NCBI GenBank assembly: GCA_005223125.1
Contig: NJBH01000016.1
Span: 1-64,000 of the forward strand
DNA length: 64,000 bases
Reading direction: 5' to 3'
Origin: Promethearchaeota archaeon Loki_b32
Lineage (GTDB): Archaea; Asgardarchaeota; Lokiarchaeia; Sigyniarchaeales; SOKP01
The translations under genes and the position numbers were made by a program. The first letter of the stretch is position 1; the number at the start of each line of letters is the position of its first letter. This document shows, piece by piece, positions 1 through 64,000 of the stretch. Below the pieces are notes generated by a model. It was given only the letters and a program-made list of their open reading frames with translations, did no database searches and had not been told where the DNA came from.

Positions 1-281
1 AAGAAGAGAGAGGAGGAGAGTGTAAGAGCGAAGGGAGGCTATGGAGAGGTGGAGAGGAGGGATGGCGGAATAGAGAGAGGGACAGAGAGAGCGAGAGTGA
101 GGGAGTGAGAGGAGGTATACATGTACACAAAGGGGGTTAGAGAGATAGAGTGAGTGTGGCAGCGAGACAGAGTTAGAGAGAGAGTGAATGTGGCAGAGAG
201 AGGGAATGTGGCAGAGCGACAGAGTGAGAGAGTGAAAAGGCGAGATAGAGGCAGGCAGAGGCAGGCAGACAGAGGCAGAGA
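1..281. repeat. GA-rich low-complexity / degenerate (GA)n microsatellite tract
   Basis: Nearly pure purine run (gagagagagg, gacagagagagcgagag, ggcagaggcagg repeats) unlike anything else in the window. Confidence 0.9.
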
Positions 282-1110
282 CTTTTTGGTAATTGGTTCG
301 GTAATATTAGAGTGAGGGAATTGGACACCATTTTAGCTGGGCCACATGAGACTTGCAGTACAATGAGAGGAAATTCGAGCTGTGAGGTTTTAGAATGTTG
401 TACAGAATACAGCATCCATCCGTGATTAGTGCTTAAATGAAGGAGCTTGTCCGCGCCATTTGATTAGTTACCCACTCCATCCACTTTTTACAAATATGGA
501 TGGGAAATAGAATTTGATAAGATCCCACTTTAAAAAAATGTGTATATATTGAATGTCCCAGACATAGGTTGATTGAAAGTCTCAGACGTGGTTGGACGCC
601 CATTCACACATGGAAACAGACTGGTAAGCGATAGTCCTCAGAGAACATATCAATAATTGCATTACTCCCACGGAAAACCCTTGGGCGATAGACGCACGGA
701 CAGACAGATTAAAGGAGGCACTGGTGGGACATCAGCAGGGAGTGGTGGGGAATAACACCCGGCTGTCATGGATGTATAGTGGAAAAATGGCGTTGATATT
801 CCCCGGAGATTTGGGAAGGTAAGAATGACGAAAGCAGAAGGGTTGTAGTGATGGTGGATGACCTCCACTGGGAGATGGCCGTGGTAGAAACCTTCAAGGC
901 ATTGATGGACTGACTGTCTGACTAGATGAGGAGACTCAAGGTGGAGGAGTTTTAGCGCTGGTGGTGTACCCTCATTAGAGTCTGTACCTCTTTACCTCAT
1001 CAGGGGCAGACCCTACAGTGCCTGGGTGCCAACAGAATGCCTCAATTCACCCAAGACTGCAGAGGCAAAACCTTCATGAAATATTTAAAGGGTGCAGAGT
1101 ACCTTCAAGG
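1..1110. other. Compositionally foreign segment (probable eukaryotic contaminant or chimeric join); right boundary approximate
   Basis: Visibly higher GC than the rest, microsatellite, no credible ORF; abrupt switch to very AT-rich sequence near 1110. Confidence 0.7.
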
Positions 1111-1401
1111 TAAATAATATGTATGTTCAATGAAAATTTATTGAAAAATAATATTGAAATAGCTTATTTAAAGTCCGAAAGTTTGCGAGATTAGAAATTT
1201 TTAAATAAAGCAATTAGGATTAGCACATCTATGGCTTCACATTAAAGCGGAAAAGGACAATTTATTTAAATTTAATAGAATCATTATTTAAGGGTTATTG
1301 TAATATTTGTAAATAACTTTTAAGAGTTGTTTATGTCCTTTATATTGATTGAAATGTTTATAATAATATGAGTTATCAAATTCGTTCGAAGATGGTAAGT
1401 A

Positions 1402-1890
1402 ATGAGTAAAATAAAGTTTGGAGTAACTATAAATGCAGCACACGAAATGCAATACCAATCCAATTATGATTCAATTAAAAAAATAGCACAGGAGTGTGAA
1501 AGATTAGGTTATAACTCTCTTTGGGCCATGGATCACCTTATGTGGGGAATAAATAATGAAGGAAGCGTTTTCGAAGCATGGACGCTGCTTTCTGCATTAG
1601 CTGAAGAAACCAAATCTATCAAGCTTGGACCTTTGGTTGCTTGCAATTCATTTAGAAATCCTACTCTGACAGCTAAAATCGGATCCACTTTTGATGTTAT
1701 CTCCAAGGGAAGATTGATATTTGGCTATGGTGCCGGTTGGAAGGAGGAAGAATACGAAGCTTATGGATTTCCATTCAGGGATCCAGTTACAAGAGTGAAT
1801 CGAATGGGAGAAGGGATACCTCTAATAAAGAAACTCTGGACTGAAGATATAACGAGTTTCCAAGGAGATTTTTATGAGTGGCTTATATAA
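1402..1890 (+). pseudogene. LLM-class (luciferase-like, probably F420-dependent) oxidoreductase, C-terminally truncated
   Basis: Typical N-half motifs (GYNSLWAMDHL, EAWTLLSALA, FRNPTLTAK, SKGRLIFGYGAGW, EYEAYG) but stops at 162 aa just after FQGDFY; family members are roughly twice as long. Confidence 0.8.
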
Positions 1891-1892
1891 TT

Positions 1893-2117
1893 TTATAAAC
1901 CATTTTTTATATCACCTATTGAGCTTTTTTTCTTTTGTCCTTCTATTTTGCTAAAACCTATACCAGCAATTCCCAGCAATAAGAAGATTAGACCTGCTTT
2001 TGTTGTGGTATCATAGATATGACCAATTGGAGATCTATTAAGATCAATATCCATGACAAAGGGATTAGCAAATAAGATGACCATTAAAAATAAAGAAATT
2101 CCACCAATCACACTCAT
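1893..2117 (-). CDS. Small two-TM membrane protein (possibly a fragment)
   Basis: 74 aa, two hydrophobic segments and a basic tail. Confidence 0.45.
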   Translation of the reverse strand: MSVIGGISLFLMVILFANPFVMDIDLNRSPIGHIYDTTTKAGLIFLLLGIAGIGFSKIEGQKKKSSIGDIKNGL

Positions 2118-2153
2118 GATTATAAATAATTTCCTATAACTTGTGATTGGTTC

Positions 2154-2390
2154 TTACCTATCTTCTACAAACAATTTTATCCATAAGCTAAGAAGAAATA
2201 AACTCATTACTATTAATACCATTAAATCGATAAATAGATTTGTAAGGCTAAATTACCCCTCCTCTGTAATTAATATCCCTTCTCCTCTCTGAATTATATT
2301 TAATAACTGAAATAATCCTAATATTGTATCAAAAATTAAAAAATAAAAACTAACGCAGAAAATAAGTAAAAAGTAATATTTTTTTTGCAT
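2154..2390 (-). pseudogene. Possible decayed small membrane-protein gene
   Basis: Manual translation gives hydrophobic segments (MQKKYYFLLIFCVSFYFLIF...; ...LFIDLMVLIVMSLFLLSLWIKLF) in two frames with an internal stop. Confidence 0.3.
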
Positions 2391-2424
2391 TCTCATCACA
2401 TTTTGTATATTTTGTTATTTTTAC

Positions 2425-2907
2425 TTAATCACTTTTTTTATCATTTGTCTGCTTACTTTCATCAGGAAAAAAGAAAATACCAAATATTGTAATAAATAAA
2501 CCCATCCATAAGCCTACGTAAAAAAATAAAAAATGAATATCTACTTGAATAGCTTCCTCACCTACTAACACCAGTATATAGAACATTGATAATGCTGAAC
2601 CACATTCAAAAGAAATAGCAATTATTACTATAATAATTATAAAAATTTTAAGCTTCCGCCAGGGTTTCTTTTTCTTATTAACATCTTCTTCAGGTTGTCT
2701 AGGGGTAATCATTTTTAATATTAAATATTCAATCCCAATTAGACTTATTAAAACTAGAAGAGTTGTCATCATATTGAACGCCCAAAATCTTTTCTCAAAA
2801 GTTCCTACTTCATAAATTATCGTTTGAACCATACTATAAAATAAAAAAATAGACAGAATTATAGCTATGACAGTTAAAATCCAATCCAATTTATACTCTC
2901 GTTCCAT
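2425..2907 (-). CDS. Hypothetical four-TM membrane protein
   Basis: 160 aa ORF with four hydrophobic helices. Confidence 0.7.
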   Translation of the reverse strand: MEREYKLDWILTVIAIILSIFLFYSMVQTIIYEVGTFEKRFWAFNMMTTLLVLISLIGIEYLILKMITPRQPEEDVNKKKKPWRKLKIFIIIIVIIAISFECGSALSMFYILVLVGEEAIQVDIHFLFFYVGLWMGLFITIFGIFFFPDESKQTNDKKSD

Positions 2908-2944
2908 TGTTTATCGTTTTGTCCTTTAATTATTCTCAATTAAT

Positions 2945-3658
2945 TTAAAGATCTGATTTTGAACGAAATTCTTTTCTTTCTCTCCAACTTATATATTTAA
3001 GAAAAATCATTAAAAAAATTAATCCCCCCAGCAGTAGGATAGGATAAATCACCCCTTTTGTGCCCATAGGTAAGGAGTAAAAAAATATAAGGAAGAAAAT
3101 TAAAATACCAGTTGTCACAGAAATAACTGTAACAAATGCTAATTTATAATCTGAAAATATATACTTTATCGATTTATATGTATAAAGCTTTAAAATTTTA
3201 GTATTTTCAAAATTAATTCCTCTTGTATGACTTTTTCTAATCCGATTAATAGTACAATTTAAAAAAGAAATATGGAGTGTTGAATTTTGTATTTTAACTC
3301 TTTTGAAAACACTATCTTTAACATCTGTATATGAGCAATATGAAATCTTTAAATAATCTGCAGAGATTTTTCTAATATTTGTATGTGGACTATGATTCAA
3401 AATACAACTTTTTAATATACAATCTTCAACGTTCACATTCTTACAAGAATTTATACTTATTCTATTTTTATTCGAATTAAAATTTTTAATGAGGATATGG
3501 ATGTTGGAACCCTTGAGAAAAAAGATTTGGGGTATTTTAACTGAAGGTTCTATTATTATTGGATTTTCTTCAGTTCCTATTCCTCTACATTCTAATTCAA
3601 TAGCCTCAATTTGAGGTGTTTTCACCGGAGTGTACCATCTGTAAATAGTATACTTCAT
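2945..3658 (-). CDS. Membrane-anchored protein with right-handed beta-helix (NosD/pectin-lyase-like) repeats
   Basis: GIGTEENPIII cap motif, I-x-N-S/C-x-N-x-x-I type repeats, two C-terminal TM helices. Confidence 0.65.
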   Translation of the reverse strand: MKYTIYRWYTPVKTPQIEAIELECRGIGTEENPIIIEPSVKIPQIFFLKGSNIHILIKNFNSNKNRISINSCKNVNVEDCILKSCILNHSPHTNIRKISADYLKISYCSYTDVKDSVFKRVKIQNSTLHISFLNCTINRIRKSHTRGINFENTKILKLYTYKSIKYIFSDYKLAFVTVISVTTGILIFFLIFFYSLPMGTKGVIYPILLLGGLIFLMIFLKYISWRERKEFRSKSDL

Positions 3659-3851
3659 AATGATTAATTTTGACCCTTCAAATTTTTGGTAGAAAAAAAT
3701 TTCTAATATGTTATAAATTTAAGTGTAATTACATAATTTGACATAGCGGTACTAAGATGAAAATGATATCAAAAAACTATGATAGATATATAAGAATTTT
3801 ATGTTATATTGGTTTTATACCTCTTGGGCTTAGTAAAAAAGTTGGCATCAC

Positions 3852-4526
3852 CTAAATTATTTTTTCTTTCCATTCGCCATTGTGATAATAAAGGGATTTT
3901 CCTAAGAATTCGGATATTATTATCCCTAGAGTCTTACATTCTTCTATAAGTCCATAATAAATGATTGATTCTTTCAATTTTCCTGTTTAAAAAGATAAAG
4001 AATATATGTCTGGTGATAAAGCTGGATCAGCCCATTTGTAATGATGATATATTAAATATTCAATTTCAGAAAAATTTACTTCTTTAAGGAGTTTATAACG
4101 AGGATTTATCTTGATATAAAAAGCTTTTAGAGATTCTTTATTCAAATCCCATTTTACTTTCCGAATTTTATAGAAAAAGTATAAAATAAGGAGTGGAATT
4201 ATAAAAATAAAAGTAAATATAAGATAAAGTAGTCCAGTAATAATATCAATTAGTAGCGATAGTGAAAATATTACTGGTGATGGTATTATGAAAATAAGTA
4301 TTAGAAATCTATATGTTTTTGAAGAACGTATGTAAGCTCTATTAACTATCAGTTTGTTATTTAATTCTACTATCGAACATTCATTATTGATAATTAATTT
4401 TTCTTGTTTCCTTATTTTATTTCCAAGAATATTTTCCTACCCTTCATCTTTAATTTTAATTTTCGATTAATATCGGATATTCTCTATAAATCGTATTCAA
4501 TTTTCTTCCTGATTTGGGTTTTCCAT
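3852..4526 (-). pseudogene. Decayed tandem paralog of the 4648-5190 membrane protein
   Basis: Manual translation ...NFSEIEYLIY...YSLSF*TGKLK...EECKTLGIIISEFLGKSLY aligns with ...SFSDVEWLIY...YKLEF...EECKQLGIIISDFIDKKLY; in-frame TAA at 3987-3989 and further stops near the 5' end. Confidence 0.8.
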
Positions 4527-4647
4527 TTCCCTTTTGTGATATATAAACAATTAAGACTTAATAAATGAAATTATAAATATGACATTCGAATTTTTATAAG
4601 TAGCGACGGTTCTGAACCGAGCGAAATTCGCGAGATCTAGTAAATTT

Positions 4648-5190
4648 CTAAAAAAAATCCCGAGTTAAGGGTCCATATAATTTTTTATCTATGAAGTCTG
4701 AAATTATAATTCCAAGTTGTTTGCATTCCTCTTTAAATCCTTTAAAAATTGTAAGATCTTTGGTATTTTTTAATACAAATTCCAATTTGTACATTTCCCC
4801 ATACTCCATTTGATCACGTCGATAAATAAGCCATTCTACATCGGAAAAGGAAAAAGTTCTAATTTGTTTCAAATAAGTAAAGACTTTATGGGACGTAATT
4901 ATCTGCGATGATTTATCAATAGTCAACGTGTGTTTCTGAAATATAAAATATAAAAATAAACAAGGGAAAAATGAGAAAACTAAAAATGACACCCCTACAA
5001 TAATATTATCAATTGTTAATAAAATAAAAAGAAAAACTACTGCGAATAAGATAATTAAGACTATTAAAAATTGATAAAATAAAGATATTTTGGATTCATT
5101 CATTAATATAGTTAGTCGATTATCAGATTTTTTGACTGAGCAATGTTTATCAATAAAGATTTCTGGTTCTGAATTTTGCATTTCATTCAT
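4648..5190 (-). CDS. Hypothetical two-TM protein with C-terminal PH-like beta domain
   Basis: 180 aa; TM hairpin followed by a beta-rich domain (LTIDK...RTFSFSDVEWL); a paralog lies next to it. Confidence 0.75.
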   Translation of the reverse strand: MNEMQNSEPEIFIDKHCSVKKSDNRLTILMNESKISLFYQFLIVLIILFAVVFLFILLTIDNIIVGVSFLVFSFFPCLFLYFIFQKHTLTIDKSSQIITSHKVFTYLKQIRTFSFSDVEWLIYRRDQMEYGEMYKLEFVLKNTKDLTIFKGFKEECKQLGIIISDFIDKKLYGPLTRDFF

Positions 5191-5312
5191 TCTTTTACAT
5201 TCATTTTAATTTAATTTTTCCATCTAATTTCTTATACGATACACATAAGAAGCGTTCACAGTTATACGATTTTTTTTTATTTTATTTACTTCCTTTTCAA
5301 AAAGAAAAGAAT

Positions 5313-5981
5313 TTAGAATGGGGCAACTGCCGCAGTTGATCTTGATATTATTATATCCTCTATTGCTTTAATAACGCTTAAGATCATTTCTCGTGTTTCA
5401 GGTGCGTAATATGAGGAATGAAGTAGTTCCTTAATTCTTCTCTTAACATATTTTCTATATTTTCTTATAAAATATACTTTGATTAGTCTGCATGCTTTCA
5501 TTAAACTCAATAAACTTAGTAATTCAATGCCAGGATTCATATCATATATTAAAACATTTTTTATTTGTTCTAACAATGATTGCTTAACTTCTGGTTTTGC
5601 TAAATAAAACCTCTGAGCTTTAAAGATTCTTAGTATGGTCTTAATTTCACTAATTAAAAAACCATTATTTTCCAAACGTCGAAAAAAAGACGTGTAATAT
5701 TGTTTGAAAAATCTTGAAAGTTTTTCTACCCACCTTTTTAATTTTTGTGGCTTTTTTGAGCTATTTAAGAATACTAATATCATATCTAAATAAGGATCTC
5801 CACAAGTATTATAGTCTAAAATCCTTAATCTTTTCCTGTAAATAGCAAGCTTACCTTTAAAATATAAGTCCAATATCATAGCTCCTGCTAATCCTAGATC
5901 CTTAGTAGCCTGAACTGCTGAATATCTTTTACCTTTATACTCATCAAGAAGCATTAATAAAAATTTTTCTGACAGAAGCAT
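5313..5981 (-). CDS. GPP34 / GOLPH3 (Vps74) family protein
   Basis: MLLSEKFLLMLLD...G, LGLAGAMILDL...GKL, GDPYLD, W, LENNGFL and R-F-Y pattern match the GPP34 family. Confidence 0.8.
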   Translation of the reverse strand: MLLSEKFLLMLLDEYKGKRYSAVQATKDLGLAGAMILDLYFKGKLAIYRKRLRILDYNTCGDPYLDMILVFLNSSKKPQKLKRWVEKLSRFFKQYYTSFFRRLENNGFLISEIKTILRIFKAQRFYLAKPEVKQSLLEQIKNVLIYDMNPGIELLSLLSLMKACRLIKVYFIRKYRKYVKRRIKELLHSSYYAPETREMILSVIKAIEDIIISRSTAAVAPF

Positions 5982-6274
5982 AATAAATTAACCTCTTTTT
6001 TTCCTTCTTTCATTGTTTTTCTAATTTTGTTGTATCTTTTCCACTCTAAATCCACGAGCATAGATCTTCCCATTTTTCGAGATTTATGTTCTAAAATTTT
6101 TTTGAATCATTTATTGTCATATATATAATATAATGGTCACATATTTAAATATTATGTTCATTAATATAAATTAGAATGGACAGAAAAATAAATTCTATGG
6201 TATATTATATCTAAAAATAATAAGATAAAAGTGAAAATTTATGAACATAGATTTGTATATATTAAGTAATAACT

Positions 6275-6907
6275 ATGCTCAAAAAGGAGAAAAAAGATTT
6301 GAACGATAGTAAAAACATAAAAGAGAAAAGATTAACCATTCATACTACTATTACTGAAAAAGCAAATGGATTATTAGAAAAATACGCTGATTTAAAAGAT
6401 GACAACGGTAATAAGATTTTTGGACATAAATCTAAGGTAATTGAGAGGGCATTAGAATTGCTTGATCAACATTATTATCCTGATAAAGAAGATCAACACA
6501 CTATTTGGAATAGAGCGAGGGAAGAACTTAATATGGTATTAGTTGGAAAAACGACATTTCTTTCTTATATTTCTGGAGATTACAAGAAAGCTTTTAGAGA
6601 AAACATTGCGATTGATATTTTAGAGTGGTATAAAAATAAAAATATCGTCGAAATGTCCTTAATTGAGCTTTTAGATTCAATTAAAGATGTTTGGTTAAGC
6701 GCAAATTACTTTTATAAAATAGATAGTGAAGTTGGGAGTAAGGGTAGTTATCAAATGTCGTTTTACCATGATTTACATAGTAAAAGATATAGTGATTTTT
6801 GGGGAAATTATTTTAGTGAGTTATTGTCCCATCAAAAGCAATGTGATGTTGAGATTTTTGCTAGACATGAATCTTTGATTTTAAGGATTTCTTCATCAAA
6901 AAAATGA
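6275..6907 (+). CDS. Hypothetical regulator: N-terminal ribbon-helix-helix-like segment plus V4R/HNOB-like C-terminal domain
   Basis: TIHTTIT beta strand, helix and SKVIERALELL helix; C-terminal alpha/beta region with FYHD...YSDFW; fold call is by pattern only. Confidence 0.55.
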   Translation: MLKKEKKDLNDSKNIKEKRLTIHTTITEKANGLLEKYADLKDDNGNKIFGHKSKVIERALELLDQHYYPDKEDQHTIWNRAREELNMVLVGKTTFLSYISGDYKKAFRENIAIDILEWYKNKNIVEMSLIELLDSIKDVWLSANYFYKIDSEVGSKGSYQMSFYHDLHSKRYSDFWGNYFSELLSHQKQCDVEIFARHESLILRISSSKK

Positions 6908-6932
6908 GTTTAAGTTTTAGTCTGGATCGATG

Positions 6933-6980
6933 GTTTGAGATGAGACGAGAAGGAGTATGTTCATGAGTAGCAATTTTAAT
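6933..6980 (+). repeat. Inter-gene repeat family L, copy 1
   Basis: gtttgagatgagacgagaaggagtatgttcatgag; 26 nt identical to copy 2 and 23 nt identical to copy 3. Confidence 0.9.
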
Positions 6981-7550
6981 TTTTCTTTTTTATTATATGA
7001 TTTATTTATGAGGATTTTTTATAGATATATAGTGGAGCCAACATATTTATTCAAACTTTTAATTATTGGTGATAGAGAGGTTGGGAGACGTACCTTTCTT
7101 AGAGAGTCAATAGATGATAATTTTTTTGTTGAAGATTATATAGAAACCGTGGGAGTAGATATTTATAGAAAGGAGCTAATTGTTGAAGAAGGTGTAATTG
7201 ATTTAATGATTTGGAATGTTTCTACCAAAGAAACCTTTGGAACTCTTTTAACATCATACATAAATACATCAGATGGAGTACTCCTAATGTTTGATATAAC
7301 AAATTTAAGTACGCTATATTTTCTATCCAAGTATCCACAATTGATTAGAGAAAAAGCTGGAGAGATACCTATTTTATTAGTTGGCAATAAACTTGATTTA
7401 AAATGGAAGCGTGAAGTATATGTAGAAGAAGGGGCTGCATTCGCAAGAGGTAATGATTTATTGGATTATATCGAGGTTTCTGCTAAGACAGGGAAAGATT
7501 GTGAAAAAATACTTGAAGTTTTAGTGGAAAATATATTAGTTCAATTTTAA
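6957..7550 (+). CDS. Rab/Ras-like small GTPase with degenerate G1 and G3 (true start probably ATG 7008 or GTG 7032)
   Basis: FKLLIIGDREVGRRT, YIETVGVD, LMIWNVST, LMFDIT, LVGNKLD, IEVSAKTG. Confidence 0.85.
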   Translation: MFMSSNFNFSFLLYDLFMRIFYRYIVEPTYLFKLLIIGDREVGRRTFLRESIDDNFFVEDYIETVGVDIYRKELIVEEGVIDLMIWNVSTKETFGTLLTSYINTSDGVLLMFDITNLSTLYFLSKYPQLIREKAGEIPILLVGNKLDLKWKREVYVEEGAAFARGNDLLDYIEVSAKTGKDCEKILEVLVENILVQF

Positions 7551-7589
7551 ATTCAAGATTAATTATTTATTAACTTGGAGAAGTAAGGA

Positions 7590-7635
7590 TTTAGAACGAG
7601 ACGAGAAGGAGTATGTTCATGAGCAAGGTTTTAAT
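7590..7635 (+). repeat. Inter-gene repeat family L, copy 2
   Basis: gagacgagaaggagtatgttcatgag at 7598-7623 identical to 6942-6967. Confidence 0.9.
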
Positions 7636-7680
7636 ATTTAATCTGTAAATATATTTAAAAGATTCTAAATTATAAGGGTT

Positions 7681-8232
7681 ATGCTCACCAATTTAAAACC
7701 TTCAATAAAGGAACCGCTTATTGTCTATGGTACTGGGCTTATAATAACTGTTCTTTCAGGGATTTTTTTTTCTATTAGAGGTTATCCTTTAGTTACAACT
7801 GCTACTGAAACATTAAATATTATTAGCCCTCCCTCATACATGATTTCAATTTTTCTTCCTTATGGGATTTTAATAGGTGAGGTAATTTGGCTCTGGAATG
7901 AAAAAAAAGAACGCAATTTTTACATTTTATTATTAATTGAATGTATCATCGTTGCCATATTCTCTTTTACTCGATATATTATAAGTATTCCATTTAGCGG
8001 TCACACAATTATATTATTTTTTTATTTGTCTCATCAAGCGATAAGTAATAGATTTCACCTTCCATTAAGATTTCTAATTGGAATAATAGTCCTTATTATA
8101 ACCATGATTTACAAAATTATTCTGTGGAACGATCCAATTACTTTTTTACTAGGGGCTCTATTAGGAATTGTTTTATGGCTTCCAGAATTTTTATATCAAC
8201 GAAAAAAAGTTTTAGTGAGCGGTGAAACATAA
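7681..8232 (+). CDS. Multi-pass membrane protein, possibly PAP2-like
   Basis: Six hydrophobic segments; PFSGH resembles the PSGH motif but other PAP2 motifs are unclear. Confidence 0.65.
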   Translation: MLTNLKPSIKEPLIVYGTGLIITVLSGIFFSIRGYPLVTTATETLNIISPPSYMISIFLPYGILIGEVIWLWNEKKERNFYILLLIECIIVAIFSFTRYIISIPFSGHTIILFFYLSHQAISNRFHLPLRFLIGIIVLIITMIYKIILWNDPITFLLGALLGIVLWLPEFLYQRKKVLVSGET

Positions 8233-8274
8233 GCTGGAAGTAAAAAGGGTTATGGAGTGGACCAGTAAGTATAT

Positions 8275-8322
8275 GTTTGAGATGAGACGAGAAGGAGAAT
8301 GTTCTAGAGCAGCGAATTTGAT
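8275..8322 (+). repeat. Inter-gene repeat family L, copy 3
   Basis: gtttgagatgagacgagaaggag at 8275-8297 identical to 6933-6955, continuing aatgttctagagcagc. Confidence 0.9.
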
Positions 8323-8562
8323 AATTCTATTTGTTTCAATTATTTTAAATATGTTCTTTATTATATAATCAAATGAGAATAGCAAGTATATTCAAATAAT
8401 TAAAATATTCAATCCTATGTCAAGAGCTATTGACATCTTCAATGCTTCGCTTTATCTACTATCTGGTTTGTTATGCTATAATAACTACCATTTTATGATA
8501 ACTGGGTGAGAAAAACATTTTAACTTAAAGTAAACAAGTAATTAAAATACAAATTCTTTATC

Positions 8563-9027
8563 ATGAACAATAAAAAAGATAAGATTGAAATTGAAGTTAA
8601 ACAAAGAGGATTCTTAATTGGACAATTAGTTTTAACAACTTTATTTTGGGGTTCTATTAATTATTTTCTTATTGCTGTAGGAATTTTCTTTTTGAAATCT
8701 CAAATAATATCTTTTTTAATAATAATGATGATACTAGTTATATTTAATATTTCTTATAGAAGGGCGTTCAAAAGAGTAATTAAGACCGAAACTCCTATTC
8801 ATAAAGTTCGGTTTTCTGTGTCCGATAAAAAAATCGATATTTACCTTCAAAATAGGTTATATAAGCAGTATTATTGGAAAGATCTTGATAAAATAGAGTT
8901 AGTTAAGGAAAAATATAGTGGAAAGAGAATTCTAACTTTTAGAAAGAAAAATAATATTATATTTCACGGACCCCATTTATCTGATTCAGTACGGTTGTTT
9001 AATTTAGTGCTGTTCAATAAAAATTAA
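8563..9027 (+). CDS. Hypothetical two-TM protein with PH-like domain, possibly C-terminally truncated
   Basis: TM hairpin then FSVSDKKIDI...YYWKDLDKIEL pattern. Confidence 0.6.
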   Translation: MNNKKDKIEIEVKQRGFLIGQLVLTTLFWGSINYFLIAVGIFFLKSQIISFLIIMMILVIFNISYRRAFKRVIKTETPIHKVRFSVSDKKIDIYLQNRLYKQYYWKDLDKIELVKEKYSGKRILTFRKKNNIIFHGPHLSDSVRLFNLVLFNKN

Positions 9028-9446
9028 AGAGAAACCAATTCCAAACCTTATCTCTTCAATTTTGTCATCCCATAATTCTATTAAATATTCTTTAGGCGAT
9101 TTTTTTTCTTGTTGTATTTTTAAATACGATTTGATTTCATTCTGATTTCATTAAAATTTGATCTAGTATAATGTAAAATAATCAGATTGATTAGCATTTA
9201 AATATTTATGATTTTTGCTTTTTATTTGGAGACCAACAGTTGTCCTCAAAATTAAAGTAAAAAACATACGAAATAATATTCTTTTTGAAGACACTTTTAC
9301 TTGTATAATTTGACACCCTTTTTATCTAAGAGTCTAGAGCTTTATCTGAATCTGCGATAAGACGGCTAACATATAAATAAATTTTAATTTCTCAAAAGCC
9401 AAAATTTAAAGATCAAAAAATAAACTAAAAATAAAATATAATAAAA

Positions 9447-9716
9447 TTATAAAGGAAACACTTGCTCGGCTTCCTTCTCATCATACTCCACTTCTCGTAA
9501 GCGCATCCGAATTTCTCGCGGAGTAAATGAAGCTTTCAAGATTTCTAACACATTATCATGCAAAGCTTTTAAATTATCTACCGCTGCCGCATGGTAGAAG
9601 TCTTTCTCATTAAAATTAATCGTGATAATATCGCTTAAGCCCGAAAGCGCTTCGCGAATGTTCTTATAACTGGCCATCACATCATCCAATTTTTCTTCAT
9701 TTTCTATAGGTCCCAT
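9447..9716 (-). CDS. Small acidic helical hypothetical protein
   Basis: 89 aa, natural composition, SD-like GAGGT upstream, GC-richer codons than neighbours. Confidence 0.8.
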   Translation of the reverse strand: MGPIENEEKLDDVMASYKNIREALSGLSDIITINFNEKDFYHAAAVDNLKALHDNVLEILKASFTPREIRMRLREVEYDEKEAEQVFPL

Positions 9717-10307
9717 TTTATTACCTCAATTTTTTTATTGTTTTACAATTAATGATAATAAATTTCAGTATATAAATGTGACGATTTTCGATCATTATGT
9801 TGCGGTGAAGCGATCAATCTTTTACATAATTCGAGCAAAATTAATGTTTACAATCACAAATTTTATCGGTTTGAAAAATCTTAAATTCGATAAAATGATG
9901 ATTTTTAGTGACGAAAAACGGCGATGGTGTTCGGTTTCGTTAATGGATCCTGGCATCATTTCGAATCATGATCATTTTTTTGTCGTTGGATGACCGAAGG
10001 GTGACTTTGCCCACCAGATTTTGCATTTTTCGGTCATGAGCATTCCGAAATCGTTTCTCAATTTCTAGACAAAAAATAGTGAAAATGAGGTAGTCCCCAA
10101 AAAGATCCCACTGCACTATGAGATCATTTTTCCGTCATTTTGTAGGAATTAAAATTACTAAAAATTTGATTATGACTTTTTTCGCACTTTTTAGTCGGGA
10201 TTTTGACCGAAAACATTTAAATATGAGGGTGATAATTATTAGATCAGTCAAAAAAATTAAAAAACTTACTAAAAAAAATCAAAAAAGTAGGATGTGAGTG
10301 AGGAAAA
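9717..10307. promoter_or_regulatory. Divergent intergenic region with multiple TTTTC(G/C)(G/A)TCA-like boxes on both strands and seven GATC sites
   Basis: ttttcgatca 9785, tgacgaaaaa 9909, tgaccgaagg 9991, ttttcggtca 10027, ttttccgtca 10128, tgaccgaaaa 10204; GATC at 9790, 9812, 9946, 9970, 10104, 10122, 10242. Confidence 0.6.
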
Positions 10308-10649
10308 ATGGAACAAATCCCAAAAATAGAAGAAAAGGTAGAACAGCTAACAGACATCCAAAGAAGCGAAATTTACGAGTATGCTCGGAGGGTCAGTCGA
10401 GAGACGATAGAAGAAGTTTGTCCCGCACTTTTACGTTTAGCCTTAGATTCAGAGAGGGGGAAGCTCAAAAATCAGTTGGGGATGGTAATTTTCCACCTTC
10501 AGAAGAATGAGCGTATTAGTACCGTGATTGGGCTCCAAAAGTTGTTGGATGCGGCTTTAATAGTTAATCCTGAGGAGTTGTTTAAAATTCTCGAAAGTGC
10601 CGACGAGGGAGCTCAGGAGTTAGCCAAAAAAATTAAAGGAATATTATAA
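10308..10649 (+). CDS. Small all-helical hypothetical protein; its 3' end is the template of repeat family R
   Basis: 113 aa, SD-like GTGAGG upstream; downstream copies differ mostly at synonymous sites, supporting this reading frame. Confidence 0.9.
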   Translation: MEQIPKIEEKVEQLTDIQRSEIYEYARRVSRETIEEVCPALLRLALDSERGKLKNQLGMVIFHLQKNERISTVIGLQKLLDAALIVNPEELFKILESADEGAQELAKKIKGIL

Positions 10650-10710
10650 TTCGGAAAAAAAAAAATGAAATTAAAATAATTTTTTCACTTATTTAGTGTA
10701 TAATTTTATT

Positions 10711-11007
10711 TTACTTTTTTAAATCGTCTATAACTTCTTGAACTTGATCTACTGTTGCGATTGCTTTTATATCAAATTTGGTAAACGGAACATATTTTTG
10801 TAATGCTTTACCAAGTTCTACCTCAGATGCTTCCATGATGCTATAACCATTTGTTTCCCCTGCGAATGCTCCCCAATCCTTTGTTATACCTTCTTGTATA
10901 TCTTTCTTAACTAAAGCTACTAAACCATTCCAACCGATGCCTCTTTCTTTTCGATCGATTGGAATTTTAGTCCAATCTACTTCCCATAAGACTAAATATT
11001 TACCCAT
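10711..11007 (-). CDS. DUF3303-like small alpha/beta protein (cassette cargo 1)
   Basis: KYLVLW...DWGAFAGETNGYSIMEA...LQKYVPFTKF pattern. Confidence 0.7.
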   Translation of the reverse strand: MGKYLVLWEVDWTKIPIDRKERGIGWNGLVALVKKDIQEGITKDWGAFAGETNGYSIMEASEVELGKALQKYVPFTKFDIKAIATVDQVQEVIDDLKK

Positions 11008-11153
11008 AAATTATCACTCTCTTAAATTTTTTTGATTTGAAATTTTTAAATTATTGGACGTTCATGTACAAATTTCTGTACCAAGATTCTTATTATTTCA
11101 CACTATTTAAAAATTCTTCTTGAAATTAAAAGAAAATTTGGAATTGAAGGGGA

Positions 11154-11288
11154 ATTAACGCGGTAATTGCCCTACAGGAATTGCTTGATGCGGCGTTGAT
11201 TGTGGCTCTTGAGGAGCTGTTTAAAATTATTGAGAGTTCGGATGAGGAAGTTCAGGAATTAGCCAAAAAAATAAAAGAGATATTATAA
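11154..11288 (+). repeat. Repeat family R copy 1: displaced 3' end of the 10308-10649 gene
   Basis: Translates INAVIALQELLDAALIVALEELFKIIESSDEEVQELAKKIKEIL* versus ISTVIGLQKLLDAALIVNPEELFKILESADEGAQELAKKIKGIL*; no start codon or N-terminal part. Confidence 0.95.
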
Positions 11289-11417
11289 ATTTTTTTTCAA
11301 TCTAAAGTTTTGGAATGGATTTTTGAAATTCGTAGTTAAATATTTTAGCTTTCTTCCGTGTTCTTGAATTCGAAGGTGTAGCTTTCTCTTCATGACTGAA
11401 AAAAATAACATGCGTAC

Positions 11418-12278
11418 CTATCTATATATTTGAAACAACATTTTCCACATTCCTAAATCTAAATATTCTTTTCTTGGTCTTAAATAATACATCATGTAAC
11501 ACTTTAGTACCCATCTCTCTAAGTTTTCTTTATGTTTTATGATTTGTTTTCCCGAAGTATAATTAAAGTAATTGAAATCCGTGATTAAATCATCTTTTAT
11601 GTATTTTTCATAAATTTTTGTACCTGGTAGAGGGATTAAAATTCTGAAAGATACTATTGTAGGATCCATCTTTTTAGCAAACTGTATCGTTGCATTCAAA
11701 TCAGAATTTGTTTCATCTATATACCCTAATATAAAGAGACCAGTAAAAAAAATTCCTTTTTTCTTTAATCTCTCAGCAGATTTTAAAACATCCTTTTTTT
11801 TTATTCTCTTATTGTAGGATTTCAGTATTTTTTCAGAACCTGACTCAACACCTAAAAACAAATGCATACAGCCAGATTTTTTGAATAAATCCAATATATC
11901 TTCACTAATATTCGCTATAGTATCGACTCTAGCATTTGCATCCCAATAAATTTTAATTCCTTCTTCCATTATTTTATTGCATATTTCTTCTACTCTTTCG
12001 ATTGATACCATAAAATTATCATCAACAAAAAAAACCATTGGTCTCTTGCCTTCTGGTCCACTTACCTTTTTTATATTAGGATGGTTTTTGATTAGTTCTT
12101 TAATCTCTTCAATAATATTCGCTGCAGATCTATGTCTCCATTTTAACCCATCTTTTCCGGAAACTTGGCAAAATGTACATCCAAAAGGACATCCCCTCGA
12201 AGTCGAAACGGTAAAAGCATGAGTTCCATATTTTTCAAGAGGTACCAAATGTCTTGCTGGAAAAGGTAATTTATCCAA
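11418..12278 (-). pseudogene. Radical SAM protein of the B12-binding class, lacking its N-terminal cobalamin domain (cassette cargo 2)
   Basis: LPFPARHL linker, SRGCPFGCTFC, FFVDDNF, GVESGS, PLPGT; ORF begins at the inter-domain linker. Confidence 0.75.
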
Positions 12279-12426
12279 ATCTGCGATAAAATTATCGCTA
12301 TAGATCTTGTTCTATCCAAATTAGACCAATATTCAATAATAATCATTTATAAAAAATTGATTTGCACAAAATTCTTTAACTGTATTGACAGGGAACAAAT
12401 TGGAATTGCAGGATGCTGTATAGAAA

Positions 12427-12560
12427 TTTAACACGGTGATTGGGCCCAAAAGTTGCTTGATGCGGCTTTAATCGTCAATCCTGAGGAGAAGTTTAAGATT
12501 CTCGAGAGTGCCGACGAGGGCGCCCAAGAGTTAGCGAAAAAAATTAAGAGTATCTTATAG
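12427..12560 (+). repeat. Repeat family R copy 2: displaced 3' end of the 10308-10649 gene
   Basis: TVIG-QKLLDAALIVNPEEKFKILESADEGAQELAKKIKSIL*; 12 synonymous and 2 non-synonymous codon changes and one 1-nt deletion versus the intact gene. Confidence 0.95.
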
Positions 12561-13316
12561 GTTATTTTTACATACTATTTCTTTTCTACTATTCATAGAA
12601 TTTTATTTGGTGGATATTTTTGCATTTTTTTATAATCCTAGACGGTAGCATGAAAGCTTTGACAATTTGCCAAAAATACTTTAATATTAAATAGATCTTA
12701 GAATAGTTTGGGTTCACACGATCTTTTGTGGATACAAAGTTAATTGATAATATGGAGAAAAATGGTATAAATCATTTCTCATTTTGATTAAGAGTCTTTT
12801 TTAAAAAATTAATACAGTATTGGGGATAATTATACCTATCAGTATAAAAAGAAAATCAATCTACATATAATATCACCTAAGAAGGGAATTCATAGACAAT
12901 CTGAATAAACATTGGATTTCGCCCTCTATTAAACTCTATTAAGTTTAATTCACTCCCTTATTTTAAAAAATTGATTCAGATTTCTCTTCTCTTCTTTTTC
13001 TTTAACATTTGAAGATTTTTGGTTCAACAGATTGTAAATTAAATAAGTCTTTAACGCCCTCTCCATCTCTATCTGGTGGTGGGGGATTATCTTGTCCTGA
13101 GTTTGAACTGCCACATTCACAATCAGTATACCCTGTATAATTAAGGATCCAATTAAATACAGTATCACAATAGTAAACCGCTTGATTTAGGTTGTGGGTT
13201 CTACAATTGATTTTTAGAGAGAGTAAGGGCTTAAATTAAATATTACCTAAGATAACAATTAAAAGGTAAAATCAAAAATTGTCAAAATTTTAAAGAAAAA
13301 TTTAAATTAATAAAAA

Positions 13317-13361
13317 GCGGATGCTCAGGAGTTAGCAAAAGAAATTAAGAATATATTATAA
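13317..13361 (+). repeat. Repeat family R copy 3 (short)
   Basis: gcggatgctcaggagttagcaaaagaaattaagaatatattataa = ADAQELAKEIKNIL*. Confidence 0.9.
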
Positions 13362-13367
13362 ATCTAT

Positions 13368-14291
13368 TTATAAATCCAACTCCCAATCTTCTTCGGTTAA
13401 GGTTTGTCCCCAAATAGGGTGTGTTTTGGAATTAACTAATTGAAATCCATTTTTTTCATATAACCTACGAGCCATTTTAAGGTCGCTGAACGTCCCTAGA
13501 ATAATTTTTTTATAACCTTGATATTTACAGAAACTAATTGCTTCATACATTAGTTTTGTCCCGATTCCCTTATTTCGTGCATAGGGTTCAACGAGAAGCC
13601 AACGTAGTTGCGCAATGTTGTCGTTTACATTAACAATGGCAATTGAACCAACAACCTCAGTTCCAATCTCAACAATCCATAAACAATCTTTAGCGGGATC
13701 ATAATTTTCAACGAATTGCGCCATATATTTAGCTACATAAGCTTCAAACGTTTCATCGAGCTGATATTCCATTGTATAAATCACTCCATGTCGATATGTG
13801 ATATACCCTATATCACCCGGTTTATGAGATCGTATGCTATAAAATTCTGACTTCTCTGGTTCTCTTTTTAAAATTCTCTCAATAACTTCCATTGAATTGA
13901 CAAGTTTATTTTGATCCTCATCTGTTAAATTGGATAATAACATTATAATTTGTTCACTTGCTCTCTCTTGAAGTTCTGAAATCAAATCCTTTCCCGTGGA
14001 TGTTAATGAAAGCAATCGTTTTCGCATATCCTTACTTGAACGTTCTTTTAGAATCAAATTTTTTTCTTCAAAACTACTCAATATACGGCTGAGATATGCA
14101 GGATCCAAGTTTAGTAGTTTTACAATTTCACTCGCAGTTGAAGTTGATAAGTTGTTAAGTTCAAATAAGATTCTCACGTCAGTTAAAGAATATGCACTTT
14201 TCAATAAAGTTTTATCTAAAAGCCCTAGTAAATTGGTATAGAAACGGTTAAAACTTCGAATTTTCCCAATTCTTTCTGTTTTTTCTATCAT
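13368..14291 (-). CDS. MarR-family HTH / GNAT acetyltransferase fusion (cassette cargo)
   Basis: IRSFNRFYT...LDPAYLSRIL...D-R...LT-G MarR domain; QLRWLLVEPYARNKGIGTKLM, ARRLYEKNGF GNAT motifs. Confidence 0.92.
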   Translation of the reverse strand: MIEKTERIGKIRSFNRFYTNLLGLLDKTLLKSAYSLTDVRILFELNNLSTSTASEIVKLLNLDPAYLSRILSSFEEKNLILKERSSKDMRKRLLSLTSTGKDLISELQERASEQIIMLLSNLTDEDQNKLVNSMEVIERILKREPEKSEFYSIRSHKPGDIGYITYRHGVIYTMEYQLDETFEAYVAKYMAQFVENYDPAKDCLWIVEIGTEVVGSIAIVNVNDNIAQLRWLLVEPYARNKGIGTKLMYEAISFCKYQGYKKIILGTFSDLKMARRLYEKNGFQLVNSKTHPIWGQTLTEEDWELDL

Positions 14292-14330
14292 TACACCTCA
14301 TTCTATATAATGATTTGTGCAATTTAAACT

Positions 14331-14367
14331 TTGACAAAGTCAACTAAATACTTGATAAGATCAAGTA
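14331..14367. promoter_or_regulatory. Two tandem inverted repeats, probable MarR operator
   Basis: TTGAC-aaa-GTCAA (14331-14343) and TACTTGAT-aag-ATCAAGTA (14349-14367), 40-76 nt upstream of the MarR-GNAT start. Confidence 0.7.
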
Positions 14368-14416
14368 AATATTCAAACTCCCTTTTTATTTCATGAAATA
14401 ATTAATTAGACCTTAA

Positions 14417-14455
14417 ACTCAGGAGTTAGCCAGAAAAATTAAGGGAATATTATAG
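14417..14455 (+). repeat. Repeat family R copy 4 (short)
   Basis: actcaggagttagccagaaaaattaagggaatattatag = TQELARKIKGIL*. Confidence 0.9.
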
Positions 14456-14500
14456 TTTTTTTAATAATTAAACTTTTTTAGATGAGATTATAGTTTTGAT

Positions 14501-15661
14501 TTATTTAATATAATTGGAATCATAATCTTTTAAAGCATCTGTTAGAACCAAACACACTTTCTTCAAAAGGTTCGTATCGATTTTGTCGATTGTATCATTA
14601 GGGGTATGCATATAAGCATATGCTTCCACTTCACCAATACCATATCCTTGAAGACCTCTATCTCCTAAAAAACCTCCATCGGAATGAGTGCCGAAAACTC
14701 TATTCGTAATGAAATGGTTAATCCTAAGATCTCTTTTGTTATTTATTAACAAATTATCAATATCCTTAGCGTGATCCCCTTCTTTACCTCCTGGGAATAG
14801 AAATGCATGTTTGGCTATAGATTCAAAATTAAAAATTATCGATTTCTCAGTATCAAAATTTTCCAGATTATTATAAAAATGCCTGATCCCCATAGTTCCG
14901 CATTCTTCAGCGCCAGTAAAGAGGAACCAGAGGTTAAAGTTTGTTAATCTGTTTTCTGGAATGGTATAGTAATTTACAAGTTCTAAATTACATGCTATAC
15001 CGGAAGCGTTATCTACAGCACCAATAGAACTATTATCTGTAGTGTTAAGAATCATTATTATTGAGGCAAATATGTTTAATATTAAGGGAAACACCCCGAT
15101 AATATAAAAAATTAGTTCTAATCCTATAAATACTGAGTTTTTAAGGATGATAATAGCAGCTAGAACAATTGATGAAGAGATCCAAAGCTTAATTATTCTT
15201 ATCCGTATTCTAACTTTGAATCTTTGGGCCTTGGAATCCAAATGACTCATAAACAATGCAATTCTGTCATTATTCTTTATATCATTTGATATAGACTTAA
15301 TCTTTACAAGAAGGTTCTGTGAACGTAATCTTGAAATGAATTGAATCTTTTCCGGATTTCTCGTTAATATAATAGAGGCAATCAATATACTTAGTAATAT
15401 GTGTATTAAAATCAAAGACATAATCATTAAAATATTCAAATATAGTAGGAATATTATTAAAGAAAAGGATAAAAATGCTATTTTAGGATATAATCTCGAA
15501 TAAAACGAACTGAACGTAAATCGTTGGATTTCAAATTCTAGATTCAAATTCTCTACAGCTCTTTTTACTTTATTAAAAGCTTTAAGTTCAAATTCTGTTC
15601 CAGATAATCGAGGAAAAGCAAACTCTTTAAGATTTTTTTTAATTCGGGCTTCTTCAATCAT
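14501..15661 (-). CDS. M28 family metallopeptidase with inserted TM helices
   Basis: PRLSGT, SHLDSK, GAVDNASG, GAEECG, SD, HTPNDT. Confidence 0.88.
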   Translation of the reverse strand: MIEEARIKKNLKEFAFPRLSGTEFELKAFNKVKRAVENLNLEFEIQRFTFSSFYSRLYPKIAFLSFSLIIFLLYLNILMIMSLILIHILLSILIASIILTRNPEKIQFISRLRSQNLLVKIKSISNDIKNNDRIALFMSHLDSKAQRFKVRIRIRIIKLWISSSIVLAAIIILKNSVFIGLELIFYIIGVFPLILNIFASIIMILNTTDNSSIGAVDNASGIACNLELVNYYTIPENRLTNFNLWFLFTGAEECGTMGIRHFYNNLENFDTEKSIIFNFESIAKHAFLFPGGKEGDHAKDIDNLLINNKRDLRINHFITNRVFGTHSDGGFLGDRGLQGYGIGEVEAYAYMHTPNDTIDKIDTNLLKKVCLVLTDALKDYDSNYIK

Positions 15662-15827
15662 TTTATGGGTACAAAGGATAATAAAATATATACTTAAGTA
15701 AAGTTGTTTAATTTTTATTTATTTTTCTACTATAGATTTGGGAGAACTAAAAAATAAAAGTCGAAAATTTAGAAAAATAAAATACTAATTTGATATTCTG
15801 GTTCCTTATGTCCATAAATTAAGTGAA

Positions 15828-16058
15828 CTATTTAAACACAAATTTATAGAAATGTTGTTCAAATTCATTCAAGAAAGTATTTTCGGTCATATCAAATTTA
15901 GAATAATCAAACCACTTAAAGAATCTTACATGAAAGTTAGATTTCTTTTCATTATTATAATATTTCTTAAAAAAGTGTTCATAATCAAACAATAGCATGC
16001 TATTCAATTCTGCAACATCAGATTTTTGAAAGAATAATTCAGCACTCAGATCAGACAT
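15828..16058 (-). CDS. Hypothetical protein
   Basis: 76 aa; start overlaps the stop of the upstream gene. Confidence 0.4.
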   Translation of the reverse strand: MSDLSAELFFQKSDVAELNSMLLFDYEHFFKKYYNNEKKSNFHVRFFKWFDYSKFDMTENTFLNEFEQHFYKFVFK

Positions 16059-17103
16059 TTTTTATAAGCCCTCTCTCAAGATTTATCATGTTATAAGCAA
16101 TTTTTAAACAATCCTCCGCGTCATCTACAATTGAATTAATAATGTTTGCGACACGATCAATCTTATTCACAAGTCCGCAGCTCTGTCCCAAGAGTACAAT
16201 CCCATCATTAATATTTCCCTTATATGCTTTTTCTAACTTTACTACACCTTCTCTTACAATCTCCATTGATGTTTCTTCGGCACGTTTTTCAGTTTTATTT
16301 GAAACTGATGTATGATTATGGGCATAATTGTTATTCCATACTCTAGCAGGTCCAAAAACCCCTGTTACTAATTTAGTATCAGAAATAGTTGAATTTTGAA
16401 CTATATTCTTATAATTTTCATGAAATTCACATTCTTCAGATGCGATAAGTCTAGTTCCCATTGAAATTGCTCCTGCACCCATCGCTAAAGCTGAAGCTAA
16501 TCCTTCTCCAGTAGCATAGCCACCACTAGCAATTACAGGTAATTCTGGTAATTCTGTTCTAATTTGTTGTAGGAGAACTAACGTGCTTGTATTCTCATAA
16601 GATTGGTGTCCTCCACCCTCATGTCCAGTTGCAACAACACCATCAACCCCATACTTTAGTACATTCTTAGCTAGTTCTAAAGAAGGTATTACATGAAAAT
16701 GCTTTAAATTTGTGTTATTCTTTAATGTCTCAAAGTATTTGTTATTTAATAGTTTTGGAGATCCGGCGCTAGTAATTATATAATTACATTGTTCCTTTAT
16801 TTTTGGATTGTTCATTATAAATCTTGGAATTTGTCGACATAGTTTTATTGCATCGGGTTGTAGTTTAGCTGTCCTTATATTCAATCCAAAAGGCTTATCA
16901 GTGTACTCGACCACATATTTCATACTTTCTTTTATTTCAGTTAAAGAGACTGTATTATTTAAAGTAATATGGCTTAATACACCCAAACCACCTGCTTCCG
17001 AAACCGCAATTGTTAGTTTCGTAGTGTAAAAAGGCCCCATAGGGGCTGCGATAATAGGGTGCTTAATGCCTAACATTTCAGTTATTTCCGTTTTTATTAC
17101 CAT
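16051..17103 (-). CDS. Nitronate monooxygenase / FabK-like FMN-dependent oxidoreductase
   Basis: LGIKHPIIAAPMG, AVSEAGGLG, GHEGGGH, PVIASGG, MGTRL, GQSCGL. Confidence 0.9.
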   Translation of the reverse strand: MVIKTEITEMLGIKHPIIAAPMGPFYTTKLTIAVSEAGGLGVLSHITLNNTVSLTEIKESMKYVVEYTDKPFGLNIRTAKLQPDAIKLCRQIPRFIMNNPKIKEQCNYIITSAGSPKLLNNKYFETLKNNTNLKHFHVIPSLELAKNVLKYGVDGVVATGHEGGGHQSYENTSTLVLLQQIRTELPELPVIASGGYATGEGLASALAMGAGAISMGTRLIASEECEFHENYKNIVQNSTISDTKLVTGVFGPARVWNNNYAHNHTSVSNKTEKRAEETSMEIVREGVVKLEKAYKGNINDGIVLLGQSCGLVNKIDRVANIINSIVDDAEDCLKIAYNMINLERGLIKNV

Positions 17104-17561
17104 TTTTTCCTACCTTTTTTTATTAAATTTTTCTTTATATTTTATTAAATGAATATCTATTCAGTGTAATATTTGTTTGACTTAATAGATATTAAGTTGA
17201 ATAATCAGCATCATATATAAGTTTAACTAATTCGCCAATATTAGTATAATGTGTATATTCAATATGAGATTTATGGGGGATCTTTAAGGGATTAAGAAAT
17301 TTTTCAACTAAATTAAAATTTTGAATGAACATTCGTTCAATATCAAAGTAGGAGTAGTATTTGAAATAATCCGTGTTATTAAAAAAAGTAATCCAAATTA
17401 ATAAATCAATTATTAAAAATAAATTCATTAAATTTTTTATTGCTAAAAATTTATGTTTTTCCATGGCAGTTCAAACTTTAACAAATGGACTCCATTTGAT
17501 TAATTAAAGGTAATTCATAACTCTAATTTAAAGAAAAAAAGACTAAAAAGGAATTCTTAAA

Positions 17562-18026
17562 ATGAGAAAAATAGAATTACAGGATGTTATAGATACTAAC
17601 CTTCCAATTGATGAAGTTGTTCAAAGAATTATGGATTTTTGTAATCAAAATCAAATTAAGATAAAAGAAATGAATGATAAAGTAATAAATGGCATGTATG
17701 GTTCTAGATTTAAAGCTCATACAAAAGGTATGCTTGCTGAACCTTCAATTCTACCAGTAAAAATTTCAATTAATTTTCAAGATAAAGGAAATAGTACAGG
17801 ATTAAATGTTCTGATGAAGGAAGGTTTCATTGGTTTTCCCCCCTTAGGCATGAATAAGAAATACCCGATAATCTTTGCTCGATTAATGAATAACCTAAAA
17901 TTGCAATTCTATAAAGAAATGTCCATAAAAGAAGATACAAGTAAATGTAATAATTGTGGCAAAGATATTTTCTATAAGAACCAACGATACTGTGAAGTGT
18001 GTGGTTATGAATTATTAAAGATTTAA
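17562..18026 (+). CDS. Hypothetical protein with C-terminal zinc ribbon
   Basis: CNNCG...YCEVCG. Confidence 0.75.
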   Translation: MRKIELQDVIDTNLPIDEVVQRIMDFCNQNQIKIKEMNDKVINGMYGSRFKAHTKGMLAEPSILPVKISINFQDKGNSTGLNVLMKEGFIGFPPLGMNKKYPIIFARLMNNLKLQFYKEMSIKEDTSKCNNCGKDIFYKNQRYCEVCGYELLKI

Positions 18027-18046
18027 GATGTTACTCTTTCTTTTTC

Positions 18047-18226
18047 ATGATATTAATTGAATATTCCGGAGGACGTTATACATTAAGGTATATTCGTGTC
18101 AAAGATTCTTCTACTAATAAATATCACATATTGAGCGTGCCTAATGATACAAGAACATGTAAGGAAGGAATCGCGTGGACTTTTGGAATGACTCCATCCT
18201 AATATAATCCAATCAAAGAAACATAA
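18047..18226 (+). pseudogene. Remnant of a DUF6745-like C-terminal domain
   Basis: Manual translation YIRVKDSSTNKYHILSVPNDTRTCKEGIAWTFGMTPS*YNPIKET*; premature TAA at 18200-18202. Confidence 0.65.
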
Positions 18227-18297
18227 TAAAAAAAGTTCCAATTCATTTTTTAGTCTAAAAAATTGGCTTTTAAAAAGCTAATTTTAGATGCATAATC

Positions 18298-18891
18298 ATG
18301 ATTATAGATCATTGTGATAAGACAATAAGCTTAAAAATAGTGTATTTTGGTCCCGCTTTTTCGGGTAAAACAACTTCTATTAAGGCATTATTTTCTCATT
18401 TTGGCAAGGGTGAAGCACTTCATAGTATTGAAAGTACTGTAAATCGAACTTTATTTTTCGATTATGGTACAGTTACATTTCAAAATCAGGATTGGAGATT
18501 AAAACTTCATATTTACACCACCACGGGTCAGGATTTCTATTTTGTTACAAGATCAATTACTTTACGAGCTGTTGATGGGATTATTTTCGTAATAGATTCT
18601 CAAAAAGATGTATATGAGCGAAATTTAGCTTCTTGGAAAGAACTCCTCTCCTATTTTCGTGAAACTCTAGAAGATATTCCAATTATTATTGCATTCAATA
18701 AACAAGATTTACCAAAGAAATTTAATCCAACGAAGTTCTTAAATGAAATAAAATTTTATGATTATAAAAAAATTGATTCAAGATATACTATTGCCGTTAG
18801 CGGAGAAGGAATCTTAGCTTGTTTTGAAGATATATTGCAATTGATTTTGAGAAAATATTATAATTATAAATTAGTCTCAGCTATAAATTGA
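18298..18891 (+). CDS. MglA-like small GTPase
   Basis: KIVYFGPAFSGKTT, RTLFFD, YTTTGQ, VDGIIFVIDSQ, NKQD. Confidence 0.88.
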   Translation: MIIDHCDKTISLKIVYFGPAFSGKTTSIKALFSHFGKGEALHSIESTVNRTLFFDYGTVTFQNQDWRLKLHIYTTTGQDFYFVTRSITLRAVDGIIFVIDSQKDVYERNLASWKELLSYFRETLEDIPIIIAFNKQDLPKKFNPTKFLNEIKFYDYKKIDSRYTIAVSGEGILACFEDILQLILRKYYNYKLVSAIN

Positions 18892-18906
18892 TTATACCTG
18901 TTTTAT

Positions 18907-19845
18907 CTAAGTATCTCTGCTATCAGCAGTTTGATTAATGAGGTTTTTTATCCAATCGATTTTAGGAGGATTATACTTACTAGTCTCTTCAAGTAATTTC
19001 TTGGCTTTAATATTATCTGGTTCAATCTCTAGTAAATAATGACAAAAATCTAATGCATTTTCATAGAATCCTACCTCAAATGACAATGATGCTAAATCAA
19101 GAAGAATTTTCGAATCTGATGGATTTTTTAATACAATTATATTCAAACTTTTATTAAATTCCATGTAAGCTTTAATAAATTTTAACACTTTTTCTGCGGG
19201 TTGAATAAGGTCTTCATGTCCCTCGCATAGTATATCTAGATTTAATCCTAAGAGCTTTGGCATCGATTTGAGATAGGCATCTAAGTCACCGCCACGAATA
19301 TTTATAGCTATCCCTGGGAGATCTCCACCAAATAAAATCCTTTTACCCCCAGTTTCTAAAAGATAGGCTACTGAGCCAGGAGTATGTCCAGGAATGTGAA
19401 TACATTTAAACTCATAATTTCCAAATTTTAAAATCTCATTATCATTTTTAATTTTATTTGTGATTTTAACGGGTTCATATTTATAGTTTGCATATATTTG
19501 AGCAATATAAGGATCTTTTATTTTTAACTCATTGTCTTCAGCATCTAGCTCATGTACATAAAATTTGATATCCTTGTTAAAATCTTTAAGCTTATGACAT
19601 GCTCCATAATGGTCTATATGACCGTGTGTTATAAGACAGTGTTTAATTTCTTTTAGATCAAACCCATCTTCCTCGATAACTCGGAGGAGTTCTATATCCA
19701 TTCCAGCATCAATTAAGACCAATCCATCATCGCTTTTAGTATCAATCATATAAACACAGGATCCCTGAACATTAGGGTCAAAAGGTTTAACAATATAGAC
19801 ATTATCTACAACTTTTCTCATTTTTATCACGAAAAATTTTAACAT
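18907..19845 (-). CDS. Metallo-beta-lactamase-fold hydrolase with C-terminal TPR-like repeat
   Basis: THGHIDHYG, PGHTPG, GGD, EGH; LEIEPDN TPR-like end. Confidence 0.88.
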   Translation of the reverse strand: MLKFFVIKMRKVVDNVYIVKPFDPNVQGSCVYMIDTKSDDGLVLIDAGMDIELLRVIEEDGFDLKEIKHCLITHGHIDHYGACHKLKDFNKDIKFYVHELDAEDNELKIKDPYIAQIYANYKYEPVKITNKIKNDNEILKFGNYEFKCIHIPGHTPGSVAYLLETGGKRILFGGDLPGIAINIRGGDLDAYLKSMPKLLGLNLDILCEGHEDLIQPAEKVLKFIKAYMEFNKSLNIIVLKNPSDSKILLDLASLSFEVGFYENALDFCHYLLEIEPDNIKAKKLLEETSKYNPPKIDWIKNLINQTADSRDT

Positions 19846-20083
19846 TTAAAGTGAACTTAAATATTTACTATTTTTAAAAATATTTTGCTTACTCGAAAAG
19901 TTTTGTAGAAATATTTATGTTATTATGTTATATATTTCTAAATTTTAAGTATAATAGATCTATCTTAGTAATAATTTTAAAATACAGTAAGCTTCTAACT
20001 AATTTGCTAGTGACTAGGATTTTATAAAATTTGTATTGTTTAACTAATCATTCAAAATTATATTGAAAATTGGGTAATCAAAT

Positions 20084-20674
20084 TTGAAATTAAAATTAGA
20101 TGATGTAAAAGAAGAAGATAAAGGAATTCTCGCTCCATGTGGTATTATTTGTTTAGGATGTGATACTCATATTGGTGAAGGATTAGATGCTGCAAAGAAT
20201 CTTAAGGAGATTTGGGAAACGAGTAATTTAAGAGATGCCGGTATTGCAATCGGATTAGACTTAAAGGAAATAAATACAACATTAGAAACAATAAGTAAAT
20301 ACATTGAGAAGTCTGGTAGAGGAGGTTGTCCTGGATGCTTTAAAGGAGGTTTTGCTTCACAATTTTGTGGTATTGCAAAATGTGTTAATTCTAAAGTTTA
20401 TTTTACTTGTGCTGAATGTGATGATTATGATCCTATGGCAGAAAATCCATGCCCTAACGAGGACCCTAATCCCGTGCCAATGGCAAATAGAGCTCAAATG
20501 ACTAAAATGATCTGTATGCGATACAATAAGGATACATGTAATAATTTGAAGAAATGTCGTGAAATGGGTTATAAGGCATTTATAAAAGAAGCGAAAGAAA
20601 AAGTCGAAAATGGTTGGAGAACTTGGAAAGTAATTAGCGATGAGATGGTTTTTACAGAGGCTATGAAAAAATAA
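20084..20674 (+). CDS. DUF3795-like cysteine-rich (Fe-S/Zn) protein
   Basis: APCGIICLGC, CPGC, CGIAKC, TCAECDDY, PC. Confidence 0.75.
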   Translation: MKLKLDDVKEEDKGILAPCGIICLGCDTHIGEGLDAAKNLKEIWETSNLRDAGIAIGLDLKEINTTLETISKYIEKSGRGGCPGCFKGGFASQFCGIAKCVNSKVYFTCAECDDYDPMAENPCPNEDPNPVPMANRAQMTKMICMRYNKDTCNNLKKCREMGYKAFIKEAKEKVENGWRTWKVISDEMVFTEAMKK

Positions 20675-21145
20675 TTAAATAATTCGTCCTTCAGATTGAT
20701 TTCGCGAAACTTTAATAGGTCTTAAAACTACACATACTCTTTCAACGCTTTTTACATCAGCACGAGCACGAAATGACTCTATTAACGCATCTAGCTCAAT
20801 TATTTCTGGTACATTAACCTTTACTAAAACACCACATTCTCCAGCAAGAAAGTAAACTTCCTCACATTGAGGAAGAACCTGTGCCTCTCTTAATAACTCT
20901 TTTGTTTCAGCTTGAGTTTTTGGAATTAATGTAATGAATGCAATAATACATCTCTCATCTTCGCGACATATCTTTATGGTAAATTTCTCGATTACCCCCT
21001 CTTCTTGAAGCTTGATAGTTCTTTTTCTTACAGTAGATTCAGATAACTGTACTTTAGAATCATTTGCTATTTCGTGATATGGTCTTCTAGAATCCTCAAG
21101 AAGCATTTCAAGAATTCTTTTATCCTTCTCATCAAGACTTTTCAT
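20675..21145 (-). CDS. Lrp/AsnC family transcriptional regulator
   Basis: LDEKDKRILEML-DSRRPY-EIA...LSESTVRKR...GVIEKFT. Confidence 0.92.
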   Translation of the reverse strand: MKSLDEKDKRILEMLLEDSRRPYHEIANDSKVQLSESTVRKRTIKLQEEGVIEKFTIKICREDERCIIAFITLIPKTQAETKELLREAQVLPQCEEVYFLAGECGVLVKVNVPEIIELDALIESFRARADVKSVERVCVVLRPIKVSRNQSEGRII

Positions 21146-21233
21146 AATCAGCCCTTTTATATTTATTTTCTTTATTAAAAAAATTTAATTAAATTTTAAA
21201 AAATTATTTTTCTTTAAATAAATATTCCTATTT

Positions 21234-22166
21234 TTAAAAGTCCTTAAGGAGTGGTTCAAACAATCTTTCATAATGTACTGCCATGCAATGAATTCCTGCA
21301 GCTTTCGTGGTTTTCTTAATTTCTTTAATAAATGGTTCGTAAAATTCTAGATTAATTTTATCGATCGCCGCATATTTTTGTTGTTTATCTTTTATTTTTT
21401 TTGTTGCCTTTAGAGCGTCAAGAAAATCCTTAGGAACCGAAACCCCGGGAATATATTCGTTGAAATACCAAGCAATTCCATAATTTTTAATTGGGAATAA
21501 TCCAAGCAAAACAGGTATGTTGTATTTTTCTAATTCCTTTAAAAACTCCTTAGCATCATCTACATCAAAACTTGTTTGTGTTTGTATGAAATCAGCACCA
21601 ACATCTACCTTTCTACCAACTTTTAAAATTTCTGGGTCTCTTGGATTTGAATTTGGATTCGCTGCACACCCCACATTTATCTGGGGTTTTCCACCTTGTA
21701 TTTCATTTCCTTCTAAATCAGTGCCTTCATCAACCATCTTTGAAACGAGTTCTATCAATTGAGTGGAATCTAAGTCATAAACCGCTCTAGCGTTGCCATG
21801 ATCTCCAAGAGCCGAATGATCTCCAGTTAACGCAAGTAAATTTTTAAGACCAAGTATCGATCCACCTAAAATATCACCAAATAAGGCAATTCGATTTCTA
21901 TCTCTAACAGTCATCTGCCAAATTGCTTCTAAACCAACCTTTTCTTGAACTAAGTAGCAAGGTACCATGGAACATGTATAAGCATCTCCCTGAGGGCCAT
22001 CTGTAACATTAGCGGCAATAATTTTTCCGGTTTTTTTCATTTCTTCTGCAGAATGTAGAACATGCTTTAAATCAAAATCCTTTTCAGGTTCTAATTCACC
22101 AGTGAATACAAACTTTCCTTCTCGGATTGCTTTAACTAAATTACTATAAGCAGGTCTTTGTGGCAT
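21234..22166 (-). CDS. metF: Methylenetetrahydrofolate reductase MetF (start corrected to ATG at 22166)
   Basis: TGELEP, ANVTD, TVRDRNRIAL, LALTGD, KVDVGADFIQTQ, AGIHCM; MPQRP start lies 2 nt from the metV stop. Confidence 0.92.
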   Translation of the reverse strand: MPQRPAYSNLVKAIREGKFVFTGELEPEKDFDLKHVLHSAEEMKKTGKIIAANVTDGPQGDAYTCSMVPCYLVQEKVGLEAIWQMTVRDRNRIALFGDILGGSILGLKNLLALTGDHSALGDHGNARAVYDLDSTQLIELVSKMVDEGTDLEGNEIQGGKPQINVGCAANPNSNPRDPEILKVGRKVDVGADFIQTQTSFDVDDAKEFLKELEKYNIPVLLGLFPIKNYGIAWYFNEYIPGVSVPKDFLDALKATKKIKDKQQKYAAIDKINLEFYEPFIKEIKKTTKAAGIHCMAVHYERLFEPLLKDF

Positions 22167-22167
22167 T

Positions 22168-22866
22168 TTATACCTTTTCCTCCTTTTTTGGTTCTTTCTC
22201 ACTTGATATAGGTTCATAAATATGTAAAAATCTTGGGCTCGACCATATCTGATAATTCCTTGGAGGTCTATATATTGTGAATAGATCAAGTCTATTGAAT
22301 TTCTTCAATCGTTCCCAGATTTTCACCCACGCACAATCATGTATATATCCTCCTACTTCACATTTACCTTCGACTTGTCCTCCACAAGGACCGTTACTTA
22401 GGTTTTTGGCACATCCTGCCATAGGACAGATACCACCTGTTTCTCCCAGTAGACATTCACCACAAGTTTCACAATACTCAACGAAATAATTTTCTCCATT
22501 ATTCTCTGCTCCTCCAAACATACTGTCTTGCGCTGGAAAAGTGAGAATTGTCGGAAAAATTCTATTTAACATTCCTACTCCTAAACCACATGCTAATGAC
22601 ATAATTGCATCATATTCTTCAATAAAAGGTCTTATTGTTGTTGCTGCAATTCTATCATCACACTGTCTTAAAACAGTAATGGCTTTCCACTTTAATTCTT
22701 TTCCATTACTCCTTGCTTTTAATTCGAGCATTTGTGCTAGTACTTTTGCTTCGTTAATTGAGCGTGGAGGTTGACAACAACCATCACACCCCGCAACAAG
22801 GATTTTTGAGTATGGTTTTATCATTTCATATATTTCTTCAATATCCTTTTGTTTAGTTATAATCAT
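22168..22866 (-). CDS. metV: MetV, Fe-S/Zn small subunit of MetFV-type methylene-THF reductase
   Basis: GCDGC, RQCD, LACGLG, CETCGECLLGETGGICP, CAKNLSNGPCGG, KCEV, DCAW. Confidence 0.9.
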   Translation of the reverse strand: MIITKQKDIEEIYEMIKPYSKILVAGCDGCCQPPRSINEAKVLAQMLELKARSNGKELKWKAITVLRQCDDRIAATTIRPFIEEYDAIMSLACGLGVGMLNRIFPTILTFPAQDSMFGGAENNGENYFVEYCETCGECLLGETGGICPMAGCAKNLSNGPCGGQVEGKCEVGGYIHDCAWVKIWERLKKFNRLDLFTIYRPPRNYQIWSSPRFLHIYEPISSEKEPKKEEKV

Positions 22867-22883
22867 ATTAAAAAACTCCTAAT

Positions 22884-25800
22884 TTATCTAGCAATTAAAA
22901 TTTCTTTTTTTTTATAGTCATTTTCAATAGGACCTAATTTTTTTAACTTTTCTGTAAAATTTGTGATGGTTTCAGCATATATTTTTCCTTCACTCGCAGA
23001 AACCCATTTTCGCATGAATCTTTCTGGATTAATTCCAAGAGATCCTATTATCTTTTCAATTTCATTAGTTCTTCTTAAAGTATCTTGATTTCCGGCTATA
23101 TAATGACAATCTCCTAGATGACATCCACCTACAAAAACACCATCAGCACCTTCTAAAAATGCTTGTAATATAAAGCTCTTAGGGATGCCCCCAGAACACA
23201 TAACTCTTATAGTCCTTATATTTGGAGGATACTGATATCGACTTACTCCGGCTAAATCAGCTCCAGCATAACTACACCAGTTACAGAGAAAAGCAACAAT
23301 TCTTGGTTGTCCATCTGAAACTGTAACTTTAGCAGCTTCAGTTATCATTGGTTCAATTTGAATACGGCCGAAATGACTCATTGTTATAGCTTCCGCAGGA
23401 CATTCAGCAGCACAATCTCCACAACCTTTGCAAAGTAAAGGATTAACTTCAGAGATCATTATACCTTCTTCATATTTTACACCAACAGCACCATAATTAC
23501 AAACATCAGCACATCTATTACAACCAATGCATAAAGCGGGATCAACCTTAGAAATAATACCCTCAGTTATTAAAATATCTTTAGATAAAATTGTGGTGGC
23601 TCTAGATGCCGCGGACATTGCCTGTGCTATACTTTCACTTATTGTTGCAGTTCCACGAGCAGTACCACATAAAAAGATACCTTCAGTTGCGAAATCTGAT
23701 GGTCGGAGCTTTACATGAGCCTCTAAGAAAAAATTATCATCATTAATAGGAACCTTCAACATTTTTGCCAAATTTTCATTGGTTTCGCCATCAGCAACTA
23801 TACCGGCGCTTAGAGCAACTAAATCCGCATTAATCTTGATATTTCCAATATCAGGTTTGTCTATATAAATAGCTAATTTACCATTTTCTAGGTTAATTTC
23901 GGGAGGTTTGTCATCTTTAAACCTAAGAAAAATTACTCCTTTTTCTCTAGCTAAATTGTAATACTTTTCTTTAAAACCATAAGTTCTAATATCCCTATAG
24001 AGAACAATAATATTAAGATTCGGGTTAATTTCTTTTGCTTTTAATGCATTTTTAATAGCTTCACTACAACACATTCTACTACAATAAGGATTCTCTTCAT
24101 TTCTTGAACCAACACACTGGATCATTACAACTGATTTTAGATCATTAATTTTTTCTTCTTCAGTAAAAAGAATTTTCTCAAATTCTGATTGCAAAATAAC
24201 TCGTTTATCTTTGCTAAACAAAAATTCACTATTTTTAGGTTGATATTCATGAGCTCCCGTAGCAACTATAATAATACCGTGCTGGAATTCTTTCTCTTGT
24301 TTCTCTTTACCATAAGTAATTTTAGTAGTAAAGTTGCAAACATAGCCACCTATTGAGCTAATTCTAGCGTTTAGAAATATGTTAATAAGTTTATGTTCAT
24401 TAACTTTATTAATTAAATCTTTAAGAAATTCTTGAACGTTATAATTTTCTATAGTTTGATAAATATTATTAGAAAAACCCCCTAAATTTTCACTTTTCTC
24501 TACCAGGAACACTTCAAATCCTTGATTTGCCAGATTCAAAGCTGCTGTCATTCCTGCAACACCTCCGCCAACTATCATTCCCTTGTGAATTACTTCTACT
24601 TGTTGTTCTTGAAGAGGAACTAATTTTCGAGCTTTTGCAACAGCCATTCTCACTAAATCCTTCGCTTTTTCTGTAGCTTCCTCGGGTTCATGCATATGTA
24701 CCCATGAGCATTGATCCCGTATATTTGCTAAATCGAAGAGATATTTGTTCAAACCTGCCTCTCTAATGGTCGCTTGAAACAATGGTTCATGAGTTCTTGG
24801 TGTACATGAAGCAACTATTACTCTATTTAAATTAAACTCTTTGATTTTTTCTTTAATATTAGTTTGGGTATCAGCAGAGCATGTATACAAATTTCTTTCT
24901 GAATATATTACATCTGGTAATTGATTTGCATATTCGACAACTTCAGGAACATCTACAACGCCTCCAATATTAATACCACAATGACATATGAAAACACCGA
25001 TGCGAGGTGGTTCTCCACTTATATCAATTTCTTTTGGTAATTCTTTTTCCGTGATTAAAGTGTTCCTAACATCAGATAAAAGAATATTGACAGCACCTGC
25101 GGCAGCACTCGCCTCTACAACTGTTTCTGGAATATCTTTAGGTTCTGAAATCATACCACATACATAAATTCCTTCTCTTGACGATTCTACAGGGGAGAAT
25201 GGTTTTGTCTTACAAAAATCATAACCATTCAATTCAATGTTTAATTTTTTTGCCAACTCTTTTGTACTATGATTTGGTAAAGCTCCTACCGCTAAAACAA
25301 CTAGATTAAAAATTTCACTAACTATCTTTCCTTCTTCATTTTCAAAATGAAGAATTAGATCTTTCGTCTCTGATATTTCCTTAATATCAGATATTCTGCT
25401 TCTAATATATCTTATACCATACTCATCTTGAGCACGTTCAATATATTTATCAAAATCTTTTCCAACAGCTCTCACATCCATTGAGAAAATCGTGGGATCA
25501 ATGATTTCCATATGTTCTTTCGCAATTACAGCTTCTTTAGCGGTATACATACAACAAACTGAAGAACAATATTCTGCACCACGCTTTTTGTCTCTTGAAC
25601 CAACACATTGCAAAAATGCTATTTTTCTTGGGATAATTCCATCTGAAGGCCGAAGAATAATTCCCGAATGTGGACCACTTGCACTTAATATTCGCTCAAA
25701 TTCAATACTAGTAACAACATTCAAATATTTACTATACCCATATTGCTGGATAATACTAGGGTCATATTCATCAAAACCTATTGCTAAAATAATAGCTCCA

Positions 25801-26345
25801 ACATTTAGAGTAGTGAATTTATCCTCAAGAGTATAATCAATGGCTTTAGCTTTACAGACACCTTTACAAAAACCACATCCGATGCATATATCCTGATCAA
25901 TTGAAAAAACTAAAGGAACTGCTTGTGGGAATTTAACTGATATAGCGGCTCTATTTGAAAGCCCCTCATTAAAAAAATCGATAGCCTCTACAGGACATTC
26001 TTGGGCACATACTCCACAGCCAGTACATTTTTCTTGATCCAATAATAAAGAATTTTGTTTCAACTCAACAGTAAAATTACCGGGATTTCCATCAATTTTT
26101 TCTAAATTTGTATTAATCAAAAGTGTAATATTTTCATGACGTCCAGCAGCAACCAATTTAGGAGCGAGAATACATATAGAACAATCATTCGTAGGAAAAG
26201 TTTTATCTAATTGAGACATAACACCTCCTATACTCATTGATGATTCAACTAAATAAACTTTATAGCCAGAATCTGCTAAATCCATTGAAGCTTGGATACC
26301 TGCTATTCCTCCACCTATTACTAGAACTGAACCAATTTTTTCCAT
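22884..26345 (-). CDS. hdrA: Tandem HdrA (two FAD modules) fused to C-terminal MvhD
   Basis: GGGIAG, QLDKTFPTNDCSICI, EFER, QCVGSRD, YCSSVCCMY-AKEA, ICHCG-NI, second GGGVAG, ferredoxin motifs, then FLCNWCSYAGAD...RVMCSG...GCHLGDCHY. Confidence 0.93.
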   Translation of the reverse strand: MEKIGSVLVIGGGIAGIQASMDLADSGYKVYLVESSMSIGGVMSQLDKTFPTNDCSICILAPKLVAAGRHENITLLINTNLEKIDGNPGNFTVELKQNSLLLDQEKCTGCGVCAQECPVEAIDFFNEGLSNRAAISVKFPQAVPLVFSIDQDICIGCGFCKGVCKAKAIDYTLEDKFTTLNVGAIILAIGFDEYDPSIIQQYGYSKYLNVVTSIEFERILSASGPHSGIILRPSDGIIPRKIAFLQCVGSRDKKRGAEYCSSVCCMYTAKEAVIAKEHMEIIDPTIFSMDVRAVGKDFDKYIERAQDEYGIRYIRSRISDIKEISETKDLILHFENEEGKIVSEIFNLVVLAVGALPNHSTKELAKKLNIELNGYDFCKTKPFSPVESSREGIYVCGMISEPKDIPETVVEASAAAGAVNILLSDVRNTLITEKELPKEIDISGEPPRIGVFICHCGINIGGVVDVPEVVEYANQLPDVIYSERNLYTCSADTQTNIKEKIKEFNLNRVIVASCTPRTHEPLFQATIREAGLNKYLFDLANIRDQCSWVHMHEPEEATEKAKDLVRMAVAKARKLVPLQEQQVEVIHKGMIVGGGVAGMTAALNLANQGFEVFLVEKSENLGGFSNNIYQTIENYNVQEFLKDLINKVNEHKLINIFLNARISSIGGYVCNFTTKITYGKEKQEKEFQHGIIIVATGAHEYQPKNSEFLFSKDKRVILQSEFEKILFTEEEKINDLKSVVMIQCVGSRNEENPYCSRMCCSEAIKNALKAKEINPNLNIIVLYRDIRTYGFKEKYYNLAREKGVIFLRFKDDKPPEINLENGKLAIYIDKPDIGNIKINADLVALSAGIVADGETNENLAKMLKVPINDDNFFLEAHVKLRPSDFATEGIFLCGTARGTATISESIAQAMSAASRATTILSKDILITEGIISKVDPALCIGCNRCADVCNYGAVGVKYEEGIMISEVNPLLCKGCGDCAAECPAEAITMSHFGRIQIEPMITEAAKVTVSDGQPRIVAFLCNWCSYAGADLAGVSRYQYPPNIRTIRVMCSGGIPKSFILQAFLEGADGVFVGGCHLGDCHYIAGNQDTLRRTNEIEKIIGSLGINPERFMRKWVSASEGKIYAETITNFTEKLKKLGPIENDYKKKEILIAR

Positions 26346-26347
26346 CT

Positions 26348-27118
26348 TTAAACCTCTTTAATCGATTTAAAAGTGGGAATTTCTTCATTTATTTGATCAA
26401 CATCAACTAAACCTCGAGCTCGAAGAGTAACAATATGATGCAATACCTTATGAGGTTCAACCTCAATTTCCTTTGCAATATCAGGAACAGATTTACCCTC
26501 TTTTTTAATTTTTTCTATAATTTTATGTCGAATGATTTCATTTTCAATAGCATTATCAAGTATTTCCTCAAATTCTTCTGTTGGAATTATTTCGCCATAT
26601 ACATTCCCCTCTGTTGTTAATTCTCTTTGCCTAGCAACTAAAGCTCTTAACCTTGTATCACATAGAGCAAATTTGACAGCATTTAGATTGTCAATTATTT
26701 CTTTTTTTATCTTTTTATTTTTAACAGGAGATGGTCCCAATTTACGAATATGCTCAGTAAAATCACGGACTATTTGAGCGAATCTATTTCCTTCTGCAGC
26801 AGAAACCCAATCAAGTCGTACTCGATCAGAGAAGCTTATCATAGATAAAGTTTTACTTAACATTTTCATTTTTAATTCTGCTTCATAATTACCACTTATA
26901 TAATGGCAATCTCCTAAATGGCATCCTAAAACAAGTACTCCATCAATACCATTCATAAATGCTTCAGCGATAAATACAGGATCAACTCTTCCCGAACACA
27001 TAACACGAATAACTCTGACATTCGTTGGATATTGGATTCGACTAACACCTGCTAAGTCTGCTCCTGCATAAGAGCACCAATTACATAAAAATCCCAAAAT
27101 TTTTGGTTCAAATACCAT
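26348..27118 (-). CDS. mvhD: MvhD [2Fe-2S] subunit with C-terminal winged-HTH-like extension
   Basis: FLCNWCSYAGAD, RVMCSGRV, GCHLGDCHY, WVSAAEG; tail SVPDIAKEIEVEPHKVLHHIVTLRARGLV. Confidence 0.9.
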   Translation of the reverse strand: MVFEPKILGFLCNWCSYAGADLAGVSRIQYPTNVRVIRVMCSGRVDPVFIAEAFMNGIDGVLVLGCHLGDCHYISGNYEAELKMKMLSKTLSMISFSDRVRLDWVSAAEGNRFAQIVRDFTEHIRKLGPSPVKNKKIKKEIIDNLNAVKFALCDTRLRALVARQRELTTEGNVYGEIIPTEEFEEILDNAIENEIIRHKIIEKIKKEGKSVPDIAKEIEVEPHKVLHHIVTLRARGLVDVDQINEEIPTFKSIKEV

Positions 27119-27121
27119 TTA

Positions 27122-28786
27122 TTATCCACCTCCATAAGTTACAATTTCAGCAGTTATTTGATCACTAGTAAAGTGGTGTATGGTTATTGCATTTTGCGGA
27201 CAACTAGCGCCACATACTCCACACCCTTTACAAACAACCTTATTAACTACTACAGTATCTGTTTCTTCATCTCTAGATATTGCACTATAGGGACAAATCT
27301 TAATACATGCTTCACATCCCACACATAAATCTGTATTAATTTCGGCTGTAGAACCTTCTACTTCTAGCATTTCTTTCGAGATTATTGTACTTGCTCTAGA
27401 AGCTGCCGCATTTGATTGTGATATAGATTCTGATATATCTGCGGGCCAATGAGCTGAACCACATACAAATATACCATCAGTAGCAAAATCAACGGGTCTC
27501 AATTTCACATGAGCTTCTAAAAAGAAGTTATTCTCCTCTAACGGAACTTTTAACATTTTAGCTAATTGCTCTGAATCTTCATTTGCAATAAGTGGCATTG
27601 ATAATACCAATAGATCATATGGAACTCCAATACCTTGATTCATAAATTCATTATAAACTTCAATATGATCTTTCTTAATAATTGGAGGTTTTTCTGGCAA
27701 ATAATTTATAAATAATATTCCCATCTCTCTTGCTCTTCTATAATATTCCTCATAGGCAACACCCTGAGTTTGTAAATCTCTAAATATTATAGTAACATTA
27801 GCATCTGGATTTTGCTCTTTGAGTAAGATTGCATTTTTAAGAGCAGTCATACAACAAATATTCGAACAATATTTTCGTTCTTCATTTCTACAACCAACAC
27901 ATTGAATCATAGTTATGTTGTTGGTGTTGATTGAATTCTCTTTTAATAGTCCCTCTAATTCTAATTGACTTATTATATTTTTTCCATTATAATTATAATA
28001 ACCTTCTGGTGATAAAGCTTTCGCCCCTGTAGCAACAATAATTGCACCTGCTTCAATTTCAATTATTTTTTTATTTTGGAGAATAATTACTTTAAAATTT
28101 CCTACATATCCTTCAATTTTTTCTATTACAGCAGATTTATATACATCTATTTTTTTATGGTTCTCTACTAAATTTCTTGTTTCTAATAAATTTGAAGCAT
28201 CTTCATTAGTAGGATATACCTTATTCAGATATCTGAGTAATCCTCCTAATTCAGAGTCCTTTTCTATTAAACTTACTTTAAAGTTTTGGTTTGCTAGATT
28301 TAAAGCAGCGTTCATTCCTGCGATCCCTCCACCTATTACTATAGCAGAAGGTATCACACTAACTTGCATTTTTTCTAATGATTCTAATAGGGCAGCCTTA
28401 TAAACTCCCATTCTAATGAGATCTTTGGCTTTTTCGGTGCCTTTTTCTGGTTCTTTCATATGAACCCAAGAATCTTGATCTCGAATATTTACCATTTCAA
28501 ATAAATAAGGATTTAAACCAGCTTCTTGACAAGTTGATCTAAATAAAGGTTCATGGGTTCGAGGAGAACATGATGCTACAATAACACGATTTAAATTATG
28601 TTCTTTTATATTTTCTCTGATCTCACTTAATCCCACTTCTGAACATGTATAAAGGTTAGCAGCACTATACACTACATTTGGTAAAGTCTTGGTATATTCT
28701 GTTAACTCAGGAATATCTAAAACACCGCCTATATTAGTACCACAATGACAAATAAAAACTCCAATTCTAATAGCTTCATCCGACAT
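27122..28786 (-). CDS. hdrA: HdrA-like subunit, equivalent to the C-terminal half of a tandem HdrA
   Basis: ICHCGTNI, ASCSPRTHEP, GGGIAG, YCSNICC, EAHVKLRP, two C-terminal ferredoxin motifs. Confidence 0.9.
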   Translation of the reverse strand: MSDEAIRIGVFICHCGTNIGGVLDIPELTEYTKTLPNVVYSAANLYTCSEVGLSEIRENIKEHNLNRVIVASCSPRTHEPLFRSTCQEAGLNPYLFEMVNIRDQDSWVHMKEPEKGTEKAKDLIRMGVYKAALLESLEKMQVSVIPSAIVIGGGIAGMNAALNLANQNFKVSLIEKDSELGGLLRYLNKVYPTNEDASNLLETRNLVENHKKIDVYKSAVIEKIEGYVGNFKVIILQNKKIIEIEAGAIIVATGAKALSPEGYYNYNGKNIISQLELEGLLKENSINTNNITMIQCVGCRNEERKYCSNICCMTALKNAILLKEQNPDANVTIIFRDLQTQGVAYEEYYRRAREMGILFINYLPEKPPIIKKDHIEVYNEFMNQGIGVPYDLLVLSMPLIANEDSEQLAKMLKVPLEENNFFLEAHVKLRPVDFATDGIFVCGSAHWPADISESISQSNAAASRASTIISKEMLEVEGSTAEINTDLCVGCEACIKICPYSAISRDEETDTVVVNKVVCKGCGVCGASCPQNAITIHHFTSDQITAEIVTYGGG

Positions 28787-28791
28787 TTTTT

Positions 28792-38261: not shown

Positions 38262-39365
38262 ATGGTTGACAACGACTTTAAAATAGACCCTTGGGGTGGC
38301 TCAGCTCTTCAAGATGAAGATTATACTAGGTTAATTAGAAAATTTGGAATCGAGGAAATAACAGACACATTGCGCCTTAAAATGGAGGAGAATCGTTTTA
38401 TTCGGAGGAAAATTATTTTTGGGCATCGAGATTTAGGTCTTATTTTCAAAGCTATAGAAAAAGGTCAACCATGGGCAGTGATGAGTGGAATTAAGCCTTC
38501 TGGACCATTTCACTTAGGAACATCAACTACAGCCTTAGAGATTGTGGAATTTCAAAAAATGGGCGGAAAGGCATATTATGGAATAGCAGATATTGAAAGT
38601 TGGGAAGATAATGGCATTCCATGGGAGGAAGCAGAAGAAACCTCCGTTGATAATCTGGCAGATATACTAACACTCGGTTTGGATCCCTCTCCAGAAAAGG
38701 CCTATATTTGGAGGCAATCAAAAGAACCTCATGTTAAGGATATTTGTTTTAAGGTGAGTAGATTAGTTACGCAGAATATGCTTAACGCTATTTATGGTGA
38801 GCGAACATTCGGACTTTATATCTCATCATTAATTCAAATTGGTGATATTATTTTACCCCAAGTGCTAGAAGGCCCACAACCAACCCTTGTACCAGTAGGA
38901 ATTGATCAAGATCCTCATTTACGTCTTACTAGAGATTTAACTCGTAGGAATTATAAGAATTTTTTCTTACCAGGTGCTACTTATCATTATTTATTAGCGG
39001 GAATTGATGGTTCAGAAAAAATGGCTAAAAGGCATCCAAACAGTTACTTTACATTTAATGAATCGCTAGAATCAATTGAAAAGAAGGTTAAAGGAGCACT
39101 TACAGGTGGCAGAAAAAATCTAAAGGAACAGAAGGAATTAGGTGGTGAGCCACAGAAGTGTATGATTTATAAAATGCTTATGTATCATTTTGAAGAAGAT
39201 GATGAAAAATTAGCGAAAGATTTTGAGATGTGTATTAAAGGAGAATTAATGTGCGGAGATCATAAGCGTGAGTGTGTTGAGAAAGTGTTAAGATTCATAA
39301 AAGACCATCAAGAGAAAAAAGAGAAACTAATAGACAAAGCTCGAAGTCTTCTCAATATAGATTAA
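38262..39365 (+). CDS. trpS: Tryptophan--tRNA ligase (archaeal type)
   Basis: IDPWG, RRKIIFGHRD, SGIKPSGPFHLG, PVGIDQDPH, KMAK, ALTGGR. Confidence 0.93.
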   Translation: MVDNDFKIDPWGGSALQDEDYTRLIRKFGIEEITDTLRLKMEENRFIRRKIIFGHRDLGLIFKAIEKGQPWAVMSGIKPSGPFHLGTSTTALEIVEFQKMGGKAYYGIADIESWEDNGIPWEEAEETSVDNLADILTLGLDPSPEKAYIWRQSKEPHVKDICFKVSRLVTQNMLNAIYGERTFGLYISSLIQIGDIILPQVLEGPQPTLVPVGIDQDPHLRLTRDLTRRNYKNFFLPGATYHYLLAGIDGSEKMAKRHPNSYFTFNESLESIEKKVKGALTGGRKNLKEQKELGGEPQKCMIYKMLMYHFEEDDEKLAKDFEMCIKGELMCGDHKRECVEKVLRFIKDHQEKKEKLIDKARSLLNID

Positions 39366-39390
39366 AACTATTTATTCCCTTTAACTTGGT

Positions 39391-40323
39391 TTAAATTATT
39401 TGTTCTAAAATCTTTAATAAATCATCAAGAAATTCAGGAAATCTTTCAAAGAAAATGATTTTTTGTTCGTCCTTAAGTACTGCTGATACGAAAAACATAT
39501 CAGTCTTTACTTTTATTCTAAGTAAGTAAGAAAAAAGTATACCTTCAGTTGAAGTAAAATCAAAATTCCCTTCAATCTTTTCTTCATCCATCCTTTTAAG
39601 TAAAAAGAGATGTTCTTTCATTGATTCTATCAACGCAACATACACCTCTGGCTCGATATCGCTGTAATATTCAGAAATAATTATCCCATTACGATCAAAT
39701 ACGATTAGAGCTTGACAATTAAAAATTTCTAAATAGTATTCTAATAATTCTGAAAGTTCAAAAAATTTCTTATCAAACACAGAAAGACCGTATGAAACTA
39801 ACTGGATGATTGAAATGATGTCATAAATTGAGGTTTGTTGAAATAAAATATTGAAGTCAGGATATTTATTTAAAATCTTTTCTCTTAATGATTCTATATT
39901 TTCTAAAATTACATTATCATTCCTTAAATCAGGGTCGTATTTATGAAAAGTTATTATTATCGGAACTGCCATTTCACTTTCCGAGAAAAATGTTAAAATC
40001 GCATTCAAGTATTCCAGTGAGGTATTAAATCTTTCTGGATCTTGAATATCTATTACATAGATAAGTAAATCAGTAGAATCAAAATATACATCCTGATAAT
40101 TAACGTAAACCTCTCGATATGTTTCCTGACCACCCATATCCCAGAATATAGTGTTACTTCTTAGAAAGTTCATCTTATGATATTCTACTCTAATGGTTGG
40201 TTTTAGTTGGACAACATCTTTTTCAAAATCATATTTCTTGTCTAAAGCTGTTAAGATCGAGGTTTTGCCCGCTGCATCTAATCCGGAAATTATAATTTTT
40301 AGAAAATTCTCCATTAAATTCAA
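39391..40323 (-). CDS. Rag/Arf-like small GTPase with C-terminal roadblock/longin-like domain
   Basis: GLDAAGKTS, PT, WDMGGQ, HKYD, TSIYD; C-terminal ALIVFDRNGIIISE alpha/beta domain. Confidence 0.85.
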   Translation of the reverse strand: MNLMENFLKIIISGLDAAGKTSILTALDKKYDFEKDVVQLKPTIRVEYHKMNFLRSNTIFWDMGGQETYREVYVNYQDVYFDSTDLLIYVIDIQDPERFNTSLEYLNAILTFFSESEMAVPIIITFHKYDPDLRNDNVILENIESLREKILNKYPDFNILFQQTSIYDIISIIQLVSYGLSVFDKKFFELSELLEYYLEIFNCQALIVFDRNGIIISEYYSDIEPEVYVALIESMKEHLFLLKRMDEEKIEGNFDFTSTEGILFSYLLRIKVKTDMFFVSAVLKDEQKIIFFERFPEFLDDLLKILEQII

Positions 40324-40623
40324 CTCACACTTGTTAAAGGTATTTTTAAGAGTTTAATAAAATAATAGATTCATATCAATTTAAATTTCTGTGAAAGCAC
40401 AATGGAGTTTTTTAATCTTAACCTTGAAGTCCTATGGTATTTTGTTTGTTATAATATCGAGAAAATATCTAAATAATATTCTTATGTTTATAATTTGAAA
40501 TTCTTAAGAGAAACTACTAAAAGAATAGTGATATTAGAGTAATTTCGATGACATATATATGATATTTATATTATTAAAAGCGGTTAATCTGATTTTACTC
40601 AATGATTTAATTTATAAAAGAGG

Positions 40624-40863
40624 ATGATGTATTTGACAGAAGTAGAAAATAATTTTTTAGAAAATTTAGAATACCAAATTAGTCTAAAAGTAGAAAGTTA
40701 TAAAACATTCAAAAGGATTCCCGTATTTACTGACCAAGTTATGCAATTCGATAAATCAGTGGTAAATCTTACAGAAAAATTTGAGAAAATTCGTTTGCGA
40801 GATAAATATCATATTATAATTACAGAATTGGATAATTTGATAAAAAATTCGAAATCAAAATAA
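40624..40863 (+). CDS. Hypothetical protein
   Basis: 79 aa ORF filling an intergenic gap. Confidence 0.45.
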   Translation: MMYLTEVENNFLENLEYQISLKVESYKTFKRIPVFTDQVMQFDKSVVNLTEKFEKIRLRDKYHIIITELDNLIKNSKSK

Positions 40864-40900
40864 AATTCCATTTATTTTTTTTTTAAAACACGGATATTAT

Positions 40901-41329
40901 TCAATCGCCTACTATCATACAATATATTTTTCTGGATCTCCCTTTTTCGTCACTTTCGACAAAGATAATTTGCTGCCAGGTTCCCAAAATCAATTTTTGA
41001 TTTTTAAATGGAAATACTTGAGATGTTTTAATTAAAAAACTCCTTAAATGTCCTGCTCCGTTATAATCATGCCAAGTTTTATGATGAGCATAATTCTGAT
41101 CATAGGGTATCAATTTTTCCAATAATTCTAAGATATCTTTTTTCACTAAGCCTGGTTCATATTCAACAGTAGATATTGCACCCGTAGATCCAGCTACATG
41201 GACATTTACAATTCCATCGTTTATACCACTACTGTTAATGCATTGCTGAACTTGTTCAGTAATATTAATAACATCACAATAGGCTTTTGTTCTTAGTTCA
41301 AATGTTTTTAATACAGTGGTCATTTTCAC
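40901..41329 (-). CDS. yjbQ: YjbQ / UPF0047 family protein
   Basis: NITEQV, EYEPGL, YAHH, NGAGHLRS, LGTWQQI. Confidence 0.9.
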   Translation of the reverse strand: MKMTTVLKTFELRTKAYCDVINITEQVQQCINSSGINDGIVNVHVAGSTGAISTVEYEPGLVKKDILELLEKLIPYDQNYAHHKTWHDYNGAGHLRSFLIKTSQVFPFKNQKLILGTWQQIIFVESDEKGRSRKIYCMIVGD

Positions 41330-42369
41330 TTTTTAATTTTTTCACACATATTAATATTTTTTATTTGTTTTAACACAGATTTTGGGAGATTATTCTCATT
41401 ACCTTGTTTTAAGGCAAGTATTTTGGTTAAAATAAGAAGTTCAATTTGATCAAATCCATTGATATTAGTCCATCCAGTTGATTCTCCTGCTTCAATACAT
41501 AGGAAAAAAGGTGCTTTCTTCACTTTCAAACATTTTTCGTCCTTGCATTTTTCACATATTTTGGGAAAATAATATACATTACCATTTTTTAGATATATTG
41601 AAAATGTTCCAAAATTTTTATTTTTAATTTTAAGCCAATTAGCAGATTCAAAATGAACATCTAATTTTAAATTCAAAATGTAATCTACGAGAAGTTCGGT
41701 ATTTATTTGCTGAATAATTTTAGTATTACGAGTTTCGGGTTCATAATAATCGTTACAATCATCAGAAACATCAGAATGAACGAATAAAAAATTTAAAGGA
41801 ATGAAATCAATGATATAAGAATTATCTAATTCTTTGTATTTATCTTTTTTTAGGAAAGTTGAACAGATTTGATCTAATATATCTGTAGGTTCAAATATTT
41901 CATTAATTTGAATATTGTTTGATTTAATTATTGAATTAAAATCTTCATTTTTAAAATGTCTATATATAATTTCCTCTTTAGTAAATTGCTCAAGGATGAT
42001 GCAGAATACTAGAGCAACGGAGGGCAACCGCGCTTGGATTTCATTAAAATAATGAATAATTTGATCTACTTTTGTTTCGGATATAAGTATTATTATCGCT
42101 TCAGCTCCATTGTAGAAAATCGTGCGTAAATAAGCTCTTTGTTGCCTACAATCAATATTCCATAAAAGAAATTCAAATTTTTCATTTTTTTTAAATGAAA
42201 AATCAATTTTACTTATATTAACACCTATATTTCGCTTGTTCTCGATAGGTAAGGCATTTGAACTCAATTCTTTTTGAAACTCGTCTTTATAGTCTTCAAC
42301 TCCACCTAAAACACAAATTTTTTTTTTTAACACATAATTTTCTTGAAGAGGAGATTCTAAAGAGCTCAT
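41326..42369 (-). CDS. Degenerate Rab-like GTPase domain plus Cys-containing C-terminal domain
   Basis: KKKICVLG without GK[ST], NIGVNI, FLLWNI, FYNGAEAIII; CEKCKDEKC later. Confidence 0.7.
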   Translation of the reverse strand: MSSLESPLQENYVLKKKICVLGGVEDYKDEFQKELSSNALPIENKRNIGVNISKIDFSFKKNEKFEFLLWNIDCRQQRAYLRTIFYNGAEAIIILISETKVDQIIHYFNEIQARLPSVALVFCIILEQFTKEEIIYRHFKNEDFNSIIKSNNIQINEIFEPTDILDQICSTFLKKDKYKELDNSYIIDFIPLNFLFVHSDVSDDCNDYYEPETRNTKIIQQINTELLVDYILNLKLDVHFESANWLKIKNKNFGTFSIYLKNGNVYYFPKICEKCKDEKCLKVKKAPFFLCIEAGESTGWTNINGFDQIELLILTKILALKQGNENNLPKSVLKQIKNINMCEKIKK

Positions 42370-42515
42370 TTTGCCATCCTTTAAATTTTAAAGAATATAG
42401 GCTAATTCTATTTAATAATAAATTTATTTATGAATTTTAATTTAACTATCTAGATCTTAACTATATGAACTTTTTGAAATATTACTTTTAATAATTAAAA
42501 ATTAATGAATCAACC

Positions 42516-42941
42516 ATGAGTGCTAAAAGAATCGATGAGTTCTTGAAGAAAATCCATAATCCAAAAAATAAAATTCCAGAGTATGCAACAATAATCGTTC
42601 GTCCTGGCAGAAAACTTCTTGACTTCAAGATAAAAAAGGAAAATGCAAATATTCTGAAAGTAATTGCTCATGAAGAAAAGACTTCTGGATGGTTCCTACA
42701 TTCTGTTCATATTCCTTTAAAGAATTTGGGATTATCGTATAATTCCAAAGACAAGGAAATATTAGAGATTCTATCTGAACCAAACAAGATCACAGGTAGT
42801 AAACCTACTAAAGAGTATATTGAGGATATTTTAAGAAAATACCTAGATATTTTGCCCGAAAAGAAGAAACATTTTTTTAAAACTGAAAGATATAAGAAAA
42901 AGAAAGAATATAGAACTGGGGCTCAATTGAAAGGGTTTTAA
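42516..42941 (+). CDS. Hypothetical basic protein
   Basis: 141 aa ORF with natural composition. Confidence 0.75.
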   Translation: MSAKRIDEFLKKIHNPKNKIPEYATIIVRPGRKLLDFKIKKENANILKVIAHEEKTSGWFLHSVHIPLKNLGLSYNSKDKEILEILSEPNKITGSKPTKEYIEDILRKYLDILPEKKKHFFKTERYKKKKEYRTGAQLKGF

Positions 42942-43274
42942 TTATTTTATTTTTGATCCAGGGGGAATTGGCTTTTTCTCATCAATTTTTAATAAATATG
43001 GTTCATTATTGAGATCGGCAGCAAGAAGCATACCCTGACTTTCAATTCCCATAAATTTACGTGGTTTTAAGTTAGTTAAGACAATGATCTTCTCATTAAT
43101 CAATTCTTCTGGTGAGTAAAAGTGAGCTATTCCTGTAACAATTTGTCTTAAGTTTTTTTCTCCACAATCCACCATTAATTTATAGAGATTCTTTGATTTA
43201 GGTATTTTATAACAACTTTTTACTAACCCAACACGTATGTCTAATTTTAAAAAATCTTTATAGTTAATCTCCAA
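42942..43274 (-). CDS. tRNA-binding OB-fold protein (Trbp111 / MetRS C-terminal-like)
   Basis: DFLKLDIRVG, RQIVTGI, NLKPRKFMGIESQGMLLAA, PGSKI. Confidence 0.92.
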   Translation of the reverse strand: MEINYKDFLKLDIRVGLVKSCYKIPKSKNLYKLMVDCGEKNLRQIVTGIAHFYSPEELINEKIIVLTNLKPRKFMGIESQGMLLAADLNNEPYLLKIDEKKPIPPGSKIK

Positions 43275-43281
43275 AAATCCT

Positions 43282-44148
43282 TCACCCTCTCAATGGCATG
43301 TTATCTAAACTGATAAATTCATTTACTTTAGGTTTTCTTTCACGATATGGATTTTCAATATTATCCAATTTTCTACCAAAAGTTAGATACCCCGTGTGTC
43401 CAATCATTCTTACTTCTGGACGTGTAGCATTTTCTTTTACTTGTATTCTTCTTTTTATTAACTCATATGTATTAACCTCTATAAATCCGTTGATTTTCAT
43501 TGCTGAAACTGTTTTTTTAACTTGCTCAATAGTAGGGGAAAAGGATCCAAGTGTACCACTGAATTTTAAATAGTTTAATACTTTTTTAATAGCATTCCAG
43601 GGAGTCGCCATATCTAAAACAACCGCATCTACATTTTCTAGCTTAAGATCATCATTTAAAATATCTCCATATTGAATTGAAACAAAATCATCTAATTTTG
43701 CTCTTTTAACATTTAATTTGGCTCTTTTAAGCGATTTTTCCCGAATATCATATGAGTAAATGTGCCCCTTTGGGCGTACAAAATTTCCTAAAATGCATGT
43801 TAAAGCCCCAGAACCACATCCTGCTTCAATAACTATGCTGCCTGGTCCAATCCCAGTATAAAGTAAAATTAATCCCGCATCTTCGGGATATATGATTTGA
43901 GTTTTTCGTGTCATATGAAGAATGTAATCAGATGGTAAAGGTTTTAATACATAAAATTTATACCCTTGAGTTTCAAAAGGTCTTGAAAATAAAACTGAGC
44001 CAAATTTCTTTCCAATTACATCATCAAACTCAATAATTCCTTTATGGGTATGAAAATTACCACCGGATTTCACTTGAACGAGCCACCTTCTCTTTTCATC
44101 AAGAATCAAAAAGATTAAATCATTTTCTTTAATTATATGAGTGCTCAT
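43282..44148 (-). CDS. trmI: tRNA (adenine-N1)-methyltransferase TrmI (m1A57/58)
   Basis: FHTHKG, RKTQIIYPED, EAGCGSG, LDMATPW, FSPTIEQ, GHTGYL. Confidence 0.93.
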   Translation of the reverse strand: MSTHIIKENDLIFLILDEKRRWLVQVKSGGNFHTHKGIIEFDDVIGKKFGSVLFSRPFETQGYKFYVLKPLPSDYILHMTRKTQIIYPEDAGLILLYTGIGPGSIVIEAGCGSGALTCILGNFVRPKGHIYSYDIREKSLKRAKLNVKRAKLDDFVSIQYGDILNDDLKLENVDAVVLDMATPWNAIKKVLNYLKFSGTLGSFSPTIEQVKKTVSAMKINGFIEVNTYELIKRRIQVKENATRPEVRMIGHTGYLTFGRKLDNIENPYRERKPKVNEFISLDNMPLRG

Positions 44149-44320
44149 TTTAACTGTTATCTTTTTTAATATCTGAAGTATCTAAATCTTTAATTCTTTA
44201 TAAGAAAACTTCCTTTTATTATTCATTTATTTACAAAAAATATATAAAAAATCTATAACTCCCAAATATATTAAACTTATAAAAACGCTTTTTTATAAAG
44301 ACTCTTTAATGAAATAATTT

Positions 44321-45238
44321 ATGAGTAGAGAGAAACCCCATAACGCTCGAACATCACGAACTTCTTTTAGAGATCTTCAGTTACAAATTGAAGATTTACG
44401 ACAAAGGAGAGATGAATTAAATAAGAAAACAAAAGAATACATTAATAGGCTTCAAGAAAATGAAATAGAAATTACAAATTCTCTGAAAATTGCTAAGCAA
44501 AAATACAAAAAGAAAAGAGATTACTGGAATAATAAAGTGAAACAACTAAAAGAGAAAAAAATTGAATATAAAACTCTTTTCGACAATTTTATTGAAGAGA
44601 AAAAAAGTCTTCAAAAATCCCAAAAAAACACAATAGATAACAAACAATTTCTCTCAATAAAACAAATTGAACGCAAAATTGACAACCTAGAGAGGATAAT
44701 TGAAACCGAAAAACTCGATATTGCTGAAGAAAATGCTATAATTGACAAAATAAGGGAATTGGCGGCTATGAAACATGAATTTTTATCTGAAGAAAAAAAC
44801 AATGACCTTTTCAAGATTGAGAGAAAAATCGAAATAGTAAAAATTAATTTGAATAAGATATATGAGCAATTGAATAAATGGTCCGATAAATCTCAAGAAA
44901 ATCATACAAAAATGCTTGAAGAGTTTCAAAATGTTGATAAATTAAAAGAAGATAAGAAAAAGCTTGAAGAAGAATTAATTGAGAATAAAAAAACAGCTGA
45001 TCGCTATCACAAGCAATATTTAAAGGTAATGAATCAAAGAAAGAAGAATTATAAAGGCAAAAAACCTTACAGCCATAGTAAAAAACCTACCAGAAATTTC
45101 AATCAATCTAATAAAAAATATGAAATGATGGAAAAACTTAGACAAGATAAATTGGCTACAGCACTTGAAAAGCAAAAAGCTGGAAAAAAACTTAATTTAT
45201 TTGAAGCTAGACTAATTCTTGAGAAATCTAGAGAATAG
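44321..45238 (+). CDS. Archaeal coiled-coil protein (COG1340-like)
   Basis: RDELN...RDYWN repeats, IETEKLDIAEENAI, EK-KAGKKLNL-E C-terminus. Confidence 0.75.
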   Translation: MSREKPHNARTSRTSFRDLQLQIEDLRQRRDELNKKTKEYINRLQENEIEITNSLKIAKQKYKKKRDYWNNKVKQLKEKKIEYKTLFDNFIEEKKSLQKSQKNTIDNKQFLSIKQIERKIDNLERIIETEKLDIAEENAIIDKIRELAAMKHEFLSEEKNNDLFKIERKIEIVKINLNKIYEQLNKWSDKSQENHTKMLEEFQNVDKLKEDKKKLEEELIENKKTADRYHKQYLKVMNQRKKNYKGKKPYSHSKKPTRNFNQSNKKYEMMEKLRQDKLATALEKQKAGKKLNLFEARLILEKSRE

Positions 45239-45412
45239 TTACACCTTGTTAATTTAAAATTTTTTAGATTTGTTTAACTAAGTCAGTTCTCGTTAATTTT
45301 CGAATTTAATTTGAGAATTTTTATTAAAAATAAAGAGATCTGAATAAGGTTTAAAAAAATTGTAGATTTATTATTTAAATAATGCTTAAAAATAATAGAA
45401 GGGATTATAAAT

Positions 45413-46741
45413 TTGAATAAAAAATTAGCTGAAATTCGAAGTATCTTATTAGAACATCACGATTGGTTCCAACAATCAATACCCCTAATTGCTTCTGAAA
45501 ATATCACTAGCCCTGCTGTGGATGAAGCTTGTGCTTCTGATTTTTCTCATCGATATGCAGAAGGATGGAGCGGCCAGAGAGTCTATGCAGGATGCAGATA
45601 TATAGATCAGATCGAAGATATTTGTATGGAACTTACTAAAGAATATTTTAAATGTATCCATGCCGATGTACGACCTATATCTGGAGTTGTAGCGAATTTA
45701 GTCATGTATAACGCATTTACTTCGGATAATAATGGTAAAATGTGCTGTATGTCTATTGTCCGGGGAGGACATATTTCACATGGTCCAAGATTTGCAAAAA
45801 GTGGTAGAGAAATTTTTGGGACGGCTGGAACAACAAGAGGTATCAATATTGAATATTTAGCATTTGATAATGATGAAATGAATCTTGATATTGATGCATC
45901 CGCTAAAATCATTAGAGAATTTGAACCTGAATTAGTTCTATTTGGTGGCTCAGTATTTTTATTCCCACACCCTGTTAAAGAACTTGGTGAGGTCGCAAAA
46001 GAGGTTGGAGCATATGTCGGGTACGATGCTGCCCATGTCTCAGGTTTGATTGGTTCTGGATATTTCCAGGATCCTTTAAGAGATGGAGCAGACGTTATGA
46101 CTATGAGCACGCATAAAACACTTCCAGGGCCGCAACATGGTGCTTTAGTATCAAATAGGGAGGATTTAATTGAAACTCTTAGATCTTGCGCTTTTCCAGC
46201 TTTATTATCCAATCATCATCTTCATAATGTTGCCGGTTTGGCAATAGCTCTAGCAGAAATGATAGAATTTGGAAAAGAATACCACAAGAACGTTATAGAA
46301 AATGCAAAAGCACTAGGACAAGCCTTATCAGATCAAGGAATAAAAATATTGATGGAACATAAAGGTTTTACTGAATCTCATCAAATAGTAGCGGACATTA
46401 CAGAATTTGAGAAGACTATTGGATTGGGTGGAGACATAGAAAAATTATTGGAAGAAGCAAATATTATTCTTAATCGTAATCTTTTACCATATGATATCGC
46501 AGAGGGTAGACATTATCAAAATCCTGGAGGTTTAAGAATGGGGACTTCTGAAGTCACCCGGCTTGGAATGGGAAAAAGTGAAATGGTTGATATTGCTGAA
46601 TTCTTTAAAAAACTAATAATTGATAAGAAAGGCCCTAAAAAAGTAAAAAATGAAGTAATAGAATTTCGAAAAGATTTCCAAGAAATAAAGTATTGCTTTC
46701 AATCTCCAAGTAAAGCTTATGAATATTTAAAGTTTTATTAA
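45413..46741 (+). CDS. glyA: Serine hydroxymethyltransferase (archaeal type)
   Basis: LIASEN, RYAEG, GGHISH, YDAAHV, STHKTLPGPQ, SNHHLH, GLRMGT. Confidence 0.96.
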   Translation: MNKKLAEIRSILLEHHDWFQQSIPLIASENITSPAVDEACASDFSHRYAEGWSGQRVYAGCRYIDQIEDICMELTKEYFKCIHADVRPISGVVANLVMYNAFTSDNNGKMCCMSIVRGGHISHGPRFAKSGREIFGTAGTTRGINIEYLAFDNDEMNLDIDASAKIIREFEPELVLFGGSVFLFPHPVKELGEVAKEVGAYVGYDAAHVSGLIGSGYFQDPLRDGADVMTMSTHKTLPGPQHGALVSNREDLIETLRSCAFPALLSNHHLHNVAGLAIALAEMIEFGKEYHKNVIENAKALGQALSDQGIKILMEHKGFTESHQIVADITEFEKTIGLGGDIEKLLEEANIILNRNLLPYDIAEGRHYQNPGGLRMGTSEVTRLGMGKSEMVDIAEFFKKLIIDKKGPKKVKNEVIEFRKDFQEIKYCFQSPSKAYEYLKFY

Positions 46742-46830
46742 TATATTTTATTCTTATTTTTTCAGTAGAATAATAAAACTTATCTTAAACGATTCATTTA
46801 AGACTTATTATAATTTTAAATTAATGATTA

Positions 46831-47673
46831 ATGAAAGTCATGAGTCTCGAAGTTCTTGAAAAAAACGACAGGAACCTTATTTTTATAGTAGAAGGGATTT
46901 CTATTGAAATGGCAAATGCTATTCGCAGAATTATTATTTCTGAGATACCTGTAATGGCAGTAGATGAAGTTATCATATTAAAGAATGACTCCCCTCTCTA
47001 TGATGAGATTATATCTCACAGATTAGGCTTAATTCCTTTAACTACAGATTTAGATGTATATAAGCTTCCACGAGAGTGCTCTTGTGAGGGTTACGGGTGT
47101 GCTCTTTGCCAAGTCTCTTTAACATGTGAGGTTACTAACACATCAAATAATCCAATGGAACTTTATTCAGGTGATTTAAATTCTAATGATCCAAAAATAA
47201 TCCCTGTTAATCCAAATATACCAATAGTAAAAATTGATAAAAATGACAAAGTGATAATCGAAGCTTATGCAATTTTAGGAGTAGCAAAAGATCATGTCAA
47301 ATGGCAAGCAGTTTCAAATATCTTCTATAGATTTTATCCTCAGATTGATTTCGATGATAGTAAATGTGCTAAATGTCCAGAGAAATGTGTAGTGTCTCGT
47401 TTATGTCCTGAAAAACTATATGATTTTTCAAATAAAAAAACTCCAAGATTGATGGATGAATACTGGAAAACATGTACTTTATGTAATTCTTGTCAGAATG
47501 ATTGTCCAGAGGAGGCTATAAAAGTAGGTTGGAAAGACGATACTTACATTTTTTCAATTGAGAGTGATGGTGTTCTCGAATTCGATGTTGTCCTGAAGAA
47601 AACATTTGAGGTTTTCTTAGAAAAAATTGATGAATTTGTTGAAAAACTCGAAGAAGTAGAGATAGAATCGTGA
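46831..47673 (+). CDS. rpoD: DNA-directed RNA polymerase subunit D (Rpo3)
   Basis: ANAIRR...EIPVMAVD, NDSPLYDEIISHRLGLIPL, HVKWQ, ferredoxin-like insert, FSIESDG. Confidence 0.96.
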   Translation: MKVMSLEVLEKNDRNLIFIVEGISIEMANAIRRIIISEIPVMAVDEVIILKNDSPLYDEIISHRLGLIPLTTDLDVYKLPRECSCEGYGCALCQVSLTCEVTNTSNNPMELYSGDLNSNDPKIIPVNPNIPIVKIDKNDKVIIEAYAILGVAKDHVKWQAVSNIFYRFYPQIDFDDSKCAKCPEKCVVSRLCPEKLYDFSNKKTPRLMDEYWKTCTLCNSCQNDCPEEAIKVGWKDDTYIFSIESDGVLEFDVVLKKTFEVFLEKIDEFVEKLEEVEIES

Positions 47674-47737
47674 ATTATCAAAAAATTATTAAAATATTAT
47701 AAATTTAAGATATCAGATTTATTGGTGGTTGTAAGTC

Positions 47738-48094
47738 ATGTCCCATAAAATTACTGGTCCAAGCAACTATTATATCAGAAAATTAATAAGAGATTTATGG
47801 AAAACGAAGATTAAAATCTGGAAAACAGTTTCAACAAAGCTAAGTGGTCCAAGAAGGAATAAAGTTAAAGCAAATTTATACCGTATTAACAAGAAAACAA
47901 GTAAAAATGAAGTAATCGTCATTCCCGGAAAGGTTTTAGGGATGGGGGAATTAGATCATGCTCTTACAATAGCTTGCTTAGAATATTCAAAATCAGCAAA
48001 AAAAAAAATTGAATCATCTGGTAGTAAACTAATAACAATTGAAGAGTTATTAGAGCAAAACCCTAAGGGTAGTGGAGTTAAGGTTTTTTATTGA
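47738..48094 (+). CDS. rpl18e: 50S ribosomal protein L18e
   Basis: PRRNK...NL-RI, IPGKVLG-G, NPKG. Confidence 0.95.
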   Translation: MSHKITGPSNYYIRKLIRDLWKTKIKIWKTVSTKLSGPRRNKVKANLYRINKKTSKNEVIVIPGKVLGMGELDHALTIACLEYSKSAKKKIESSGSKLITIEELLEQNPKGSGVKVFY

Positions 48095-48127
48095 AATATC
48101 AAATATCTTATTGAGTGTCAAAAAAAT

Positions 48128-48601
48128 ATGTTAATCGAATATCAATTATATGATGCATCAAATAAAATTTTAGGACGATTCTGTAGTCAAATTGCGAAAA
48201 GAGCTATATTAGGCGAGTATATAGTAATAATTAATGCGAAAGATGCAATTATAAGTGGAACAAAAAGAGATATTCATGAAAATTATTTAGCAAAATTAAA
48301 TATTTCAACAGCAACTAATCCACGTAGAGGACCATTTCATGAGAGAAGACCAGATACTTTTATGAGAAGAGTTATAAAGCAAATGTTACCAAGAAAGAAA
48401 TTACGAGGAAAAGAGGCTCTTAAAAGAGTTCATATCTATATAACGGATATTCCTGAACGATTTAAGAGCAGGTATCAAAAATTAGTGCCTACTGAAATTA
48501 ATAATGCAGATAAAAAGCGTCTTTCATATTATAACAAGTTTATCACTTTAGATAATTTATGTCAACGAATAGGGTGGAAAAAAACCGAGATAGAGGCTTA
48601 A
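48128..48601 (+). CDS. rpl13: 50S ribosomal protein L13
   Basis: DASNKILGRF-SQIAK, GPFHERRPD, MLPRKK-RGKEAL. Confidence 0.95.
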   Translation: MLIEYQLYDASNKILGRFCSQIAKRAILGEYIVIINAKDAIISGTKRDIHENYLAKLNISTATNPRRGPFHERRPDTFMRRVIKQMLPRKKLRGKEALKRVHIYITDIPERFKSRYQKLVPTEINNADKKRLSYYNKFITLDNLCQRIGWKKTEIEA

Positions 48602-48605
48602 AAAA

Positions 48606-49016
48606 ATGTCAATGAAAGTAATTCAAGCATCAGGAAAAAGAAAAATGGCAATAGCACGAGCAGTGTTGAGACATCCCGCCAAAGGCCAAATAAAGATAAA
48701 TAATATACCCTTAAGATTATATGAACCAGAAATCGCTCGATTGAGAATTCAAGAAGTATTTGAGATAATAAATCACCCAAAACTTGAAAAATGCGATATC
48801 AATGTCAGAGTTCATGGTGGTGGCATAATGGGTAGAACGGATGCGGTTCGAATAGCAATTGCAAAATCTATTAATAAATTTATAGGAACAAAAACTATTG
48901 AGAAATCTTTTAGGGAGTATGATGATTCTCTATTATCTGGAGACTCGAGACGAACCGAGCCGAAACATTTTGGGGGGAAGAAGGCCAGATCTCGAAGACA
49001 AAAGAGTTTTAGATAA
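48606..49016 (+). CDS. rps9: 30S ribosomal protein S9
   Basis: SGKRKMAIARA, VHGGG, D-RRTEPKHFGG--AR---QKSFR. Confidence 0.96.
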   Translation: MSMKVIQASGKRKMAIARAVLRHPAKGQIKINNIPLRLYEPEIARLRIQEVFEIINHPKLEKCDINVRVHGGGIMGRTDAVRIAIAKSINKFIGTKTIEKSFREYDDSLLSGDSRRTEPKHFGGKKARSRRQKSFR

Positions 49017-49030
49017 TTTTATTAATTAAA

Positions 49031-50347
49031 TTAAACTTGTTCAATTTGGGCCCCTAATTCTTTTAAATCTCCAAAAAAGGAAGGATAAGAATCTTTTATA
49101 ATTTCACTATTTTGAATATACGAGCTGGAATCAGCATATAATGCAGCAATACTACAAGCCATTGCAATTCTATGATCATTATTATGATTAATTGTAGTAC
49201 CTTTAATTTTATCGCAATGAAATATTGTTAATTTATCATCTTCTTCAATGATTTTAATGCCCATATTACTTAATTCTCGAGCTATAGTAGAAATTCTATC
49301 AGTTTCTTTTAATCTTAGGTTAGATGCATTATAGAGAACTGTTTTTCCCTCCGCAAAAGCTCCGATAACAGATAAAATTGGAAATAAATCAGGAATGTCT
49401 TTGCAATTAATCTCAATTCCTTTTAAAGGATATTTTTTAATATCTCCATTTAAAATTATTTGATTTTTATCCTCATCCATATTGATATTAGCACCCATTT
49501 CCCTTAAAATCTCGATAATTTTTTTATCTCCTTGAGAATTCTTAATGCTTAAATTATTGATAATTATAGAAGATGGTTTTTTAGATAATACTGCAGCTGC
49601 TATAATAAACGCTGCGGAAGAAAAATCTCCTGGAATAGTATAAGACTGAGATCTATAGGTTTGATCGTTTGTTATATAGAATTTACCGATTTCAAAATTA
49701 GCTTGGATATTAATTCCAAATGTTTCTAAAACATCTAATGTGATTTCGATAAAAGGTTTGGAAACTAATGGGGTTGTGAGTTCGATTTCAAAGAAATCTT
49801 TGTTCTCACATTGTAATTGGGGACATAACATTAATAAGGCAGTTATAAATTGTGAACTTTTATTACCCTGAATCTTAATTTTATTACACAGAATTTTTTT
49901 ACGTTTAATTTTAAGTTTACCACCTGATAATTTAAAAACGGCACCAATCTGTTCAAGTGATTTGAGGAGGGGAAGAATTGGTCTATTAAGTTTAAAGAAT
50001 TCTCCTGATAATGAAAGTCCATCTTTAAATAATAAACTTAAGGCACTAAAAATTCTTATGGTTGTTCCAGAGTTTCCACAATCCAGAGTTTTTTTATAAG
50101 ATCTAAAAGATTCTTTACCACTTTTAATGATATACGTATTATCCGATTTTTCTAAGATTTTAACTCCTAAAGTTTTTAATACATTCATTGTAACTTCAAC
50201 ATCTCCACTTTTTAGAGGATTTTTAATTATTGAAATACCATCAGCAAGACTCGCAGCTATAAAAGCTCTATGCGAATAACTTTTGGATCCTGGTGCTATG
50301 ATTTCACCATTCAAACTGCTTGTAATTGGATTAATTTTAAGATTCAT
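49031..50347 (-). CDS. aroA: 3-phosphoshikimate 1-carboxyvinyltransferase (EPSP synthase)
   Basis: PGSKSYSHRA, CGNSGTT, SSQFITAL, PGDFSSA, LRLKETDRI, DHRIAM. Confidence 0.96.
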   Translation of the reverse strand: MNLKINPITSSLNGEIIAPGSKSYSHRAFIAASLADGISIIKNPLKSGDVEVTMNVLKTLGVKILEKSDNTYIIKSGKESFRSYKKTLDCGNSGTTIRIFSALSLLFKDGLSLSGEFFKLNRPILPLLKSLEQIGAVFKLSGGKLKIKRKKILCNKIKIQGNKSSQFITALLMLCPQLQCENKDFFEIELTTPLVSKPFIEITLDVLETFGINIQANFEIGKFYITNDQTYRSQSYTIPGDFSSAAFIIAAAVLSKKPSSIIINNLSIKNSQGDKKIIEILREMGANINMDEDKNQIILNGDIKKYPLKGIEINCKDIPDLFPILSVIGAFAEGKTVLYNASNLRLKETDRISTIARELSNMGIKIIEEDDKLTIFHCDKIKGTTINHNNDHRIAMACSIAALYADSSSYIQNSEIIKDSYPSFFGDLKELGAQIEQV

Positions 50348-50433
50348 TAATTACTAAATAGAAAGTTATAGATATAATATTAATTAAATAATCTAGTAAG
50401 ACTAATGTTTTATTAATCCTCGAAATCGTGTAA

Positions 50434-51546
50434 GTGATGGATAACTCATTTGGTACTATCTATAGAATAACATCATTTGGAGAAAGTCATGGAGCTTTAG
50501 GAGGAATCATATTAGACGGTGTACCGGCAGGACTAGAATTTGATTTAGAATTTATCCAAAATGAACTTGATAGAAGAAGACCAGGTCAATCAAATTTGAC
50601 AACGACTCGTGTTGAGGAGGATCAAGTAAAGGTATTATCTGGCATTTTCAACAATAAAACATCAGGAGCACCAATTTGTTTGATAATTGAAAATAATGAT
50701 ATTAATTCATTAATTTATGAAAATTATAAGCAATTCTTACGACCCTCCCATGTAGATTATTCTGCATTAAAAAAATATGGGGGATATTCTGATTATCGAG
50801 GATCAGGGAGATTTTCTGGCAGAATTACGGCTGGCTTTGTCATGGCTGGAGCTATTGCAAAACAAATATTAAAAAAATATAATATCGTGATATTTGCTTA
50901 TACTAAAAGTATTGGAAAGGTTATCGACGACGATGAGAGGCCTTCTTTAAATGAATTAGAAAAATTGTTCGAAATAAGAAACAAGTCTCTTGTTAGGGCT
51001 ATAAATCATGAGAAATCGAAATTAATGGAGCAGTTAATTGAAAATGTTAAAAATCAAAAGGATTCTATCGGAGGGACTATAAAATGCATTGTTTCAAATT
51101 TTCCTGCTGGGAAGGGAGGGCCGATTTTCAATAGTATTGAGGCAAACATAAGCAAGGCAATTTTTGCGATTCCTGCCATAAAGGGCATTGAGTTTGGAGC
51201 TGGTTTTAAAGCATCCAAAATGAAAGGTTCAGAACATAATGATCCATGGATTTTAAAGGATGGAAAAATCCAAACAATTAAAAATGATGCTGGTGGAATA
51301 ATTGGGGGAATTTCAACTGGTATGCCGATTGAATTTACTATAGCAGTAAAACCACCATCTTCTATAGGGGTTCCACAGAAAACTGTTAATATTGAGATGA
51401 TGGAAAATGTAGAAATTGAATTTAGTGGTCGTCATGATCCGTGTATAGTACCAAGGGTAGTCCCCGTTGTAGAAGCTATGACAGCAAACGTTTTACTAGA
51501 TTTTTTACTTATAGAAGGTTATATTCCTAGGATTTTTAAACAATAA
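50434..51546 (+). CDS. aroC: Chorismate synthase
   Basis: FGESHG, RRPGQ, RPSHVD, GRFSGR, IPAIKGIEFG, GGISTG, GRHDPC. Confidence 0.96.
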   Translation: MMDNSFGTIYRITSFGESHGALGGIILDGVPAGLEFDLEFIQNELDRRRPGQSNLTTTRVEEDQVKVLSGIFNNKTSGAPICLIIENNDINSLIYENYKQFLRPSHVDYSALKKYGGYSDYRGSGRFSGRITAGFVMAGAIAKQILKKYNIVIFAYTKSIGKVIDDDERPSLNELEKLFEIRNKSLVRAINHEKSKLMEQLIENVKNQKDSIGGTIKCIVSNFPAGKGGPIFNSIEANISKAIFAIPAIKGIEFGAGFKASKMKGSEHNDPWILKDGKIQTIKNDAGGIIGGISTGMPIEFTIAVKPPSSIGVPQKTVNIEMMENVEIEFSGRHDPCIVPRVVPVVEAMTANVLLDFLLIEGYIPRIFKQ

Positions 51547-51649
51547 ATGAAGGCTATAAGTTTATTAATAAAAATTAAATTATCTTTATGTTCATAATAA
51601 AAAATAATAATTATTGATAATGATTTGAGTATTATAAAAAGGAATTATC

Positions 51650-51886
51650 ATGCCCCTTTCAGTTCAAGAAAAGCTTATCGAAGATGTTATGAAATTAATA
51701 GATAGATGGTCTTTTGAACAGTGTGCTTATTGCGATGATGGAACACTGGTTTCAATTGAAGGAATGCTTGATTTCAGGTGTAGTAAATGCGGAAAGTCAA
51801 TGAATCCTTTAGAATATTTAGGGGAAATCGGCAAAATTGTTTTTCATTATAGAGAAAATCAAAATAATCTCAAAATTAAGCATTAG
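51650..51886 (+). CDS. Small zinc-ribbon protein
   Basis: CAYC...FRCSKCG. Confidence 0.75.
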   Translation: MPLSVQEKLIEDVMKLIDRWSFEQCAYCDDGTLVSIEGMLDFRCSKCGKSMNPLEYLGEIGKIVFHYRENQNNLKIKH

Positions 51887-51983
51887 AGATATTAATAACT
51901 TATAAAATAAAGAATATATTGATAAAATTAGCAACCATTAATTTTCAAGCTCAATTCTTCTCAATATAAAGCCAAGGTTTTAG

Positions 51984-53420
51984 GTGTTTATAATGAATTC
52001 ACCAATTACAGCCGTTTTATTGGGGGCAGGAAGACGAGGATTTCACGTTTATGGAAATTATGCTCTTAAAGAAAAAAAAAAACTAAAATTTATTGCTGTA
52101 GCTGAACCCATTAAAGCAAGACGTGAAAAATTCGCTAATTTACACAGAATTCCTTCAAATAGATGTTATGAAAGTTGGGAGGATTTACTTTCACAGGATA
52201 AATTAGCAAATATAGCTTTTATTTGTACTCAAGATCAGATGCACACAGAACCTACTTTATTAGCTTTAGAAAAAGGATATCATGTACTTTTAGAGAAACC
52301 TATGGCCCAAACTCTAGAAAATTGTATTAAAATAGTGAAAAAAGTAGAAGAAACGGGAAGAATTTTGGGTGTGGGTCATGTTTTAAGATATACTAGTTTT
52401 TTCTCAACTATATATAAAATAATCCAAAAAGGTCTACTTGGAGATATTGTTAATATTTCTCATAGAGAAAATGTTATGTGGTATCATTACGCCCACAGTT
52501 TTATAAGAGGTCCATGGTCAAATGTAGAAAAATCTTCTCCAATGATTTTAGCAAAATGTTGTCATGATCTTGATTTACTTTTTCATATGACAGGCTCACT
52601 TCCAAAGAAAATAAGTTCTTTTGGAAACTTGTACCATTTCAAGCCAGAAAATGCACCAAAGGGAGCACCAGAATATTGTTTAGATGGATGTCCAGCTAAA
52701 GCAAAATGCTTATATTATGCTCCAAGAATATATATTGATATTATCCCCCAAATTCAATTTATGGAAAAAAGTGATAATAAGTTTTTGAAGATATTAGGGA
52801 AGTTAAGAAAGAACCATGTGAATTTCTTAACATATCTCTCAAAGTTGGTACCTCTATTAAAAGAATTAAGGTATTATAAAGATTTTCCAATTTATTATTT
52901 ATATACAGGTCAAAAAGAAGATTATTCTGACGAGGCAAAAGCTAGAATTTTGAAAAAGAGTCCCTATGGTAGATGTGTATATCACTGTGATAATGATGTA
53001 GTTGACCATCAAATAGTAAATATTGAATTTGAAAATGGAGTTACAGCTAATTTAACGATGCATGGTTTCAGTGAGCGTGAAGGTCGGACATTAAGAATTG
53101 ATGGAACAAAAGCAACATTGATAGGAGAGTTTCATATTAGTGGGGAGAAAATCATATTTTATGATCACTTTTCTGGAAAAGAAACACTGATTTATGCGAA
53201 AAAATTAACACGTGAGTCCGGTGAGCATGGTGTTGGAGATTTTGAACTAGTAGATGACTATATTGAATCACTCATTAGTAAAGAAAAAACTCAACCTTTA
53301 ACAAATGCACAGGAGACTGTTGAGAGCCACTTAATGGCTTTTGCTGCTAATGAATCGCGCTTAAAAGGAATTGTGGTTGATATGAATAAATTTCGTAAAA
53401 AAGTATACAAATTAGGATGA
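51984..53420 (+). CDS. Gfo/Idh/MocA family oxidoreductase
   Basis: LGAGRRG, LLEKPMA, HVLRY, KCCHDLD, YGRCVY, NDVVDHQ. Confidence 0.92.
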   Translation: MFIMNSPITAVLLGAGRRGFHVYGNYALKEKKKLKFIAVAEPIKARREKFANLHRIPSNRCYESWEDLLSQDKLANIAFICTQDQMHTEPTLLALEKGYHVLLEKPMAQTLENCIKIVKKVEETGRILGVGHVLRYTSFFSTIYKIIQKGLLGDIVNISHRENVMWYHYAHSFIRGPWSNVEKSSPMILAKCCHDLDLLFHMTGSLPKKISSFGNLYHFKPENAPKGAPEYCLDGCPAKAKCLYYAPRIYIDIIPQIQFMEKSDNKFLKILGKLRKNHVNFLTYLSKLVPLLKELRYYKDFPIYYLYTGQKEDYSDEAKARILKKSPYGRCVYHCDNDVVDHQIVNIEFENGVTANLTMHGFSEREGRTLRIDGTKATLIGEFHISGEKIIFYDHFSGKETLIYAKKLTRESGEHGVGDFELVDDYIESLISKEKTQPLTNAQETVESHLMAFAANESRLKGIVVDMNKFRKKVYKLG

Positions 53421-53513
53421 TTTTATCAAAAAGAAATAATGTTTGAATAGAAAAATTTTAGTTAATTTTATTATAATTGATATCATAAAGTATCTTAAAG
53501 TTAAAACTAAAAT

Positions 53514-53759
53514 TTGGGAAGTTTAAATAGAATGGATAGAAAGATTGACACTTCTGCCCAATTTATAGAATTTTATAAGAAAAAGGGAGATTATTTGGTA
53601 TCTCTTTCAGAAAATCATTTTAAAAATATAGAATATCGTAAATGTCTTGAATTATTGAACCAAGCTTATGGAATGTATATGAAAGGGAATTATACTGAAC
53701 TTTCTGAAAAAACAAAACAGAGATTCTTAGAAATTAAAGAAAAATATTTTCAAAAGTGA
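53514..53759 (+). CDS. Small helical hypothetical protein (TPR-like hairpin)
   Basis: EYRKCLELLNQAYGMYMKGNY helical pattern; start may be ATG 53532. Confidence 0.65.
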   Translation: MGSLNRMDRKIDTSAQFIEFYKKKGDYLVSLSENHFKNIEYRKCLELLNQAYGMYMKGNYTELSEKTKQRFLEIKEKYFQK

Positions 53760-53764
53760 AATCT

Positions 53765-54259
53765 CTAATCAAATTCTAAAGCTTTGTCCAATCTATCTTC
53801 AATATCTTCAATATGAGAGCCTTGCCAATATACTTTTTTACATTGAAGATTTGAGCACTGATAAAACTCGTTGTAATTATTATATGTATCTTTTAAAACA
53901 AGATCTTTTATTGAATTTTTAGACGGAACTTTATTTAAGTATGAATTGCAAATAGAACATCTGGCTTGAGTTATATTAAATTTAAAATTCAAACCAAATG
54001 TCTTATTGAGTTGATGAAGGTAATTATATATTCCTTTTCCTCTCAAATAAACACTTTTTTCTTTATAGTTCTTATACAAGGGATAGTCTTTAGTAATAAT
54101 AATCCTATCATCTTTATTTGCATATTCTATTAATTTTTCATCTGGTACAGGATCCATCTTAAAATAGTCTATTAAATCATTTGCATAGATAGTATCAAAT
54201 CCAAAAATTCTTAGGAATCGCGCTAATTTGCCTAACATTGAATCAGCTAAAAATTTCAT
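53765..54259 (-). CDS. Mut7-C RNase domain (PIN-like) protein
   Basis: KFLADSMLGKLARFLRIFGFDT, IITKD, RCSICN, C-KVYWQGSH. Confidence 0.92.
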   Translation of the reverse strand: MKFLADSMLGKLARFLRIFGFDTIYANDLIDYFKMDPVPDEKLIEYANKDDRIIITKDYPLYKNYKEKSVYLRGKGIYNYLHQLNKTFGLNFKFNITQARCSICNSYLNKVPSKNSIKDLVLKDTYNNYNEFYQCSNLQCKKVYWQGSHIEDIEDRLDKALEFD

Positions 54260-54363
54260 CTTCAGGAAGTCAAGCTTTTATAAAGTATTTCTAGATTAAA
54301 TAAATTAAAATTTAATTTTAAATTATATAACTGAAATTCAATCAAAAAAAAAAAAGATTTTAG

Positions 54364-54891
54364 ATGGAAGCTAAAGAATTAATGGAAAAAGCAGTTAGAT
54401 TTCATGGACATATCTGTCCTGGTTTGACAATTGGTGTGCTAGCTGCTAAATATGTTTTAGAGCATGGATATGAATATTCTCCAAATGAAGAGTTAGTAGC
54501 GGTTGTTGAAAATGATAACTGTAGTGTTGATGCTCTCCAAGTGTTATTAGGTACAACTTTTGGGAAGGGAAATCTTGTACATCAGGATTATGGTAAAATT
54601 AATTATATATTTTATGATAGAAGAACAAAGAAGGGTGTAAGATTATCTATAAAAAGTAAAGAATTTGGTGATAAAAAGCTAACAAGAGATGAAAAAATCC
54701 AATTATTACTAAATTCAAAACCAGAAGATATATTTAATATATATGAAATTGATTACAATCCTCCCGGATTAGCTGAAATTGAAGAATCTGTACCCTGTGA
54801 GATATGTGGAGAACTTATTATGAATAGTCGACTTATGACATATAATGATTCTGAAATGTGTATTCCTTGTTATAAAAAAATGAGGAAATAG
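54364..54891 (+). CDS. fmdE: FmdE family protein with C-terminal zinc finger
   Basis: FHGHICPGL, ENDNCSVDALQ, TFGKGNL, CEICGE...CIPC. Confidence 0.9.
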   Translation: MEAKELMEKAVRFHGHICPGLTIGVLAAKYVLEHGYEYSPNEELVAVVENDNCSVDALQVLLGTTFGKGNLVHQDYGKINYIFYDRRTKKGVRLSIKSKEFGDKKLTRDEKIQLLLNSKPEDIFNIYEIDYNPPGLAEIEESVPCEICGELIMNSRLMTYNDSEMCIPCYKKMRK

Positions 54892-54999
54892 TAGGAGAAT
54901 AAAATTAATTCTTTAGGTTTATTTCTTTGAATTGTACTCCATAATACTTTTTTACTTCTTGGTTTGTAAATCTTAATATTGTGATGTTTGTGAGATATA

Positions 55000-55764
55000 A
55001 TGGTCGATAATAATATTAAAATTATGGAGGGTGCTGGTCCCTTTTATTTTGAAGGAAGTAGAGTGGGAATTATAATGATACATGGGGGTGGAGGAGGTAC
55101 GTGTGCTGACTTGAAACCACTTGCAGAAGATTTGCATAAGAAAGGAGGATATACAATTTCTGTTCCTTTACTCCCCGGATTTGGTACTACACCTAAAGAT
55201 TTAAAAAATACTCATATTGAAGAATGGAAATCTGCTTTAAATAAGGAATTGGGTATGTTAATGGAAAAATGTGATAAAATTTTTATGGGTGGTCATTCTA
55301 TGGGAGGTGTTTTAACACTGATATTAGCAGCTAATAAGAATTTGGATGGAATTTTTACCATTAGCGCTCCTATAGGCGTGCGGAAATTTTTATTTCATCT
55401 AGTACCATTCTTCCAACTTTTTGTAAAATATCATTCTGTTAATTCAGAACAATTCAAAAAAGATACAAATGGAAAGTGGATTGGATATAATAAGATTCCC
55501 TTAAATATCGCGATAAAAATAAAGAAATTGATGAAAGAAATGAAGAAATCCTTATCCAATGTAAATGCTCCAGCTTTATTATTTCAAGGATGTTTAGATT
55601 CAGACATAAAAAAAAGCAGCATTGATTATATTTTCATTAATATCAGTACAAAGAATAGGAAAAAAGTTTGGCTAACACAAAATAGCCATCCTATATTAGA
55701 AAGTCCAGATCATCATCAAATCGTTTCAGAACTTTTTAATTTCATTAATAAAATTTGTCCTTAA
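55000..55764 (+). CDS. Alpha/beta hydrolase (carboxylesterase / monoacylglycerol lipase-like)
   Basis: IHG, LLPGFG, GHSMGG nucleophile elbow, D and H of the triad near the C-terminus. Confidence 0.9.
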   Translation: MVDNNIKIMEGAGPFYFEGSRVGIIMIHGGGGGTCADLKPLAEDLHKKGGYTISVPLLPGFGTTPKDLKNTHIEEWKSALNKELGMLMEKCDKIFMGGHSMGGVLTLILAANKNLDGIFTISAPIGVRKFLFHLVPFFQLFVKYHSVNSEQFKKDTNGKWIGYNKIPLNIAIKIKKLMKEMKKSLSNVNAPALLFQGCLDSDIKKSSIDYIFINISTKNRKKVWLTQNSHPILESPDHHQIVSELFNFINKICP

Positions 55765-55967
55765 ATTATTTATTTATAATTAAATTACTAAGAATATCAA
55801 AGAGTAGACTTTTGAAATTTTTAAAAATTTTAATAATAATTGAATATTATTTATTTGGTAGAGTTTTATGAGATCAATTCTTAATTACTATAGAGGTAAC
55901 AGAAATTCCATTAAATTTGTTAAAGGGTATCCTAATTAAATTATTTTAAAGATGAGAGAAATATCTT

Positions 55968-57197
55968 ATGATTAAGAATATAAATAAAGGACATACTTTA
56001 CTTGTAAAGGGTCCAGCAAGAATAACAATATTGGAGGGAAAAATTGATGTTTTTGGCAAGATATATCTCCCTGAAAAAGAAAAAGAAGAATCATCCTCAT
56101 CAATAGAGAAGGAAAATGTTTTAATAGTCCCTAGTGCCCAATGTTATCCTCTATTTACAGTAGACAATTCAAAATTAGAAATATATAGTAATGTTGAAGA
56201 TAATATTATAGAAGTCGAAGAAAATTCAATCTCTCCTAAGTGGATTGAAATTAAAGATTCAATTATAACAGAGATGACCCAAAATGTTAGTAAACCTTTA
56301 AAGATCATGGTTTTAGGAATAAGTAGTGGAAAAACAACTTTTATAAAATATCTAGCTAATAATTTCCTGAAAGAAGGACTAAAAGGTGGTTATCTTGATT
56401 CTGATTTAGGGCAACAAATTATATACATTCCTACTACAATTAATATTGGGACAATTAAAGATTATATCGTTTCAAGCGAAAATATTAATTCTGAAAAAAC
56501 TGTGTTTATTGGCGCAACTTTTCCTAAAGGAAGTAATAAATATATCGTCTCTCTCTCGTCTAGTGATCTAATTAAGGATTATTTGACTAAAAATAAAGAA
56601 ACTAATTTTGTATTAATTGATACAGATGGTTGGATAAAAAACGAAGCGGGGATATTATACAAAAATTTTTTCATTAAAACAGTAGATCCAGATATTTTAA
56701 TTGTATTCCATGATGAAACAATTGAAGAACTAGAAGTTATAGAAAAAACATCCTCAAGTTCAAGAAAGGATAGAAAAACATACTTAATTAAAGAGGAAAA
56801 TAAATATTTTTATGAAAAAGACAAAGAAGAGAGAAGGTTTTTACGTCAAAGTCAATTTTCTAAAAAGTTTGAAGAGTTTAGAAAAATTTCAATTCCTTTA
56901 GATAATATGAAATTTATAAAGGCGGATTATAATAAAGAAGAAGACCAAATTATCGAAATGGAGATTAGCGTTAATGATCTTGTCAATCTTCCTTATCATT
57001 ATGTAATAATAGGTTTAATGACTGAAAAATCAGAATTGATAGAAATAGGTCTTCTGTTTATAGTAAATATTGATAAGAATTATATCTTACTATATTCAAA
57101 CTTAACCTATAAAGAACAACTCAAAATAAAGAAAATCCTGCTTGGTAGTCTCAGATTATCAACAAAAGGAAATCATCAAGGGTACCTATATCTCTAA
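55968..57197 (+). CDS. Clp1/Grc3/Nol9 family polynucleotide 5'-kinase
   Basis: TLLVKGPA N-domain, GISSGKTT, LDSDLGQ, IDTDGW, ERRFLR. Confidence 0.85.
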   Translation: MIKNINKGHTLLVKGPARITILEGKIDVFGKIYLPEKEKEESSSSIEKENVLIVPSAQCYPLFTVDNSKLEIYSNVEDNIIEVEENSISPKWIEIKDSIITEMTQNVSKPLKIMVLGISSGKTTFIKYLANNFLKEGLKGGYLDSDLGQQIIYIPTTINIGTIKDYIVSSENINSEKTVFIGATFPKGSNKYIVSLSSSDLIKDYLTKNKETNFVLIDTDGWIKNEAGILYKNFFIKTVDPDILIVFHDETIEELEVIEKTSSSSRKDRKTYLIKEENKYFYEKDKEERRFLRQSQFSKKFEEFRKISIPLDNMKFIKADYNKEEDQIIEMEISVNDLVNLPYHYVIIGLMTEKSELIEIGLLFIVNIDKNYILLYSNLTYKEQLKIKKILLGSLRLSTKGNHQGYLYL

Positions 57198-57263
57198 TTT
57201 TTAATTTTTATCAGATTATATTAAGACCAATTTATTTAAATTGTGTTGTAATTATAATAATTT

Positions 57264-58709
57264 ATGGATGATGATCTTCTTACTAAGTTTCTAAAATTGA
57301 TGAACTCAAAAATTACAGATTCAGATTTAGAATTAACCGCCCTAGGAAAATCTTTAGGGTTAGATTTAATATCTTTTGCGGATTTAAGAGCTTCTCAAGA
57401 AGATACTTTTGCCGATGAAGTGAGGAATAGGGCTATAGAGAAGATGGAAAAGGAGAAAGATAATTTTTTAAAAAATACTCACTCATTTTATGCAGGTAGT
57501 ATTGACTTCATGGTATCTGATGATCTTGAGGGGAAAAAGTTTTTCCTATTAGAAATTAATGGAGGATCTCATAGAGGTCTTTCAATTATAACCAAAAAAC
57601 AACAATCTCTTTTATATGATGGTTATTTTGAAGCTATTATGCAAGCTTCTAGGAAAAAAACGAATAAGGATAATAAAATCTTTATTTTAATCGGTGTACC
57701 AGTTAACGATGGTCTAATTCATGAAAAAGTAATAATGATTGAATATTTTAGAAAAAAACTTAAAAATAACGGTTATACAGTGAAGATTTTTAATACTGAC
57801 AATTATGATAAACATTTTAAAGCAGAATTTGTATTTCTAATAGCAGATTATCGACAACTATCCACATCAATTACATTTTCAAATAATTGGATTAAGTTTA
57901 ATGAAGAAGAAATTAATGTTTTAATAGGAGACGGTATTCCAAGGCGCTTAGAAGATGAAAATTTCTTAAAATTTATTAAAGAAGATTTCCGTAAAATTAA
58001 TTCGATTATTGTTAATCCTATTTTTAGAATAACTGATGATAAATCTTTAACATATTTAGCAAGCTATTTCAGTAAAGAGGTGTTAATGAAATACAATTTG
58101 CGATATCTCTTATTTACTAAAGCTTATACAGAAGAGGAATTAATTAACAAATTAGAATATCTCATAAATACATACCAAAGATCTTTTATTATTAAACCAC
58201 GTGGAGGATCAGGAGGTGCTGGAGTTATGCCGGTTTCTAAAGACGAAGATTTTCTCAGTATAAAAAAGATTTTAGAAGAAAGTAAAAAAGAATTTTATAC
58301 TAAATTTATGGAAAATCGTGAGCCTTATCCGTATACTATTCAAGAAATGGCAGAGTTCTCATTAATTAATTGGAAGGAAGGAAATCATACATTTGATTTA
58401 CGGATTTATTTATCTCAAAGAGAAGGTAAAGTTATACCTGTAGGAGGTTTAGCTAGGATAGCTCGAAATGAATATAGTGGGCGTGGGAGTTTAAATAAAC
58501 AAGAATTTGTAGTAAATTTATCTGGGTATAATGGTCAAATTGAAGTTGAAAGAGGAATTGGGTTTTCTGAAAAAAATTGTAAGTTATTAAATTTGACCAA
58601 AGATGATTTTGTAAATATGTTTTGCATAGGTTGTGTATTATTTGCAAGTATTGTTGAGAATTATGAAACAATCATTAATTTCTCAGATTGGGGTAAAATA
58701 GTAGATTGA
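57264..58709 (+). CDS. Circularly permuted ATP-grasp ligase
   Basis: IDFMV...FFLLEINGGS near the N-terminus; DDK, IIKPRGGSGGAGV, IQE, FDLRIY, VGGLARIA, VVNLS in the C-half. Confidence 0.75.
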   Translation: MDDDLLTKFLKLMNSKITDSDLELTALGKSLGLDLISFADLRASQEDTFADEVRNRAIEKMEKEKDNFLKNTHSFYAGSIDFMVSDDLEGKKFFLLEINGGSHRGLSIITKKQQSLLYDGYFEAIMQASRKKTNKDNKIFILIGVPVNDGLIHEKVIMIEYFRKKLKNNGYTVKIFNTDNYDKHFKAEFVFLIADYRQLSTSITFSNNWIKFNEEEINVLIGDGIPRRLEDENFLKFIKEDFRKINSIIVNPIFRITDDKSLTYLASYFSKEVLMKYNLRYLLFTKAYTEEELINKLEYLINTYQRSFIIKPRGGSGGAGVMPVSKDEDFLSIKKILEESKKEFYTKFMENREPYPYTIQEMAEFSLINWKEGNHTFDLRIYLSQREGKVIPVGGLARIARNEYSGRGSLNKQEFVVNLSGYNGQIEVERGIGFSEKNCKLLNLTKDDFVNMFCIGCVLFASIVENYETIINFSDWGKIVD

Positions 58710-58710
58710 A

Positions 58711-58905
58711 ATGAATCTTGAAACATTAAACTCACTGTTAAATATATCAAATCGGACTACATTATATAGCAAAATATTAATTGAATTAGAAAAAGTTAAA
58801 AATTTAGATTATATTATTTATCAACCTTATGAAACTGCTGAAGAAATTATGCCGCTCATAAAAATTTCTAAAAATTCTAATTTTAATGAAATTAAGCATG
58901 TTTAA
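58711..58905 (+). CDS. Hypothetical protein
   Basis: 64 aa, starts 1 nt after the ATP-grasp stop. Confidence 0.35.
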   Translation: MNLETLNSLLNISNRTTLYSKILIELEKVKNLDYIIYQPYETAEEIMPLIKISKNSNFNEIKHV

Positions 58906-58967
58906 ATCTTTATGGAGCACAACATAATGAATATAATGGTCTTTTTAGTATATTAGAGTTCACACAG

Positions 58968-59966
58968 TCATGAATTTAGAAAATTGAGAGTAGCACCAAC
59001 TAATGCACACTCGTTTTTCTTTTGTGAATGTCCTCCTTTCTTTAATATAAGCAAATTTTTCTCTGGAGATTCTAAAATCATTTTATTTTCTTTAAAATTC
59101 TTGAATTTTATTACTCTGTCATTTATACAATGAATTAACATAACTTTCTTAGAGTAAATCTTCCAATCTTCTAATGTTAGTTCTTTTTTTGCAGTTTGTA
59201 TCAATGAGTAAGGAGATAACATTTTATTTTCCTCATCATTAGGGAACAATTTTACTCCTTTCATTAAGTAACTTAGCATTATAATAGGATTGTATTTCGG
59301 TATATTTTGCTTGTAATGTGACATTGAAGAAATTGCAACAATTTTTTCAATATTTCTATCTAAAAAACCTCCAGATAAAACTGTTATAGCACCTATGCTA
59401 AAACCAACACAAGAGATTTTCATATTTGAAAATTCTTCTTGATTTTTAACCCACTCAATTATTTTTTTAAAATCCTCAATTCTTTCTATAAAGTCACTTC
59501 TCTTTCCTGCTTTTTTAGATTTTCCCGTACCTCTAGCATCATAAGCTAAAACAACATAACCTTGATAAGCAAGCGGATAATAGAAATACTCAAGTGTTTC
59601 TTTCGTGTCAGAAAATCCATGACAGACTATAACTAGAGTATTTTTTAATTTAATTTTTGCTTGATTCTGATTCTTTACCAAATTTGCTGATAAGAGTCCA
59701 TTAGAAACATTTATTTTTGTGTTTGATACTTTTAAATCTTTTAAATAAAGTTTTGGCCAACGATCGAACCAGAGATCTCTAAAGGACCAGTAAATCTCAA
59801 AAGGAGTATAAACAATTAAGAAGGTGGTTAATGATAATAAAAAACAACTTGAAAAAGCAGTTGTATAACATGGATTTCCTAACGAAATATTTACTTCCCA
59901 GATGTACCAGCTAAATAATACATCAATAATGATTAATATAATGCGTTTATATGTATTTGAAAGCAA
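58968..59966 (-). CDS. Membrane-anchored alpha/beta hydrolase
   Basis: Two N-terminal TMs, CHGF, YDARGTGKS, GFSIGA, IHC-ND, GGH. Confidence 0.88.
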   Translation of the reverse strand: MLSNTYKRIILIIIDVLFSWYIWEVNISLGNPCYTTAFSSCFLLSLTTFLIVYTPFEIYWSFRDLWFDRWPKLYLKDLKVSNTKINVSNGLLSANLVKNQNQAKIKLKNTLVIVCHGFSDTKETLEYFYYPLAYQGYVVLAYDARGTGKSKKAGKRSDFIERIEDFKKIIEWVKNQEEFSNMKISCVGFSIGAITVLSGGFLDRNIEKIVAISSMSHYKQNIPKYNPIIMLSYLMKGVKLFPNDEENKMLSPYSLIQTAKKELTLEDWKIYSKKVMLIHCINDRVIKFKNFKENKMILESPEKNLLILKKGGHSQKKNECALVGATLNFLNS

Positions 59967-60037
59967 AATTTTCCACTAAAAAATATATTCAAGAATAACT
60001 TAAGCAATTAAATAATAAAAAAAATAAAATGTTATTT

Positions 60038-60355
60038 TTATGGCTTTTTTGGTTTTGGACACCCATGATCATGGGCAATTTTACAATCTGGTTTACTTTT
60101 TAAACCCGGGCAAGGTTTACATTTGACATCTCGTAACATTTTAACAACATCATCGACTTCCATACCTAATTCCTCATCTTCATCTTCGTCTTGCAACATA
60201 TCATCTTTGATTTTACTAAGATCATAATCTAAATCTTCTTCCAAATTATCATTCCAATCATCTAGATCTATCACTTCATCTCCATCTTCATCCTTTTTTC
60301 CATCAGGAATTTCATAATCTTCATCTTCACTTGGAACTCTCTTTTTTTTCGCCAT
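60038..60355 (-). CDS. Small highly acidic protein with C-terminal Cys/His cluster
   Basis: D/E-rich core; CKPC...C...HDHGC; basic termini. Confidence 0.75.
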   Translation of the reverse strand: MAKKKRVPSEDEDYEIPDGKKDEDGDEVIDLDDWNDNLEEDLDYDLSKIKDDMLQDEDEDEELGMEVDDVVKMLRDVKCKPCPGLKSKPDCKIAHDHGCPKPKKP

Positions 60356-60473
60356 AGTTCTTACTCACAATTTTAATTGATTTTTACTTGGTAATTTTTT
60401 AAATATATAATCTTTGTTAAAATTTAATTTTATTTCGATTTTACAATAAGAAAAATTAAATTAAAATTGCCTT

Positions 60474-62570
60474 TTAACTGAAATCGTTTTTTAGTATATC
60501 ATCTAATTGATTTATTAAACCTATATTATTGTGTAATCGGTTATATAATTTTTTTATTTTGGTTAAAATAGAATCTAATTCATTTAATGAATAGACTTTA
60601 TAATTACCTATATCAAATCGAGGAATTAAAAATTTAAATGGAATTTTTTGTGGTTCTATATTTAAATCTAATAAATCTCTTAATAAATAATAATCTAAAT
60701 TAGACTCTAAGAAAAATTCATCTAAAAACAATAATTTCACTAAGGAATTGCTTAATCTTTTAAAAAATTTAAGATAAATTTGTATTTGATTATAGTATTT
60801 ATTGTTAAATCTCTCTAATTCAGGATTTTTTACAATTTCAGACTCTTTTGAGTCAAGATCATATATTAATTGTGAAAGCAGTTGTAGGATTTTTCCCAAT
60901 TGTGATAAAAACAAAGGAAATTTACTTGGTAATGGTAATCTTTTAATAAAGCTACCATTGAATCTTAGATAACCTCCAGCCATATGTAATGTACTAAACA
61001 GTGTTTTAAACACCAAGTCTAATAAGTTTGAATTTAGAATGGTTAAAAGCCCGAATAATTGATCAGTATTAAACGAATCAATCTTTATAAAATAAAGACC
61101 TGTTATATTGGTAAATATCCCCGGATCGTAACAGCATGTTAAACATTTCGCGATTTCCCTAAAGATTAGTTTTTCGCAACTAAGAGCGCTCCAAATATGT
61201 TCAAAACTAGTATTATAATTAAAAAATGAAATTTCAATATCTTTCCCCGCAATTTTTATTCTTTTGTTAAATTTGACATGATATTTTTCAATATTTCCTG
61301 TTCCAATTAATAACAAATCATTATCAGATTGGCGTTCATCACTTACATTATCAAAGTGTTTTCTATATTTTAAAAAACCAAATGGTCGATATATGATTTT
61401 TAAATCTTTAACAGTTTCAGCAAAGGTTTTAAAGTTTTTAAATAGATATGTGATTAATTTAATATTTCCTGAGATTGGAATTACATTAGAAGGAAATTTA
61501 TGAATTACGTTTTGATGGAATTTTATAGTTCTAATATTACTATTTTCAAGTAATTCATCCATACCATTGAAGATTCTAACATTTACCTCTTGTTCCTCAC
61601 TTTGTTTACCTTTTTTTAAAGTTAGGATAATAGGATATGTAGCTGTATTTTGAAATATTGGTATTGACGAGATATTTACGATTTCTTTAATTTCTGATTC
61701 ATTTAATAATAGTTTTCTGATTTTAATACCATAATCTGCAGATAAGAATTTATTAGGTAAAATAAATGAGAGATATCCATTATTTTTTAATAATTCTAAA
61801 GATCTCTCAATAAATATTATTGAAAGGTCAAATAAACGAAACGCTGTTTTAAATCTTTTAGTTATTTTTTTCTTAAATTCTATATCTTTAATCTTTTTAT
61901 TTTCTACATAAGGAGGATTTCCAATTATTATATCGAATTTGTCAGACCTAAATTCTAAGAGAAAATCAAAGTTGAAAATATTAAATTTTAAATCGAATTT
62001 ATCAATAATTTGGTTAAAATTTGTAAGGTTTAGACTCTTTAAGTCTATATTATGAAGGATAGATAGGTCCACATTAGTAGATATAAGCCATTTTATTAAC
62101 CTCAATTTTGAGATAATATAAGCAGAGTTATCAATTTCAATTCCATAAAGATTTTTCTGAATTATTGCTTTTTTTATATCATAATCAGATAATTCTGGGT
62201 TTAAAATTCGATATAATTGATATAATTTTTCAGCTATAGTTATCAAAAATCTCCCAGAACCACAGGAGGGGTCCAAAATCCTTATATTTTTAATTTTTTT
62301 AATTAAATTCTCTTTCACTTTCTGATTTTTTATTTTTAAAGGAATTATTCCGTCTAAATTCTTTAAGTTTTTATTTAGATTTTGAAAATCTATGATTTTT
62401 TCATAGTAAATTCTGAAAATATTAGAGACAATATAATCTACAAGTTCTTTTGGAGTATAAATTATCCCTAGACTGCGACTAACTTCTTTTTCAAGAAATT
62501 TTTTATTTTCAAAATTTTCAATATGCTTCTCAATATAGGTTAATAACTTATGAGTCAGTGATTCTTCCAT
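60474..62570 (-). CDS. N6-adenine DNA methyltransferase (Eco57I/TaqI-like), no adjacent nuclease
   Basis: YTPKELV, ILDPSCGSGRFL, YGIEID, IIGNPPY, LPNKFL, TaqI-C-like tail (ILNS, GGYLRF, LPLP). Confidence 0.9.
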   Translation of the reverse strand: MEESLTHKLLTYIEKHIENFENKKFLEKEVSRSLGIIYTPKELVDYIVSNIFRIYYEKIIDFQNLNKNLKNLDGIIPLKIKNQKVKENLIKKIKNIRILDPSCGSGRFLITIAEKLYQLYRILNPELSDYDIKKAIIQKNLYGIEIDNSAYIISKLRLIKWLISTNVDLSILHNIDLKSLNLTNFNQIIDKFDLKFNIFNFDFLLEFRSDKFDIIIGNPPYVENKKIKDIEFKKKITKRFKTAFRLFDLSIIFIERSLELLKNNGYLSFILPNKFLSADYGIKIRKLLLNESEIKEIVNISSIPIFQNTATYPIILTLKKGKQSEEQEVNVRIFNGMDELLENSNIRTIKFHQNVIHKFPSNVIPISGNIKLITYLFKNFKTFAETVKDLKIIYRPFGFLKYRKHFDNVSDERQSDNDLLLIGTGNIEKYHVKFNKRIKIAGKDIEISFFNYNTSFEHIWSALSCEKLIFREIAKCLTCCYDPGIFTNITGLYFIKIDSFNTDQLFGLLTILNSNLLDLVFKTLFSTLHMAGGYLRFNGSFIKRLPLPSKFPLFLSQLGKILQLLSQLIYDLDSKESEIVKNPELERFNNKYYNQIQIYLKFFKRLSNSLVKLLFLDEFFLESNLDYYLLRDLLDLNIEPQKIPFKFLIPRFDIGNYKVYSLNELDSILTKIKKLYNRLHNNIGLINQLDDILKNDFS

Positions 62571-62673
62571 CTAAATATAACTTTTAATCTTAATTTCCTT
62601 TATTTATAAAAACATTAGAAACTATAATAAAAATAATTGACCTAATATAATAAAGTTAAAACATACTATTATC

Positions 62674-63582
62674 TTGAACTTTGATTTGAATGAAATCTCA
62701 CTTTTACCAAATTTAATAAACAAACCAGAAAACATCTCAAAATTGAAGATTGATGAAATCTCAAAAATATTAAAGACAGTTAAAAATATTTTGGAAGAGG
62801 AAAATTTACTCATAAAATTCAGTATTAAAGAAAAAGCTGAGGAAGTTTATGTGATAGGTGATATCCATGGAAACTTAGAAACACTAATGAAATTAGTCGA
62901 AATCATTAATAAAAATAACCCTAAAATCATCATTTTTTTAGGAGATATCGTTGATCGAGGACCAAAACAATTTGAGTGTTTATTAATTGTTTTAGCTTTA
63001 AAGATTCTTTATCCATCCAGATATTATTTTTTAAGAGGAAATCATGAAACCGTAGAAATGAATCAAATTTATGGTTTTTTTCAAGATTTTATTCATAGAT
63101 TCAATGATAAAATTAATTTCAATGAGATTTTAAACATTTACAATGTACTTCCATTATGCGCGTTAATTAATGAAACAATTCTATGTCTACATGGAGGAAT
63201 TCCGCAAGATATTGATATCTTAAAGAGACTAGAGGATCTTAAAGGAAAAGATTTCAATAGAGTATTTAAATCAATAGAACAAGGAATAGTTCAAATTATG
63301 TGGAATGATCCCAAAGATGGATTAACAGGTTTTTCAAATAGTTTTAGAGGTCCAGGAATTAAATTCTATGGAATCGAAGCTTTTGGGAATTTTATGAAAG
63401 CAAATAACCTTAAATATCTTATAAGAGCACATGAATGTTTTCCTGAAGGATATAGATGGTTCTTTAATAAAAGATTATTATCGATATTTACTTCTGCGAA
63501 TTATAGAGGATTTTATGCTCCAAACCCAGCATCTTATGCTGTTATCAAAAATAATGAAATAATTCCAAAATTTATAGAATAG
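62674..63582 (+). CDS. PPP-family Ser/Thr protein phosphatase
   Basis: GDIHG, GDIVDRG, LRGNHE, HGG, WNDP, RG-G, IRAHE, FTSANY. Confidence 0.93.
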   Translation: MNFDLNEISLLPNLINKPENISKLKIDEISKILKTVKNILEEENLLIKFSIKEKAEEVYVIGDIHGNLETLMKLVEIINKNNPKIIIFLGDIVDRGPKQFECLLIVLALKILYPSRYYFLRGNHETVEMNQIYGFFQDFIHRFNDKINFNEILNIYNVLPLCALINETILCLHGGIPQDIDILKRLEDLKGKDFNRVFKSIEQGIVQIMWNDPKDGLTGFSNSFRGPGIKFYGIEAFGNFMKANNLKYLIRAHECFPEGYRWFFNKRLLSIFTSANYRGFYAPNPASYAVIKNNEIIPKFIE

Positions 63583-63665
63583 TCAATTAATTTCTGAATG
63601 AAGATTTCTCTATTTTAAGAAATATAGTCTAAATGAAGATTAAATTAATACGAAAATTTCTTTAT

Positions 63666-63929
63666 TTATGTGATTTGAGTGGCATCTGGTTTTATGAAGA
63701 GAAGATTATTCCCACGGATGAAAATTTCATTATATTTAGCCACAGGCGTGCCTTCTAACAATTCAGTGCAATCTTCTAAGATGAGATTCATGTATGCGTC
63801 GATTTCCTTTAATAATCCCCTATATTCCGTTCCATCTTTTAATCTGAGTAAAATTATTGAGCTTTGAGCTGCTTGAAGGATAGATAAAGGGTTTTTTGAC
63901 CTTTGTTGATTATTGTTTCGACTTGACAT
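63666..63929 (-). CDS. Sm-like (LSm/SmAP) RNA-binding protein
   Basis: PL--L, LKDG-EYRGLL--D-YMNLILEDC-E, IFIRGNNLLFI. Confidence 0.95.
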   Translation of the reverse strand: MSSRNNNQQRSKNPLSILQAAQSSIILLRLKDGTEYRGLLKEIDAYMNLILEDCTELLEGTPVAKYNEIFIRGNNLLFIKPDATQIT

Positions 63930-64000
63930 TTTAAATTAACAAAATTATTATTATATTTATTGAAAAGATAATTTAAAGATAGAATTATTTAAATTAAAAC

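What the first reader, a model, noticed from the sequence alone, without database searches (positions are those of the whole stretch)
10308..15661. Integrase-less gene-cassette array built on repeated 3' ends of a small protein-coding gene
Seen: the last 13-45 codons of the 10308-10649 gene recur four times in direct orientation (11154-11288, 12427-12560, 13317-13361, 14417-14455; unit lengths 639, 1272, 801, 1094 nt). Every copy ends exactly at the stop codon. The intact end and three of the copies are each followed by one convergent cargo gene (DUF3303-like, truncated radical SAM, MarR-GNAT, M28 peptidase); the remaining unit is decayed. Copy 2 differs from the intact gene at 12 synonymous but only 2 non-synonymous codons, so it diverged while still a functional gene end, not as junk after local duplication. 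The two long copies start at almost the same position (around ISTV, ~10515-10523) and the two short ones near GCTCAGGAGTTAGC (~10611), hinting at preferred crossover points. Established: integrative elements that target a gene's 3' end restore the gene and displace the old end. Here the units are single-gene size and no recombinase is nearby. Inference: an integron-like accretion system in which small DNA units carrying an allelic gene end plus one cargo gene insert serially, also swapping the host protein's C-terminus. This is the best candidate for an undescribed system in the window.
Basis: partly seen in the sequence, partly recalled or inferred. Interest (0 to 1): 0.9.

Follow-up and report, generated by a model that had tools for sequence, protein, structure and literature searches.

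The report
Stacked gene-end scars from integrase-free insertions
Behind a small conserved gene of an Asgard archaeon lie four leftover copies of its tail with other genes between them; they are scars of repeated DNA imports from related lineages, and the same scar sits behind about 30 other genes and the 23S rRNA gene, so this is a genome-wide habit of ordinary recombination and not a dedicated cassette machine.

Summary
The four direct copies of the 113-aa gene's 3' end are real, with the stated spacings and 12 silent versus 2 replacement codons in copy 2. Assembled pieces from four studies bridge copies 1 and 3 with both flanks, and fewer studies bridge copies 2 and 4. The host is a Lokiarchaeon; 12 of 23 congener loci carry similar fragments with other cargo.

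The integron reading fails. 5' boundaries run from nt 31 to 305 without significant clustering or motif, one cargo gene is cut mid-frame, and M28 is the usual neighbour, not cargo.

The scar is genome-wide: 40 downstream 3'-end copies at 32 genes (some probably paralog debris), including rpl2. The neighbouring 89-aa gene and the 23S rRNA trailer show it too. No recombinase lies near. None were found in 1.2 Mb of control DNA from outside the genus.

Best explanation: RadA-type, homology-anchored additive integration of DNA from related lineages, by single crossover of a circularised fragment or by homology-facilitated illegitimate recombination. Restoring the gene lets the product survive. The anatomy is published for bacteria; I found no report for archaea or at this density. 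This scan met it before in at least 61 genomes.

The parts
10308..10649 (+). Intact anchor gene, 113 aa, conserved in the genus, no known family; six-helix model
   Evidence: 213 homologues, the named ones Asgard archaea, chiefly Lokiarchaeota/Promethearchaeota; matched in 21 of 24 congeners; no Pfam, NCBIfam or PADLOC hit; model pLDDT 84.5
10711..11007 (-). Cargo 1, 98 aa, unknown family; resident in this locus in six relatives
   Evidence: directly behind the intact gene also in G003
11152..11288 (+). Displaced 3' end, copy 1 (gene nt ~206-342, 75-77% identical, 13 silent and 11 replacement codons); same 5' junction as in G049
11418..12292 (-). Cargo 2: C-terminal part (286-aa ORF) of a 455-aa B12-type radical SAM gene, cut in frame
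   Evidence: PF04055; full-length in G049, G001, G053, G069, G010; loose read ends continue into the full gene at 12292
12428..12560 (+). Displaced 3' end, copy 2 (nt ~209-342, 85% identical, 12 silent and 2 replacement codons, 1-nt deletion)
12561..13316 (.). Decayed unit: gene remnant at 13071-13205 and a multi-copy non-coding element at 12888-13004
   Evidence: read depth about 700 against 25 at the element in X1
13317..13361 (+). Displaced 3' end, copy 3 (nt 298-342); closer to the G001 allele (92.7%) than to the resident allele (80.5%)
13368..14291 (-). Cargo 3: MarR-GNAT fusion with its promoter region; lies behind M28 in about ten relatives but in front of it here
14417..14455 (+). Displaced 3' end, copy 4 (nt ~305-342); inferred to be the oldest end, still attached to the usual neighbour
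   Evidence: continuous 82% identity from this copy through M28 with G003
14501..15661 (-). M28 peptidase; usual downstream neighbour (inferred ancestral), not cargo
   Evidence: PF04389; directly behind the intact gene in G024, and downstream in at least 15 congener loci
9447..9716 (-). Divergent 89-aa conserved gene; a second anchor whose 3' ends are displaced leftwards in relatives
   Evidence: copies in G008 (two), G045, G046, G054, G065, and on own contig C45
9717..10307 (.). Conserved ~590-nt spacer between the two anchors, with repeated TGACHGAA boxes
   Evidence: alignment of 17 genomes; 4 boxes against 0.03 expected; no Rfam match
6892..8348 (+). Three displaced copies (6892-7003, 7580-7672, 8245-8348) of the 3' trailer of the 23S rRNA gene with single genes between: the same process on an RNA gene
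   Evidence: the repeat follows RF02540 directly in L204, L205 and own C48; matched in 43 of 53 congeners, often in clustered direct arrays

Best explanation
The array is a stack of scars left by general homologous recombination with DNA from related Lokiarchaeia lineages. Steps: (1, inferred) a piece of donor chromosome enters that starts inside the conserved gene and runs on into whatever follows that gene in the donor. (2, inferred) Its far end is joined illegitimately to a point inside the gene, either by circularising before a single crossover or by an illegitimate second junction. (3, shown as anatomy) The product is host 5' part + donor 3' end + donor cargo + junction + displaced old end + old neighbour. 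(4, inferred) Only events that rebuild the gene survive, so gene ends are what is left repeated; 3' scars outnumber 5' scars about 3:1 because the host promoter is kept. (5, partly shown) The copies then serve as homology for more insertions, swaps and deletions, and are eroded by later deletions. The most conserved sequences next to variable regions (this divergent gene pair, rpl2, the 23S rRNA end) collect the most scars. No dedicated recombinase or att site is involved. How the DNA enters the cell is not shown.
For: Silent excess at the locus (12:2) and genome-wide (306:224) shows the two ends diverged while both were functional. Boundaries vary without clustering or motif. The scan found 40 intergenic, direct, downstream 3'-end copies at 32 genes (median 95 nt, 2 kb away, 86% identical); with a looser filter there were 37 such genes against 2 in inverted orientation and 12 with 5' ends displaced upstream. 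Only two tyrosine recombinases exist, at least 38 kb from the nearest scar; no serine recombinase and no reverse transcriptase were found. Much of the cargo is locus-resident DNA in a new order, and the radical SAM gene is cut mid-frame. A 7-8-nt match (GAATTAAC) lies at the copy-1 junction between the donor-side sequence of G010/G011 and alleles of the gene (one case). The same anatomy occurs on 23S rRNA. Experimental precedent: in E. coli a partly homologous incoming fragment that circularises and crosses over once gives duplications of 109-950 bp (PMC3240628).
Against: No empty-site/donor/recipient trio at strain level was available, so no crossover was mapped. Many copies are closest to their own genome's allele (rank 1 of 27 in 13 of 31 cases), which a local duplication followed by allele replacement could also give. 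Copy 1, the nearest, is more decayed than copy 2, so strict front-loading order does not hold. Recombination at about 85% identity is demanding. ComEC was not found, and DprA was not found in three of four congeners sampled and only faintly in the fourth. Textbook HFIR usually deletes rather than duplicates (PMC3240628). Some of the 32 genes are probably remnants of tandem paralogs. The complete congener G006 had none in 400 kb.
Confidence: 0.68

Rival explanations
1. Remnants of integrase-encoding elements (prophage or ICE type, like e14 at icd) that targeted this gene's 3' end and then lost everything except cargo; later deletions blurred the boundaries.
For: Same end product as icd/icdC, which my scan recovers (165 nt, 9 silent and 2 replacement codons). 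Later erosion does happen: G067 and G018 share the same upstream flank but join the gene at nt 169 and about nt 272.
Against: It needs about 30 different protein-gene targets and total loss of every integrase. Only two tyrosine recombinases and no serine recombinase are in a 95.5% complete genome. Median insert is 2 kb, and boundaries reach back to nt 31.
Confidence: 0.12
2. Local tandem duplication (amplification) of the gene end plus downstream DNA, trimmed by deletions; the silent excess comes from later ordinary allele replacement of the intact gene.
For: Copies 2 and 4 are nearest to the resident allele. Cargo 1 and MarR-GNAT belong to this locus in relatives. One copy on contig C47 has about 200 nt without a mismatch.
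Against: Duplication should leave second copies of cargo or neighbours, and none exist in the genome. The radical SAM gene comes from another locus. Copies 1 and 3 are closer to other lineages' alleles (rank 6 and 11 of 27). The rpl2 copy has 25 silent and 0 replacement codons.
Confidence: 0.1
3. A dedicated integron-like system: a recombinase acting in trans excises and inserts single-gene circles at preferred sites in gene ends.
For: Serial arrays of single-gene units here, at an Lrp-like gene on C47 (5-6 copies) and behind 23S rRNA. There are apparent boundary groups near nt 164-177, 203-209, 272-274 and 298-305. Two unassigned tyrosine recombinases exist.
Against: Clustering is not significant and is expected from alignment starts at conserved stretches. 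No shared junction word (top 6-mer count 8 against background 8.25). Truncated and multi-gene units occur, and targets share no sequence. No convincing circle junction in four runs (contigs only).
Confidence: 0.06
4. Assembly artefact from merging strains.
For: The genome is a 71-contig MAG with 4.6% contamination, and allele variants are present in the runs.
Against: Junctions are bridged in unitigs from four studies. The copies are frameshifted or start-less and lie between full-depth unique genes. The copy-1 junction is shared with another species (G049).
Confidence: 0.02

Closest known systems
Single-crossover integration of a re-circularised incoming fragment, and homology-facilitated illegitimate recombination (HFIR) (PMC3240628; HFIR shown in Streptococcus pneumoniae, Acinetobacter baylyi, Pseudomonas stutzeri)
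   Same: One homologous anchor plus one illegitimate junction; variable-length duplication of the target (109-950 bp there, 35-297 nt here); no integrase; short microhomology possible.
   Different: Laboratory events in bacteria at very low frequency; classical HFIR deletes host DNA. Here the products are fixed, serial, between diverged alleles, at about 30 loci of an archaeon.
Insertion with long target duplication (Furuta, Abe, Kobayashi 2010, PMC2853133)
   Same: Genes inserted between long, variable, imperfect direct repeats with no other mobile element; mostly in naturally competent species.
   Different: Described for restriction-modification cargo with repeats mostly 93-100% alike, and no archaeal case survived their screen. 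Here the cargo is ordinary, repeats are gene ends at about 86% identity, and arrays are up to 4-7 deep.
Sequential displacement at T6SS effector, Rhs and CDI loci (Kirchberger et al. 2017, PMC5361080)
   Same: Serial insertion at a conserved anchor shifts older ends backwards into an array; ascribed to HFIR.
   Different: Confined to toxin-immunity loci under strong diversifying selection. Here the anchors are housekeeping, unknown and rRNA genes, and the swapped ends are nearly synonymous.
Integrative elements that restore a protein gene's 3' end (e14 at icd, leaving icdC; NC_000913.3)
   Same: Intact gene with replacement end, cargo, displaced old end (recovered by my scan).
   Different: Carries its own integrase and has a fixed core; 15 kb. 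None of that is present here.
Integrons
   Same: Array of short units separated by related repeats.
   Different: No IntI, no attI, no attC hairpins; repeats are coding ends with ragged 5' borders; cargo keeps its own promoters and either orientation.

Membership tests
Integron | IntI tyrosine recombinase beside the array | tested here: not met
   Two PF00589 genes, on contigs C36 and C3; none on C6. The genome is 95.5% complete.
Integron | attC-type sites with fixed crossover point and inverted-repeat structure | tested here: not met
   Repeats are coding 3' ends with 5' borders from nt 31 to 305; no inverted-repeat pair marks the copies; no Rfam match.
Integron | Promoterless, co-oriented, complete single-gene cassettes | tested here: not met
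   Cargo is convergent or mixed, keeps its upstream region, and may be truncated or multi-gene.
Integrase-driven genomic island at a gene 3' end | Target restored, old end displaced as a direct repeat | tested here: met
Integrase-driven genomic island at a gene 3' end | Integrase gene in the element and a constant att core | tested here: not met
Insertion with long target duplication | Direct repeat over 30 bp, variable length, insert under 20 kb, no mobility genes | tested here: met
   39-137 nt repeats, 0.5-1.1 kb units; genome-wide 35-297 nt
Insertion with long target duplication | Empty site in a relative | tested here: met
   G024 has the intact gene directly followed by M28; species-level, not strain-level
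Insertion with long target duplication | Restriction-modification cargo (as originally defined) | tested here: not met
   Cargo at this locus is radical SAM, MarR-GNAT and unknown genes
HFIR / single-crossover additive integration | Homologous anchor on one side, non-homologous junction on the other | tested here: met
   Alignments of junctions
HFIR / single-crossover additive integration | 3-10 bp microhomology at the illegitimate junction | tested here: inconclusive
   GAATTAAC at copy 1, but it could be a relic of a deleted copy; donors for other junctions are too diverged
HFIR / single-crossover additive integration | RecA/RadA dependence | not testable with these tools
   Needs genetics
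HFIR / single-crossover additive integration | Natural competence of the host | tested here: inconclusive
   Two DprA genes in this genome, patchy in congeners; no ComEC match. From my own knowledge, DprA beside a PRTase/ComF-like gene can also be an anti-phage module.
Retroposition (5'-truncated cDNA copies) | Reverse transcriptase and dispersed copies with transcript tails | tested here: not met
   No PF00078; most copies lie downstream of the parent in direct orientation; silent excess
Death-fold superfamily (for the 113-aa protein; side question) | Six-helix death-fold topology | tested here: inconclusive
   Death-fold chains fill most of the top 40 rows for two models, but best Z is 6.5 (rmsd 5.0, 85 aligned) and 6.1 (rmsd 3.7, 78 aligned); no Foldseek hit at E<=0.001

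The most novel reading that the evidence does not exclude
This Lokiarchaeia lineage has a specialised, possibly protein-assisted pathway that turns incoming chromosomal fragments from sister species into gene-end-anchored additive insertions at high rate. It would be a main route by which these Asgard genomes gain and reshuffle genes, leaving self-renewing cassette arrays behind conserved genes and the 23S rRNA gene.
Probability: 0.2. Interest if true: 0.75.

Novelty: new variant of a known kind. Interest (0 to 1): 0.45.

Why it matters
How Asgard archaea acquire their many accessory genes is open; the two Asgard mobilome papers I searched (PMC8813620, PMC11529989) describe integrase- and transposase-bearing elements and, in the passages I read, nothing like this. 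The scars give a countable and datable record of integrase-free gene gain: about 8-9 genes per Mb in this genome, about 4 per Mb in six congeners, and none in 1.2 Mb outside the genus (small samples). They also imply recombination between alleles about 15% diverged, even in rpl2 and at the 23S rRNA end, which matters for marker-gene phylogenies of Lokiarchaeia. The mechanism class itself is known, so this is a striking natural record rather than a new machine.

Tried and rejected
Fixed crossover core: not supported. Junction motif: none above background. Nearby or trans recombinase: two tyrosine recombinases far away, no serine recombinase. Retroposition: no reverse transcriptase. Excised circles: the 13360-to-12565 joint in run X5 has depth 3 and only 9 letters on one side, so it is no evidence; low-depth joints that skip units (X6 12618-14501, X1 10685-15712) are weak hints of population variants only. 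Chimerism of copy 1 between G049-like and G067-like halves: not shown, because the G067 link to the radical SAM gene is a deletion product. Extra mosaicism of the gene's 3' half: not shown. DprA as proof of competence: patchy, rejected as support. Naming the 113-aa protein: Pfam, NCBIfam, PADLOC, PDB sequence search and ESM Atlas gave nothing usable; only a weak death-fold resemblance. Structured RNA in the spacer or array: no Rfam match. Four literature searches for this anatomy in archaea or behind 23S rRNA returned nothing relevant; the library lacks most subscription papers. No tree of copies was built, because 39-135 nt is too short; nearest-allele ranks were used instead.


Full report
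Observation. The repeats are as described. A repeat search gives five members with spacings 639, 1272, 801 and 1094. All end at an in-frame stop, and their genome-wide E-values are 9e-21, 6e-36, 5e-5 and 2e-9. Copy 2 has 12 silent and 2 replacement codons plus a 1-nt deletion; copy 1 has 13 and 11. If a copy had decayed neutrally after local duplication, about 35% of differing codons would be silent (my estimate from a 21% silent-site share, counting silent change on both lineages); 12 of 14 has P=1.4e-4. Unitigs from four studies bridge the copies with unique flanks on both sides: copy 1 in two runs, copy 2 in one, copy 3 in four and copy 4 in three. A merged assembly is therefore unlikely, though no record spans the whole array.

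Host and relatives. Named homologues are Asgard archaea, chiefly Lokiarchaeota/Promethearchaeota, and 21 of 24 congeners match. The gene forms a conserved divergent pair with an 89-aa gene across a conserved spacer of about 590 nt. Downstream comes a variable stretch, then usually M28 and a GTPase-Lrp-MTHFR-Hdr block. Twelve of 23 loci with enough downstream DNA hold one to four fragments of the gene, nearly all 3' ends, with different cargo. In G024 M28 follows the intact gene directly, and in G003 the last copy plus M28 aligns continuously with copy 4 plus M28 here. I therefore read copy 4 as the oldest end, still attached to the usual neighbour (inference). MarR-GNAT lies behind M28 in about ten relatives but in front of it here. 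Cargo 1 recurs at this locus in six relatives, and its junction with copy 1 is shared with G049. The radical SAM gene is 455 aa at another locus in five relatives and is cut at about 12292 here. The cargo is thus pieces of relatives' chromosomes, not purpose-built cassettes.

Boundaries. Thirty independent 5' borders run from nt 31 to 305. Close pairs number 19 against 13.6 (uniform, p=0.09) or 19.1 (3'-weighted, p=0.5) expected. G067 and G018 share a flank but join the gene at different points, so later deletions also shorten copies. At copy 1 the donor-side sequence in G010 and G011 ends in GAATTAA(C/T), which alleles of the gene carry at the same point. That fits a microhomology junction but is a single, ambiguous case.

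The decisive result is that the pattern is not special to this gene. Comparing every ORF with its surroundings gave 40 intergenic, direct, downstream copies of 3' ends at 32 genes (median 95 nt, 2 kb away, 86% identical, 306 silent to 224 replacement codons). With a looser filter there were 37 such genes, against 2 in inverted orientation and 12 with 5' ends displaced upstream. Targets recognised by eye from their translations include uL2 (25 silent, 0 replacement), SAH hydrolase, GyrA, UvrC and an Lrp-like gene with five or six copies; some others are probably paralog debris. The neighbouring 89-aa gene has displaced ends in five relatives and on contig C45. The repeat in the left flank of the window (6892-8348) is the 3' trailer of the 23S rRNA gene. 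It follows RF02540 in L204, L205 and own contig C48, has ragged 5' borders, and forms direct clusters in many congeners. No 6-mer is enriched at junctions. The genome has two tyrosine recombinases, at least 38 kb from any scar, no serine recombinase and no reverse transcriptase.

Controls. The same scan found 5 genes in 1.2 Mb from six congeners, with none in 400 kb of the complete genome G006. It found none in 400 kb each of E. coli, a genome of another family and two genomes of other Asgard classes or orders pooled, while it did recover the known icd/icdC pair. These samples are small and not independent of kinship.

Mechanism. The anatomy is what results when a donor fragment holding a gene's 3' part and the DNA behind it is joined in by one homologous and one illegitimate junction. 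In E. coli, incoming partly homologous DNA that is trimmed, circularised and crossed over once gives duplications of 109-950 bp, about ten times more often than classical HFIR (PMC3240628). Either route fits. Shown here: anatomy, allelic divergence, lack of recombinase and core, genome-wide spread. Inferred: the route of entry, RadA dependence, selection for rebuilt genes as the reason ends are favoured, and reuse of copies as anchors; the last explains why the nearest copy is not the least decayed. DprA is present twice but patchy in relatives and ComEC was not found, so competence is open. Against a distant donor, 13 of 31 copies are nearest their own genome's allele, so donors are mostly close kin, and local duplication with later allele replacement remains a minor rival.

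Comparison. It works like insertion with long target duplication (PMC2853133), like sequential displacement at T6SS/Rhs loci (PMC5361080) and, in end product, like e14 at icd. It fails the tests for an integron and for an integrase-driven island. The passages I read in two Asgard mobilome papers do not describe it. Earlier notes of this scan record the same scar elsewhere in this genome and in at least 61 genomes of many lineages; these are unchecked AI notes and are not counted as support, but they suggest the process is general.

Verdict. Interest 0.45.

Noticed in passing
window 10308-10649 (and distant homologue P0255): AlphaFold models of the 113-aa protein and of a 97-aa distant homologue are six-helix bundles whose top structural neighbours are almost all death-fold domains (DED, CARD, PYD, DD), but only at Z 5-6.5 and rmsd 3-5. 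One family member hits Pfam EAD4 at E=0.004. A lead for an archaeal death-fold-like adaptor, not a result.
   Followed up: partly
window 6892-8348; G005:C28, G011:C160, G044:C35, G048:C39: Arrays of displaced 23S rRNA 3' trailers with single genes between, up to 6-7 matches on one contig, matched in 43 of 53 congeners; L207 holds an orphan piece of the 23S gene itself (model positions 2721-2973). No intact 23S gene lies on this contig.
   Followed up: partly
window 9717-10307: Conserved ~590-nt spacer with four TGACHGAA boxes (0.03 expected) and seven GATC (1.7 expected); function unknown, possibly a multi-site regulatory region.
   Followed up: partly
window 12888-13004; C21:234561-234675, C18:1793-1904, C10:9054-9140, C36:55717-55828: A non-coding element of about 115 nt with five copies in the genome and very high read depth in metagenomes; intergenic in all cases; not identified.
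   Followed up: partly
G000 C47:10544-22575: A second deep array: five or six displaced ends of an Lrp-like gene, one with about 200 nt identical to the intact gene, with toxin-antitoxin-like, MarR and membrane-protein cargo.
   Followed up: partly
G000 C45:3258-3411: A 90%-identical 3' end of the 89-aa gene on another contig; its orientation would fit C45 continuing from the left end of this contig. Not verified.
   Followed up: no
G000 C48:130901-133021 and C21:141318-143010: Two DprA genes, each followed by a gene that looks ComF/PRTase-like by eye; either competence or a defence module.
   Followed up: partly
G000 C48:89955-93418 and C68:17319-21347: Two 23S rRNA matches of very different length and score; the second shares little with the first at the 3' end (81% over 95 nt against a relative's 23S) and may be divergent, interrupted or contaminant.
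   Followed up: no
L031, L041, L044, L047, L049, L061 (upstream of the 89-aa gene): Several congeners carry a second MTHFR/MetV-like gene pair to the left of the divergent pair as well as the one in the Hdr block on the right.
   Followed up: no
G006:C1 2829370 and 3013987: In the complete congener genome the intact gene and the cargo-1/M28 block (with a short end remnant) are 184 kb apart and inverted, so the locus was a rearrangement breakpoint.
   Followed up: no
window 1-330: Strongly purine-rich, low-complexity contig end of unknown nature.
   Followed up: no
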